Below are positions 1-56,212 of a DNA stretch of 56,212 nucleotides, one piece after another. Source of the DNA: Candidatus Opitulatrix roisinitermitis (GTDB taxonomy: Bacteria; Actinomycetota; Actinomycetes; Actinomycetales; Bifidobacteriaceae); assembly GCA_031288355.1 (NCBI GenBank), contig JAITRN010000087.1, positions 1 to 56,212 on the forward strand, given 5' to 3'. Below the pieces are notes generated by a model that was not told where the DNA came from, did no database searches, and saw nothing but the letters and a program-made list of their open reading frames with translations. Positions within the stretch are counted from its first letter, which is position 1. Every line of letters starts with the position of its first letter. The position numbers and the translations under genes were made by a program.

Positions 1-635
1 TTTTCAACAGCCCTAATAAGACCTAAATTTCCTTCTTGTATAAGATCCAAAAAAAGCATACCTCGGCCAGTATATCTTTTTGCTAAAGAAACAACTAATC
101 TTAAATTAGCTTCCAAAAGATGAACTTTAGCCTTAGCACCATCTTTAACTACCCACCTCATATTCCTAAGCTTTTGTCCGCTATACTTTTTGTTTTTATC
201 AGCTAAAAGGTGTGAAGCATATAAACCAGCTTCAATTCTTTTTGATAATTCAATCTCCTCATCACCAGATAATAGCGAAACGCGGCCTATCTGCTTCAAG
301 TAATCTCTAACAGGGTCTGATTTAGTTCCAGTGGCTAAAACCCTATTTCTAGCTTCTTCAGCTTCAGATTTTTTCTTAGCGACTTCATCAAAATCCGGCA
401 AAACGCTTTCTACAGATACAACTTCTTCAATTTCTTCTGCCTGATTATCGGTTACTTCGTCTAAATCTGTAGCTATTTCCTTTTTAACATTTTTCAATAT
501 AACATCATCTGCATCAGATTCATCTAAAGGTTTAAAAATTGTTTTTTCTAAATCTTCATCAATTAAAGATGCAATATCAACAGATTCTAAACTTGTTATT
601 TCCGCTTCATTTTCTATTTCGTCAGTTTTTGCCAT
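1..635 (-). CDS. rpoD: RNA polymerase primary sigma factor, N-terminal part (gene runs off the left edge)
   Basis: Absent from the ORF track because it stays open to position 1. The reverse-strand ATG is at 635-633. My translation gives [12 protein letters not shown]..., an acidic N-terminus. It continues with [35 protein letters not shown] and [37 protein letters not shown], which are sigma-70 regions 1.2 and 2, at the window edge. Confidence 0.9.
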
Positions 636-746
636 ATATTATAGCATATCAACAAAATCTGCAAAAACTCTTATTTAAACAACCGAAAAAATCAAATTAT
701 TAAAAAAAAATAAATCAACCATTTAAAACAAAGCCTATTATTTTTT

Positions 747-1685
747 TTAATTAACACCTAAAATATCTATACAAAATATCAAAGTAGAATTTGGCGGAAT
801 TTGCCCAATAGCAACATTACCATAACCTAAACTAGGAGGCACAACCAGCATAACTCTAGAACCAATAGTTTTATCTTTTAGCCCTTCTGTCCAGCCCTTT
901 ATAACAGAGCCTTTCAAAGAAGCCACAAACGGACTATCTATTTTAGCATCAAATTGTGTTCCATTAGTCAACCATCCAGTATATTTAACACTTACTGTAT
1001 CATTAGATTGAATCTTTGCTCCATTTCCTTTTATCAAATAATAACTATCTAGTTTTTTTGGAGTATAATTTTCTCTTTTATATTGTTCTGGCAGAATTAA
1101 TTCAAAAGCTCCGTTAGCAGCTAGAGACGCGGACGGCTTAGATTTATCTACATTCACCTCTTCCCCTTCAGCAGTATTGTAGCCTTTTTGCTTGCCAACT
1201 ATTTTATTAACCATAATATAATTAGCCATTTGCCCACTATTAGCATTTTGCGAGCCAGTGAAAGATATAAAAATAGTGCCGACTTTTTTGCCTAACAATT
1301 GTCCATACAAACCATCAGGCATAGAATTTGATTGCATAGTCAAAATATTTAAACTCTTTTTATCTCCCCAGGCAGAAGTTAAAATTTTATATTCCGAGTT
1401 ATTAATACTTTGATATGTGTCTGTTTTGACTTCTAAACGATCAGTCTGTTCAATCAGCCCTCCTTCGCCATTGTGAATAACTGAATAAACATTTTGCAAA
1501 AGATTTATTGTTGGATCAATAATGAGTTTAGGTTCATCTTTTAAATTAGCATCTTTCACAGTAATTTTAGACAATTCAGATGGCAAATTAACCTTAGGGG
1601 CATCTTCCTCCGATGAGCAACTTGATAGAAAAACGCCGCAGAAGAATAAAGCAATAAAACTAAAAAAAATTATAACCTTTTTCAT
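747..1685 (-). CDS. FKBP-type peptidyl-prolyl cis-trans isomerase lipoprotein
   Basis: I trimmed the track ORF 747..1934 to Met84 (ATG 1685-1683). From there the product starts MKKVIIFFSFIALFFCGVFLSSC, a signal peptide with a lipobox. The C-terminus, VSVKYTGWLTNGTQFD...VIKGWTEGL...GSRVMLVVPPSLGYG, is a typical FKBP domain. The longer ORF would overlap the divergent gene at 1711. Confidence 0.8.
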   Translation of the reverse strand: MKKVIIFFSFIALFFCGVFLSSCSSEEDAPKVNLPSELSKITVKDANLKDEPKLIIDPTINLLQNVYSVIHNGEGGLIEQTDRLEVKTDTYQSINNSEYKILTSAWGDKKSLNILTMQSNSMPDGLYGQLLGKKVGTIFISFTGSQNANSGQMANYIMVNKIVGKQKGYNTAEGEEVNVDKSKPSASLAANGAFELILPEQYKRENYTPKKLDSYYLIKGNGAKIQSNDTVSVKYTGWLTNGTQFDAKIDSPFVASLKGSVIKGWTEGLKDKTIGSRVMLVVPPSLGYGNVAIGQIPPNSTLIFCIDILGVN

Positions 1686-1691
1686 AATAAA

Positions 1692-1697
1692 ATTATA
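1692..1697 (-). promoter_or_regulatory. candidate -10 box (TGTATAAT on the minus strand) 6 nt upstream of the FKBP ATG; implies a leaderless mRNA
   Basis: The reverse complement of 1686-1699 reads TGTATAAT-TTTATT-ATG. There is no Shine-Dalgarno sequence. The same TGTATAAT + 6 nt + ATG arrangement precedes ligA. Confidence 0.3.
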
Positions 1698-1702
1698 CAG
1701 TA

Positions 1703-1708
1703 TATAAT
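1703..1708 (+). promoter_or_regulatory. candidate -10 box (TATAAT) 8 nt upstream of the second ATG (1717) of the 1711..3648 ORF
   Basis: A perfect TATAAT lies at 1703-1708, back to back with the FKBP -10 box inside a 25-bp divergent spacer. No Shine-Dalgarno sequence is visible. Confidence 0.25.
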
Positions 1709-1710
1709 TA

Positions 1711-3648
1711 ATGTATATGTCAAAAAAGAAAATAGTTAGTATAATATTGTTATTTTTAGCAATTATCATAATAATTGTGTCTGGAAGCCTTTTATTATTT
1801 TCACCATCAAACAAAAAGAATACTTCAATTGCTAATATACCGGGAAACTCTTCTTTTGCTATTATAAACCCCGGCATTTTGCAAGCTATTGGCAAGAATT
1901 CTTCAATTGCTGTTGCTGGAGGGGCTAATGACACTATTCAAATTGCTTATGGAAATTTCAAAGACGCCAGCGGATATTTTGCAGACGACACAACCTATAC
2001 TGCTATAACTGATTGGCAAACAAAAGATCTTTGGCAAACTCAAACCTTTTTAGCAACAAAAAAACCACCAGCCCTGCCATTAGATATCTCCACATCTGAT
2101 ATGTTCGATGTAATTACAACTTCTAATGGAAGTGCTAATTTTGATTTAAGTTCTTTAGAAAATTTCACTAATGATTCCACACTAATTATTGCTCATAAGG
2201 GCTCAAGTGCTCCTATGACAATTTCTATAGAATGGGCTAATTTTACAACTGGCATTATAAGCATTTTCGGCTTTATTTTAGGATTCGTCTTGCTTTTAGG
2301 CGCGAGTATTGGGTTCTTTGTTTCACCTGGCAAATCTCGCCATAGCAAAAATGTTGAGAAAAAAACTCTTGTTCAACATGTGTCTCACAAAGTCAAAAAA
2401 TTTAATACCTTAGCAGAAATTGAATATGATATCAGTAAAATTGATAAAAAGGCTATCAACAATAATAATCTAAAAGGCAATAATTCTGAAAAATTGGTCA
2501 AAAGAAATCGCGATGAAAATAAAACTTTTTTCAATGTTAACAAAACCGAAAAAAGAGTGGAAAATAAAATGAAAAAACAAAAATCAAATACACCAAAAAA
2601 CCAAAAAAATGACAAACTTAAAAGAGCTTCTTCAAAAGGCTATGCGCATATGAAAATTTTAATTTTTGTGTGTTTGGGTTGTTTTACTATTACATTATCT
2701 AGCTGCTCAGACCAAATTCCCTCTATTGAACAAACCTCATCACAGCTTCAGCCAGACATCTCTATCGAACAACAACAAAAAATATTTTCTAATATTTTAT
2801 CGACTATACAAGACTGCGACGAAAGAACTGATTCTATTAAATTACAAACTAGACTTTATGGCCCGGCTTATAAAATAAGATCTGCTCAACTAATTGAAAA
2901 AAATTATCTAAACAAAATGCCAGATTCAGCCCAAATACCACAAATGACAGACCAAATAATAATTTCTAATAATCAAGGTTGGCCAAGAACTAACGCTATT
3001 ATCACCAAACCTACTCCTGATATGCAATCTCAAAGACTTTTATTTATTACACAAACTCAAGCTCGCTCAAACTATAAATTATGGGGTTTAGTTAGAATTT
3101 TTTCAAATATAACGTTGCCAAAATTTAATTCTGCCCTAGACGGTAGCCAAACCATTTTATCAGATGACCGAACACTGAAAAAGCCCCCTAGCCAAGTCTT
3201 ATCAGATTATGCTCATTTTCTAGAAAAAAGCCAAAAAAATACCAGTCAACAATTAGTAGATAGCCAATTTTCCTCTGACTCGTTCATTGAACAATTAACA
3301 TCCATAGCTAAAACTGTTGAACAAGGCGTTAAACAAAACGAAGGTTCGCAAAAACAAACTTTTTCAGCCTATACCAATAATATTCAAGGCATTAGAACAT
3401 CTGATGGCGGAGCTTTAATTATGGGCCAAATTGATTCTGATTGGAAAAGGACTTCTGGCGGTAATCGTTTATCTAAACCAGCCTCAGATGAAGAATCGGC
3501 GATTTTCGGAAACGCAAAAGCCACTCAGTCTATTCTTATTCATTATATAAATGTCGTAGCAATTTATATTCCTGTTAAAAACAACACTGAACAAACTATT
3601 CAAGTAATTGGAGCAGAAAGAATGCCTGTGGAGGCAAAACCACAATAA
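1711..3648 (+). CDS. hypothetical composite membrane protein: two-TM N-terminal module, lysine-rich linker, internal lipoprotein-type signal and a ~330-aa C-terminal domain
   Basis: Track ORF of 645 aa. One TM segment lies near residues 8-30 and another near 190-212 (GIISIFGFILGFVLLLGASIGFFV). About 100 aa of K/N-rich sequence follow. At Met314 (ATG 2650) the sequence reads MKILIFVCLGCFTITLSSC, a textbook lipoprotein signal, in frame with no stop before it. I recognise no family. The start could be 1711 or 1717. Confidence 0.55.
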   Translation: MYMSKKKIVSIILLFLAIIIIIVSGSLLLFSPSNKKNTSIANIPGNSSFAIINPGILQAIGKNSSIAVAGGANDTIQIAYGNFKDASGYFADDTTYTAITDWQTKDLWQTQTFLATKKPPALPLDISTSDMFDVITTSNGSANFDLSSLENFTNDSTLIIAHKGSSAPMTISIEWANFTTGIISIFGFILGFVLLLGASIGFFVSPGKSRHSKNVEKKTLVQHVSHKVKKFNTLAEIEYDISKIDKKAINNNNLKGNNSEKLVKRNRDENKTFFNVNKTEKRVENKMKKQKSNTPKNQKNDKLKRASSKGYAHMKILIFVCLGCFTITLSSCSDQIPSIEQTSSQLQPDISIEQQQKIFSNILSTIQDCDERTDSIKLQTRLYGPAYKIRSAQLIEKNYLNKMPDSAQIPQMTDQIIISNNQGWPRTNAIITKPTPDMQSQRLLFITQTQARSNYKLWGLVRIFSNITLPKFNSALDGSQTILSDDRTLKKPPSQVLSDYAHFLEKSQKNTSQQLVDSQFSSDSFIEQLTSIAKTVEQGVKQNEGSQKQTFSAYTNNIQGIRTSDGGALIMGQIDSDWKRTSGGNRLSKPASDEESAIFGNAKATQSILIHYINVVAIYIPVKNNTEQTIQVIGAERMPVEAKPQ

Positions 3649-3653
3649 AAAAA

Positions 3654-4547
3654 ATGACTAAAAAAAACAAAAACAGCAACGAAGAAAATATTATCATTAT
3701 AACAGGACTTTCTGGAGCTGGCAAAACCCACGCTTCTGGGGTTTTTCAGGATTTAGGTTATTTTGTGATAGATAATACCCCTCCCCAAATCATTCCTGCT
3801 CTTACTCAAATTGTTAAATCACATGGAGAGATTAACAAAAAATTGGCAATAGTTGCAGATATTAGAAGCGGAAAATATTTTGACCAACTTGACGAAATTC
3901 TGAATTCTCTGTCAAATAACGGCATTGATGTAACTATCTTATTTTTAAGCACTAAAACAAATACACTAATTAAACGTTATGAATCAAGCAGACGACCACA
4001 CCCTTTACAAAATAATGGGTCCTTGCTTGATGGCATTAATCAAGAAAAAAATATTTTACGATCTCTAAAATTAAAAGCAGACTATGTAATTGATACATCG
4101 AATTTATCTATTCATGATCTATCTAGAGAAATTAATGAAATTTTTGATAAAAAGAACTCTAAACATATAAAAATTAAAATTACATCTTTTGGTTTTAAAT
4201 ATGGTGTCCCGATTGATGCAAATTTCGTCATAGATGTTCGTTTTTTGCCAAATCCTTATTGGCAAAAAGATTTAACTCAAAAAACTGGCAACCAAAAAGA
4301 AGTTTCTGATTTTGTTTTCAAACAACCAGAAGCCAAAGAGTTTGTTGAAAAGTTTGCTAGACTGATATTATCTGTAACAGATAAATTTATTCACGAAAAT
4401 AAACGTTATCTATCAATTGCAATAGGCTGCACAGGCGGAAGGCATAGATCGGTAGCTGTTGCAAACAAATTAAAAACATTACTAACTAAAAAAGATATAG
4501 ACATAACTATTTCTGCAAGAGATATCAATAAAAAAACTGATATATAA
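3654..4547 (+). CDS. rapZ: RNase adapter / nucleotide-binding protein RapZ (YvcJ family)
   Basis: Walker A motif ITGLSGAGKT at the N-terminus and a length of 297 aa. FGFKYG.P.DA..V.DVRFLPNPY and the C-terminal GCTGG.HRSV are RapZ signatures. It sits directly upstream of whiA. Confidence 0.9.
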   Translation: MTKKNKNSNEENIIIITGLSGAGKTHASGVFQDLGYFVIDNTPPQIIPALTQIVKSHGEINKKLAIVADIRSGKYFDQLDEILNSLSNNGIDVTILFLSTKTNTLIKRYESSRRPHPLQNNGSLLDGINQEKNILRSLKLKADYVIDTSNLSIHDLSREINEIFDKKNSKHIKIKITSFGFKYGVPIDANFVIDVRFLPNPYWQKDLTQKTGNQKEVSDFVFKQPEAKEFVEKFARLILSVTDKFIHENKRYLSIAIGCTGGRHRSVAVANKLKTLLTKKDIDITISARDINKKTDI

Positions 4548-4562
4548 GATGAAAGGCGGTAG

Positions 4563-5555
4563 ATGAGTTTTACACAATTGGTAATTGACGAAATATCTGA
4601 TATATCGGTTGCCGAAGAAGAGACTAAAAAAATAATCGTTTCTGTCGCCATGCGCCTAAATGGCGAACTAAAAGCTGAAAAAAAAAGATTAATTATTAAT
4701 ATACATACCAGATCTTTGCAATTTGCCAAAAAACTTCATTCATATATAAAATCATCATTTGGAGAAAGTTCTAAAATTTTCAAATACCCCGAAGCCAAGC
4801 TAAGCAATAGTTTAGAGCATTATATTGTGCAGCATAAAAGCAAAGATGCCTCGTTGATTAAAAAAGCTGGACTAACAGGCAAAACTGGATTACCCGTAAA
4901 AGGCTTTTCTTCAAATATAATACATGCTGAAAAACAAATCCTTAAACATGTTATTGCTACCGCTTTTATCTGTACAGGCAAAATTGGCGACCCCGAAAAA
5001 GCCAGCACTGTTGAAATTACTACACCAAATAGCGATATTGCAATGGCCTTAGATGGCATTTTAAAGAAATTAGGAGTAGAATCAAAAATTAAAACACCTC
5101 GCGGAATTAGTAAAGTGATTATTAAAGATAAATATGATATTGCTGAATTCTTGAGTTTTTCTGGTGCTATAAATTCATCAGAAAAATTTTTAAAAACATA
5201 TATAAAAGTACCAAAAATCAAATTAAAAACACATAATAAAACGTCATCTGACATTAATTCTTTAAAATCTTATAGAGCAAGTGAAATAGCTATTTTAAAA
5301 GCAAAAAGAGCTTTAGAAATTCTCAAAGACGAAAATATAAAAAATGAATTAATTCAAGCAGCCAAAACTAGAATTGCTCACCCTAATAAATCATTAGAAA
5401 AATTAGCCAGCTGCTCTAATCCGCCAATCACAAAAGACGCTATTGCTTCAAGATTAAGACGTTTAAATAGCTTAGCTGACAAAAGAGCTAGTGAAAAAAA
5501 TATTCCCTCAACAGCTGACGCTACAAAAAATTGCACTTTTGGAGAGAGAAAATAA
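4563..5555 (+). CDS. whiA: DNA-binding cell-division/sporulation regulator WhiA
   Basis: Starts MSFTQLVIDEIS, like WhiA proteins, and is 330 aa. It has a C-terminal HTH region (IAHPNKSLEKLA...ITKDAIASRLRRLNSLA). An AAAGGCGG Shine-Dalgarno sequence precedes the ATG. Confidence 0.85.
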   Translation: MSFTQLVIDEISDISVAEEETKKIIVSVAMRLNGELKAEKKRLIINIHTRSLQFAKKLHSYIKSSFGESSKIFKYPEAKLSNSLEHYIVQHKSKDASLIKKAGLTGKTGLPVKGFSSNIIHAEKQILKHVIATAFICTGKIGDPEKASTVEITTPNSDIAMALDGILKKLGVESKIKTPRGISKVIIKDKYDIAEFLSFSGAINSSEKFLKTYIKVPKIKLKTHNKTSSDINSLKSYRASEIAILKAKRALEILKDENIKNELIQAAKTRIAHPNKSLEKLASCSNPPITKDAIASRLRRLNSLADKRASEKNIPSTADATKNCTFGERK

Positions 5556-5579
5556 ATTTCAAAATAAAATAATATTATT

Positions 5580-6851
5580 ATGATTGATATTAAATTAATT
5601 CGCCAAAATCCTGAAATAGCAAAAAATTCACAAATTAGCCGCGGTAAAGATCCGCAAATTGTGGATAAATTATTAGACATCGACGCTTTATACAGAAATG
5701 CTATTACAAATTCAGAAAATCTCAAAGCTAAACAAAATGAATTAGGAAAATTAATTCCCAAAGCTAATAAACAAGAAAAATCAAAACTTTTAGCAAAGCT
5801 AAAAGTTTTATCCAAAGAAGCAGAATCTTCTAAAACCCAAACTAATAAACTAGAGCAAAAGTATCTTAAATTAGCAAAATCACTTGATAATCTTATAGCT
5901 GAAGCCCCTCCTGGCGGAGAAAAAGATTATATAGTACTAGAAGAAATTGGAAGTCCAAGAAATTTTATAAATGAAGGCATAAAAATTAAAGACCATTTAG
6001 ATATAGGCCAGAATTTAAATATTTTAGACACTATTCGCGGGGCTAAAGTTTCAGGAGCAAGATTTTATTTTTTAAAAGGCTTAGGAGCGCAGCTTGAATT
6101 AGCCATACAAAGATTAGCATTGGATATAGCTACTTCTGAAAACATAACGCCTATTATAACACCAACATTAGTTTTGCCTGAAATTATGGATGGAACAGGT
6201 TTTTTAGGTGAACATTCAGCAGAAATTTATAAATTAGCAGAACCAGATAACGTTTATTTAGTTGGAACAAGTGAAGTAGCTATTGCTGGTTTTCATCAAA
6301 ATGAAATTCTCAATTTAAAAAATTCTGATATTTCTTATGCCGGGATTTCAACTTGTTACCGCCGAGAAGCTGGGTCTTACGGAAAAGATACAAGAGGTAT
6401 TATAAGAGTTCATCAATTCAACAAAGTTGAGATGTTTGTATTTTGCAAACCTGAAAATGCTGAAAAACAACATCAAAGAATTTTAAATATTGAAAAAAAA
6501 ATATTAAATGCTATGGAAATACCTTATAGGATTATAGATGTCGCTGCTGGCGATTTGGGCTCATCAGCTGCTAGAAAATTTGATTGTGAAGCTTATTTAC
6601 CTTCACAAAATAGATATTTAGAATTAACTTCCACTTCCAATTGCACAACCTACCAAGCCAGAAGATTAAATATAAGATATATTGGAAATGACGGCAAAAA
6701 ACACATGGCAGCTACCCTAAACGGCACACTAACAACGACTAGATGGTTGGTGGCGCTTTTGGAAAATCACCAACAAGCTGACGGGAGTGTCAAAATTCCT
6801 AAAGCTTTAACAAAATATATGAATGGGCTAGAATATATCAAAATAGAATAA
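5580..6851 (+). CDS. serS: seryl-tRNA synthetase
   Basis: Starts MIDIKLIRQNPE with an N-terminal coiled-coil arm. Class II motifs are present (GTSEVAIAGFH, YRREAGSYGKDTRGIIRVHQF.KVE, TLNGT). 423 aa. Confidence 0.95.
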   Translation: MIDIKLIRQNPEIAKNSQISRGKDPQIVDKLLDIDALYRNAITNSENLKAKQNELGKLIPKANKQEKSKLLAKLKVLSKEAESSKTQTNKLEQKYLKLAKSLDNLIAEAPPGGEKDYIVLEEIGSPRNFINEGIKIKDHLDIGQNLNILDTIRGAKVSGARFYFLKGLGAQLELAIQRLALDIATSENITPIITPTLVLPEIMDGTGFLGEHSAEIYKLAEPDNVYLVGTSEVAIAGFHQNEILNLKNSDISYAGISTCYRREAGSYGKDTRGIIRVHQFNKVEMFVFCKPENAEKQHQRILNIEKKILNAMEIPYRIIDVAAGDLGSSAARKFDCEAYLPSQNRYLELTSTSNCTTYQARRLNIRYIGNDGKKHMAATLNGTLTTTRWLVALLENHQQADGSVKIPKALTKYMNGLEYIKIE

Positions 6852-6871
6852 AACAAATTTCTAAGGCTGAT

Positions 6872-7846
6872 TTACTTATCTTCATCTAAATGTTTAAGCA
6901 AATATTTAACATCATCTAAATTTGCTACTCTAACAAGTTTCATTCGCATATCACTTCCTATTGAAAACCCTTTAAAGTACCATATAAGAAATTTTCTAAG
7001 AAGCTTTACTGCCTGATTTTCATCAGAATAATATTCAATTAACATATCAGTATGATATAAAACTATTTGTTTAATTTTTTTTAAATCAAAGTAATTTTTT
7101 GGATAATATTTATTAGTTTTCCAACCTAAATTCTGTGCAATCTCTTCAAAAATCCACGGTTTGCCCAAAGCTGCCCTGCCAATAGCTATACCATCCACTC
7201 CTGTGACTTCAAACATGCGTTTAGCATCTTTGAAATCTCTCACATCTCCATTGCCAAAAACCTTTATAGATAAACGGTTTTTCAAATCTGCTATTTTTGA
7301 CCAATCAGCTTGCCCTTTATACATTTGCTTCATATAACGAGCGTGTAAAGTCACTAAAGAACAGCCTTGTTCCTCTGCTATTTCACCAGCCTGGATATAA
7401 GTTTGATTTTTTTCATCCGTTCCTATTCTAAATTTACAAGTTATAGGCACTTTTTTTTTAGCCGCCAAAACTGCTGCTTGGATAATGTCTTTATAAAGAT
7501 CTAAATTAGTTAAAATCATTGCACCGCCGCCATTTTGAGTAATCTTCTTTACAGGACAACCAAAATTCAAATCAACATGATCTGCTATGTTTTCAGCAAC
7601 TATTTTTCTAACAACTTCAAAAATCTCGTCTGGGAATTTACTAAATATTTGCAAAGAACGATATTTTTCTTTTTTAGAAAAAACAACCATTTTTTTGGCT
7701 TTACAATTATTTTCTATCAAAGACCTTGCATTAACCATTTCTCCTACATAAAATGCTTCTTTATAAAATTCTTGACACAATCTCCGATAGGGTGAATTAG
7801 TGACACCTGCCATTGGAGACAAGGCTAACCTATAATTAGGCAACAT
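6872..7846 (-). CDS. dus: tRNA-dihydrouridine synthase
   Basis: Contains LSPMAGVTNSPYRRLC, DLNFGCPV (catalytic Cys), VTLHAR, GNGDV and IGRAALGKPWIF. Its ATG overlaps the glyQS stop by 1 nt (TAATG). Confidence 0.9.
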   Translation of the reverse strand: MLPNYRLALSPMAGVTNSPYRRLCQEFYKEAFYVGEMVNARSLIENNCKAKKMVVFSKKEKYRSLQIFSKFPDEIFEVVRKIVAENIADHVDLNFGCPVKKITQNGGGAMILTNLDLYKDIIQAAVLAAKKKVPITCKFRIGTDEKNQTYIQAGEIAEEQGCSLVTLHARYMKQMYKGQADWSKIADLKNRLSIKVFGNGDVRDFKDAKRMFEVTGVDGIAIGRAALGKPWIFEEIAQNLGWKTNKYYPKNYFDLKKIKQIVLYHTDMLIEYYSDENQAVKLLRKFLIWYFKGFSIGSDMRMKLVRVANLDDVKYLLKHLDEDK

Positions 7847-9216
7847 TAAAGTTTTTCGGCTAAATAACTTTTTAACTGAGATAAATTTATTCTGTCTTGT
7901 TTCATAGTATCTCGATTTCTAACAGTAACACAATTGTCATTTAGAGAATCAAAATCATAAGTTACACAAAACGGCGTGCCAATTTCATCATGTCTTCTAT
8001 AGCGACGGCCAATTGCTCCTGCATCATCATAATCAACATTCCATACCTTTCTCAAATCAGCGGCTATTTTGCCAGCTGCTGGTGACAAATCTTGATGTTT
8101 AGAAAGAGGCAAAATAGCCGCTTTATAAGGTGCAAGACGAAAATCTAAACGTAAAACAATTCTTTCATCCACACCGCCCTTAGTATTTGGAGCTTCGTCT
8201 TGGGTATAAGCATCTATCAAAAACGCCATTAATGAACGCGTTAGGCCAGCAGCTGGTTCAATAACATAAGGAAAATATTTTTCGCCAGTTATTTGATCAA
8301 AATATTTCAATTCTTTATTAGAATTTTGACTATGAGTTTTTAAATCAAAATCGCCTCTATTAGCAATACCTTCCAATTCTCCCCAATCGCTGCCTTCAAA
8401 ACCAAATTTATATTCTATATCGACTGTCCTTTTAGAATAGTGAGAAAGTTTTTCCTTAGGGTGCTCAAAAGTGCGTAAATTATTTTCCGAAATTCCTAAA
8501 TCTTTATACCAATTTAATCTTTGTTCTAACCAATAGTCAAACCATTTAGCATCTTCTTTAGGCTGAACAAAAAATTCCATTTCCATTTGTTCAAATTCTC
8601 TAGTTCTAAAAATGAAATTACTAGGAGTTATTTCATTTCTAAAAGATTTACCCACTTGAGCTATACCAAACGGCAATTTTTGCCGAGAGGCGGTTTGGAC
8701 ATTAGCAAAATTTATAAATATACCTTGGGCGGTTTCAGGCCGTAAATAATGTAAACCAGAATCATCTTCAACAGCCCCTAAATAGGTTTTAAGCATCATA
8801 TTAAAATCACGAGGAGAGGTCCATTTTCCTTTTGTCCCGCATTCTGGACAAACTAATTGCGACATATCTTTTGGCAAATTTTTATGTTTAGCTTCATAAG
8901 ATTCTAGCAAATGATCATATCTTTGCCGTTTGTGGCATTGTAAACATTCTATTAACGGGTCTGTAAAAACACCAAGATGCCCCGAAGCTTCCCAAACTTG
9001 TTTAGGCAAAATAACTGCCGAATCTAAACCAACTACATTATCTCTTGATGTAACTATATTATTCCACCACTGTTTTTTAATATTCTCTTTCAGTTCAACG
9101 CCTAACGGCCCATAGTCCCAAGCTGAACGAGTCCCTCCATAGATTTCACCAGACGGAAAAACAAATCCTCTGCGTTTAGCCAATGTTATAACATCGGCTA
9201 AATTACTTTTACTCAT
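7846..9216 (-). CDS. glyQS: glycyl-tRNA synthetase, dimeric class II type
   Basis: 456 aa. Starts with [14 protein letters not shown], followed by [19 protein letters not shown] and IEPAAGL.R. Its ATG (9216-9214) lies 8 nt inside the end of rpoC. Confidence 0.95.
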
Positions 9217-12200
9217 CAGCTGATGCTATAAAAGCGTAGTCATTCTCCATAATTTTACTTTGTGCTAGATTAGGATATAAAGTAACTTTAAGTTCTTCTC
9301 TAATTTGAGCCTCAGAATTATGATAAATTGAAAGGCCTGTGCCAGCAGGAATAAGATTTCCTATAATAACATTTTCTTTCAGACCGTCTAAAGAATCGTC
9401 AGTTGATTCAATAGCCGCTGATGTTAGAACTCTGGTAGTTTCTTGAAAAGAAGCAGCTGAAAGCCATGAAGGTGTTGCCAAAGAGGCCTTAGTTATACCC
9501 ATTAATTCTGGACGTCCAGTAGCTGGATTTTTGCCTTGTTTAACTGCTTTACGATTTATATTTTCAAATTCAATTCGGTTAACTAATTCTCCAGGAATTA
9601 AATTAGTATCGCCGCTTGACAAAACTGAAACATATTTTAACATTTGACGAACTATAACTTCAATATGTTTATCATTAATTGATACTCCTTGAGCTCGATA
9701 AACCTCCTGAACTTGCTCTAACAAAAATATTTGCGCTTCACGAGGACCTAAAACCCGCAAAACTTTTTTAGGATCCACGGGGCCTAAACATAATTTTTGT
9801 CCAGCATGAACTTTATCGCCTGATTTAACCAACAATTTATTTCTTTTTGAAATTATATCTTCACTAGTTGTCAAGTTTTTGCCTTCAGGGATGATTTTTA
9901 CTATATACCCCATAGAAGAATCTTCTATTTTGACTTTTCCATCAAACTCAGCAATTGGCGCTTCGCCTCTTGGGGTTCTAGCCTCAAAAAGTTCTGTCAC
10001 ACGAGGAAGCCCTTGTGTTATATCACCTGATGAAGCAGCTGCGCCGCCAGTATGAAAAGTTCTCATAGTAAGCTGAGTACCCGGCTCGCCAATTGATTGA
10101 GCAGCGACAATCCCAACTGACTCTCCCACATCAACTCTTTTACCTGTTGCCATAGATCTACCATAACATGCTGCACAAGCACCCTTTAAAGATTGACATG
10201 TCAGAAGTGAACGAACTTTAACTTCTTTTATGCCTAACTCTAATAATTTATCAATTATTTCTAAAGAAATATCTTGATTGGCCTTAGCAACAACTTTACC
10301 ATTTTTGGCAACAATTTGTTCTGATAAAGTTCTAGCATAAAGCGAAGTTTCTAAATGCATATCTTTTCCATCATCAGAAATTACTGGAATGGTCAAAGAT
10401 CTTTTAGTTTTGCAATCTTCTTCTAAAATAATCACATCTTGAGAAACGTCAACTAACCTACGGGTTAAATATCCCGAATCAGCTGTTCTCAAAGCAGTGT
10501 CTGCCAAACCCTTTCTAGCACCATGAGAAGCAATAAAATATTCTAAAACAGAAAGCCCTTCATCGTAATTTGATTTTATAGGACGAGGAATAATTTCTCC
10601 CTTAGGATTAGATACTAAACCTCTCATACCAGCTATCTGACGAATTTGCATCCAGTTTCCTCTTGCTCCAGAAGTCACCATTTGTTTAACGGTATTATCG
10701 GCTGGAAAATTATCAATCATTGAACGAGCAACTTCTTCAGTGGCTTGCGTCCATAAATCTATAAGTTCTTCACGCCGTTCCTCATCTGTGATAAGACCGT
10801 TATCGTATTGTGAATGAATTTTTAAAGCTTTCTCTTCATAACTTGCTAAAATTTTATTTTTATTTTCTGGCGCTGCCACATCTGAAAAAGATATTGTCAC
10901 TCCTGAACGACTAGCCCATTTAAAGCCTGTATCCTTTAAAGCATCAAGCGAAGCATTTACTTGAACAGTTGGATAATTGGCCGATAATCTATTTATTATA
11001 TCATCTAAAAGACTTTTTTCAACATGTTCATTAATATACGGAAAATCAGGTGGCAAACATTCATTAAAAATAGTTCTACCAAAAGTTGTTTCAACAATTT
11101 TAGACACACCTGGCTTAAAATCCTCTGGCATTTTTTCATCCGCATTTGGATAAAAAGCATCAATTTTTATTTTACATTTAGCATTTATATCAAGCTGGCC
11201 TAAATCATAAGCCATTTGAGCTTCATTTACCGACGAAAATGCTCTTCCTGTACCTTTAACCTTATCTTTAGCCGCCGTTATATGATAAAGCCCTATAACC
11301 ATATCTTGAGTCGGCACTGTCACAGGATTGCCATCAGCCGGCTTTAAGATATTATTAGCCCCTAACATTAAAACTCTCGCTTCAGCTTGAGCTTCAACAC
11401 TTAAAGGTAAGTGAACGGCCATTTGGTCACCATCAAAATCGGCGTTAAAAGCAGTACAAGCCAAAGGGTGTAAAGCAATAGCCTTCCCTTCCACTAATTG
11501 CGGCTCAAAAGCTTGAATACCTAAACGGTGTAATGTGGGAGCCCTGTTTAAAAGCACAGGGTGCTGTTTTATAACTTCTTCCAAAACATCCCAAACCACA
11601 GGATGAACTCTTTCTATCATATTTTTGGCTTGCTTTTGATTAGCAGCATGCTGCAGAGCTATAAGTCTTTGCTCAACAAAAGGTCTAAATAATTCTAAAG
11701 CCATATTTTTTGGCAAACCGCACTGATGCATTTTCAAGGTTGGACCCACGACTATAACGCTTCTGCCCGAATAATCAACTCGTTTACCAAGCAAATTCTG
11801 ACGGAAACGTCCTTTTTTGCCTTTTAACATGTCCGAAATTGATTTTAAAGGTCTGCCTGAAGGGGTTGTGACAGGATGGCCTCTTCTGCCATTGTCAAAC
11901 AAAGCGTCAACCGCTTCTTGTAACATTCTTTTTTCGTTATTTATAATAATTCCTGGAGCCGCTAAATTAATCATTTTTTTCAAACGGTTATTGCGATTTA
12001 TCACCCTCCTATATAAATCATTCAAATCTGAAGTGGCAAATCTTCCCCCATCAAGCTGGACCATCGGTCTAAGATCTGGCGGTAAAACAGGTATAGCATC
12101 CATAACCATAGCTGTAGGACTATTTTTTGATTCAATAAAAGCATTTACCATTTTTAATCTTTTTGACAATTTAAGATTTTTAACAGTATTTCCTTCGGCC

Positions 12201-13042
12201 ATTTCTTCTTGAATGTCTTTAGCTATCTGTTTTAAATTTAAATTTTCTAAACAGATTCTAATTGCTCTTGCTCCAATATCAGATGTAAAATATTCATCAT
12301 ATCTATCTTCAAGAGAATTTCTTATAATTTCATCATCTAAAATAGTGTGAATTTTCAAGCTTTTAAAAGTCTCCCAAACTAACTGCAACTTATTAACATT
12401 TTCGCTAGCAGCTGTTTTTTGACGTTCAATATTTCTTCTATGCGAAGATCTTATTCTGGTTAATTCATTGCCTTTTTTGCCATTCGCTTTGGCTTTAGCA
12501 ACTTCTTTTTCCATTTGTTCTAAGGCTTCAGCAGAAATTTTCTCAGATTCGCTCAATATGCTCTTTATTTCATTATCTAGCTCTTTTCGCAAAAACGGCA
12601 AATCTTTTTTAATAAGATCTGCTTTAACATCAACCACTAAATAGCTTTGAAAATAAATTACTTTTTCAATATCTTTAACTGACAAATCAAGCATATATCC
12701 AAGCCTTGAAGGCACTCCTTTGAAATACCATATATGTGTTACAGGAGTAGCTAATTGAATATGTCCCATTCTTTCGCGACGAACTTTTGAACTAGTAACC
12801 TCCACCCCACATCTTTCACAAACTATTCCTTTAAAGCGAACTCTTTTATATTTTCCGCAAGAACATTCCCAATCGTGAGTGGGACCAAAAATCTTTTCAC
12901 AAAATAAACCGTCATGTTCAGGTTTCAGAGTTCTATAATTTATAGTTTCGGCTTTTTTAACCTCTCCATGCGACCAATCATATATATTATCTAAATTGGC
13001 TAAAGATAATCTAACAGTGTTAAAATCTGTAACAGCAACCAT
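9209..13042 (-). CDS. rpoC: DNA-directed RNA polymerase subunit beta'
   Basis: 1277 aa. It has a zinc-binding CSCGKYK...CERCGVEV segment, the [12 protein letters not shown] catalytic motif, and the trigger loop and bridge helix regions. It starts 3 nt after the rpoB stop. Confidence 0.98.
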
Positions 13043-13045
13043 TTT

Positions 13046-16000
13046 TTAAATCTCCTTCAATGTTATTTGTTCTGTTGGTTTAATATCTAATTCTTCAAAA
13101 TCAGCAGATTGCTCTTTCAAAGAAACGTGTATATCTTCTTTCATATCTGTTAGATCTATTGGTTTATTCTCTTTATCTAACACTTCCACATTTAACGCTA
13201 AAGCCTGCATTTCTTTATTCAAAACCCTAAAAGATTCAGGCACCCCTGCTGGAGGAATATTTTCTCCTCTAACAACAGCTTCATAAGTTCTAAGTCTGCC
13301 GTCTACATCATCGGATTTAGAAGTCATCATTTCATGAAGCACATTGGCTGCGCCATAAGCCTCTAAAGCCCAAACTTCCATTTCACCAAATCTTTGCCCA
13401 CCAAATTGAGCTTTTCCTCCAAGAGGTTGCTGTGTAATCATTGAATAAGGCCCTGTTGATCTAGCGTGTATTTTATCATCAACTAGATGGTGTAATTTCA
13501 AAACATACATATAGCCAACACTTATAGGTTCTGGAAAAGGTTCACCAGTTCGACCATCAAACAAAATACCTTTGCCTGTTTGAGCCACCAATCTTTCATT
13601 ATCTCTATTTGGTAAAGTACAGTTTAATAAACCTTTTATAATGGATGAATCCACACCATCAAAAACCGGCGTAGAAACTTTTGCACCAGGACTAGCTTTT
13701 TGAGCAACAGACGGAACTTTTTCTTTCCATTTATTATCTTTCGACTTATCTGTGTTTAAATTCCAGCCATTTTTAGCGATCCAACCTAAATGAACCTCTA
13801 AAACCTGCCCCAAATTCATACGTCCAGGCACACCTAACGGATTCAAAATAACATCAACTGGCGTTCCATCAGGCAAAAAAGGCATATCTTCAACTGCTAA
13901 TATTTTAGAAATAACACCTTTATTTCCATGCCGACCTGATAATTTATCACCAGGAGTGATTTTTCTTTTATTAGCTATATAAACCCTAACTGAATGATTG
14001 ACATCAGCTGGCAGGTCATCTCCAGCTTCACTAGTGAGTTCTCTGACCCCTATAACAGTTCCTGCTTCTCCATGAGGGACCTTTAAAGATGTATCTCTAA
14101 CTTCCTTTTGTTTTTCACCAAAAATAGCCCTTAATAATCTTTCTTCAGGAGTAAGATCTGTTTCACCTTTCGGCGAAACCTTGCCAACTAATATATCACC
14201 TGGATTAACTTCTGCTCCAACTCTAATAATACCTCTATCATCTAAATTAGCAATAGCTGATTCAGAAGCATCAGGCAAATCACGAGTAATCTCTTCTTCT
14301 CCTAATTTAGTATTTCTAGCGTCAATATCATATTCTTCAATATGTATAGAAGTCAATGTATCATCTTGAACTAAACGATTAGACAAAATAATAGCATCTT
14401 CAAAATTATACCCTTCCCAGCTCATAAATGCTACTAGCAAATTTCTGCCCAAAGACAATTCACCATCTTTTGAAGCTGGTCCATCTGCTAAAATATCACC
14501 TGTTTGAACCCTATCACCAGTTTCCACAATAACTGTATGATTTATACAAGTTGTTTGATTAGCTCGTTGAAATTTATTAGTTTTATAAACTGTTGTGGTT
14601 TTATCATCATTTTTTACAACTATCTCATTAGCGTCTGATGACGTTATTATACCTGGCTTAGTAGCCAATAAAACATCCCCAGCATCAATTGCTGCTCTTG
14701 ATTCAATACCTGTTCCAACATAAGGAGCTTCTGTTTTAATTAACGGCACAGCCTGACGCTGCATATTAGCACCCATCAAAGCTCTATTAGCATCATCATG
14801 CTCCAAGAAAGGAATAAGTGATGTCCCAACAGAAACCATTTGCTGAGGAGAAACGTCCATATAATCAACTAATAATGGATCAACATCATCAGCCTCTCCG
14901 TTTCTATCACGCACTAAAACCGTTTTACTAATAAATTTTCCATTTTTATCTAACTCTTGATTAGCCTGAGCAATTATAAAATTAACCTCCTCATCGGCTG
15001 TTAAATAATCAACATTATCTGTCACTTTTCCTTTAACAACTTTTCTATAAGGCGTTTGGATAAAACCAAAAGAATTAACCTTAGCATAAGAGGCTAAAGA
15101 ACCGACTAATCCGATATTAGGCCCCTCTGGCGACTCAATTGGACACATTCTACCATAGTGCGAAGCATGTACATCCCTAACTTCTAATGAAGCTCTTTCT
15201 CTAGACAAACCTCCAGGACCTAAAGCAGAAAGTCTTCGACGATGAGTAATGGCCGCTAAAGGATTATTCTGGTCCATAAATTGACTAAGTTGAGAAGTTC
15301 CAAAAAACTCTTTTAATTGAGTTATAATAGGTCTAGCATTAATTAAAGATTGCGGAGTAATGGTTTCAATATCCTGGGTGTCCATTCTTTCACGAACAAC
15401 CCTTTCAATACGAGTTAAAGCAATTCTTATTTGATTTTGAATTAATTCAGCACAACGCCGCACCCTTCTATTGCCAAAATGGTCGATGTCATCAGTCGTT
15501 ATTCTAACCTGTTTTGATGGCTTAATAAACTTCGCTTGATAAACATCCTTGCCTGAATGCATTGAACATAGATATTGTATTATTGCAATTATATCATCTT
15601 TGGTAACAGTTGTTTGCTCTATAGGTATTTGAATACCTAATTTTTTATTTAGTTTATATCGGCCAATTTTGCTTAAAGTATATCTTTTAGCATCAAAAAA
15701 CATATTGTCTAATAACATTTGACCAGCTTCGGGGTTTGAGGGCTCGCCAGGACGAGCATTTTGATAAACAGCTTCTAATGCTTGATCCTTTGTTAAATCA
15801 TAATTTTTTTCTAACGCTCGGCTAATAACAGGAAATTCTCCAAAATGCTTAGTTAGTTCTTCATTATTTAAACCAATAGCCTTTAAAAATTGAATTAGAC
15901 CCTGTCTGCGCTTTCTGTCTACTCTAACCGCGGCATTATCTTTACGATCAATTTCAAACTCTAACCAAGAACCACGAGTTGGCACAATCCTAACTGAAAA

Positions 16001-16588
16001 TGACTCCCTATCATTACCTTTTTGAGTAGATTTTTCAAAATAAACTCCTGGAGAACGGGCTATTTGAGTTAAAACCACCCTTTCTGCTCCATTAAAAACA
16101 AAAGAAGCAGTATCTGTCATTAATGGAAAATCTCCAAAAAAAACAGTTTGTTTTTTCCTAATATCCCTTTTTATGTCATGAAATTCCGCTTTTACATATA
16201 AAGGCGCTGCATAAGTTAAACCTTTTTCTTTACATTCCTGAACAGTATATGGTGACTGTTCCAAAACTGGCTCTGAAAAAGACAATTCCATCCTACCCTG
16301 ATCATCTTGAATTGGAGAAAATTCATCAAATATTTCTTCAAAACCGCTTTTAGAGCTGATAGCCTCATCGTTCAAACCTTTAGCAAGTCTTTCTTTCCAT
16401 CTTTCGTTTCCAACTAACCAGTCAAAACTATTTTTTTGCAAATCTAACAAATGGGGTATTTCAATAGGTGCATGAATTTTGCCGAAAGATATTCTTTTAG
16501 CAATTCTTTCATCTTGCGTTCTGCCATTTTGTAATTCATTTTTTGATTTTGTTCTTTCGCTTTTAGCTGTTTTAGATTTATCAGTCAA
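13046..16588 (-). CDS. rpoB: DNA-directed RNA polymerase subunit beta
   Basis: 1180 aa. It contains the rifampicin-cluster region ([30 protein letters not shown]), plus GRHGNKGV and [18 protein letters not shown]. It uses a TTG start at 16588 preceded by a GAAGGGA Shine-Dalgarno sequence. Confidence 0.98.
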
Positions 16589-16970
16589 GAGATTCCCTTC
16601 TTGTAGTATCTTTTATATCCTAAATGTTTTTTATTTGACCGCAAACAGCAGCTTTTTTAAAAAACATTTTGAAAATTTTGCACATATATTTGGTTTTACC
16701 CTCTTGACCACTATATATCTAAAAGAGTTTATATTATCAGTTTATATAATTTTAATATGAAGTCAAATTTTTTGCGATTATTTTACGATAACTTCTTACT
16801 AAATCTTACTAAATCTACGACACTGGCAAATACCCTTTTACCCTTTATTTATAGGCAAAAACCCTATATTTTCAAAGAAAGAAAAAAATATAGTCATTGA
16901 TAGATAATAAATGACACATTTTCAACGAAACCCAAAAAATAAAGAGTCGTTTTTATAATGAAACGATAAT

Positions 16971-17114
16971 ATGTGGAAATTAAATCCTGATGGCAAGTCA
17001 ATAAGATATGAACCTGTGAAAATGGATTATGAAGCCGCCAAAAAATTTGACGAACAAATAAAAGAAGCCAATAATGATATACCTGATTTTTCTTGGTTAG
17101 ATGAAGCTGAATAA
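16971..17114 (+). CDS. possible small acidic protein (47 aa), unknown function
   Basis: Below the track length cutoff. ATG at 16971 and TAA at 17112-17114. The product is MWKLNPDGKSIRYEPVKMDYEAAKKFDEQIKEANNDIPDFSWLDEAE. It lies just upstream of the TA pair. I see no family and no clear Shine-Dalgarno sequence. Confidence 0.2.
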   Translation: MWKLNPDGKSIRYEPVKMDYEAAKKFDEQIKEANNDIPDFSWLDEAE

Positions 17115-17120
17115 ATTATA

Positions 17121-17144
17121 AAATGTAAAATATATTTTACATTT
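17121..17144. promoter_or_regulatory. perfect 24-bp palindrome, candidate operator of the TA operon (or a hairpin terminator for the small ORF)
   Basis: The sequence aaatgtaaaata|tattttacattt is its own reverse complement. It lies 27 nt upstream of the toxin GTG, and a TATGAT -10-like hexamer follows at 17154-17159. Confidence 0.45.
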
Positions 17145-17170
17145 ATCTATTTTTATGATAAACTGATTAT

Positions 17171-17461
17171 GTGTATAAAATAAAAACAACTGACGAATTT
17201 GACACTTGGCAAAACAATATTCGTGATTATAGAACTTATGCACGAGTAAACGCAAAAATTACTATGATAGGAAAAGGTAATTTAGGTGATTATAAAAATG
17301 TAGGTGAAAAAATATTTGAAACACGAATACATACTGGAAAGGGAATTAGACTCTATTTTACTAAAAAACAAAAAGAAATAATTTTACTCTTGATAGGTGG
17401 CGATAAATCAAGTCAGAAAAAAGATATAGAAAAGGCAAAACAACTAGCAAAGGAATATTAA
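17171..17461 (+). CDS. type II toxin, RelE/ParE superfamily (addiction module killer protein, HigB-like order)
   Basis: 96 aa with a GTG start. The pattern T.EF..W.........R..A.I......GNLGD.K.VGE...E.RI..G.G.R.YF......II.LL.GGDKS.Q.KDIE.AK.LA matches the COG3657-type killer proteins I know. The toxin is encoded first, and the antitoxin starts 1 nt after its stop. Confidence 0.8.
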   Translation: MYKIKTTDEFDTWQNNIRDYRTYARVNAKITMIGKGNLGDYKNVGEKIFETRIHTGKGIRLYFTKKQKEIILLLIGGDKSSQKKDIEKAKQLAKEY

Positions 17462-17462
17462 A

Positions 17463-17750
17463 ATGAAAAGAAAAATGAATGATTATGACCCTGTAAAGCA
17501 TTTAAAAAATGAGAAAGTAATTACTGAATTTATAAATGCTTTTATTGAAGAAGCACCCGAACTTCTGCCAGAAGCATTAAGTATTGTAGCAAAAGCTAAA
17601 GGCATTACAGAATTATCAAAAGAAACTGGTTTAACTCGTCAAACTCTTTATGCAGCATTGGGAGATAATGGTAATCCAACTTTTAGCACTATTAACAAAA
17701 TATTAAATAGTTTTAATATAAAGCTAAAAGCTACACTAAAAACAATTTAG
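17463..17750 (+). CDS. type II antitoxin, HTH addiction module antidote protein (HigA-like)
   Basis: 95 aa. The segments DP.K.L......EF..A..EE......AL..VAKAKGITELSKETGL.R..LY.AL...GNP.F.TI.KIL...KL are typical of the COG3636 antidote family paired with the upstream toxin. Confidence 0.8.
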   Translation: MKRKMNDYDPVKHLKNEKVITEFINAFIEEAPELLPEALSIVAKAKGITELSKETGLTRQTLYAALGDNGNPTFSTINKILNSFNIKLKATLKTI

Positions 17751-18102
17751 CTTCTTCAAAAGTATTATCAGCTATTAACCAATATCTTTTTATAAAATCA
17801 AATGGACTGCCTGTGCGGTTTGGTCTACCACTTGCTTGCTCCATAGTAGCCCCTAATTTACCATCGGCTATATTAGCTATTATTTCGGTATTACAGACAT
17901 CTTTAATGTATCTAAGCCTCTAGCCTGCTGTGTAAACAATGGCTAATATGGCGTTGTGAGTGCTTGTAAACCAGTTTTCTAACTGTTGCGACTATTTAGC
18001 TGTCATTCCACCCGTAAAAGCTCTTATTCGGCGATGTTTATTTTCACACATTTGGGCAAATTGTTTGCTATCTGTCCAAATTATTAATTCTATTAGGTTC
18101 AT
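17731..18102 (-). pseudogene. decayed ORF of unknown family with two in-frame TAG stops
   Basis: The reverse-strand frame from ATG 18102 reads MNLIELIIWTDSKQFAQMCENKHRRIRAFTGGMTAK*SQQLENWFTSTHNAILAIVYTAG*RLRYIKDVCNTEIIANIADGKLGATMEQASGRPNRTGSPFDFIKRYWLIADNTFEEAKLFLV*. The internal stops are at 17994-17992 and 17922-17920. The same frame stays coherent across both stops, and the end overlaps the antitoxin 3' end by 20 nt. Confidence 0.4.
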
Positions 18103-18148
18103 TTTTTAAAATACGCTATATTTATTTAGAAAATTCGCTATATTATAG

Positions 18149-18221
18149 TGGAGATAGTGGGACTCGAACCCACGACCTACTGCTTGCAAAGCAGTTGCGC
18201 TACCAGCTGCGCCATATCCCC
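18149..18221 (-). tRNA. tRNA-Ala (anticodon UGC)
   Basis: Reverse complement: GGGGATA TG GCGC AGCTGGTA GCGC A ACTGC TTTGCAA GCAGT AGGTC GTGGG TTCGAGT CCCAC TATCTCC A. The cloverleaf is canonical, with the G3:U70 Ala identity pair. CCA is not encoded. Confidence 0.95.
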
Positions 18222-18222
18222 A

Positions 18223-18420
18223 ATTTTGTGATATATTGTTCTAATTTTTGTTCGCCGTATTGAATACTTGCTCACAAAAAATTATCCCAACATCTCACTA
18301 AAATTCAGATTTTGTGATACATCGCTTTAATTCTCTATTTGCCATATTGAATACTTGCTTACAAAAAATTATCCCAACATCTCACTAAAATTCAAATTTT
18401 GTAATATATTGTTCTATATT
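18223..18420. repeat. tandem direct repeat, about 86-87 bp unit, about 2.3 copies
   Basis: Units start at 18223, 18309 and 18396 (the last is partial). A ~62-bp core is almost identical between units 1 and 2: tattgaatacttgct[c/t]acaaaaaattatcccaacatctcactaaaattca[g/a]attttgt. The first ~25 bp of each unit has diverged. The repeat lies immediately 5' of tRNA-Ala on the tRNA strand. Confidence 0.85.
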
Positions 18421-18431
18421 CAGTTATTTTT

Positions 18432-18545
18432 TTAAGTTTCGTCGTCCCAAAAAACTTTAAGTTCTGCAACAGACTTATACTTTTTATATAAATACACTAA
18501 CCCTGCGCTTCCGACAAAAAGTGCCAGCAAAAACATTTTTTTCAT
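18432..18545 (-). CDS. possible 37-aa single-TM mini-protein, resembles the actinobacterial DLW-39 family
   Basis: The reverse-strand ORF gives MKKMFLLALFVGSAGLVYLYKKYKSVAELKVFWDDET. It has an N-terminal TM helix, then a basic stretch, then an acidic tail with a conserved-looking W (family consensus ...DLW..). Too short for the track. The family assignment is from memory. Confidence 0.35.
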   Translation of the reverse strand: MKKMFLLALFVGSAGLVYLYKKYKSVAELKVFWDDET

Positions 18546-18685
18546 AAAACTTTTTCCCTTCTGTTACAAAGCCCACAAGCCACACATATCTATACATTTA
18601 AGACTAACACAAAATAACGCAATATTCAAATATATTTTTCAGCACAGCGCGTATGTTCGCACCTGAGGTTGTGTATTCTTTTTTT

Positions 18686-18795
18686 TCAATTCAACTAATA
18701 AAAAGATAATTAACTAAAAACAATTTAATTACTTTTTTCAGGAGCGAGCTGTTCCAAAAAATTATTACCAAAGACAATTAAAATTCTGTAGCTGA
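18686..18795 (+). repeat. dispersed intergenic repeat, copy A (paired with 56006..56118)
   Basis: About 110 bp align with the right window edge at roughly 85% identity by eye. The alignment includes a 36-bp perfect block, aaagataattaactaaaaacaatttaattacttttt, at 18702-18737 and 56025-56060. Confidence 0.8.
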
Positions 18796-18982
18796 GGCAA
18801 AAAATCAATTTTGAAGAGTATGACTCGGCCAAGTGCGCAATTCCCCACAAAATTAGAAATTTTGCGGGGGACCCCGCAGCACCTCCGCGCTCGAAAAATT
18901 GCTATTTTTTGTGAAAACTACAGAATTTTTAATTTAACAATTAAGTAATAATTTTTTGGAACAGCGAGCGTTTTTTTTTTTT
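18748..18982 (+). repeat. long imperfect inverted repeat (arms ~44-48 nt) enclosing a 126-nt GC-rich core, followed by a T12 tract; structured RNA leader or MITE-like element
   Basis: 18748-18768 pairs perfectly (21 bp) with 18945-18965, and 18782-18791 pairs perfectly with 18918-18927; the latter helix extends to 12 bp. The core 18792-18917 contains the hairpin CCCCACAAAATT-AGA-AATTTTGCGGGG (18843-18869). That hairpin overlaps a second possible hairpin, GCGGGGGACCCCGC (18864-18877). T12 lies at 18971-18982, 15 nt before the ATG at 18997. Confidence 0.6.
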
Positions 18983-18996
18983 GTAAAAATTTAGGT

Positions 18997-20385
18997 ATGA
19001 GTAATTTTACCAATTTGAAATTAAAGAAAATTAAATTAGAAAAATTAGGAACCTTAGCCATTTTTGCGGTTTTTACAATTACCTCATTTTTAACAGGAAC
19101 TTCGGTTTCTAATGCGGCCGTTTCAGCAGCGGCTTTGCCTATTAGTTTTGGAGGCACAGGCGGCAAAACCCAAAGTGCTGCTTTAACTAATTTAGGAATA
19201 AATAATACAATAGACGAAAATTCTAGCAACAGCACTTTTCCATCAGCCAAAACAGTTTATGCCTATATGAATAAAGTGATGGCTAATTGCGACAATTCTA
19301 CAGGCGACAGCGGCAATATTTCCAGCAACAACACCAATTTTTATAACGCTATTTGCAGCTGGACCGGCGGAGATTTGATTTATAAAGGTTCTGGTCTATC
19401 TACCACAGCAACTAATAATAAAATAAAGGTTGGCGACAAAGCTTGCACCACTTCCGGACAAGGATACATCAGCAATTCAGCAGCCAATGACGGCATACCT
19501 CAAGTAGGCTGCGTTTTGCCTGATTTGCAAGCTGGCACCCATGCTGTGACTATTTCTGTGGATAAAGGCTCGACTTATGCAATTAATGCCGGAAATGTGA
19601 TTTATGCTAAAAATGCTAAATTATCAAATTGCGATACAACTAGTATGCAAACTTTTGGGGCTAATGCCGCAGCTTGCAAAGCATCTATGCAACAAGGGCA
19701 AGTGATTGTTTTAAATGACGCCAGAAATAACCAAAAATATCGGGTCAAAAAAATGCCTGACGGCAATGTTTGGATGATAGACAATTTGAAATTGGGTTCT
19801 ACAACTGACACAACCGTGCTAACTCCTGCTGATACTAATATAGCAGCAAATTACACTTTACCGCAAATAGGCAATTCTACTGTTAATGGTGACCCTAGTG
19901 AACAAACATATTGCTCATCATCAGGTCTTGTAAATACTCATAATCCAGGAAACACAACAGCTTGTGGGTATTCATATGATTGGGATACAGCTATGGCTGG
20001 AACGTCTTCAAATTCAGGTTATTCTATTTCAGCTAAAGGCTGGGGTTTACACCCAAATAGTGGCACAAAATCAGCTTACGCGTTAAGTAATAAAATGTTA
20101 GCTGTGGCAGCTAATTCTAATAGCAATAGAAACCCTGTTTATAGCACCACAGGTTATAAGAATTTTGGTGAAGGAGGCACAAGTTATCCAGCTCCTTGGT
20201 TAGGCGTCTATTCAGGCAACTACTCTGTCTCTGGCGACGCCGGGCGGTATTGGTCAGCTACTGAGTACAACAACATATCCGTATACGTTTCGCGCTACAC
20301 TTCTAACAGTTTCGACCCCCAGTACGGCAGCAGCAGCGGCACCTACACCAAGTCCAACGGTTTTTTTGTTCGATCTGTTCTCTAA
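18997..20385 (+). CDS. secreted protein with a C-terminal FISUMP (Fibrobacter succinogenes major paralogous) domain and a tail-fibre-like N-terminal motif
   Basis: 462 aa with a Sec signal (...FLTGTSVSNA/AVS). LPISFGGTGGKTQSAALTNLG resembles the GGTGA...NLG motif of phage tail fibres. DARNNQKYRVKKMPDGNVWMIDNLK and the C-terminal RYWSATEY...SNGFFVRSV fit the FISUMP / C-type-lectin-like pattern. G+C is clearly above the window average. Confidence 0.65.
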   Translation: MSNFTNLKLKKIKLEKLGTLAIFAVFTITSFLTGTSVSNAAVSAAALPISFGGTGGKTQSAALTNLGINNTIDENSSNSTFPSAKTVYAYMNKVMANCDNSTGDSGNISSNNTNFYNAICSWTGGDLIYKGSGLSTTATNNKIKVGDKACTTSGQGYISNSAANDGIPQVGCVLPDLQAGTHAVTISVDKGSTYAINAGNVIYAKNAKLSNCDTTSMQTFGANAAACKASMQQGQVIVLNDARNNQKYRVKKMPDGNVWMIDNLKLGSTTDTTVLTPADTNIAANYTLPQIGNSTVNGDPSEQTYCSSSGLVNTHNPGNTTACGYSYDWDTAMAGTSSNSGYSISAKGWGLHPNSGTKSAYALSNKMLAVAANSNSNRNPVYSTTGYKNFGEGGTSYPAPWLGVYSGNYSVSGDAGRYWSATEYNNISVYVSRYTSNSFDPQYGSSSGTYTKSNGFFVRSVL

Positions 20386-20391
20386 ACTACA

Positions 20392-20898
20392 TTAACACTT
20401 ATGTTTAGAATTTGCGTTTAAATTAATTCCGCAAAACGCACATAAACCTTTACAATCTTCACTGCAAATAGGACTATAATCAATACTTAAACCAATAGTA
20501 TCGAAAATAATCGGTTCTAAATTTGCTACATTGCCATATAATTTATAAACACCGCAATCGTTGTTTTTATCAATTTCATCTACAAAAAATGCCGTAAATT
20601 GACTTTTTTGCACCTTCTCAGACAAATTTTCTAAACATCTGGAACAGTGGCTAGCCAATTTATAAGAAATATTTCCCTTTAGATAATAACCTAATTTAGC
20701 ATTAGTGGCTGTGAATTCTATTCGAACAGGATATGTTTTATCAAAACTAACCAGACTATTACCAATATCTTCTAAAAATTTATCTTCAATCACAAAATCT
20801 TTATAAGAAGCTTGAGAAAACTGTAAACTATATAAATCAACCGAAAACTTATTATTATACAAAAATTTATTTTTATTTGCGCTATTAAATCTATACAT
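20392..20898 (-). CDS. yceD: YceD/DUF177 family protein (large-subunit rRNA accumulation protein)
   Basis: About 168 aa. It ends with CSEDCKGLCAFCGINLN...HKC, the Cys-rich tail of DUF177. The first codon in the track is TTG (20901); I prefer the ATG at 20898. Confidence 0.75.
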   Translation of the reverse strand: MYRFNSANKNKFLYNNKFSVDLYSLQFSQASYKDFVIEDKFLEDIGNSLVSFDKTYPVRIEFTATNAKLGYYLKGNISYKLASHCSRCLENLSEKVQKSQFTAFFVDEIDKNNDCGVYKLYGNVANLEPIIFDTIGLSIDYSPICSEDCKGLCAFCGINLNANSKHKC

Positions 20899-20934
20899 CA
20901 AACAATGTTAGTAATAAAAAAAATTACTTAAAAA

Positions 20935-21366
20935 TTATTTATGGCCAGACGAGCCAAACCCAGCTTGTCCTCTATCAGTCTCATCTAATTGCTCTTGCCA
21001 TTGAAAATTAGCTAATTCTATCTTTTGAATAACTAGCTGAGCAATTCTAGTTTCTTTTTCTAAAAAAACTTTCTGCTGACTAGCATTATATAAAATTATC
21101 AAAATCTCCCCTCTATAGCCGCTATCAATAGTTCCAGGAGCATTCAAAATGGTCAAACCTTTTTTTAATGCTAAACCAGATCTAGGATGTATAAGCCCAA
21201 CACAGCCATAAGGTATTGCGCCAATTAACCCTGTGGGCACAGCCCTCCAAGAAAATGGCTCTAATTGAACATCTTCCACAGAATACAAATCAGCCCCCGC
21301 ATCCCCGCTATTAACACGTTTTGGCAATTTAGCTAAAGAATGAACTCTTTTAAAAGACACAATCAT
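20935..21366 (-). CDS. dut: dUTP diphosphatase
   Basis: Contains GDAGADLYS, PRSGLALKKG, GTIDSGYRGEI and the C-terminal RGQAGFGSSG. The track start at 21375 is TTG; the ATG at 21366 gives MIVSFKRV. Confidence 0.9.
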   Translation of the reverse strand: MIVSFKRVHSLAKLPKRVNSGDAGADLYSVEDVQLEPFSWRAVPTGLIGAIPYGCVGLIHPRSGLALKKGLTILNAPGTIDSGYRGEILIILYNASQQKVFLEKETRIAQLVIQKIELANFQWQEQLDETDRGQAGFGSSGHK

Positions 21367-21414
21367 ATTAATCAAAAAATCTAAACAATTTTATAATATT
21401 TTTTTTAATTTAAA

Positions 21415-21645
21415 TTAAATACAGTCCTTACAAACTGACAACTCTTTAACTCTTTTGCCCAATTGAGATTTATGTCTAACTAAAAAACATTCAGAACATG
21501 TAAATTCATCCTCTTGCGGCGGCACCAAATCAATATCCACGCTATTTGAGCTAATTTCATCTGTTTGTGTTAAATATTCAGCCGATAAAGGTAAGTCATC
21601 AGTCAAATTAAAATCTGATTTATTAACTTTTTTTGCGCTTTTCAT
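21415..21645 (-). CDS. DUF4193 family protein
   Basis: An acidic N-terminal part is followed by EFTCSECFLVRHKSQL......CKDC, the four-Cys signature of actinobacterial DUF4193 proteins, which are commonly next to dut. The track start at 21657 is GTG; the ATG at 21645 gives MKSAKK. Confidence 0.7.
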   Translation of the reverse strand: MKSAKKVNKSDFNLTDDLPLSAEYLTQTDEISSNSVDIDLVPPQEDEFTCSECFLVRHKSQLGKRVKELSVCKDCI

Positions 21646-21807
21646 ATTCCCATCCACACTATATTTTTCATTACATTACTTACTTCAAGTCTATTGTATT
21701 TTCTAGTCATAAATATAAATTATCATATATAAATTAGATGTCAAGCATTTTACAAATAATATTTAGCAAATTTTTACTTCTTGCGTCTTTTTTACTTTTA
21801 AAACTTG

Positions 21808-21813
21808 TATAAT
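21808..21813 (+). promoter_or_regulatory. candidate -10 box (TGTATAAT) 6 nt upstream of the ligA ATG; implies a leaderless mRNA
   Basis: The sequence reads cttgTATAATtaaaacATG. There is no Shine-Dalgarno sequence. The spacing would place the transcription start on the A of the ATG. Confidence 0.35.
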
Positions 21814-21819
21814 TAAAAC

Positions 21820-24099
21820 ATGTTATATAAAGAATTTAATAAAAAAATTGAAGAACTGCTCTATGCTGCAAAACTTTATTATCATACAAATGAAAATTCT
21901 CCATTATCCGACGAAGAATATGATTTAAAATTAGAATATCTAAAAAAAGAAGTTCAAAAAAATCCCGCTTTAGCAACAGAAAAATACCATAACCTTATAA
22001 ACCAAATTGCCAACAGCACAGAAAATGTTGATGCAGAAATTCACTTTAGTGTTCCTATGCTTTCTTTAGCAAAAGCCAACAATAAACAAGCTGTTGAATC
22101 TTTTTTAGAAAAAACCAAAATCGCGGGGGCGCAAAATGCTGGATGGGCTCTGGAATCAAAATTAGACGGCATAGCTATTGCTTTGAGATACAAAAATGGA
22201 TACCTAAACCAAGTTATAACGCGCTCATCTGGCGAAATTGGCATGGATATAACAAATAATTTATTCGAACTACTAAACAGCGGATACATATATATAAAAG
22301 GACTTCCTCTGCGACTATCAAATAAACTAAAAAACAAAACTATTGAGCTAAGAGGCGAGATATTTATGACATTAGAGCAATTTCAAAAAACTAATATTAT
22401 CCGTTCAAAAGATTCCGAAAATACTTATAACAACCCTAGAAATGCTGTAGCTGGCATTATAAATTCAAAAGTTTCCACACTTATTAACAAAACTGAAAAA
22501 AAACAATTAAAATCAACAAACCAAGGAGCATTATTTTCTATTGATAGTCCGACTGAATCGATCAATAAAAATATTCACGAATTTAAATCCTACGCCACTT
22601 TTTTATGTTATTCTTATATTTCAGATTTTGAACTCGATTTATCTTTCACACAAAATTATGGTTTTTTAAGTGTTTTATATGTAACACGACAAATTTTAAA
22701 TTATGATAAACCTTATTTTGATAATAAAAAAATAATGTCTGATATTAAACTCTACGGAAAAAAATTGATTCGAGATAGCGATTATGGCAAATTCATTGAT
22801 TCTGAAATTGGAAAAATATTTACTGACGGAATAGTGATCAAATGTGTTGATGACAAATTAATTAGCCAAAAACTAGGATTTACTGAACATCACCCAAATT
22901 CCCAAATAGCATATAAATATATGAATGACGAAGATATAGCCACAACATATATTGCGGATATTGAAATTTCAGTAGGCCGAACTGGCAGACTATCTATTCG
23001 CGGCAAACTTTCTCCATCAGTGCACTTATATGGCTCAAAAATTGAATATGCTACTCTACATAATTTTGATTGGCTACAAAAAAAAGATGTTCGAATAGGC
23101 TCCGCGGTTGCTGTTATAAAAGCTAATGATGTGATTCCTTACATAGCCGCCGTTTTAGATAATCCATCAAACACAAAACCTTATAAAATGCTAAACGCTT
23201 GCCCTTTATGCGAAACTCCGCTTGACAAAAAAACCTTGCTTTGGCGTTGTCCAAATAATTTATGCCCTTCACGTGGCATAACAGCCTTAGAAACTGCTGT
23301 AAGCAAAAATTATCTAGATATAGACTCATTATCTAAAAAAACCCTTGAAGCGGTCTATAATTCAGGATTGGTTAAAGACATTGCCGATATTTTTAAACTA
23401 ACTATTGATGATTTAACAAATCTGCCAACTGGCAATACTTATGATTCGGACAAAGGGGTTTATCAAGAAGAAGCATTATTCAACATCGACTGGAGTCCTA
23501 AAATAGGAAAAAACTATCACAGAGCCGGTGAATATATACCATTAGGAAAGACCACTGCTATAACTATATATAATTCTATTCAAAAAGCAAAGAATATTCC
23601 TTTTGACAGACTATTAGCCTCACTTAATATCCCGCTTTTAGGCAAAAAAGTTGGCAAAAGTTTAGTTAAAAAATTTGGCACTATGGATAAATTACTTCTA
23701 GCGACAAAAGAAGAATTAGAAAATGTTGATTTAATTAGTTCTAGAAAGTCTACTGAAATAATAAACGGCCTAAAACTAAGAAAACCTCTTATAAAAAAGC
23801 TTAAAGCAGCTGGCGTAAATATGGGAGTAAATGCTCAAACAAGCTCAAAAACTTCCAAAGACAATATTCTAAATGGCGAAACTATTGTCGTTTCTGGATC
23901 AATACCTAATTACACAAGAGAACAAATCGGCGATTTAATTGAATCACTAGGAGGAAAATATACCACTGCTATTACCAGCAAAACTACTTTATTGATATCT
24001 GAAAAAAACAAGAACTCAAGCAAATTAAAAAAAGCCCAGGAAAATAATACAAAAATTATTGAGCCAAACAAATTTTTAGAACTTATAAAGGTAAATTGA
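21820..24099 (+). CDS. ligA: NAD-dependent DNA ligase
   Basis: 759 aa. It has the adenylation motif ESKLDGIAI, an OB fold, a Zn finger (CPLCETPL...WRCPNNLCP), HhH repeats and a C-terminal BRCT domain (GETIVVSGSI...). Several N/K-rich insertions are present. Confidence 0.9.
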   Translation: MLYKEFNKKIEELLYAAKLYYHTNENSPLSDEEYDLKLEYLKKEVQKNPALATEKYHNLINQIANSTENVDAEIHFSVPMLSLAKANNKQAVESFLEKTKIAGAQNAGWALESKLDGIAIALRYKNGYLNQVITRSSGEIGMDITNNLFELLNSGYIYIKGLPLRLSNKLKNKTIELRGEIFMTLEQFQKTNIIRSKDSENTYNNPRNAVAGIINSKVSTLINKTEKKQLKSTNQGALFSIDSPTESINKNIHEFKSYATFLCYSYISDFELDLSFTQNYGFLSVLYVTRQILNYDKPYFDNKKIMSDIKLYGKKLIRDSDYGKFIDSEIGKIFTDGIVIKCVDDKLISQKLGFTEHHPNSQIAYKYMNDEDIATTYIADIEISVGRTGRLSIRGKLSPSVHLYGSKIEYATLHNFDWLQKKDVRIGSAVAVIKANDVIPYIAAVLDNPSNTKPYKMLNACPLCETPLDKKTLLWRCPNNLCPSRGITALETAVSKNYLDIDSLSKKTLEAVYNSGLVKDIADIFKLTIDDLTNLPTGNTYDSDKGVYQEEALFNIDWSPKIGKNYHRAGEYIPLGKTTAITIYNSIQKAKNIPFDRLLASLNIPLLGKKVGKSLVKKFGTMDKLLLATKEELENVDLISSRKSTEIINGLKLRKPLIKKLKAAGVNMGVNAQTSSKTSKDNILNGETIVVSGSIPNYTREQIGDLIESLGGKYTTAITSKTTLLISEKNKNSSKLKKAQENNTKIIEPNKFLELIKVN

Positions 24100-24788
24100 T
24101 GGAAAACTATAAAGTGATTTTAGCGTCTAAATCAATTGGTAGACTAAAAACACTTAAATCTGCTGGTATAACGCCCTATATTTTATCACCTGAATTAGAC
24201 GAATCTTCAATTATCAAGAAATACGCTCCGAATAAAAAATTAAATGCTAAAAAAACCGTTCTGTTTTTAGCAAAGGCTAAAGGGGAAAAAGCTGTTAAAA
24301 TATTAAACGAAGAACTTGCAAATAATAAAATTGATAAAATGCAGATAAATAATAAAATATCTAATGCTAGAATTTTACTCGCTGGAGATTCGGTTTTTGA
24401 ATTTCGACATAAAGTTTTTGGTAAGCCCGAGAATTATGAAACTGCAAAAAAACATCTAAAATCAATTAGCGGACAAACCGGTAAATTATATTCTGCTATT
24501 TATATTTATGATTTAAAATCTAAAAATTGGCGGTTAGTAGCTAACTATGCAAAAGTCACTATGCATACATTAAGCAATAAAGATATTGAAAATTATCTGT
24601 CAACTAATGAACCTTATTTAGTAGCGGGTGGATTCACTATTGACGGACTAGGCGGCGCTTTTGTTGAAAAAATAAATGGAGACCCACACACTGTTGTGGG
24701 CATGCCTTTAGCTATTTTGCGATTAGAACTAGAAAAAATGAATATTGAATGGTTTAAAATATTAGATAATAATTTTATTAAAAAATAA
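24099..24788 (+). CDS. maf: Maf-like nucleoside triphosphate pyrophosphatase
   Basis: Contains ILASKS..R...L...GI, LAGDSV.....K..GKP and GGFTIDGLGGAFVEKINGDPHTVVGMPL. The track start at 24096 is TTG; the ATG at 24099 overlaps the ligA TGA by 1 nt. Confidence 0.8.
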   Translation: MENYKVILASKSIGRLKTLKSAGITPYILSPELDESSIIKKYAPNKKLNAKKTVLFLAKAKGEKAVKILNEELANNKIDKMQINNKISNARILLAGDSVFEFRHKVFGKPENYETAKKHLKSISGQTGKLYSAIYIYDLKSKNWRLVANYAKVTMHTLSNKDIENYLSTNEPYLVAGGFTIDGLGGAFVEKINGDPHTVVGMPLAILRLELEKMNIEWFKILDNNFIKK

Positions 24789-24789
24789 T

Positions 24790-26448
24790 TTACATTCTTT
24801 CAGGAGCGCTAACTCCCAAAAGAGATAAAGCATTTTTCAAAATTTGAGCTGTAGCATTATTCAAAGCCAATCTAGCAATATGCTCAACCTGTATTTCAGA
24901 TTTTGTGTTAGGCAAAATACGTAAACTAGAATAAAATGTATGATATTTTCGAGCCAAATCTTCTAAATATCTTGCAACTTTATGTATTTCATAACTTCGA
25001 GCAGACGCTTCAAGCATTGCCGGATATAGCGCTAAAGTGGTTAGCAAATCTTTTTCAACAGTTTTCTGCAAAACCGACAAATCAGCTTTTTTTGTTAACA
25101 CTTTCTCAGATAACGCTTTATCCAACATATAAGCATTTTTCATAACATTACAACATCTAGCATAAGCATATTGGACATAATAAACCGGATTTTCATTAGT
25201 GTGAAGCGTAATCAGATCTAAATCAAGATCTATTGGCGTATTAACCGAAGATCTAATTAAAGAATATCTGGCAGCGTCAACACCGACAACTTTTATTAAA
25301 TCATCCAAAGTTATAATATTTCCAGCCCTTTTAGAAAGTTTTATAATTTTTTTGTCTTTAATAATATTAACAAACTGCCCTATAAGAAATTTAATATTTT
25401 CTTTAGTGTCGCCATAAGCCTGTGCAACAGCCTGAAGTCGTTTAATATAACCATGATGATCAATTCCAAGCATATATACGCAAGTTTTAAAACCCCTATC
25501 TCTTTTATTTTTATAATACGCAACATCAGCTGCAAAATAGGTCCATTCACCAGTAGATTTTTGCAAAACTCTGTCTTTGTCATCACCAAACTCTGATGTT
25601 TTTAACCACAAAGCTGAATCTTTTTGATAAACAAAACCTCGAGCAGTTAATTCATTTACAGCTTTTACAACTTGGCCTGTTTTATATAAACTATTTTCGT
25701 GAAAAAATATATCAAAATTTGTGCCAAAAGTTTGCAAAGATTGTTTAATCTGACTAAACATTAACTTTACAGCTTTAGTCTTAAGCTGTTCATAAATCTC
25801 ATTTTTAGATCTATTTTCCAATTCTGGCATTAATTTATCTGCTAAATCTTTAATATATTCTCCATCATAGCCGTCTTCTTGCAAAGCGGTTCCATAATAT
25901 TTAGCAATTATTGAATTGACGAAATTATCAATTTGCGCTCCATGATCGTTAAAATAATATTCCTTTATCACCTTAGCACCTTGAGAAAGAAGCAAATTAC
26001 CTAGTGAATCACCAACTGCTGCCCATCTAGTGCCGCCTATATGTATAGGACCTGTTGGATTTGCTGAAACAAATTCTAAATTAATATTTTCATTTTTCAA
26101 AAATTGACTTTTACCAAAATTTTGTTTTTCACGCAAAATATTTTCCACAACACTGCTTCTGGCCTGTCTTTTTAAAATAATATTCAAAAACCCTGGACCA
26201 GCAACATCAATTTTTTCTATTTTTTCATTATCTAACATTTTTTTAACAAAAATGTCCGCTAAATTTTTAGCACTGACATTAAACTGTTTAGCATATATTA
26301 AAGCAACATTAGTAGACCAATCACCATATATTTCTAACTTCGGTTTTTCAACTGCTAATTTTTTATTATTTTTCAAATCTATATTATTCTGTTTAGCTAA
26401 AACTAATAATATATTTTTAATATAGGCCAATAACTCTTCTGGCTGCAT
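24790..26448 (-). CDS. argS: arginyl-tRNA synthetase
   Basis: 552 aa. It has SANPTGPIHIGG (the HIGH region) and a C-terminal anticodon-binding domain ending in M. Its ATG directly follows the gmk stop. Confidence 0.95.
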   Translation of the reverse strand: MQPEELLAYIKNILLVLAKQNNIDLKNNKKLAVEKPKLEIYGDWSTNVALIYAKQFNVSAKNLADIFVKKMLDNEKIEKIDVAGPGFLNIILKRQARSSVVENILREKQNFGKSQFLKNENINLEFVSANPTGPIHIGGTRWAAVGDSLGNLLLSQGAKVIKEYYFNDHGAQIDNFVNSIIAKYYGTALQEDGYDGEYIKDLADKLMPELENRSKNEIYEQLKTKAVKLMFSQIKQSLQTFGTNFDIFFHENSLYKTGQVVKAVNELTARGFVYQKDSALWLKTSEFGDDKDRVLQKSTGEWTYFAADVAYYKNKRDRGFKTCVYMLGIDHHGYIKRLQAVAQAYGDTKENIKFLIGQFVNIIKDKKIIKLSKRAGNIITLDDLIKVVGVDAARYSLIRSSVNTPIDLDLDLITLHTNENPVYYVQYAYARCCNVMKNAYMLDKALSEKVLTKKADLSVLQKTVEKDLLTTLALYPAMLEASARSYEIHKVARYLEDLARKYHTFYSSLRILPNTKSEIQVEHIARLALNNATAQILKNALSLLGVSAPERM

Positions 26449-27069
26449 TTATTTTAGGTCCATAAGTTTAACAATTTTTTCAACAGCAACAGATAATTGA
26501 TCATTAACAACTATATAATCAAATTCTCCATTTGCAGTCATTTCCACTTTTGCTGTTTCCAATCTGCGAAGCTGCTCATCAAAATCTTCAGTGGCCCGAA
26601 TCTTTTGCCTTTGAACAAGCGTATCGAAATCAGGCGGGGCCAAAAATATAAAACGAGAATTCGGCAAAAGTCTTCTAATAGCTCTCGCACCTTGTAAATC
26701 AATTTCTAAAAGAACTTTTTTGCCTTCTTTAACCGCTTTTAAAACAGGCTCTAACGCGGTGCCATAATAATATTGATTATGAACTTTTGCCCATTCTAAA
26801 AATTCATTATTTTTTATCAAATCAAAAAAAGTCTCTTTTGAAACATTTTTATAATGGACTCCTTCAATTTCACCAGATCTCAATTCTCTATTAGTGTATG
26901 AAATACTAACAAAAACATCTTTATATTTTTCTCTTATGGCCGAGGAAATAGATCCTTTTCCAACAGCCGTTGGCCCTGCTAAAACAGTTATTCTATTATT
27001 TTTTTGTAGATTATCTAATTGCTTGATTTTATTACTTTTTTTTGGATTTACTAAATTATTTTTTGCCAT
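26449..27069 (-). CDS. gmk: guanylate kinase
   Basis: Contains a P-loop (GPTAVGKGS), then YTNRELRSGEIEGVHY and EIDLQGA. Confidence 0.9.
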   Translation of the reverse strand: MAKNNLVNPKKSNKIKQLDNLQKNNRITVLAGPTAVGKGSISSAIREKYKDVFVSISYTNRELRSGEIEGVHYKNVSKETFFDLIKNNEFLEWAKVHNQYYYGTALEPVLKAVKEGKKVLLEIDLQGARAIRRLLPNSRFIFLAPPDFDTLVQRQKIRATEDFDEQLRRLETAKVEMTANGEFDYIVVNDQLSVAVEKIVKLMDLK

Positions 27070-27112
27070 TTATAACTCTTCCTTATTCTTTATTAATTCA
27101 TCATAAAAAATT

Positions 27113-27886
27113 TCAATCTTGTGTAATTCTTTTCTGAAGCTGTTTAATGGTCAGGCTGGAAACCCCTAAATTAGCAATATAATTATCCATATTACCATAA
27201 ATAGTATCTACTTCGTCTAATGCTGAACGCAAATAACTTATATCAACCCCCAAAGCTGGTTTTTGTTGTTCAAAATCTCCTTTATTATGAAAAGAAATAG
27301 TCTTCCATAAGTTCTTAGCGAATTTATTGGACAACAAATAATCATCTACAATTGTGTCATAATTTGTTCCTGCAATATGATGACACAAAACAGCCGTCCA
27401 ACCTGTCCTGTCTTTCCCAGCTGTACAGTGAAAAAGAGGATATTTATAATTAGCTAAAACTTCTAAAACTTCACCAAATATTAAACGAATTCTTTTCACA
27501 GAAACAAACTTTTTATAAAACGCTCTCATAATAAAAATCTGTTTTTCAATTGGATTATCAGTTTTTTTCGCCTCATCTAACACCTTAGCAACATCAGCTG
27601 ATATATTTTCATCTATTGCAGTATCTATTGGAAGTAAAATATGATCTACTCCATTAGGCAATTTATCAACGCCGTCTCTATCTATTTCGTCTTTTGAACG
27701 TAAATCTATCACAGCGTCAACTCCTAGCTGCAAAATTTTGTCTTTTCCAACAGTTGTGAGACCAGAAAGTAAGGCTGTTCTTAATAATTTATGAGGCAAA
27801 ATGGGTGAAAAATCACAATATGCGCCTATATCTCGAACATTAAAAGTTCCAGGTATTGCTATTTCATCAACATAATCAACTGACAT
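27113..27886 (-). CDS. protein-tyrosine phosphatase (CX5R, Tyr_phosphatase_3-like)
   Basis: Contains the active-site loop HCTAGKDRTG and the N-terminal NVRDIG motif. 257 aa. Confidence 0.8.
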   Translation of the reverse strand: MSVDYVDEIAIPGTFNVRDIGAYCDFSPILPHKLLRTALLSGLTTVGKDKILQLGVDAVIDLRSKDEIDRDGVDKLPNGVDHILLPIDTAIDENISADVAKVLDEAKKTDNPIEKQIFIMRAFYKKFVSVKRIRLIFGEVLEVLANYKYPLFHCTAGKDRTGWTAVLCHHIAGTNYDTIVDDYLLSNKFAKNLWKTISFHNKGDFEQQKPALGVDISYLRSALDEVDTIYGNMDNYIANLGVSSLTIKQLQKRITQD

Positions 27887-27901
27887 TATTTAGTTTCATA
27901 A

Positions 27902-29371
27902 TTATTTAGTTTTTTTTATTTCATCCTCTTTTTTGTCTTTTGATTCTTTATCAATTAATTTCTTATCCTCCGGCTTTTTATCTTGAGAAATCTGATTATT
28001 TTCAGTATCTCCTATTTTTTGAGTTTTCTCAATTTCTTTAGCAGCTTTACCCCTCATTTCACGAACTTGTTTTTTATGAGATTCCCAAGTATTATAAGCT
28101 TTAGCATATTCTGCTTCCCAAACAGCTCTTTGCTCTTCATAACCCGGTTTCCATTCATTAGCTTGTGCATCAAAACCCTCAGGAAACTTATAATTACCAT
28201 CTTTATCGTATTCTGCTTTCATACCATATAACGCTGGATCAAAATCCTCCCCATCAGGATTAACTCCAGCATTAGCTTGTTTCAAAGATAATGATATACG
28301 ACGATTTTCTAAATTGATATCAATTATTTTGGCATATATATGTTCTCCCAAACTAATTACAGCATCTGGTATATCTATATGACTCTCTGACAATTCAGAA
28401 ATATGTACTAAGCCTTCCACACCCTCTGACAATTTTACAAAAGCGCCGAAAGTGACCACCTTTGCAATTTCTCCAGGAACTATTTGCCCAATCATATTAT
28501 TTCTAGCAAATTCTTGCCATGGATCTGACTCTGTTGATTTTATAGACAAAGAAATACGGTTCTTTTCTGTTTCAATAGACAAAACTTCCACAGTAACTTC
28601 ATCGCCCACCTTAACCACTTCAGAAGGGTGCATAACATGATTCCAGGAAAGCTCTGAAACATGAACTAACCCATCCATACCACCTAAATCAACAAATGCG
28701 CCGAATGAAACAATTGAAGAAATTTTCCCTTTACGAATTTGTCCAACATGCAAATCAGCTAAGAATTTCTTTCTTAACTCACCTTCTTTTTCATCCAAAA
28801 TTGCTTTATGAGATAAAACAACATTATTTTTAATTCTATCTAATTCAACAATTTTAGCATCAATTTCTTGTCCCTTGTATTGTTCTAAATCTGTTATACG
28901 ATGAGAATCAATTAAAGAAGCTGGCATAAATCCCCTTATTCCCACATCCAAAATTAAACCACCTCTAACTATGTCAATAACCTGACCAGTGATTATTTCG
29001 TCTTTTTGTTTAATAACTTCTAAGTCTTTCCAAGCGTGTTCATAAATTGCTTTTTTTCTCGACAAAATTAAACGCCCTTCATCATCTTCTTTTTCTAAAA
29101 CAAAAGCTTCTATTTTATCGCCTATTTTCAATAATTCGTTTGGATTTACATCAGGATTAACAGAAAGCTCTTTTATTGGAATAACGCCTTCTGTTTTATA
29201 TTTTACATCTAATAAAACTTCATCAAACCCAATTCTTATAACCACCCCATTTAAAAAATCTCCATTTTTAAACTGAGAGATTGTATTATCAACAGCCTCT
29301 ATAAGCTGGTTTCTATCTCCAATATCATTTATTGCCACTTGTGGAACTTCATTTTTTTCTTTTTTTACCAT
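27902..29371 (-). CDS. rpsA: 30S ribosomal protein S1
   Basis: Contains four repeated S1 domains (G.V......G..V..G..G.....E.S). The K/E-rich tail is actinobacterial in style. An AAGGA Shine-Dalgarno sequence is present. Confidence 0.95.
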   Translation of the reverse strand: MVKKEKNEVPQVAINDIGDRNQLIEAVDNTISQFKNGDFLNGVVIRIGFDEVLLDVKYKTEGVIPIKELSVNPDVNPNELLKIGDKIEAFVLEKEDDEGRLILSRKKAIYEHAWKDLEVIKQKDEIITGQVIDIVRGGLILDVGIRGFMPASLIDSHRITDLEQYKGQEIDAKIVELDRIKNNVVLSHKAILDEKEGELRKKFLADLHVGQIRKGKISSIVSFGAFVDLGGMDGLVHVSELSWNHVMHPSEVVKVGDEVTVEVLSIETEKNRISLSIKSTESDPWQEFARNNMIGQIVPGEIAKVVTFGAFVKLSEGVEGLVHISELSESHIDIPDAVISLGEHIYAKIIDINLENRRISLSLKQANAGVNPDGEDFDPALYGMKAEYDKDGNYKFPEGFDAQANEWKPGYEEQRAVWEAEYAKAYNTWESHKKQVREMRGKAAKEIEKTQKIGDTENNQISQDKKPEDKKLIDKESKDKKEDEIKKTK

Positions 29372-29497
29372 ATTGTCCTTATAATGTTTTTATTCACTTA
29401 TCTAGAAACGGATACTTCTACTATTAGTCTATACTATATTTTGTACTAATATAAATTTTTTTGGCTAAAATTTTTTATACAATTCTGAAAAATAATT

Positions 29498-30391
29498 TTA
29501 TACAATTTCTAACCACTTTATCCTTTTATCGCGCAAAAACCACTTATATTGTTTTTTAGCTAATTGAAAAGTTGCTAAACTTATTAAATCAATTAGCTGA
29601 TTTTGGTTTATTTTACCATCCAAATAATCACAAGTTTGGGCAAAACCAATAGCTTTAACAGCTGTTTTTCCTGCTTTCTCTCTTGCTTTATCAATCTCCA
29701 AAATTAGTCCGTTATTAATCATATTAACTGTTCTTTTATAAATTCTTTCTTTTAATAATTCTTTTGGCCATTTTGCTGCATATACTAATGTAGGCTGATA
29801 AAAATAATTTCTCTTTGGCAAACTAGCTCGAAAAGGCTGCCCTGTTAATTCTATAACTTCTAAGGCTCTAATAACTCTGCGGGTATTTTCGCTTGACAAG
29901 ATTTTAGCCGACGCTAAATCTTTTTTTTCTAAAAGATTATATAAATAATCTTTTCCCTGCAAATTCAATAAATTATTATATTTTTGTCTAATTTCAGGGT
30001 CTGTGCCAGGAAATTTGATATCATCTAAAAGGGCATTTGTATATAAAGCAGAGCCCCCTACGATTATTGGTAGTTGACCAGAAATTTGAATTTTGTCAAT
30101 GTCTTCTCTGGCTTTTTTTTGATAAACTGAAACGCTAGCAGTTTCTTTTAAATCTAAAACATCTAATTGGCAAAATTCAAATTTCTGACCAATATTCTTT
30201 TTAGCCAAAACAATGTCTTTACTCGTTGGTTTTGCGCTAATAATATCAAAACCTTTATATAATGCAAAAGCATCAGCATTAACAAATGAACAATCTATAT
30301 TCGCTTTATCTTTCAAAAACCTAGCTAAACGAAAAGCAAATTCGGTTTTGCCTGTGGCCGTTGGACCAACTATAGCAACAACTGGATACAA
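29498..30391 (-). CDS. miaA: tRNA dimethylallyltransferase
   Basis: Contains a P-loop (IVGPTATGKT), GGSALY and ...RR.IRALEV. It uses a TTG start immediately after the gpmA stop. Confidence 0.9.
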   Translation of the reverse strand: MYPVVAIVGPTATGKTEFAFRLARFLKDKANIDCSFVNADAFALYKGFDIISAKPTSKDIVLAKKNIGQKFEFCQLDVLDLKETASVSVYQKKAREDIDKIQISGQLPIIVGGSALYTNALLDDIKFPGTDPEIRQKYNNLLNLQGKDYLYNLLEKKDLASAKILSSENTRRVIRALEVIELTGQPFRASLPKRNYFYQPTLVYAAKWPKELLKERIYKRTVNMINNGLILEIDKAREKAGKTAVKAIGFAQTCDYLDGKINQNQLIDLISLATFQLAKKQYKWFLRDKRIKWLEIV

Positions 30392-31150
30392 TTAGTTGCC
30401 CTGATTAGCCACTGCTTCTATGGCCTCCTGGACATCAGGATCTAAATATCTGCCTTTTGACAAAATTCTAAAACTAGTATTTAACTCATAATAAAGCGGA
30501 ATTCCTGTAGGAATATTTAAATTAGATATATCATCATCGCTTATATCTTCTAAATATTTCACAATAGCTCTTAAAGAGTTACCATGAGCCGCCACTAAAA
30601 CAGTCTTCCCTAGCTCTAATTCTGGAAAAATACGAGAAAATAAATAGGGTTTAGCCCTTTGTAAAACGTCTTTTAAACTTTCTGATTTTGGAATAGCTTC
30701 ATTAGCATATCTAACATCTGCATCTTGAGAATATTTACTATTTTCCTCAATTTCTGGAGGCGGAACATCATAAGATCTGCGCCATTGCATAAACTGTTCT
30801 TCACCATAAATTTTGCGTATTTCAGATTTATCTTTTCCTTGCAAAGCTCCATAATGCCTTTCATTCAACCGCCAAGATCTTCTCACTTCTATCCAATGTC
30901 TATCAGCTGCGTTTAAAGCGATATTAGCAGTAGTGATTGCTCTGCGCAAAAAGGATGTAAAAACAATATCTGGCAAAATTCCTTCTTCTTTGAGCAATAT
31001 TCCGCCCTTTTTCGCCTCTTCCATGCCTTTATCAGATAAAGACACATCTACCCAACCGGTAAATAAATTTTTAGCATTCCAAACGCTTTCGCCGTGTCTT
31101 AAAAGCACCAATTTATAAACTTCATCTTTGTGCCGTTGACCTATTATCAT
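30392..31150 (-). CDS. gpmA: 2,3-bisphosphoglycerate-dependent phosphoglycerate mutase
   Basis: Contains [24 protein letters not shown] and AHGNSLRA. Confidence 0.95.
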
Positions 31151-31165
31151 TATTTGTCCCTTTTT

Positions 31166-32326
31166 TTAATTACTTATTGCTTCTGATATTCTTAGAATAC
31201 CATTTTTTAAAATATTTTGATTAGTCGCCACATTAAACCTTATAAAATTCTTATAGTCTACGCTCCCAAAAGAGGTTCCTTCATTTACGGAAACCTTGGC
31301 TTTTTTAAAAATAAATTTGGCGTTCACCCCTTTATAAGCACTCATATCTACCCAAGCTAAAGGAATTGCCTTTGTATAATAAATTTTTGCTTTAGGCAAA
31401 TATTCTTTCATAAGGCTCGAAAAAAAAGAAAAATTCTCATCTAAACTTTTGCGAAATTTCTTTAAATATTTGTCACCTTTGGAATAAGCGGCAATGGCGC
31501 ACCTTATAGGATAATGATTAAGAATATGATTTATGGCTTTAGGCGTTTTCTCTAATAAACTATTAGCCTTTCCAAATGAAAAAACTATTGAAGATTTTAA
31601 ACCTGGCATGCCATAAGCTTTAGATGGCGAAATAATAGAAATCCCTTCATTTATTCCACCAACGCACAAAAGTGAATTAAAATAACCAGGTGCAGACATA
31701 TCAGAATAAATTTCATCTGAAATTAGAAAAATTTGATATTTATTACATATCGAAACAAGTTCTTTTAATTCTGTTTTAGTGTGAACTGTTCCTGTAGGAT
31801 TTTGCGGATTGCATAATAAATAAATTGCTGGTTTAGATTTCAAATCCTTAAATTTTTTTTCTAAATTGGGCAAATCTAATCGCCATTGTTTATTTAAAGG
31901 AACATCGTATAATTTACAATCTTCAGCCACAGTTGTTATAAAAGGCGGATAAACAGGCGAAGAAATAACAATATTTTTTTCAAGACGTGTAGCTTTTTTC
32001 TCTTCAAAATAAATTCTTGACAAGATCCTTGAAGCCGCTATAACTCCTGGATAAATTTGAGCATTTTTCATACTTAAGGATTTTTTATGATGGCGAGCAT
32101 AATATTTAGCATATGTTTCTTTATATTCAGCAATATCTTTTTGTGAAACATAACCGCAATCTGTCAAATTCGTTAAATATGATAACTCTTTTACAATAGA
32201 ACTGTCAAAAGGAACATCAACTTCAGCAATATCTAATGGAATAATTGACCTATCTTTATCTCCCCATTTTTTTGATGTCCTTTTACGTAAATCATTTTCA
32301 GTATAAATATTGAAAATATTTTTCAT
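31166..32326 (-). CDS. class I/II PLP aminotransferase, MalY/PatB-type C-S lyase
   Basis: 386 aa. Contains KWGD......PL..AE.D, NPQNPTG and SPSKAYGMPGLK (the PLP lysine). Its ATG overlaps the pknB stop by 1 nt. Confidence 0.7.
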   Translation of the reverse strand: MKNIFNIYTENDLRKRTSKKWGDKDRSIIPLDIAEVDVPFDSSIVKELSYLTNLTDCGYVSQKDIAEYKETYAKYYARHHKKSLSMKNAQIYPGVIAASRILSRIYFEEKKATRLEKNIVISSPVYPPFITTVAEDCKLYDVPLNKQWRLDLPNLEKKFKDLKSKPAIYLLCNPQNPTGTVHTKTELKELVSICNKYQIFLISDEIYSDMSAPGYFNSLLCVGGINEGISIISPSKAYGMPGLKSSIVFSFGKANSLLEKTPKAINHILNHYPIRCAIAAYSKGDKYLKKFRKSLDENFSFFSSLMKEYLPKAKIYYTKAIPLAWVDMSAYKGVNAKFIFKKAKVSVNEGTSFGSVDYKNFIRFNVATNQNILKNGILRISEAISN

Positions 32327-34209
32327 TATTCTCCACTAGAGACATAAATTGTCACAGAACTATTTGGGTTAACTTTTTGCCCAGAAGACGGAGAAGTCGA
32401 AATAACAATATCTTTGGCTAAACCAGAACTTTTATATTCAATCTGGGGTATAAGGCCTAACTGCTGAATAGCTCTAATGGCTTCGGCTTTTGTTTTGCCT
32501 TTCAAATCAGGTATTACCACAGTTTCGGGCACGGCTATATAAATAATTATTGTTGCATTTTGCTGCACAGAACCAGCTGTTGGGCTAGTTCTGGTGACAG
32601 TTCCTGGTGTTTTATTATCAGTTTTATCATCCTGGAAATTAGCAGTTAAATGAAGTTTTTTAACCTCCTCATCCGCCTGATCTCTAGTTTTGCCTGTCAA
32701 ATCAGGCAATGTTACATTACCTGTAGAAATATAAAGAACAATTGTTTGGCCTTTTTGAATACTACTTCCAGCTTTAGGATCCGTCCGTGTAATATTGTCT
32801 TTTACAACATCTGGGGAATCTTCGGTTTTTATGGAACCAACAGATAATCCTAAATCTGATAGGGTTTTTTGAGCAATATCTTGACTGGAATTTTTTAAAT
32901 CTGGCACAGTTATATTCTCAGGCCCAGCTGAAAAGTAAACTTTAACTGTTGAACCCTGATTTACTTGTGTACCTCCAACAGGGTCTGAATGAGTAAAAGT
33001 GTCTTTAGGCAAAGTAGAATTTATATCAGGCAATTGTTCATAAACTAATTTAGCTGCTTCTATTTGTCTTTTAGCCTCTAAAGGGGTTACATTAGCAGAT
33101 AATCTGGGCACCGTAACATTTATACCACAAGAAGCCCAAATAACAGCACCGGTTATACCTGTTACTAACAAAACAGCTATCACTATAATTAAAGGTGCTT
33201 TTTTGCTTTTTTTTGGTTTTTGTTCAGAATTTACATCATCTTTTACTGCCGGCATAATTTTAGTTTCAAAACCATTTCCATCATACATGTCATTTGGCAA
33301 ACTCATGGGATTAGAAACCGAATTCAAAACAGTAGTTTCATCTAAACTAGGCAAATTTTTGCCATCAGCTGCCGCTTGAACATCTGTTTTAAAAGAAAAA
33401 GCTGTTTGATATCTCATATTCGGGTCTTTAGCCATAGCTCGAGAAACTATTTTATCCCATAAAGGATTTAAATCTGCCAAAATTTCACTAGGTTTTTTAT
33501 GATTTTCAGAGACATGTTGATAAGCAATAGAAACAGCATTTTCTCCACTAAAAGGCGGCTGTCCCGTCAATAATTCAAACAATAAACATCCTGCTGAATA
33601 CAAATCACTTCTTGCATCAACTTTTAAGCCTTTAGCTTGTTCAGGTGATAGATATTGAGCAGTCCCAACCACTGTATCAGCTTGAGTCATAGTCGCCGAA
33701 GAATCTGCCATAGCTCTTGCTATACCAAAATCCATAACTTTAACTTGTCTAGCAGAAGAAATAAAAATATTGCCAGGTTTTATATCTCTATGAATTACCC
33801 CATGCTTATGAGAGTATTCTAGAGCTGACAAAACACCTTCCATAATTTTAGCCGAATATTGCGCATTTATATGACCTTGTTTAGCAATAATAGTTTTTAA
33901 GTCATCGCCCTGAACAAATTCCATAACTATATAAGGATATTTTACAACACCATCAATCCCGCTAGCTATTTCTTCTCCTGTGTCATAAACGGCCACAATA
34001 TTTGGGTGATTGAGCGAAGCAGCTGCTTCTGCTTCTCTTTTAAATCTAGAATAAAATATAGAATCTTGCGTTAAAGCTGGACGCAAAATCTTCACCGCTA
34101 CAACTCTTTGCAGGCGATTATCAAACGCTTTATAAACTTGCGCCATGCCACCTTGACCTACCATTTCTCTCAGTTCATATCTGCCGCCTAGAACTTGTGG
34201 CATAGTCAT
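32326..34209 (-). CDS. pknB: Ser/Thr protein kinase PknB with extracellular PASTA repeats
   Basis: The kinase domain carries GQGGMAQVY, VAVK, HRDIKPGN, DFGIA and SPEQA. One TM segment follows (APLIIVIAVLLVTGITGAVIW), then about four PASTA-like repeats (VTVPDL.G....A...L). Confidence 0.9.
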   Translation of the reverse strand: MTMPQVLGGRYELREMVGQGGMAQVYKAFDNRLQRVVAVKILRPALTQDSIFYSRFKREAEAAASLNHPNIVAVYDTGEEIASGIDGVVKYPYIVMEFVQGDDLKTIIAKQGHINAQYSAKIMEGVLSALEYSHKHGVIHRDIKPGNIFISSARQVKVMDFGIARAMADSSATMTQADTVVGTAQYLSPEQAKGLKVDARSDLYSAGCLLFELLTGQPPFSGENAVSIAYQHVSENHKKPSEILADLNPLWDKIVSRAMAKDPNMRYQTAFSFKTDVQAAADGKNLPSLDETTVLNSVSNPMSLPNDMYDGNGFETKIMPAVKDDVNSEQKPKKSKKAPLIIVIAVLLVTGITGAVIWASCGINVTVPRLSANVTPLEAKRQIEAAKLVYEQLPDINSTLPKDTFTHSDPVGGTQVNQGSTVKVYFSAGPENITVPDLKNSSQDIAQKTLSDLGLSVGSIKTEDSPDVVKDNITRTDPKAGSSIQKGQTIVLYISTGNVTLPDLTGKTRDQADEEVKKLHLTANFQDDKTDNKTPGTVTRTSPTAGSVQQNATIIIYIAVPETVVIPDLKGKTKAEAIRAIQQLGLIPQIEYKSSGLAKDIVISTSPSSGQKVNPNSSVTIYVSSGE

Positions 34210-34321
34210 ATTCTACCTACTTTCATAAACTTAAATCCTAAATTCTATTCACTAATATCTAATTAGCACCCATACTATTAACTATATCAAATCCCTGTTT
34301 CATTTTAACCCATTTCTTCTG

Positions 34322-35161
34322 CTACTTCCAGTGTTTTAGACTATCTGGCACAAAAGTCGCTAGTTCTAAACCTAATTTATAAGTATTATTAGGCCTGTCT
34401 TTTGGATCTTTGGCTAACATTGATTTTACAAGCTCTTGCAATTTTGAATCAATTGAATTAGGCATTGGCGGAATGGGGTGTTTAACATGGGCCACAGCTA
34501 TATCAACAGCAGTTTTGCCCGAAAACGGCCTATAACCAACTAATGCTTCATAAGCAATAATTCCCAAAGCGTATATATCTGAAGCTCGCTCAGCCTGCTT
34601 TCCAACAGCTTGTTCAGGTGATAGATATTGAGCAGTCCCCATAACCATTCCATTAGCAGTAATATCTTTTTGATTATTAGCCTTAGAAACGCCAAAATCA
34701 GTTATTTTAGCATGCCCATCAGAGGTGACTAAGATATTAGATGGCTTAATATCTCTATGAATTATATTTTCTCTATGTGCTTTAGCCAGTCCGAAAGCGA
34801 CCTGGGAAAGAATCGGGAGAATTCTCTGCGGCGTCATTTTTTCAACTTCTTTCAAAATATCAGCTAGAGATTTAGATTCAACAAATTCCATAATTAAAAA
34901 ACCAAAATTGTCTAATTCCTGATAATCGTGAATAGAAACAATATTTTGATGGATCAGCGAAGCGCTATTTATCGCCTCTATTCTTAATCTTTTTAAATAT
35001 TCTTGCCCGCCAGCTAAATCAGCATTTTGTGTTTTTATTGCCACAGGTCTATTCAAACTAGTATCAAAACCTTTAAACATTTGGCCCATACCGCCTTCAG
35101 CAATCAATTCTTGCAGAACATAGCGGCCATTTATAACATCAGATGGTGCAAATTTTTTCAT
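34322..35161 (-). CDS. pknA: Ser/Thr protein kinase, kinase domain only (PknA position)
   Basis: 279 aa. Contains GGMGQMFK, VAIK, HRDIKPSNILV, DFGVS and SPEQA. There is no linker, TM or extracellular part. It overlaps the pbpA stop (ATGA). Confidence 0.8.
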   Translation of the reverse strand: MKKFAPSDVINGRYVLQELIAEGGMGQMFKGFDTSLNRPVAIKTQNADLAGGQEYLKRLRIEAINSASLIHQNIVSIHDYQELDNFGFLIMEFVESKSLADILKEVEKMTPQRILPILSQVAFGLAKAHRENIIHRDIKPSNILVTSDGHAKITDFGVSKANNQKDITANGMVMGTAQYLSPEQAVGKQAERASDIYALGIIAYEALVGYRPFSGKTAVDIAVAHVKHPIPPMPNSIDSKLQELVKSMLAKDPKDRPNNTYKLGLELATFVPDSLKHWK

Positions 35162-36636
35162 TGTAAAGCCGCCTGAATGACTCGTTTAGCAACCGGAGCA
35201 GAGGCAGAAGCGCCAGTTGGGTCATTTTCGCCATCTTCCACTAAAACACAAACCGCTATTTTGGGATTATCTGCTGGGGCAAATCCTGTAAACCAGGCAT
35301 GAGGAATTGCGCCTTCAGTTGTTTGCGCAGTGCCTGTTTTGCCAGCAACTATCACACCAGGAATTTGAGCATTAAAAGCTCCTCCTCTTTGAACAACTGA
35401 CTGCATCATAATATTTAGTTGTTGAGCAACATCATAGCTTATAACTGGATTATTAAATTGATCGGAATATTGACTAGATGAAAATTGTTTAACAATTTTG
35501 CCTGACGGATCTTTTATATCTTTCACTAAATATGGATAAGCCAATTTACCATTATTTGCCACAATAGCACTAATTAACAAATCTTGTAAAGGTGTAAACT
35601 TCACATCACCTTGGCCAATAGATGCTAAAGCTAACTTATCATCAGTCAAATTTTTAGGAAAAACACTTGGACTTGATTCTAAAGCCAAGGAATTTTGAGC
35701 ATTAGCTAAAATAAATTCTTTCCCCACTCCAAAAGAATTAGCTTGACTAGCCAAATTGACCTGTCCTAATTTCACTCCTAACATAGCAAAAGCAGTATTA
35801 CAAGAAATTCTTAAAGCGTCAAGCAAAGACTGATTTCCAGAAGACGAACAAATTTCCTTATTATAATTTGGCAAATCAGTTATAGTACCTGGCAAACGAT
35901 AAAATTGTGGAGATGGTATACTGGTATCTTTATTATATTCCCCCGAACTAATCGCCGCAGCAGAGTCAATAACTTTAAAAGTTGATCCAGGAGGATATAA
36001 AGCTGAAATTGTTTTATTTATCAAAGGACTTTCCAAACCTCGGGCTAATTTACTATAAGTATTAGCCGCTTGAGCCGAATTATGAATTGCTAAATCATTT
36101 GGATTATAAGCGGGTTTAGAAACCATTGCTAAAATAGCTCCTGTTTTAGGGTCCATAGCTAAAACCGCCCCTTTTCTATTCCCTAATGAATCCCAGGCAA
36201 CTTTTTGCAATTTACTTGAAATAGTAGTTTCAATAGAACCACCTATTTGGTTTCTCCCAGCAAAACTATTTATTATTTTATCTAGCCAAAAAATATCAGC
36301 CGAACCGTCAAGATAAGAATTTTGGGCAGCTTCTAAGCCTCTATCAGCTTTATTACTTATTGAATAAAAACCGGTTACTGCAGAATACAATTCACCATCA
36401 GTGTACTTTCTTTGATATTCAAACTCGTCCATTGTTTTTTCCGAATAAGCTATAGCTTTACCATCAACTAGAATATCTCCTCTTTTATGATCATATTCAT
36501 TATATAATTGCCGGGTATTTCTAGCATCAGCCTGCAAAACAGAAACCTGGAAAAATTGCCAATAACTAGATGAAATAATTAAAACCAAACTCAAAAAAAT
36601 AATTAAAAAACCCACTCGAGAAATTTGCTTATTCAC
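35158..36636 (-). CDS. pbpA: penicillin-binding protein, class B transpeptidase
   Basis: It has an N-terminal TM, then STFK, SCN and KTGT motifs. It uses a GTG start. Confidence 0.9.
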   Translation of the reverse strand: MNKQISRVGFLIIFLSLVLIISSSYWQFFQVSVLQADARNTRQLYNEYDHKRGDILVDGKAIAYSEKTMDEFEYQRKYTDGELYSAVTGFYSISNKADRGLEAAQNSYLDGSADIFWLDKIINSFAGRNQIGGSIETTISSKLQKVAWDSLGNRKGAVLAMDPKTGAILAMVSKPAYNPNDLAIHNSAQAANTYSKLARGLESPLINKTISALYPPGSTFKVIDSAAAISSGEYNKDTSIPSPQFYRLPGTITDLPNYNKEICSSSGNQSLLDALRISCNTAFAMLGVKLGQVNLASQANSFGVGKEFILANAQNSLALESSPSVFPKNLTDDKLALASIGQGDVKFTPLQDLLISAIVANNGKLAYPYLVKDIKDPSGKIVKQFSSSQYSDQFNNPVISYDVAQQLNIMMQSVVQRGGAFNAQIPGVIVAGKTGTAQTTEGAIPHAWFTGFAPADNPKIAVCVLVEDGENDPTGASASAPVAKRVIQAALQ

Positions 36637-36638
36637 AA

Positions 36639-38039
36639 CTATGCCCTTTCTTTTGATTCTCTATTATCGTTAACTTCTTTTAAAGCTTCTGAAATATTGG
36701 CAGAATTTGAAATTACAAGCAAAACTGTTATAAAAATAAAATTAGCCATTAGGCTAGAACCTCCTCTTGACAATAAAGGCAATGTTAAACCTGTTAAAGG
36801 AATTATAAGAGTCACTCCGCCAACAACAACAAAAACTTGTAAAATTATTGAAAATGCCACTCCCGATGATAATAATTTACCAAAACCTGCTAATTCTTTT
36901 TTAGCTATTATAATTCCTCTAGCAGACAAAATTAAATAACAAATTAAAATTGCAATAATGCCAGTTAGGCCAATTTGCTCTCCTATCGAAGTAAAAACAA
37001 AATCGGAATCAGCAAAAGGGGTTATTCCCGGATGCCCTGCCCCCCAGCCTGTACCAAATAAGCTGCCAGACGCTAAGCCAAAAAGCCCTTGGACTATTTG
37101 GCCTGACCCGCCAGGAGATCTCTGATAAACTTCTTGAGCGAATGGATTTAACCAAATATCAAAACGGGCAGCGACATAAGGAAAAATGAATAAAATAACA
37201 CTAACTGCAGCTAAAAAGAGTATTCCTCCTATGGCTAACCAAGACGGCCTATCAGTAGCAATGTAAAGCATACATAAAAACATACCAAAAAACAAAAGTG
37301 ATGTTCCTAAATCATGCTGAAAAACTAAAATTCCTAAAGACCCTGCCCAAACAAATAAAATTGGACCAAAATCCCGCAAACGAGGAAATCTAATACCTAA
37401 AATTTTTGGTCCTGCCAAAGCTAAAACATCCCTTTTTTCAACCAAATATCCAGCAAAAAAAATTGCTAAAAATATTTTAGCAAATTCTGCTGGCTGAATT
37501 GTTATGCCAGCAAAATTTATCCAAAGTTGTGCTCCATTAACAGATTTTCCAATTATTGGCAAAATCGGCGAAATTAATAAAATCAAACCTATCGCCATAG
37601 AAGTATAAATATAATTTCTTAATTTAGTATAGTTTTTTATAAAAATAATAAGCAAACCAGACAAAATAAGTGACAAAATAATCCATATAAATTGCATAGT
37701 CGCTATATTACCATAGCCAGCAAAACCTGCCCTGGTTCTTGGTAATTCAATCCTATAAATAATTGTTACACCAATTGACGCTAAAAGCATAACAACAGGT
37801 AAAATAATTTGATCTGCAAATTTTAAAAATTTTTGTAAAATTATGTGATACAAAAGGCCAAACAAAATAAAAACTACTATAAAAATTATCACTTTTTTGC
37901 CTATTTGGCCAGTTATTCTATAATCAGTCAAACACAAACTTATAGCAAAACATATATCAACCAAAACTAATAAGGCTAATTCCAAAAAACGAGAAACATT
38001 TATCTGTTTTGCCAATAATGTCTCTTCAGAATTTTTCAT
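36639..38039 (-). CDS. rodA: SEDS family peptidoglycan polymerase FtsW/RodA
   Basis: 466 aa and polytopic. Contains QPAEFAK, DLGT and GG.S...N motifs. Its position between pstP and pbpA fits the conserved cluster. Confidence 0.9.
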   Translation of the reverse strand: MKNSEETLLAKQINVSRFLELALLVLVDICFAISLCLTDYRITGQIGKKVIIFIVVFILFGLLYHIILQKFLKFADQIILPVVMLLASIGVTIIYRIELPRTRAGFAGYGNIATMQFIWIILSLILSGLLIIFIKNYTKLRNYIYTSMAIGLILLISPILPIIGKSVNGAQLWINFAGITIQPAEFAKIFLAIFFAGYLVEKRDVLALAGPKILGIRFPRLRDFGPILFVWAGSLGILVFQHDLGTSLLFFGMFLCMLYIATDRPSWLAIGGILFLAAVSVILFIFPYVAARFDIWLNPFAQEVYQRSPGGSGQIVQGLFGLASGSLFGTGWGAGHPGITPFADSDFVFTSIGEQIGLTGIIAILICYLILSARGIIIAKKELAGFGKLLSSGVAFSIILQVFVVVGGVTLIIPLTGLTLPLLSRGGSSLMANFIFITVLLVISNSANISEALKEVNDNRESKERA

Positions 38040-38095
38040 CTTACCTCAATATTCTATTTCTAATTCGCATTGCAAAAATTGTTTATAACAAAGCT

Positions 38096-39046
38096 TTATT
38101 TAAAAATACTCCAAAAAGGTTTTGCTATTAATTTTTTATTCGTAGAGCGGCTTTCAGTATATTTACTTTTAGACTTTTCATTATGAACTTTCTTTTTATT
38201 AGCTCTTTGTTCGTCTTCTTTATCAATCATTTCATCACTACCAGATGTTTTATTCGCCGGGTTTTCTTGATCTGGTTTTTGGGCAGCCGAACCCAATTTT
38301 TGCTTCTCGCGATTTTGAGCCTCATCCGCAAAAACGCTAGCAACAACAACTGTTATATTATCAGTTGATCCATTTCTCATAGCTAATTCCACTAATTTTT
38401 GACTTGCTTGATCATCGTCTTGAAAACGTCCTAGGGTTTTTTCAATAACCTTATCTGAAACGAACGCCGAAAGACCATCAGAACATAAAATATATCTATC
38501 TCCCACTTTACAATCTAGAAGTTCAATATCGGGATTAGTTTCAATATCGAAAAAGCCAAAAACCCTAGTTAATTGATGTCTAGAATCATTATTTTTAGCT
38601 TTTTTTAATGTCAATTTACCAGAATCAACTAATTGTTGAACAACAGTATGATCATGAGAAAGCTGAACTAATTTTTTATTTGAAAATTTATAGGCTCTAG
38701 AATCCCCTACATGTCCTAAAAGTATTTTATTTTCTACTAAAACTAAAAAAGTAATAGTCGATCCCATCATATTCAAATTTGGGTTCTCTATAATAAGTTT
38801 GCCAAAAGTTTCCTTAGCGTTTTGCAAAATTTGTTCAATATTTTGTTTAACTTTATTATGATCAGTAATATTTGAATGGTCTAACTTAGAAAGAAAATCC
38901 ACCACAATACGGCTTGCTAAATCACCTCCAACATAACCCCCCATCCCGTCTGCCACTAAAATAAATTTATCAGAGATATAAGCAGAATCTTGATTAGAAG
39001 TTCTAGTCAACCCTATATCGCTAATAGCCGATGTTATAAAATGCAT
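38096..39046 (-). CDS. pstP: PP2C-family Ser/Thr phosphatase
   Basis: Contains SDIGL.R..NQD, ADGMGG, CSDGL and DN.T.V. The C-terminal ~80 aa are K/E-rich with no TM segment. Confidence 0.85.
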   Translation of the reverse strand: MHFITSAISDIGLTRTSNQDSAYISDKFILVADGMGGYVGGDLASRIVVDFLSKLDHSNITDHNKVKQNIEQILQNAKETFGKLIIENPNLNMMGSTITFLVLVENKILLGHVGDSRAYKFSNKKLVQLSHDHTVVQQLVDSGKLTLKKAKNNDSRHQLTRVFGFFDIETNPDIELLDCKVGDRYILCSDGLSAFVSDKVIEKTLGRFQDDDQASQKLVELAMRNGSTDNITVVVASVFADEAQNREKQKLGSAAQKPDQENPANKTSGSDEMIDKEDEQRANKKKVHNEKSKSKYTESRSTNKKLIAKPFWSIFK

Positions 39047-39086
39047 TTTATCTCCTTTAATTATTTGTTTTTATTATCTTTTTACT

Positions 39087-39530
39087 TTACTTCTCAATAT
39101 TTACCACTAATCTATTTACACCTAACGAAAATATTTGACCCGGTTTTATTTGATTTATGCCATAAACACGTTCGCCATTTATAAATGTCCCATTTGTGGA
39201 ACTTAAATCTTCTAAATAAATTTTTCTACCATCCTGAAAAACTTTTAAATGTTTAGCAGACACAAAATCATCAGATAAAACAATAGTGTTATCATCTGAT
39301 CTGCCAACAGTTATATCTTTATTTTCTAACGGCGCCAAAACACCCACCATAGGTCCTTCAATAACTTGTAAAAAATATTTTCTGTCATTATTTTTTGCCT
39401 GACCGCGAAACTCAACTTTTTTAGATTTAATCATTATTTGATTTTTTAATTTAACAGCAACAACTATTACAAAAATCCACAATAAAATTAAATACAAATA
39501 TTTCAATGCTGCTATAACTATATCTATCAC
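39087..39530 (-). CDS. fhaB: FHA-domain membrane protein FhaB/FipA-like
   Basis: It has an N-terminal TM (YLYLILLWIFVIVVAV) and a C-terminal FHA domain (VGRS.DN.IVL.DDFVS..H........K.YLEDL.STNGTF.NG). The track start is a GTG at 39530; a TTG at codon 9 is an alternative. Confidence 0.8.
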   Translation of the reverse strand: MIDIVIAALKYLYLILLWIFVIVVAVKLKNQIMIKSKKVEFRGQAKNNDRKYFLQVIEGPMVGVLAPLENKDITVGRSDDNTIVLSDDFVSAKHLKVFQDGRKIYLEDLSSTNGTFINGERVYGINQIKPGQIFSLGVNRLVVNIEK

Positions 39531-39531
39531 G

Positions 39532-39604
39532 AGCTACCTGTGAGAATCGAACTCACGACCCTGTCATTACGAGTGACATACTCTGCCAACTGAGCTAAGG
39601 TAGC
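39532..39604 (-). tRNA. tRNA-Thr (anticodon CGU)
   Basis: Reverse complement: GCTACCT TA GCTC AGTTGGCA GAGT A TGTCA CTCGTAA TGACA GGGTC GTGAG TTCGATT CTCAC AGGTAGC T. The cloverleaf is canonical. CCA is not encoded. Confidence 0.9.
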
Positions 39605-39658
39605 ATTTCTTAAATGCTATCACAAACCATATATTATATAATTCATCATTGATATTTT

Positions 39659-40132
39659 TTAGAATTTTTTCATCATAATAAAGGCATCTTTATCTTGACC
39701 AAAATAATTTTTTCTTTTGTCTATTATTTTATATCCGCCCGATTTATATAAATTGACAGCTGGAATATTTTCAGTATAAACTTCTAAAAAAACCTTTTTA
39801 CCATTTGATTTTTCTGCAATCCATTGCAAAAGTTTTTTGCCATACCCTAATTTCTGAAAATTTCTTTTAATCGCCAATGAAAAAATATCATTATAATCAG
39901 GAGTTATTATTAAAGCTGCATAACCAACCGCTACATTTAATTGCTTATCTTCAAGTAAATAAAATAATTTATTTTTATCTTGCAAGGCATAATAAATATC
40001 ATTCAAACAATAAGGCTTATGACAATCACTTAGCTGTGTTTCTTTTATTTGCTTAGTTTGATTGGTCGAAAAAACATCTTTTTCAATATCATAAATAATT
40101 TTAGCTTTAGAAATATTATGGTCTTTGGGCAT
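39659..40132 (-). CDS. rimI: ribosomal-protein-alanine N-acetyltransferase (GNAT)
   Basis: 157 aa. It has the GNAT acetyl-CoA motif (R..QKLGYGKKLL), and its position after tsaB is the usual one. Confidence 0.7.
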   Translation of the reverse strand: MPKDHNISKAKIIYDIEKDVFSTNQTKQIKETQLSDCHKPYCLNDIYYALQDKNKLFYLLEDKQLNVAVGYAALIITPDYNDIFSLAIKRNFQKLGYGKKLLQWIAEKSNGKKVFLEVYTENIPAVNLYKSGGYKIIDKRKNYFGQDKDAFIMMKKF

Positions 40133-40147
40133 TGGTCAATATTGTAA

Positions 40148-40867
40148 TTAGCTAATATCGGGCGGACGTAAATAAAGTGGTTTCAGTGGAATTTCTGGCG
40201 CCTGGGCACACATTTTCAGAAAATTTTTAGCAAATTTCTCATTTTGACATTTATTTAAATTTATATTACCCACTTGCACTATCGACTGCCTTTTCAAAAT
40301 AGGTTCTATTTCGTTAAGAGAACTAATATCTAACCCTAGTTGTTTATAATTAATCTGTTTATAATCAGTGTTTTTACAATCAATATTTTTATAATCAAAA
40401 TTTCTATAACTGGTTTTATAATCAACTTTATCTTTTTTAGACTTTTCCTCTTTAATAAAATGCCCCCAATAAACCTGCCCCCGTCTAGCATAATTAACAA
40501 CTATCACTTCTCTCTTGCCGCTAACCAAAGCATAAACCAGAAGACTATTAAATCCTGATATTTTACAACCCAAACCTATGGCTAGCCCTAGGCCAGCGGC
40601 AATACCTGAACGCAAACCTGTGAATGGAGCAGGACCAACTCCAACTTTAACTGCTTGTATATCTCTAATAGATAAATTCGCCTTTTTCAAAATATTATAT
40701 ATATCAGGTATTAAATTTTCCACATGTTCAAAAGCGGTCTTTGATTGACGAGCTCCTAAAACTTTAATTTTGCTCTTATAGCTGCCTTTTTTAACATCTT
40801 TTTGTCTAACGGTCTGAACTATTCCGACTGTATAAAAAAAAGAAGAATCTATTATTATTTCTAACAT
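40148..40867 (-). CDS. tsaB: tRNA threonylcarbamoyladenosine biosynthesis protein TsaB, with a repeat insertion
   Basis: Contains MLEIIIDSS (compare M.ILAIDTS) and GVGPAPFTGLRSGIAAGLGLA. The track start at 40894 is TTG; I prefer the ATG at 40867. There is an insertion rich in D-Y-K at residues ~148-185 (numbered from the track ORF start). Confidence 0.75.
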   Translation of the reverse strand: MLEIIIDSSFFYTVGIVQTVRQKDVKKGSYKSKIKVLGARQSKTAFEHVENLIPDIYNILKKANLSIRDIQAVKVGVGPAPFTGLRSGIAAGLGLAIGLGCKISGFNSLLVYALVSGKREVIVVNYARRGQVYWGHFIKEEKSKKDKVDYKTSYRNFDYKNIDCKNTDYKQINYKQLGLDISSLNEIEPILKRQSIVQVGNINLNKCQNEKFAKNFLKMCAQAPEIPLKPLYLRPPDIS

Positions 40868-40894
40868 CACTTTATTATTATTCAAACTTTCCAA

Positions 40895-41479
40895 TTATTT
40901 TTCTAATTTGCTACTTTTATTTGACAAAGACAATCCAGAAATTTTAAAAACTCTTGAACTATCAGATAAGTCATCACTGCCAAAAGAAATATTAATTTGA
41001 ATTATATTTTCTGCTAATTTGGCTTCGTCTAAAATGTTTTTAACTAATTCTCCCCATTCTATAACTATTAAAGAATTGTCCAAATAGCTATCAAAATCTA
41101 AATTTTGCAGCTGATCATATAACAAATAACCATTTTCAGAATGTGGTGATGAGCTATTAAACAGGCGATAAGCGTCTATATGGACCAAAAAAACCGGACT
41201 ATTTTTTCCAGACACAAATATATTTCTATTTAATTTTATCGGCAAATTAAAATCTTTTTTATCATTAGGAAATTTATAAACTCTTTGTAAAGTAAAAGTA
41301 GGTGAAACAATGGGCTTTTTTATTCCAAACGCCTTAGCTAAAGACTTAGTAAAAGCAGTTTTACCTACGCCTAACGGCCCTGACAAAATGACAACATCTC
41401 CTATATGTAAGTATTTAACAAACGATTTAACAAAAACATCTAATTGGGATAAATTAGTTATTTTTTTATTAATCTCCAT
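40895..41479 (-). CDS. tsaE: tRNA threonylcarbamoyladenosine biosynthesis ATPase TsaE
   Basis: Contains L.G.LGVGKT.F.K.LA and DAYR motifs. The track start at 41512 adds a hydrophobic MFFALILGYLS; the ATG at 41479 (MEINKK) looks more likely. Confidence 0.75.
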   Translation of the reverse strand: MEINKKITNLSQLDVFVKSFVKYLHIGDVVILSGPLGVGKTAFTKSLAKAFGIKKPIVSPTFTLQRVYKFPNDKKDFNLPIKLNRNIFVSGKNSPVFLVHIDAYRLFNSSSPHSENGYLLYDQLQNLDFDSYLDNSLIVIEWGELVKNILDEAKLAENIIQINISFGSDDLSDSSRVFKISGLSLSNKSSKLEK

Positions 41480-41515
41480 TGATAAATACCCTAAAATGAG
41501 CGCAAAAAACATTTT

Positions 41516-42769
41516 TCATGAATTTTCGCCCTTATAAATTCGCGGCACTTTTGGAGCAATCGAAGTTATAACATTATAACCAATAGTTCCAACCATTTTT
41601 GCAAAATCATCAGCCGTTAGGGAATTTGATTTTGCCCCTTGTCCAAAAAATTCTACTATATCGCCTGGCTTTTCAGGACAATCTTGTCCTAAATCAAACA
41701 ATATTTGATCCATACAAACAGAACCAACACTTTTTATTAAATTTTTTCTAGCATAAGAATAACATTTAATTTTATTTTCATCAACCCAGCGCAAACCATC
41801 TGCATATCCTAAGGGGACAACAGCTATATTAGTTTTATCACTAGTTATATATTTATGACCATAAGACACCCCTGAATTTTTTGGATAAGGGGCAATAGAA
41901 CTGAATTTGCCGAATAATGACATAGCTGGACAAATTCCTAACTTTTTAATATCTATTCCATCAATCGTTTTAAGACCATAAGATAAAATACCGGGTCTTA
42001 TCATATCAAGCGCTAATTCGGGGCGAGTTAAACAAATAGCTGAATTTGCTATATGACGAATTGGCAAATTCTCTTGACCAAAATATTCAATATATTTATC
42101 AACAAATAAATTATAAGCTTCTATAACCTTATTATTAGAAAAATGCTCCGGCACATCAGCCATAGCAAAATGCGTCCAAAGACCAGTAACTGTTAAATAA
42201 TTTTGATATTCCCTAACCTTTCTAAAACATTGGTCATATAATTTAGGCGAAAAGCCATCTCTGCCAAATTCAATATCCATTTTTAGATGAATTTTAGCTT
42301 TTTTCGACAATGAAAAATTGGCTTTAACTGTTTGTGCAATTTTTTCTAAAGCCCAAATTGAACCAACAGATAGCTCTATATCTGAAGCAATAATTTTGGA
42401 AAAGTCAGCATCAGGGGCATAAAGCCACGCCAAAATTTTAGCATTTTTTAAAGATATTCCGCTTTCGCGCAAAGCTAAAGCTTCTGAAATTTGAGCCGTT
42501 CCTAAATATTCAACTCCTGCTTCTACCATAGAATTAGCCACCTGAATAAGCCCGTGTCCGTAAGCATTAGCTTTCACAACGCCCAATATTTTCGGAGATG
42601 CAGCGATTTTCGATTTACTGGTTATTTTAAATTTGCTATTTTTCTTTGCTTTATAATTTATAAATTTTTGAATATTTTTTATATTTTTTTTTATAATTTG
42701 TAAATCTACTTCTGCCCAAGCTGGATAAAAAAGATGATTATTCAAGTTATTTTTTATCCTATTCAACAA
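41516..42769 (-). CDS. alr: alanine racemase
   Basis: Contains AWAEVDL, VVKANAYGHG (the PLP lysine) and the C-terminal YN.....I...V.R.Y. It uses a TTG start. Confidence 0.9.
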   Translation of the reverse strand: MLNRIKNNLNNHLFYPAWAEVDLQIIKKNIKNIQKFINYKAKKNSKFKITSKSKIAASPKILGVVKANAYGHGLIQVANSMVEAGVEYLGTAQISEALALRESGISLKNAKILAWLYAPDADFSKIIASDIELSVGSIWALEKIAQTVKANFSLSKKAKIHLKMDIEFGRDGFSPKLYDQCFRKVREYQNYLTVTGLWTHFAMADVPEHFSNNKVIEAYNLFVDKYIEYFGQENLPIRHIANSAICLTRPELALDMIRPGILSYGLKTIDGIDIKKLGICPAMSLFGKFSSIAPYPKNSGVSYGHKYITSDKTNIAVVPLGYADGLRWVDENKIKCYSYARKNLIKSVGSVCMDQILFDLGQDCPEKPGDIVEFFGQGAKSNSLTADDFAKMVGTIGYNVITSIAPKVPRIYKGENS

Positions 42770-42772
42770 ATT

Positions 42773-43453
42773 TTATTTAGAATGAAAAATAATTTTAGAT
42801 CTACCAATAGTTATAGTATTACCATGTAACAAAAGTGCATCAGCTGTTAAATGATCTTCCACTCTCATTCCATTTGTAGAGCCCAAATCTTTAGCTATAA
42901 CACCATCATCGGTTATTTCAAACTGAATATGTTTTCTAGAAACACTTGTGTCATCTATAACTATATCTGCATCTTGCGAACGTCCAACAGTTATAATATT
43001 TTTAGCTAAAGGATACCTACGCCCATTAACATCAATAGTATACTTGCTTTTATTTGGCAAAACAGGTATTTTATCATTAGGCGACACTTTTACTGACATT
43101 ATTTTAAAATCGCCTTTTTCTAATTCAACATTTTCTTCAAAAATTACTTTAACAGCCTGAGAAAATGAATAACCTTGCGACGAAGCGTAATCAGAAATCT
43201 CCATGGCTAAATCATCAGCAAAATTTACTGACCCCCAACTTTCAATAGCGTCAAAATCTGCAGTTGACAATATTATATGATATTGATTAGGCACAATTTT
43301 CTTCTCCAGAGAAATTGATAGAGCCTTAGCGTCAATCTCTTTTTTTAATGCTGTCACTAATTCAACAGGCTTCAAATCTTTTGCTCCAAAACGAGAAAAG
43401 ATTCTATTAAACATTTTTTCAGACGATTGTTCAAATTTGTCAAAAAAACTCAT
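42773..43453 (-). CDS. fhaA: FhaA-like protein (DUF3662 N-terminal domain plus C-terminal FHA)
   Basis: Starts MSFFDKFEQSSEKMFNRIF......KPVELV.ALK.E.D. The C-terminal FHA domain reads VGRS.DADIVIDD.SVSRKH......DG....DLGSTNG. At 226 aa it lacks the long linker of mycobacterial FhaA. Confidence 0.8.
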   Translation of the reverse strand: MSFFDKFEQSSEKMFNRIFSRFGAKDLKPVELVTALKKEIDAKALSISLEKKIVPNQYHIILSTADFDAIESWGSVNFADDLAMEISDYASSQGYSFSQAVKVIFEENVELEKGDFKIMSVKVSPNDKIPVLPNKSKYTIDVNGRRYPLAKNIITVGRSQDADIVIDDTSVSRKHIQFEITDDGVIAKDLGSTNGMRVEDHLTADALLLHGNTITIGRSKIIFHSK

Positions 43454-43609
43454 ATTTTACCTTTCAGAACTCTTTTAACAAAAGTTCTATATACATTAAG
43501 GTTATCATATATAAAATAAGGACTGAAAAGGAGTTTTCAACAAAACTAATATTTTTACATATTTTTTACAAACTTGATTACGAAAAATTCACTATTTATT
43601 ATTTAACTT

Positions 43610-44716
43610 ATGGACTGGAATTTACCAATTTCTGATGATTTAAAATATAATTCAAATAATAATCATACTGGCCTAAATTCTCCAAACTCTAATGTTTTTC
43701 CGCCTAGCACTCCAATTCAAGATACTCCAAAACATTTCGTTCAAACGAAGAATTCTCCTAATTCGCAAAATATTGACCCCTACGACATAGCACCTTACCC
43801 TGCACCATCGCCATCCGACAAATCTTATACACCAAATAATGTTTTATCAAATTTCTCCCCACCAAACGCCTTTCCAAAAAATATTTTCCAAGAAAATATC
43901 CCTTTAGAAAATAATTTTCCAATGAATAATTTTTCAGCAAATAATTTTTCAGCAAATAATTTAACACCAAATAACATAAATTCAAATTCTTTTCAGGCCC
44001 CCCTGTCCATAAATGACAATCATAAAACCATAGCCGTTGTTGGTGCTGTGGGAGGAATTGGTGCAACTTTATTTTCTATATGTCTGGCTTTATATTTATC
44101 AAAGCTCCACAGAACTATTTTAATAGATGGAATTGCTGGCGGAGGAGGCTTAGATATAGCCTTAGGATTAGAAAATAAAACTGGCTTAAGAATGTGTGAT
44201 TTAGTTAATGCCGATGGGCAAATTCCGGTAGAGCGATTATATAAACAAACTATTGATTATCAAAATTTAAAAATTTTGAGTTCTAATTATACTAATCCCG
44301 TTTTCCCAACAGGATCAATTTTTGCTAATGTAATTTTTCAACTCAAAAATATTACTAATTATACAATTATTGATATTCCACGCAGCAAATTAACTAATAA
44401 CGAATTTTTAAAAACCATAGATAATTTAATTATCATTTCTCCAAATAATATTTCAGGAATTAGCGCTACTTCGGCTATATGTAATTTGACTCAAAATACT
44501 AAAAAAAGCCTTCTAATTTATAAATTTCGCAGTTTTAAAAATATAAAATTATTCACTAACAATGAAATTAATAATTTATTAGACATTAAAATTTTAGGCT
44601 TTTTAAAAATAGATTCTTACATTAAATCTTCTTTACAGGCTGGCTATCCAATAAATTTAAAAAAATCAAGTGATATATATCAGTTAATAAAAGATATTAT
44701 AAAATCAATTAAATAG
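43610..44716 (+). CDS. CpaE/TadZ-like ParA-family protein (actinobacterial helicase/secretion neighbourhood type) with an N/P-rich N-terminal extension
   Basis: The C-terminal ~230 aa start IAVVGAVGGIGATLFSICLALYLS...ILIDG, a degenerate deviant Walker A as in CpaE-like/Ssd proteins. The first ~140 aa are low complexity (NNFSANNFSANNLTPNN). It sits directly upstream of tadA. Confidence 0.6.
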   Translation: MDWNLPISDDLKYNSNNNHTGLNSPNSNVFPPSTPIQDTPKHFVQTKNSPNSQNIDPYDIAPYPAPSPSDKSYTPNNVLSNFSPPNAFPKNIFQENIPLENNFPMNNFSANNFSANNLTPNNINSNSFQAPLSINDNHKTIAVVGAVGGIGATLFSICLALYLSKLHRTILIDGIAGGGGLDIALGLENKTGLRMCDLVNADGQIPVERLYKQTIDYQNLKILSSNYTNPVFPTGSIFANVIFQLKNITNYTIIDIPRSKLTNNEFLKTIDNLIIISPNNISGISATSAICNLTQNTKKSLLIYKFRSFKNIKLFTNNEINNLLDIKILGFLKIDSYIKSSLQAGYPINLKKSSDIYQLIKDIIKSIK

Positions 44717-44729
44717 ACAAATTAAATAA

Positions 44730-45851
44730 ATGCTAACCCAAATTGAAAAAGTAATTGACAATACTCGTAATACCCTAATTAATGAAAAAGGAATAACTTC
44801 TAAAAAGGATATTTTTGACAAAATAAATCAAAATAATATAATAGGTACTTCACGCGTAGAAAAAATGGTAGATGCTGTTTCAGCAAATCTTTTAGGCCTT
44901 GGTCCTTTGCAGTTTTTAGCTGATATAAAAGACATAACAGATATAGTAGTAAATGGACCTGACTGCGTTTTTATTGACAGAGGAAGAGGTATGGAAAGAG
45001 CTCAAATTGAGCCAGGAAAATTAGATACATCTGAAAAACTTAGAGATTTTGCTTTTAAATTAGCTGTTTTATCTGGCTCAAGATTAGATGATTCTGTTCC
45101 TATAGTAGATGCTCAACTTCCTATGGGCTACCGTTTACACGCCGTGATAGAGCCTTTATGCCAAAATGGCGCACTTATTAGTATAAGAATACCTTCTCAA
45201 AATACATTTTCATTTGAACAGTTTGTCGCCAACCAAACAATTAATTCTCAATTTTCTGAAAACATTAAGCAGCTTATTGAAGAAAAGAAAAATATACTTA
45301 TCACTGGTGCCACAGGTTCTGGCAAAACTACTCTTTTAGGAGCCTTAATAGGCTTGATTAACCCTAGTGAAAGAATTATATGCATTGAAGAATCAAAAGA
45401 AATTCCTAATTCAATTCATCCGCACATTATTTCATTAGTCGCTAAAAAGCCCAATATTGAAGGCTTGGGTGAAATTACTTTACAGCAACTAGTAAAAGCC
45501 TCTCTTAGGATGAGGCCTGACAGATTGCTTTTAGGAGAAGCCCGCGGAAAAGAAATAGCTGATTTGCTTATTGCCCTGAATACAGGACATAAAGGCGGCA
45601 TTGCCACTTTACATTCTAACAATGCAAAATCTGTGCCCGCTCGTTTAGAAGCATTAGGTTCTTTAGCTGGATTAGACCCGCGTGCTCTTGCCACCCAAGC
45701 CATTAGTGCAATAGATATTATTTTACATATTGAAAAAATAAATACAAGCAAAAACAATAATAGTCAAATTTTGTCTAATAGAAAATTAACTCAAATTGCT
45801 AAATTGACACTAAATAATAATTACCATTTAGATGTAGAAATACTCAACTAA
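44730..45851 (+). CDS. tadA: TadA/CpaF-family secretion ATPase
   Basis: Contains DI.VNGPD.VFIDRG, Walker A (TGATGSGKTT), ICIEES.E, RMRPDR.LLGE.RG.E and TGH.GG..T.H. Confidence 0.85.
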   Translation: MLTQIEKVIDNTRNTLINEKGITSKKDIFDKINQNNIIGTSRVEKMVDAVSANLLGLGPLQFLADIKDITDIVVNGPDCVFIDRGRGMERAQIEPGKLDTSEKLRDFAFKLAVLSGSRLDDSVPIVDAQLPMGYRLHAVIEPLCQNGALISIRIPSQNTFSFEQFVANQTINSQFSENIKQLIEEKKNILITGATGSGKTTLLGALIGLINPSERIICIEESKEIPNSIHPHIISLVAKKPNIEGLGEITLQQLVKASLRMRPDRLLLGEARGKEIADLLIALNTGHKGGIATLHSNNAKSVPARLEALGSLAGLDPRALATQAISAIDIILHIEKINTSKNNNSQILSNRKLTQIAKLTLNNNYHLDVEILN

Positions 45852-45889
45852 AAAAGAATATGCCTAAACATATAAATACGTAAAAAAAA

Positions 45890-46552
45890 ATGGAAACAAT
45901 TTTATTATTTAGTCTTTTTTTGTATTTATTATTTTGGACACCGCGTAAAACGGCTCATTTTAAAAAAAATAACAATCCAAATAATAAAATAAACAAACTA
46001 AGCGTGAACGATTCATATATAAGCTCAAAGAAAATTTCTCCCCTAGAGCTTTTAGATTTATTGGCTCAATACCTAAAAATTGAGCCTAATACCAAAAAAG
46101 CCTTTGAAAAGGTTTTTTATAAAAACATAAATTTAGAAAATAACTATGAAATTGTCCGAGCTTTTTATAACAAATGTTCAAACTATTCTAAACGAAAACA
46201 TATAAAAATAGCTGCTCTAAACACTATTTTAGCTATTAAAGTATCCTCAACATTAGGAATACCTTTACACAAAACACTTCTAAAAACAAAGAAAGTTTTA
46301 TCCGACGAAATCGAAACAATGAATTTATGGAAAATATCAATTGCAGGCCCTAAAACTACTACTCGAATTTTGCAAGTCCTGCCAATTCTAGGGATATTTA
46401 TCGGTTTTATTTTTGGCGTTAACCCATTAGCAGTGTTTTTTGATTTTTCTTTTGGGACAATAATTTTTGCCATTGGTTTATCTTTAAATTTAATTGGGGC
46501 GCATTGGATTAAATCTATGGAGAAAAAAATATGGAAACAATTTTATTTTTAA
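45890..46552 (+). CDS. tadB: type II secretion system F-domain membrane protein, TadB-like
   Basis: 220 aa, with an N-terminal TM and two C-terminal TMs. It follows tadA. Its N-terminus METILLFSL is paralogous to the next gene (METILFLTL). Confidence 0.55.
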   Translation: METILLFSLFLYLLFWTPRKTAHFKKNNNPNNKINKLSVNDSYISSKKISPLELLDLLAQYLKIEPNTKKAFEKVFYKNINLENNYEIVRAFYNKCSNYSKRKHIKIAALNTILAIKVSSTLGIPLHKTLLKTKKVLSDEIETMNLWKISIAGPKTTTRILQVLPILGIFIGFIFGVNPLAVFFDFSFGTIIFAIGLSLNLIGAHWIKSMEKKIWKQFYF

Positions 46553-47091
46553 CATTATCTATATATTTTTTTCAAACAAATTACAATTATAAGCGAACAG
46601 TTTTTTCGCAAAATTCCAAAACACAAATAAATGACTTGACTAACAACAGAAGAATCTTTGCTAAACATAGATTCGACACAGGTTTAATTTTACAACTTAT
46701 TTCAGCAGCACTAAAAGCTGGCATTTCCATTCCTAGATCATTAGAAATTATTGGTAACGCTATGGAAAACAAATTTGGAGATGAACTAAAAATAACTTCT
46801 AAAAAACTAAAATTAGGCTTGATGTGGTGCAAAGCATGGGAAAAAACTTCACAATTTCTCGCGCCTATTGCGGATTCTCTAGAAGATGCTTGGAATAACG
46901 GCTTATCGCCTGAATCTATTATAAATCTAAAAATAAAACAATTACGAAAAGATAAACTTTTTCGTGCCAAAACCGCCGGCGAACAGTTAGGAGTCAAAAT
47001 AGTCGTTCCATTAGGCTTATGTTTTCTGCCTAGCTTTATTTTTATAGGTGTTCTACCTGTTATTATATCACTAGTAAACAACCTATTTTAG
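46531..47091 (+). CDS. tadC: type II secretion system F-domain membrane protein, TadC-like
   Basis: 186 aa. It overlaps tadB by 22 nt. Contains L..AL.AG.S...SLE and C-terminal TM helices (IVVPLGLCFLPSFIFIGVLPVII). Confidence 0.55.
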   Translation: METILFLTLSIYFFQTNYNYKRTVFSQNSKTQINDLTNNRRIFAKHRFDTGLILQLISAALKAGISIPRSLEIIGNAMENKFGDELKITSKKLKLGLMWCKAWEKTSQFLAPIADSLEDAWNNGLSPESIINLKIKQLRKDKLFRAKTAGEQLGVKIVVPLGLCFLPSFIFIGVLPVIISLVNNLF

Positions 47092-47113
47092 ATATAATAT
47101 TATTTACTTTTTA

Positions 47114-48436
47114 TCAGATTTTTTTTGAGGTCGATTTTTTAGCAACAGACTTTTTAGAAACATTTTTTTTGACAGACGTTTTTCCAGAAGTTGATTTTTT
47201 AGCAGACGGTTTTTTTGAAGTCGATTTTTTAGCAACAGACTTTTTAGAAGATAACTTTTGATTAACCCATTTTTCATTTCCTGTTTCTATTTCTTCAACA
47301 AACACTTCATTATCTGGCCCGTATTCAAAATTATTTTTTCCTAAATACTCTTTGAAATCATCGCTTTCAAAAAAATCCTCAAAATAGTCACCGCCTAACG
47401 CGGCACCAGCATAATATTCATCAATATCGCTAATAAAAAAATTATCATCATATTGATCTTCATAAATATCTCTAAAAATCATATAAACCAAAGCACAAAT
47501 AGAAGCTCCAGCAAATAATACTAAAATTACCAAAATGCCCTGTAACAAAGGCCAATCGCCTAACCCTAACGACCAATCTTGTGCAAAAATAGCAGTAAAT
47601 AAAACCCTGAAAGGGTTTAAGCCAGCATTTGTGGCTGGAGCAGTTAACAATGCAGCCAAACCATAAGATAAGCCTACACTAAGTGATTTAGAAGTTATAT
47701 ACCTAACGCTACGGCGACTTACTGTTATAAAAACAGCTACTATTATAAAAGAAGCAATTATCTCTAAAAGTAAAGCTGCTGCTGGTGAAAAAATAAAGCC
47801 AATATTCGCACCATACAATGAATGTCCAGCTGATGTTTTATCATAACCTACAGCCCCTAATTTAAACCACGTGCTATGGTCCATATTTATATCCACTCCT
47901 TGTGACGCAGCCGATGAGGCCTCGCCAATAGGTAAAATTATTCTAATAAAAAAAGTGGCTATAAAAGCACCAATGGCCTGCGCCAATATATATATTCCCG
48001 CTTGTTGTAAAGAAACTTTTTTACATATAAAAGCAGCTATGGAAGTTATAGGATTAAAATGCCCTCCAGAAATTCTTGCTAAACACAAAAATGATATAAA
48101 AGCTGCTAAAGCTAAAACCACCGCAATAGTAAATGGTTTAAAATAAGAAACTATCAAAATTGCTCCGCTTTGAGATGCCTGCTGTTGTGGGGAAGAAAAT
48201 ACAAAAATTGGTAAAATTATACTAGCAAAAATACCTGCGAAAACCAATATAAAAGACCCAAAACCCTCTGCCAAAGCTTTTATCAATATGTTATGCATGT
48301 AACCAACATGTGCGCTTTGAAGCTCCTCTAATTCCGAAAGGCTTTTTCCATCAACCACATCCCTTTGATAAATTGAGGAATCATCAGATGAATCTTTTTT
48401 GAACTTTTCAAAATATTTTACTAATTTTTTGAACAT
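47114..48436 (-). CDS. MIP-family channel (aquaporin/glycerol-facilitator-like) with non-canonical NPA boxes and a long charged C-terminal tail
   Basis: The six-TM core carries ISGGHFNPITS (first box NPI) and TNAGLNPFRV (second box NPF, with the Arg retained). About 130 aa of cytoplasmic tail follow. The tail starts with an acidic/aromatic block (DIYEDQYDDNFF...DYFEDFFESDDF). It then has K/S repeats (KKSVAKKSTSKKPSAKKSTSGKTSVKKNVSKKSVAKKSTSKKI). Confidence 0.75.
   Translation of the reverse strand: MFKKLVKYFEKFKKDSSDDSSIYQRDVVDGKSLSELEELQSAHVGYMHNILIKALAEGFGSFILVFAGIFASIILPIFVFSSPQQQASQSGAILIVSYFKPFTIAVVLALAAFISFLCLARISGGHFNPITSIAAFICKKVSLQQAGIYILAQAIGAFIATFFIRIILPIGEASSAASQGVDINMDHSTWFKLGAVGYDKTSAGHSLYGANIGFIFSPAAALLLEIIASFIIVAVFITVSRRSVRYITSKSLSVGLSYGLAALLTAPATNAGLNPFRVLFTAIFAQDWSLGLGDWPLLQGILVILVLFAGASICALVYMIFRDIYEDQYDDNFFISDIDEYYAGAALGGDYFEDFFESDDFKEYLGKNNFEYGPDNEVFVEEIETGNEKWVNQKLSSKKSVAKKSTSKKPSAKKSTSGKTSVKKNVSKKSVAKKSTSKKI
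47121..47249. repeat. in-frame ~30-bp periodic DNA repeat encoding the K/S-rich tail of the MIP protein
   Basis: The 39-bp sequence ttttttga[g/a]gtcgattttttagcaacagactttttagaa occurs at 47121-47159 and again at 47211-47249, with 1 mismatch. Related 30-bp units lie between the two copies. Confidence 0.8.
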
Positions 48437-48520
48437 TTCTACTCTACTTTCTTATATCCTATAAAAATTTGAAATAACTAAATTCAGTTTATCATAAACT
48501 ACAATATATTATATATAAAC

Positions 48521-48526
48521 TATAAT
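48521..48526 (+). promoter_or_regulatory. candidate -10 box (TATAAT) 7 nt upstream of the ATG at 48534; implies a leaderless mRNA
   Basis: The sequence reads acTATAATatattatATG, with no Shine-Dalgarno sequence. Confidence 0.3.
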
Positions 48527-48533
48527 ATATTAT

Positions 48534-49895
48534 ATGAATAAAAAAATATTAAGTTTTTCAATTCCCCTAATTCTGATAGGAATTATAACTGGAAGTCTTT
48601 ATCTTTTTGTATTTCATAAAACATTTACGCCTGAAACCCCTCAAAAACAAAATAACCTAAAAATAGGCGTTATTATGCCTAGTTCTTGGTTTTCTTTTGT
48701 TGATAATTCCACAATTGACTATCCCCAACACATTAAAGACACTTTCTTTCAAACCCTGACTGCTGCTGGTTTAAATAGTCAAAATATATATATTGAATCT
48801 GCCACAACCTTAGGTGATCAAGCCGAAAAAGTCAAAATTTTTTCCAAAAATTCAGTTCAAGCAATTATTATAAGTCCTGTTATGGATGAAAACGTTTTGC
48901 CGGATTTATTAGGACTAACTATACCTAATCCTTATGCTATGGGCAAGGATACATCCTTCGAACAGCAAGAATTAAAAATAAGTCTAAACGAGGCCCAAAA
49001 ATCAGGCATAAAATTAATAGGTTGGCAAAATTATATAGCAGGAATAAAATATGATTTATTCATTCAATCGCCAACCGCAAAACTTATGGGACAAAAAACA
49101 GGCGAATGGATTAATCAGTATAACGAAACAAATAATTCCGACAGTGCTAATAATATGGACAAAAACAATAAACAAAATAATTCTACAAACCTCAAAAAAA
49201 CTATGGAAATTATTTTACCAGAAATCACCGAAAATAATTACTCCAAAGACTTTTTTTCCGGTTTTTACGACACTGTAAAAACAAAAATTAAAAACAATCT
49301 ATATTTTTCAATTGACAACAAATTAAACCCTAATACTTTACCCGATCAATTTAGCCAATTCTGTCTAAAAAGAAATAACGGAAAACCAATTACAACCGCT
49401 GCCGATGAACAATCTGAAGCTTATAAATATATGACAAAAATTTTAGTCAATCAATATAAATTAAATACACTTTATAATTTTAATCCAGAAAAAAGACCTG
49501 ATATAATTATTTCTGGCTCTGACCAAATAGCTCAAGGTGTTATAAACGCTCTCAAAGATAAAGGTTTTGCCCCATCTTATGATTCCAGCCGTTGGCCGAC
49601 TATTATAGGCGTGGGGGGATTAAAAACATCTATTTGGAATATTTCTAATTCTTTTCAATCTATGACAATTGTCTATGATTCAAATTTATTAGTTAAAAAC
49701 ACTACTGAAGCCATAAAAAATATGTTAACAAACCCCCAAGAGATAGAAAAACAATTAAAACTATATAGTCATCTGGATATTAATGGCTTTCAAACAGCCG
49801 TTATCTCTACTGACCCCATAGCAATAGATAAAACTAACGAAAAATCAGAATTGCTTGATAAAGGCTATATAACACCAGGTGAAGCAGGATTATAA
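48534..49895 (+). CDS. membrane-anchored periplasmic-binding-protein-fold (sugar-binding, ChvE/XylF-like) protein
   Basis: It has an N-terminal TM anchor (ILSFSIPLILIGIITGSLYLFVF). KIGVIMPS......, AIIISPV and IISGSDQIAQGVINALKDKGF resemble Peripla_BP type I sugar-binding proteins. It carries an N-rich insertion (NETNNSDSANNMDKNNKQNNS). No permease or ATPase gene is adjacent. Confidence 0.5.
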   Translation: MNKKILSFSIPLILIGIITGSLYLFVFHKTFTPETPQKQNNLKIGVIMPSSWFSFVDNSTIDYPQHIKDTFFQTLTAAGLNSQNIYIESATTLGDQAEKVKIFSKNSVQAIIISPVMDENVLPDLLGLTIPNPYAMGKDTSFEQQELKISLNEAQKSGIKLIGWQNYIAGIKYDLFIQSPTAKLMGQKTGEWINQYNETNNSDSANNMDKNNKQNNSTNLKKTMEIILPEITENNYSKDFFSGFYDTVKTKIKNNLYFSIDNKLNPNTLPDQFSQFCLKRNNGKPITTAADEQSEAYKYMTKILVNQYKLNTLYNFNPEKRPDIIISGSDQIAQGVINALKDKGFAPSYDSSRWPTIIGVGGLKTSIWNISNSFQSMTIVYDSNLLVKNTTEAIKNMLTNPQEIEKQLKLYSHLDINGFQTAVISTDPIAIDKTNEKSELLDKGYITPGEAGL

Positions 49896-49962
49896 TTATA
49901 TTAAAAATTATTGTCAAAATATCATTGCCAAATAAAAACTTAGCTTAGTATAAACTTTTAAT

Positions 49963-51303
49963 ATGCCCAAAAAAATGAACCAAACAGAAGTCTGTCAAAC
50001 AACTATGACTAATCAAAACACCACAAAACAAAGCATTATGAACCAAACTGTTGAAACTGCAGATCCTTTAATTGCCGCTGTCATTGAAGGAGAATTGAAA
50101 CGACAACAAAACGGTTTAGAAATGATTGCCTCTGAAAATTTTGTTCCTTTGTCTATTTTGCAAGCCCAGGGCAGTGTTTTAACTAATAAATATGCTGAAG
50201 GCTACCCTGAAAAACGATATTACAATGGCTGCGAACAAGTCGATATTGCTGAAAATTTGGCAATTTCCAGAGCTAAACAATTATTTTCGGCCCAAGCAGC
50301 TAATGTTCAACCCCATTCTGGAGCCAGTGCTAATGCAGCTGTTTTACAAGCTATGATAAAACCTGGTGAAAAAATATTAGGTATGGATTTATCATCTGGA
50401 GGTCATTTAACACACGGTATGAAATTAAATTTTTCTGGAATTTTTTATAAAACTGCCACATATGGGGTAGATCCAAAAACTTATTTAATAAACTATGACA
50501 ATCTTAGAGCTATTGCTAAAAAAGAAAAACCACAAATAATTATTGCCGGTTGGTCGGCCTATCCAAGACAAATAGATTTTTCAGCTTATCAACAAATAGC
50601 CAATGAAATTGGAGCAAAACTATGGTGTGATATGGCCCATTTTGCTGGATTAGCAGCAGCCGGATTTCATCCAACGCCTGCTCCATATTGCGATGTGGTA
50701 TCTTCCACAGCTCATAAAACTCTTGGAGGCCCAAGATCAGGTTTTATTTTGTGCAAAGAAGAATACATCAAAAAAATAAATTCAGCAGTTTTTCCAGGCA
50801 CACAAGGAGGCCCTTTAATGCATATTGTGGCAGGAAAAGCAATTGCCTTTAAAATTGCTTCATCTGAAGAATTCAAAAAAAGAATTGATAGAACATTGCA
50901 AGGAGCAAAAATAATTGCTCAACGCCTATTAGAACCAGACTGCAAATCTAATAATATAAATGTTTTAACAGGCGGGACAGATGTCCATTTATTGCTAATC
51001 AGCCTTTTAGGCTCTAATCTTTCAGGAGCCGAAGCAGCCGATTTTCTGCAAGAAGTTGGAATCACAGTAAATAAAAATTCAATTCCTTTTGACCCAGCTC
51101 CTCCATCTATCACAAGCGGAATTAGAATTGGCACATCAGCACTTGCCACCAGAGGATTTGGAGCTAAGGAATTTACAAAAATTGCTGATATTATCGCCCA
51201 AACTTTAATAAACGGTAAAAAAACAAATTTCGATAAATTAAAAAATGAAATTCGACTTTTAACAAAACAATTTCCCTTATACCAAAATTTAAATAAGATT
51301 TAA
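49963..51303 (+). CDS. glyA: serine hydroxymethyltransferase
   Basis: Contains [23 protein letters not shown], the PLP-lysine region [13 protein letters not shown] and VTVNKN.IPFD. About 25 N-terminal residues may be extra, because internal Met codons are available. Confidence 0.95.
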
Positions 51304-51325
51304 AAATTTTGCTAAAATAAATTCT

Positions 51326-52201
51326 ATGAGAATATTAAATGGCACAAAATTAGCCGAACAAACCAAATCAGAATTAAAAGCAATAATAAAAAAAGAAAGT
51401 GAAATTTTAGATAAAACAGTTTTAGCTATTATAATTATTGGCAATGATCCAGCCAGCAAAAAATATGTTGAACTAAAACTATCCGACTGCAAAGAAGTTG
51501 GAATAAAAACTCGAGTTTTATCTTTGCCCGAAAACATTTCCACCCAAACCCTTATCCAAAATATCAAAAATCTAAATGACGACCAAAATATCACTGCTTT
51601 AATAGTACAATTCCCTCTGCCAAAACATATTTTTATTTTTGATATTTTGGAATTTATAAATCCTCTTAAAGACGCTGATGGTTTATCCCTACAAAATTTG
51701 GGAGCAAATCTCGCTAACATAAACGGTGAACCATTATCCATTTTACCGTGCACCCCTCAAGCCATTTTAGATATAGCCGAAAAATATAAAATTTCATTTT
51801 CCGAAAAACAAACACTTATTATTGGCCGTGGCTTAACAGTTGGCCGACATTTGGGGCCTATTTTATCAAACAAAAAATATAACTCTACATGCATAATGGC
51901 CCATTCTAAAACAAAAAATTTAAATACACTTATAAAATCTAGTGACATAGTTATTTCGGCCGCAGGTTCAGCCGGAATAGTGAATAAAGACAACATAAAA
52001 AAAGATTCTATTTTATTTGATGTCGGAATTAGTTATAAAAATGGAAAACTTTTTGGAGACATTAACCCTAATGTTAAAGAAAAAGCTAGTGCTCTATGCC
52101 CTAATCCTGGAGGAACAGGACCTATGACTCGAGCTAATTTACTAAAAAATGTTGTTAACCTCGCAATTTTAAAATCCCACTTTTTCCAAAAAATGACTTG
52201 A
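51326..52201 (+). CDS. folD: bifunctional methylenetetrahydrofolate dehydrogenase / methenyl-THF cyclohydrolase
   Basis: Contains ILNG..LA, GNDPAS..YV..K, VQ.PLP, CTP, IGRG..VG.. and PNPGG.GPMT. Its last 33 nt overlap the convergent tdk. Confidence 0.9.
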   Translation: MRILNGTKLAEQTKSELKAIIKKESEILDKTVLAIIIIGNDPASKKYVELKLSDCKEVGIKTRVLSLPENISTQTLIQNIKNLNDDQNITALIVQFPLPKHIFIFDILEFINPLKDADGLSLQNLGANLANINGEPLSILPCTPQAILDIAEKYKISFSEKQTLIIGRGLTVGRHLGPILSNKKYNSTCIMAHSKTKNLNTLIKSSDIVISAAGSAGIVNKDNIKKDSILFDVGISYKNGKLFGDINPNVKEKASALCPNPGGTGPMTRANLLKNVVNLAILKSHFFQKMT

Positions 52202-52750
52202 GCATAAAGGAACATACTCCACAGTTGTGCCATCATCTATAACTATTTGATTTCCGTTTTTTTCAAATTCGCCATTTCTCCTACGTGAATTATGATCAGC
52301 CTTTTTGCTACAAAGTGTACATTTAGTTCTAATTTCTTCAATAACATTTGCTAAATCTAAAGCTCTTGCAGCACCAGGAAATGATTGTCCTCTGAAATCT
52401 GTTCTTAGGCCATAAGCCATAACAGGAACAGACATTTCAATAGTTATCTTATACAAGTCCTCTACTTGTTTAGGTGTTAAAAACTGAACTTCATCAACCA
52501 TTATTGCATCAAAATGCTCTTTAGAATAAAAATCTTTAATTCTTTTAGCAATATCATCATTTTCGCTAATATATATATCAACCGGTTTAGAAATTCCTAT
52601 TCTCGAATGAATGCCTTTCTCCTTTGTGTCAATTGAAGGCTTTATAATAATTGCTCTTTGCCCTGTTTCTGAATAATTATGTGCCACCTGAATTAACATA
52701 GTAGATTTTCCAGAATTCATAGAGCCATATCTGAAAAAGAATTTTGCCAT
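52169..52750 (-). CDS. tdk: thymidine kinase
   Basis: Contains YGSMNSGKST, VDEVQF and the Zn-ribbon cysteines (C..C......RR / PLCSSH). Its ATG abuts the atpB stop with no spacer. Confidence 0.9.
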   Translation of the reverse strand: MAKFFFRYGSMNSGKSTMLIQVAHNYSETGQRAIIIKPSIDTKEKGIHSRIGISKPVDIYISENDDIAKRIKDFYSKEHFDAIMVDEVQFLTPKQVEDLYKITIEMSVPVMAYGLRTDFRGQSFPGAARALDLANVIEEIRTKCTLCSKKADHNSRRRNGEFEKNGNQIVIDDGTTVEYVPLCSSHFLEKVGF

Positions 52751-53554
52751 TTATTTTGCTCCTCCTGCTAAAATTTGCGCTTCGCTGGAAGCAGAATTTT
52801 CATTCTTATATGATAAACCAATATAGGCGGCGGCTAATAAAGCAAAAATATAAGCTTGAAGAGCTGCCACAAAAATTTCAAAAAGTGTAAAAAATATTGC
52901 CCCAACAAAAGTTATAGGCGAAAATAATATAAAAGGGAAACCTGCCTGAAACATAAAAAATTGAGTCGCCAAAAAACATAAAGCTAAAAGCATATGTCCT
53001 GAAATCATATTAGCTAATAAACGAATAGTTAACGAAAAAGGTTTAACTAATAAAAGCTGAGCCAACTCCACAGGAGCTATTAAAGGATAAACAAAAGGAG
53101 GAACGCCTTTAGGAAAAAGTTCATCTCGCAAAAAACCAAAAAACCCGTGTTCTTGAATTCCCGCTTTCCAATATTGAACAAAAACCCATAGGGCAAACAA
53201 AAGAGGAACTCCTATTCCTGCACTAGCAGACAAATTAAAACCTGGCACTATTCCCGCTAAGTTAAAAAAGAAAATTGTACAAAAAATAGTTGTAATCATA
53301 GAAATATATTTTTTAGCATAAGGTGAAGGAATCTGTTGATAAACTATTTGCTCACGTAAAAATTCAAAAACTATTTCCACAGCACTTTGAACTCGGCCTG
53401 GAATAATTTTAGATTTTTTCGCCACTAATGAAAAAAACACTATTATAAAAAGTGTCACCATTATACGAATTAACTGCAAACGATTAAGTTCAAAAATAGT
53501 TCCTACAAATAAAAAAGGCTCAGGCAAAAAATCACTTATAGAAGGAACTTCCAT
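52751..53554 (-). CDS. atpB: F0F1 ATP synthase subunit a
   Basis: Polytopic. It has the essential-Arg helix FSLTIRLLANMISGHMLL and the last-helix motif LQAYIFALLAAAYI. The track start at 53593 is TTG; the ATG at 53554 gives MEVPSISDFLPEPFLF, like actinobacterial AtpB N-termini. Confidence 0.8.
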   Translation of the reverse strand: MEVPSISDFLPEPFLFVGTIFELNRLQLIRIMVTLFIIVFFSLVAKKSKIIPGRVQSAVEIVFEFLREQIVYQQIPSPYAKKYISMITTIFCTIFFFNLAGIVPGFNLSASAGIGVPLLFALWVFVQYWKAGIQEHGFFGFLRDELFPKGVPPFVYPLIAPVELAQLLLVKPFSLTIRLLANMISGHMLLALCFLATQFFMFQAGFPFILFSPITFVGAIFFTLFEIFVAALQAYIFALLAAAYIGLSYKNENSASSEAQILAGGAK

Positions 53555-53632
53555 AAGTCTATGATACCATACATATATGCCTGAATGCTTCAAATTTGCT
53601 AAATTTTCGCTTCACAAAGGTTTATAATCCGA

Positions 53633-54160
53633 ATGAATATATCCCAGGCTAAAAAAGAGCTAAGACAAAAAATTTTGCAACAAAATAATCTATATCAAAA
53701 TAAAAAAGATATTACAAATAGCCTAAAATCTTTTCAAAAAAATCTATCTTCTTTTTTAAAAGAAAATTCTAATAAAAAGATTATTGGTTTTCAAGCTTTA
53801 CTGGGAGAACCTAAACTTATTGGAATTAATAACTTTATACCGCAAACTGCCAAAATAGCTAAAAAAGAAGATTTTCTTGGATTCGATATATATTTAATTC
53901 CTTGTTTAGCTGTGGACAAACAATTTAACCGCTTAGGGCGAGGAAGCGGATTTTATGACAAACTAATATCCTATATTAAACAATCTGATATTACGCAAAA
54001 TACTATTGAAAAAAATAATATTAAAAATGATAACAAAAGCTCTGCTAAATTTATAGTATGCTGCTGGACAAAACAAATTTTTGATAAAATCCCTTTTGAA
54101 AAACATGACGAAAAAATTGATGGAATTATTACTGAAAAATCTATTACTTATAAAAGCTAA
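53633..54160 (+). CDS. 5-formyltetrahydrofolate cyclo-ligase
   Basis: Starts K.ELR..IL. The core DIYLIPCLAVDKQFNRLGRGSGFYDKLI matches the D....P..AFD..G.RLG.G.G.YDR motif. K.D.IITE lies near the C-terminus. Confidence 0.7.
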   Translation: MNISQAKKELRQKILQQNNLYQNKKDITNSLKSFQKNLSSFLKENSNKKIIGFQALLGEPKLIGINNFIPQTAKIAKKEDFLGFDIYLIPCLAVDKQFNRLGRGSGFYDKLISYIKQSDITQNTIEKNNIKNDNKSSAKFIVCCWTKQIFDKIPFEKHDEKIDGIITEKSITYKS

Positions 54161-54223
54161 TTAATACTTTTAAAATTAAATCCTTTTTATAACTAAATTA
54201 TATTATGATAAAATAAAAATATT

Positions 54224-54297
54224 GGCCCCTTAGCCCAATCGGTAGAGGCAACAGACTTAAAATCTGTCCAGTGTCAGTTCGAGTCTGACAGGGGCTA
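54224..54297 (+). tRNA. tRNA with anticodon UAA and a Leu-type D-arm but a class I (5-nt) variable loop; nominally tRNA-Leu(UAA)
   Basis: Fold: GGCCCCT TA GCCC AATCGGTAG AGGC A ACAGA CTTAAAA TCTGT CCAGT GTCAG TTCGAGT CTGAC AGGGGCT A. All stems pair: G1.U72, C13.A22 as in E. coli tRNA-Leu, and G53:C61. The T-loop is TTCGAGT and the discriminator is A. CCA is not encoded. Total length 74 nt. Confidence 0.7.
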
Positions 54298-54298
54298 C

Positions 54299-54757
54299 AT
54301 GTCTAGCCAAAACAAGAATTTTAATAAAAAACAAAATTGGATATACCATATCTTACAATTTATAAAATTTGGTATAGTTGGAGCAATTTGCTACGTGGTA
54401 GATGTCAGCCTTTACAATGTGCTAGTTTTTGCACCATCCATAAACTTTTTATCTCATGCACCTGTGACAGCTAAAGCTGTCAGCACCGCAATCAGTACAC
54501 TGCTTTCCTGGATTCTAAATAGAAATTGGGCTTTTCGCGAACATAAAACAAACTCTAAACGCAAAGAATTAATAGCCTATATTTTAATAAATGCCTTAGG
54601 AATGTTAATTGCTATGACTTGTTTAGGCTTTTCACGCTATATTTTACACCTAAAAGGCGCTATATCTGACAATATTTCTGGGAACGTTATAGGCACAGGT
54701 TTAGGCACATTTTGGCGATATTTTGCCTATAAATTCATTCTTTATAAGAAAAAATAA
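54299..54757 (+). CDS. GtrA-family membrane protein
   Basis: 152 aa with four predicted TM segments. Contains FIKFGIVGAICYVVDVSLYNVL and NR.WAFRE, typical of GtrA-like proteins. Its ATG begins 2 nt after the tRNA discriminator base. Confidence 0.75.
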   Translation: MSSQNKNFNKKQNWIYHILQFIKFGIVGAICYVVDVSLYNVLVFAPSINFLSHAPVTAKAVSTAISTLLSWILNRNWAFREHKTNSKRKELIAYILINALGMLIAMTCLGFSRYILHLKGAISDNISGNVIGTGLGTFWRYFAYKFILYKKK

Positions 54758-54786
54758 CCTCCATAAGAAACTTCTAAAACAAAAAA

Positions 54787-55290
54787 ATGCCTAATCCGGA
54801 AGCCCAACCTCAAACAAAAAACTGTTTATTTTGCAAAATAATTGCTGGCCAATTGCCTTTAGACGGCCTTTTTTGGCAAGACGATAAATTTTTAGCCTGG
54901 TTAGCAATTGACCCTTCCACCGAAGGTTTCAGCCTAGTTGTTCCTCGTAAACATTATTCAAGTGATGTTTTAAAAATGCCTAACCGGGAATTAACTGATT
55001 TTATTTTAGCCACTAAAACAGTCAGCCAAATTTTGGAAAATTATTTTACTGATGTTGGCCGAATAGGGCTTATTATGGAAGGAACGGGAGTTGACCACGC
55101 TCATATAAAACTTTTTCCCTTTCATAAAACGCCTTGGATGAAACAAGGCAAATGGAAGCCTATATTTTCTGACAAAGAAGAATGGTTTGAATCATATCCT
55201 GGATATATATATTCAGGAGCTGGACCAATAGCTAATCCAAAAAATTTGCAAAAATTAGCCCAAAACTTAAAAGACTCACAAAAGTCCTAA
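54787..55290 (+). CDS. HIT (histidine triad) family protein
   Basis: Contains CLFCKIIAG at the N-terminus. The triad region reads GVDHAHIKLFP, that is H-x-H-x-K rather than H-x-H-x-H. Confidence 0.7.
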   Translation: MPNPEAQPQTKNCLFCKIIAGQLPLDGLFWQDDKFLAWLAIDPSTEGFSLVVPRKHYSSDVLKMPNRELTDFILATKTVSQILENYFTDVGRIGLIMEGTGVDHAHIKLFPFHKTPWMKQGKWKPIFSDKEEWFESYPGYIYSGAGPIANPKNLQKLAQNLKDSQKS

Positions 55291-55337
55291 TAATCAAGAA
55301 CTTGAGTAATCTTAAAAAAATCCGAGAATTACAAAAA

Positions 55338-55940
55338 CTAAGATTTTTTAGAAGCCACAGCTGCAAAACGCTGATTGGCATCTTGCCAATTTATGATATT
55401 CCACCAAGCAGAGATATAATCTCCTCTAACGTTTTTATAATCTAAATAATAAGCATGCTCCCAAACATCTAACAATAAAATAGGTGTTAGAGATAACGCT
55501 AAATTAGCTTGATGATCAAACAATTGAACAATATTGAGTTTTTTAGCATAAGAATCCCAAACTAGCACTGCCCAACCAGACCCTTGAACTCCAGCTGCCA
55601 CAGCCGAGAATTGTTTTTTAAAAATTTCTATAGAGCCGAATTGATCTTTTATAGCCTCAGCTAATTCCCCTATAGGTTCTTGTCCTGTTGGCGCCATATT
55701 GTCCCAAAAAACGCTATGGTTAACATGTCCAGCAAAATTGAAAGCATAATTTTTAGATAATTGATTTATTTTGGAGAAATCATCTTTTTGTCTAGCTTCA
55801 GATATTTGTTCTAATGATTGATTAGCGCCGCTAACATATGCGTTGTGGTGTTTGTCGTGATGTAGCTCCATAATAAACCCACTTATATATGGTTCTAATG
55901 CAGAGTAGTCGTAAGGTAATTCAGGTAACTTGTATTCCAT
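55338..55940 (-). CDS. sodA: Fe/Mn superoxide dismutase
   Basis: Contains LPELPYDYSALEPYIS...MELHHDKHH, plus the metal ligands in NHS.FW and DVWEHAYYL. Confidence 0.95.
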   Translation of the reverse strand: MEYKLPELPYDYSALEPYISGFIMELHHDKHHNAYVSGANQSLEQISEARQKDDFSKINQLSKNYAFNFAGHVNHSVFWDNMAPTGQEPIGELAEAIKDQFGSIEIFKKQFSAVAAGVQGSGWAVLVWDSYAKKLNIVQLFDHQANLALSLTPILLLDVWEHAYYLDYKNVRGDYISAWWNIINWQDANQRFAAVASKKS

Positions 55941-56005
55941 AAAATAATGCTAACAATCTCTAAATAAATTTTTTATACAATTATGTGAATTTTTAGAAAA
56001 TATTT

Positions 56006-56118
56006 TTTTTAAATTCAATTAGCCAAAGATAATTAACTAAAAACAATTTAATTACTTTTTACCTGAGCGAACTGTTTTAAAAATTATTACCAAAAACAAT
56101 TAAAATTTTTGTATTGAA
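56006..56118 (+). repeat. dispersed intergenic repeat, copy B (paired with 18686..18795)
   Basis: Same order and orientation as copy A. It includes the 36-bp perfect block at 56025-56060 and a diverged version of the left inverted-repeat arm (actgttttaaaaattattaccaaaaacaattaaaattt). The window ends before a right arm could be seen. Confidence 0.75.
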
Positions 56119-56212
56119 GCAATATATTTAGTTTTGTGGGGCTTTGAAATTTTTTGCGGTAGTTATACTTAAAGCAAGAAAAATTTCAAGAGTTGATATG
56201 TTTCCAGACTTT

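Follow-up and report, generated by a model that had tools for sequence, protein, structure and literature searches.

A short-variable-loop tRNA-Leu(UAA) gene in an AT-rich member of the Bifidobacteriaceae

Is a tRNA-Leu(UAA) gene with a variable region of only 5 nt an anomaly in a bacterial genome, or is it a working reader of UUA codons? The question is raised by a locus near the end of an entire contig of 56,212 bp (about 32% GC), which was analyzed at full length and is called the window here. [quoted passage not shown] In our reading, to which we give a probability of roughly 0.88, an AT-rich member of the Bifidobacteriaceae has here a functional, vertically inherited type I tRNA-Leu(UAA) gene in its chromosome, one that belongs to an actinobacterial lineage of UUR-decoding type I tRNA-Leu.

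Anatomy of the gene

The segment at 54224 to 54297 is a genuine tRNA gene. ARAGORN called a tRNA-Leu(taa) at 54224-54298, and Rfam RF00005 matched 54224-54297 over the full model (positions 1 to 71) with 59.8 bits (E=1.8e-10). ARAGORN and covariance-model runs had been proposed as checks in the first-pass annotation. Both agreed with it, and its coordinates, cloverleaf anatomy, and 5-nt variable loop matched the sequence, ARAGORN, and Rfam exactly. The class I architecture and the Leu-type D-arm of this tRNA-Leu(UAA) were likewise upheld. The principal features are as follows.

54224..54297, + strand: type I (short variable loop) tRNA-Leu(UAA) gene, 74 nt, without encoded CCA (ARAGORN, Rfam, and orthologs)
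54233..54249, + strand: Leu-type D-arm GCCC-AAUCGGUAG-AGGC, with three pairs plus C13.A22, and with A14, A15, G18, and G19
54258..54260, + strand: anticodon TAA (UAA), from the sequence and ARAGORN (anticodon position 35)
54268..54272, + strand: variable loop CCAGU, 5 nt, ending in U48, from the sequence and the Rfam alignment

As read from the sequence, the acceptor stem is GGCCCCU/AGGGGCU with a G1.U72 wobble, U8 and A9 are present, and U8 is available for the U8:A14 identity pair. The anticodon stem (ACAGA/UCUGU) carries the loop CUUAAAA, the T-arm (GUCAG-UUCGAGU-CUGAC) is canonical, and the discriminator is A73. The UAA anticodon would read UUA and probably UUG as well.

Short-arm tRNA-Leu in Actinomycetota and phages

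The first-pass annotation regarded the 5-nt variable region as anomalous because it took every bacterial tRNA-Leu to be class II. This premise is contradicted by Streptomyces coelicolor (PMC6614811), by Mycobacterium tuberculosis (Mtb) and M. smegmatis (PMC11541572), and by the genomes of at least 120 species; the short variable region is a published actinobacterial feature. The premise probably traces to a rule that is still stated in a 2023 review, according to which tRNA-Leu is long-armed everywhere but in animal mitochondria (PMC9976931).

S. coelicolor has a type I tRNA-Leu(CAA) whose variable loop is 5 nt long, and the single LeuRS of the organism, ScoLeuRS, leucylates it (Fan, Huang, Ji & Wang 2019, NAR 47:6369; PMC6614811) with a catalytic efficiency about half that on the type II bldA tRNA. 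To recognize the type I tRNA, ScoLeuRS depends on its own leucine-specific domain and, on the side of the tRNA, on U8:A14, the elbow, and a variable loop no shorter than 5 nt. E. coli LeuRS cannot charge this tRNA, and ScoLeuRS does not charge human mitochondrial tRNA-Leu(UUR) (PMC6614811). The minimum variable loop for good leucylation was 5 nt including nt 48 (PMC6614811), and the window loop, CCAGU with U48, lies at this published minimum. In mycobacteria, M. tuberculosis H37Rv and M. smegmatis possess five tRNA-Leu genes each, one per anticodon (PMC11541572 supplement, derived from tRNAscan-SE). In both species, the genes for Leu-TAA and Leu-CAA are of type I and 74 bp long, while the CAG, GAG, and TAG isoacceptors are long-armed. 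Leu-TAA is the sole UAA isoacceptor in the table for either species; the Mtb gene has a tRNAscan-SE score (Sc) of 63.13, and full-length 77-nt reads of it appear in the tRNA-seq table (PMC11541572). A mycobacterial tRNA cluster also encodes a short-variable-loop tRNA-Leu(TAG) (PMC6582537).

To survey this design, we wrote a structure-aware pattern that requires a Leu-type D-arm, an anticodon loop with UAA, and a T-loop at class I distance. Bacterial genomes (one per species) and viral contigs were scanned with it, for the UAA anticodon only, and ARAGORN was run on every pattern locus. At least 120 species genomes matched. Among the 120 cellular loci listed, 113 held a lone tRNA in the 8-kb chunk, with tRNA-Leu(taa) calls of 74 to 77 nt, and about 105 belonged to Actinomycetota, as judged by record title. 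The genera among the matches listed include Mycobacterium, Nocardia, Gordonia, Rhodococcus, Corynebacterium, Arthrobacter, and Rothia as well as Microbacterium, Amycolatopsis, Arcanobacterium, Trueperella, Actinomyces, and Varibaculum. Bifidobacterium proper was not among the 120 matches listed, which is uninformative either way. One metagenome scan, based on lineage-marker positions, returned Varibaculum-type copies and marine or phage-like copies, with neither the window itself nor any closer relative among them.

Viral contigs yielded at least 120 pattern loci, mostly in multi-tRNA arrays. Independently of the pattern, a sensitive BLAST search of the 74 nt against phage genomes retrieved 258 records. 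The full-length matches were 77 to 80% identical, were annotated as tRNA-Leu of 74 to 75 nt, and occurred in Streptomyces, Mycobacterium, Lactobacillus, and Pseudomonas phages. Once aligned, the phage set shared a D-arm of the form RYCC-AAUNGGNAG-AGRY with C13.A22, variable loops resembling CCAGU, and A73, with UAA, CAA, or UAG as the anticodon. Judged by these sequence features, the phage matches and the window gene form a coherent short-arm tRNA-Leu family. A tblastn search of all window open reading frames (ORFs) against 240 pattern-derived loci found no shared neighbor genes; thus, synteny cannot support orthology beyond the family level, and vertical descent beyond the family would rest on 74 nt of similarity.

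Several individual loci deserve mention. Lactobacillus phage Bacchae carries three short-arm tRNA-Leu genes (L007:1161-1234, 1499-1573, and 1785-1858), and another is found in Pseudomonas phage 16Q (L008:1499-1573). Such genes, with UAA, CAA, and UAG anticodons, are common in the tRNA arrays of nonactinobacterial phages and marine viral contigs (many of the loci in L129-L248 and L250-L320). E. coli LeuRS is unable to charge the S. coelicolor type I tRNA (PMC6614811), yet nonactinobacterial phages carry short-arm tRNA-Leu. A Planctomycetota metagenome-assembled genome (MAG; JBCCHQ010000007.1, L012:3550-3912) encodes three consecutive short-arm tRNA-Leu (cag, taa, and gag), followed by a 100-nt stretch that ARAGORN calls tRNA-Tyr, and Rokubacteria and Methylomirabilia MAGs (L027 and L080) place a short tRNA-Leu(taa) inside Gly-Cys-Leu clusters. 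The short-arm design therefore also occurs outside Actinomycetota.

The best cellular copy is a stand-alone gene of Varibaculum timonense (Actinomycetaceae), with 88% identity to the window tRNA; a viral contig copy (L198) is nearly its equal at 86.5%. In a comparison that took in 11 of the 45 Mtb tRNAs, identity was 82% to Leu-TAA and 74% to Leu-CAA (both type I), 74% to Lys-UUU, 64% to Phe-GAA, and 59 to 61% to the type II tRNA-Leu. By this measure, the window tRNA appears closer to type I tRNA-Leu than to the other isoacceptor classes compared. Mtb tRNA-Lys(UUU) and Mtb type I tRNA-Leu(UAA) have almost identical acceptor and anticodon-stem sequences, a likeness that may hint at the origin of the type I tRNA-Leu body.

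Set against the known systems, the window gene resembles S. coelicolor tRNA-Leu(CAA) in being actinobacterial and chromosomal, in reading a UUR codon, and in its 5-nt variable loop, U8:A14, G18G19, and A73. It differs in anticodon (UAA instead of CAA) and in variable loop, which is ACAGC with C48 in S. coelicolor. Moreover, the UAA isoacceptor of S. coelicolor (bldA) is type II, whereas that of the window is type I, and charging has been characterized for the CAA tRNA. Mtb tRNA-Leu(TAA) (trna12, 1177396-1177469, 74 bp) is nearer, with the same anticodon, length, and D-arm, and it also stands alone. However, the high GC content of Mtb makes UUA rare and the tRNA low in abundance, while in the window genome UUA makes up 4.9% of codons. 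The window stems are more AT-rich than those of Mtb Leu-TAA (A27-U43, A52-U62, and U7-A66), and G2-C71 replaces C2-G71. Phage and cluster copies (e.g., Streptomyces phage Francob, Mycobacterium phage Douge, and Lactobacillus phage Bacchae) share the cloverleaf, D-arm, CCAGU-type loop, and A73 at 77 to 86% identity, but they lie in dense multi-tRNA arrays on mobile DNA with UAA, CAA, or UAG anticodons, whereas the window gene is a lone chromosomal gene in conserved housekeeping synteny. Animal mitochondrial tRNA-Leu(UUR) has the class I architecture and the UAA anticodon in common with the window tRNA; in contrast, it has a relaxed structure and a dedicated mitochondrial LeuRS, while the window tRNA has canonical D- and T-loops (G18G19 and UUCGAGU) and lies on a bacterial contig.

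The homologs also bear on the fold. ViennaRNA gave an alternative structure as the minimum free energy (MFE) fold (-24.9 kcal/mol, versus -23.7 kcal/mol for the cloverleaf). A non-cloverleaf MFE fold is common among unmodified tRNA sequences. In an alignment of 94 distinct cellular homologs, including the window gene, 99.6% of the cloverleaf cells were paired, and changes on both sides were seen at 19 of the 20 pairs. None of 500 shuffles reached the observed covariation values, and slid controls likewise fell far below them. The MFE fold was set aside and the cloverleaf preferred because covariation across the 94 homologs is the stronger evidence and outweighs the thermodynamic difference. 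The D-arm and anticodon loop were preset by the search pattern, so their invariance in the 94-sequence alignment is no evidence. The D-arm arrangement is, however, present in sequences that were not selected by the pattern, namely, the BLAST-derived phage tRNAs and Mtb Leu-TAA and Leu-CAA.

Taken together, these data show that many Actinomycetota normally decode UUA with a short-arm tRNA of this design, which is also widespread in phages; thus, such calls are ordinary for the phylum. The design was already documented in Actinobacteria (e.g., Streptomyces and Mycobacterium), and the window gene is of an ordinary, little-publicized kind. It is the long-arm rule that makes readers flag such genes as anomalies.

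The tRNA-gtrA locus and its conservation

The contig encodes rpoB, rpoC, atpB, sodA, glyA, and folD, among other genes. The best named homologs of its AtpB are labeled "MAG: Bifidobacteriaceae bacterium" (83% identity), followed by Bifidobacterium, Candidatus Ancillula, and Cellulomonadaceae at about 45 to 55%, and the closest GtrA homologs are likewise annotated as Bifidobacteriaceae MAGs. These homologs make the host an actinobacterium, and an unusually AT-rich one. Searches for exact copies of the window MTHFS and AtpB proteins found none on record. ARAGORN found three tRNAs on the 56-kb contig, and the one nearest to tRNA-Leu(UAA) ends at 39604, about 14 kb away. The flanks of tRNA-Leu(UAA) are housekeeping genes (folD, tdk, atpB, MTHFS, gtrA, HIT, and sodA). 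No LeuRS gene was recognized among the window ORFs, seven of which were annotated with Pfam. The features adjoining the tRNA are the following.

54206..54214, + strand: candidate extended -10 element TGaTAAAAT, ending 9 nt upstream of the tRNA 5' end
54299..54757, + strand: gtrA-family gene (Pfam GtrA_DPMS_TM, E=6.9e-22), with the start codon 1 nt past the discriminator
54297-54301: tRNA/gtrA junction, corresponding to L321:9999-10003, L322:7181-7185, and L323:581-585 in related genomes

Three related MAG contigs (L321, L322, and L323) were reached through gtrA homologs. Their GtrA proteins are 92%, 70%, and 66% identical to that of the window, and their GC contents are 32 to 36%. A short tRNA-Leu(taa) lies directly upstream of gtrA-HIT in all three, with the order tRNA-gtrA-HIT kept. 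Relative to two of these orthologs, the window tRNA shows one difference, A27-U43 in place of G27.U43, by which the pair is kept. In the third, C11-G24 of those two has changed to U11-A24, a compensatory replacement, and one D-loop base is different. In the four-locus alignment, the tRNA is much better conserved than its flanks or the GtrA protein. An ortholog alignment of this kind had been suggested in the first-pass annotation as a way to look for substitutions in the stems, and it returned only pair-preserving, compensatory, or D-loop changes. The locus bears the signature of a functional, expressed gene under purifying selection, not of a decaying one.

The tRNA is absent from the syntenic atpB loci of relatives (L001 to L004). 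Its linkage is to gtrA and to neither atpB nor MTHFS. In one of these relatives, whose AtpB is 83% identical (L001:8586-9964), MTHFS is followed by an XerC/D-type recombinase gene and dprA-comM rather than by tRNA-gtrA-HIT as at window positions 53633 to 54300. This difference in gene order places a rearrangement breakpoint between MTHFS and the tRNA.

A promoter scan found TTTATA-17-TAAAAT with an upstream TG, which alone is not above chance for AT-rich DNA. However, T.TG.TAAAAT (window 54204-54214) is invariant at all four orthologous loci, whereas the surrounding intergenic sequence diverges, and this motif may act as the promoter of the tRNA. The gtrA gene is probably cotranscribed with tRNA-Leu(UAA). 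In all four related genomes, gtrA starts exactly 1 nt after the discriminator, with GTG in L321 and ATG in the others; the N-terminal tails of GtrA vary in length, and there is no alternative in-frame ATG. Excision of the tRNA 3' end would give an essentially leaderless gtrA mRNA, resembling the tRNA punctuation of mitochondria. Elsewhere on the contig, the ORF that follows tRNA-Thr(cgt) (39531-39604, - strand) at 39087-39530 (- strand) has its first possible start directly after the tRNA. This abutment may be an artefact of longest-ORF listing or may represent a second tRNA-abutting gene start.

The same evidence bears on an origin from phage, whether as a remnant of a prophage or tRNA array or by recent acquisition, instead of ancestral chromosomal descent. 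Short-arm tRNA-Leu is abundant in phage arrays, as the BLAST records and viral pattern loci attest, and the viral copy L198 is nearly as close to the window gene as the best cellular copy is. Nevertheless, the window gene is a lone tRNA amid housekeeping genes, no integrase or phage gene was found nearby in the ORF list or by Pfam, and three relatives, of which the most divergent has 66% GtrA identity, share the tRNA-gtrA-HIT locus. The cellular homolog is also a lone chromosomal gene in 113 of the 120 genomes listed, and the nearest cellular match comes from a neighboring family, the Actinomycetaceae. We consider a phage origin unlikely; a prophage remnant, in particular, was rejected on the basis of genomic context and conservation in relatives.

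A second alternative makes the gene a marginal copy, a redundant or decaying paralog, with UUA decoded by a canonical long-arm tRNA-Leu(UAA) encoded elsewhere in the genome. The window exposes 56 kb of the genome with its three tRNAs, and S. coelicolor does carry the type II tRNA-Leu(UAA) bldA beside its type I CAA gene (PMC6614811). Decay, which the first-pass annotation had suggested, is at odds with stems that are all intact and with three orthologs that have changed only in pair-preserving, compensatory, or D-loop positions while their flanks diverged. The promoter-like element is conserved at the orthologous loci as well, and the type I gene is the only UAA isoacceptor listed for Mtb and M. 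smegmatis (PMC11541572). The Rfam score of 59.8 bits is also near the value of 63.13 that tRNAscan-SE gives the Mtb ortholog, although scores from different models can be compared only loosely. We regard such a paralog as quite improbable.

Leucine decoding in an AT-rich genome

The first-pass annotation had expected UUA to be the main leucine codon, and codon usage bears this out. In 45 long ORFs, TTA accounts for 814 of 1,564 Leu codons (52%, or 49 per 1,000 codons) and TTG for 21%, so that UUA and UUG together make up 73% of Leu codons. When AtpB homologs were compared, the 18 TTA codons aligned with Leu in 55% and with Phe in 6% of cases. Against E. coli RpoB and RpoC, 64 of 110 TTA codons aligned with Leu and 3 with Phe; Leu stood opposite 26 of 41 TTG codons and, as a control, 19 of 32 CTT codons. 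UUR is standard Leu in the host genome, and some Leu-charged reader of UUA is therefore required. By analogy, the window tRNA is most likely that reader, since each anticodon has a single gene in Mtb and in M. smegmatis.

Charging with another amino acid, for instance of a tRNA-Phe derivative with a G34U change that would recode or mistranslate UUR, has in its favor a loop (CUUAAAA) one base from the Phe loop (CUGAAAA) and the Phe-like acceptor and T-arm remarked on in the first-pass annotation, but we hold it to be highly improbable and rejected it on similarity and codon alignment: the window tRNA is 64% identical to Mtb tRNA-Phe versus 82% to type I tRNA-Leu(UAA), its Leu-specific D-arm (C13.A22 and the AAUNGGNAG loop) does not occur in tRNA-Phe, the tRNA-Phe body differs from it in both D-arm (GCUC-AGU.GGUA) and variable loop (G-rich), and Leu stands opposite TTA and TTG as often as opposite CTT, with Phe at 6% or less.

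For the preferred reading, a functional type I tRNA-Leu(UAA), the following course can be proposed. The gene would be transcribed from its own extended -10 promoter and trimmed at the 3' end, after which CCA would be added posttranscriptionally, since none is encoded. By analogy with S. coelicolor tRNA-Leu(CAA), a single LeuRS would charge the tRNA with leucine by way of U8:A14, the elbow of the D- and T-loops (G18, G19, and U54-A58), and a variable loop of 5 nt or more, with no need of a long arm. The charged tRNA would then insert leucine at UUA, the commonest of the Leu codons, and probably at UUG as well.

What sets this gene apart is that the dominant Leu codon of an AT-rich actinobacterium is probably served by a type I tRNA-Leu. 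In high-GC actinobacteria, the tRNA serves a rare codon, while in the AT-rich lineage it would have to serve about 5% of all codons. The lineage is thus a natural test of how a bacterial LeuRS performs on a type I substrate. We tentatively suggest, at somewhat less than even odds, that the type I tRNA-Leu(UAA) is the sole reader of UUA (possibly also of UUG) and hence the principal Leu tRNA of the organism and that its 3' processing site sets the 5' end of a leaderless gtrA mRNA. If this is true, the LeuRS of the lineage would be coadapted to a substrate that is charged less efficiently than type II in Streptomyces, and a short-arm tRNA would act as the principal leucine tRNA in a free bacterial translation system.
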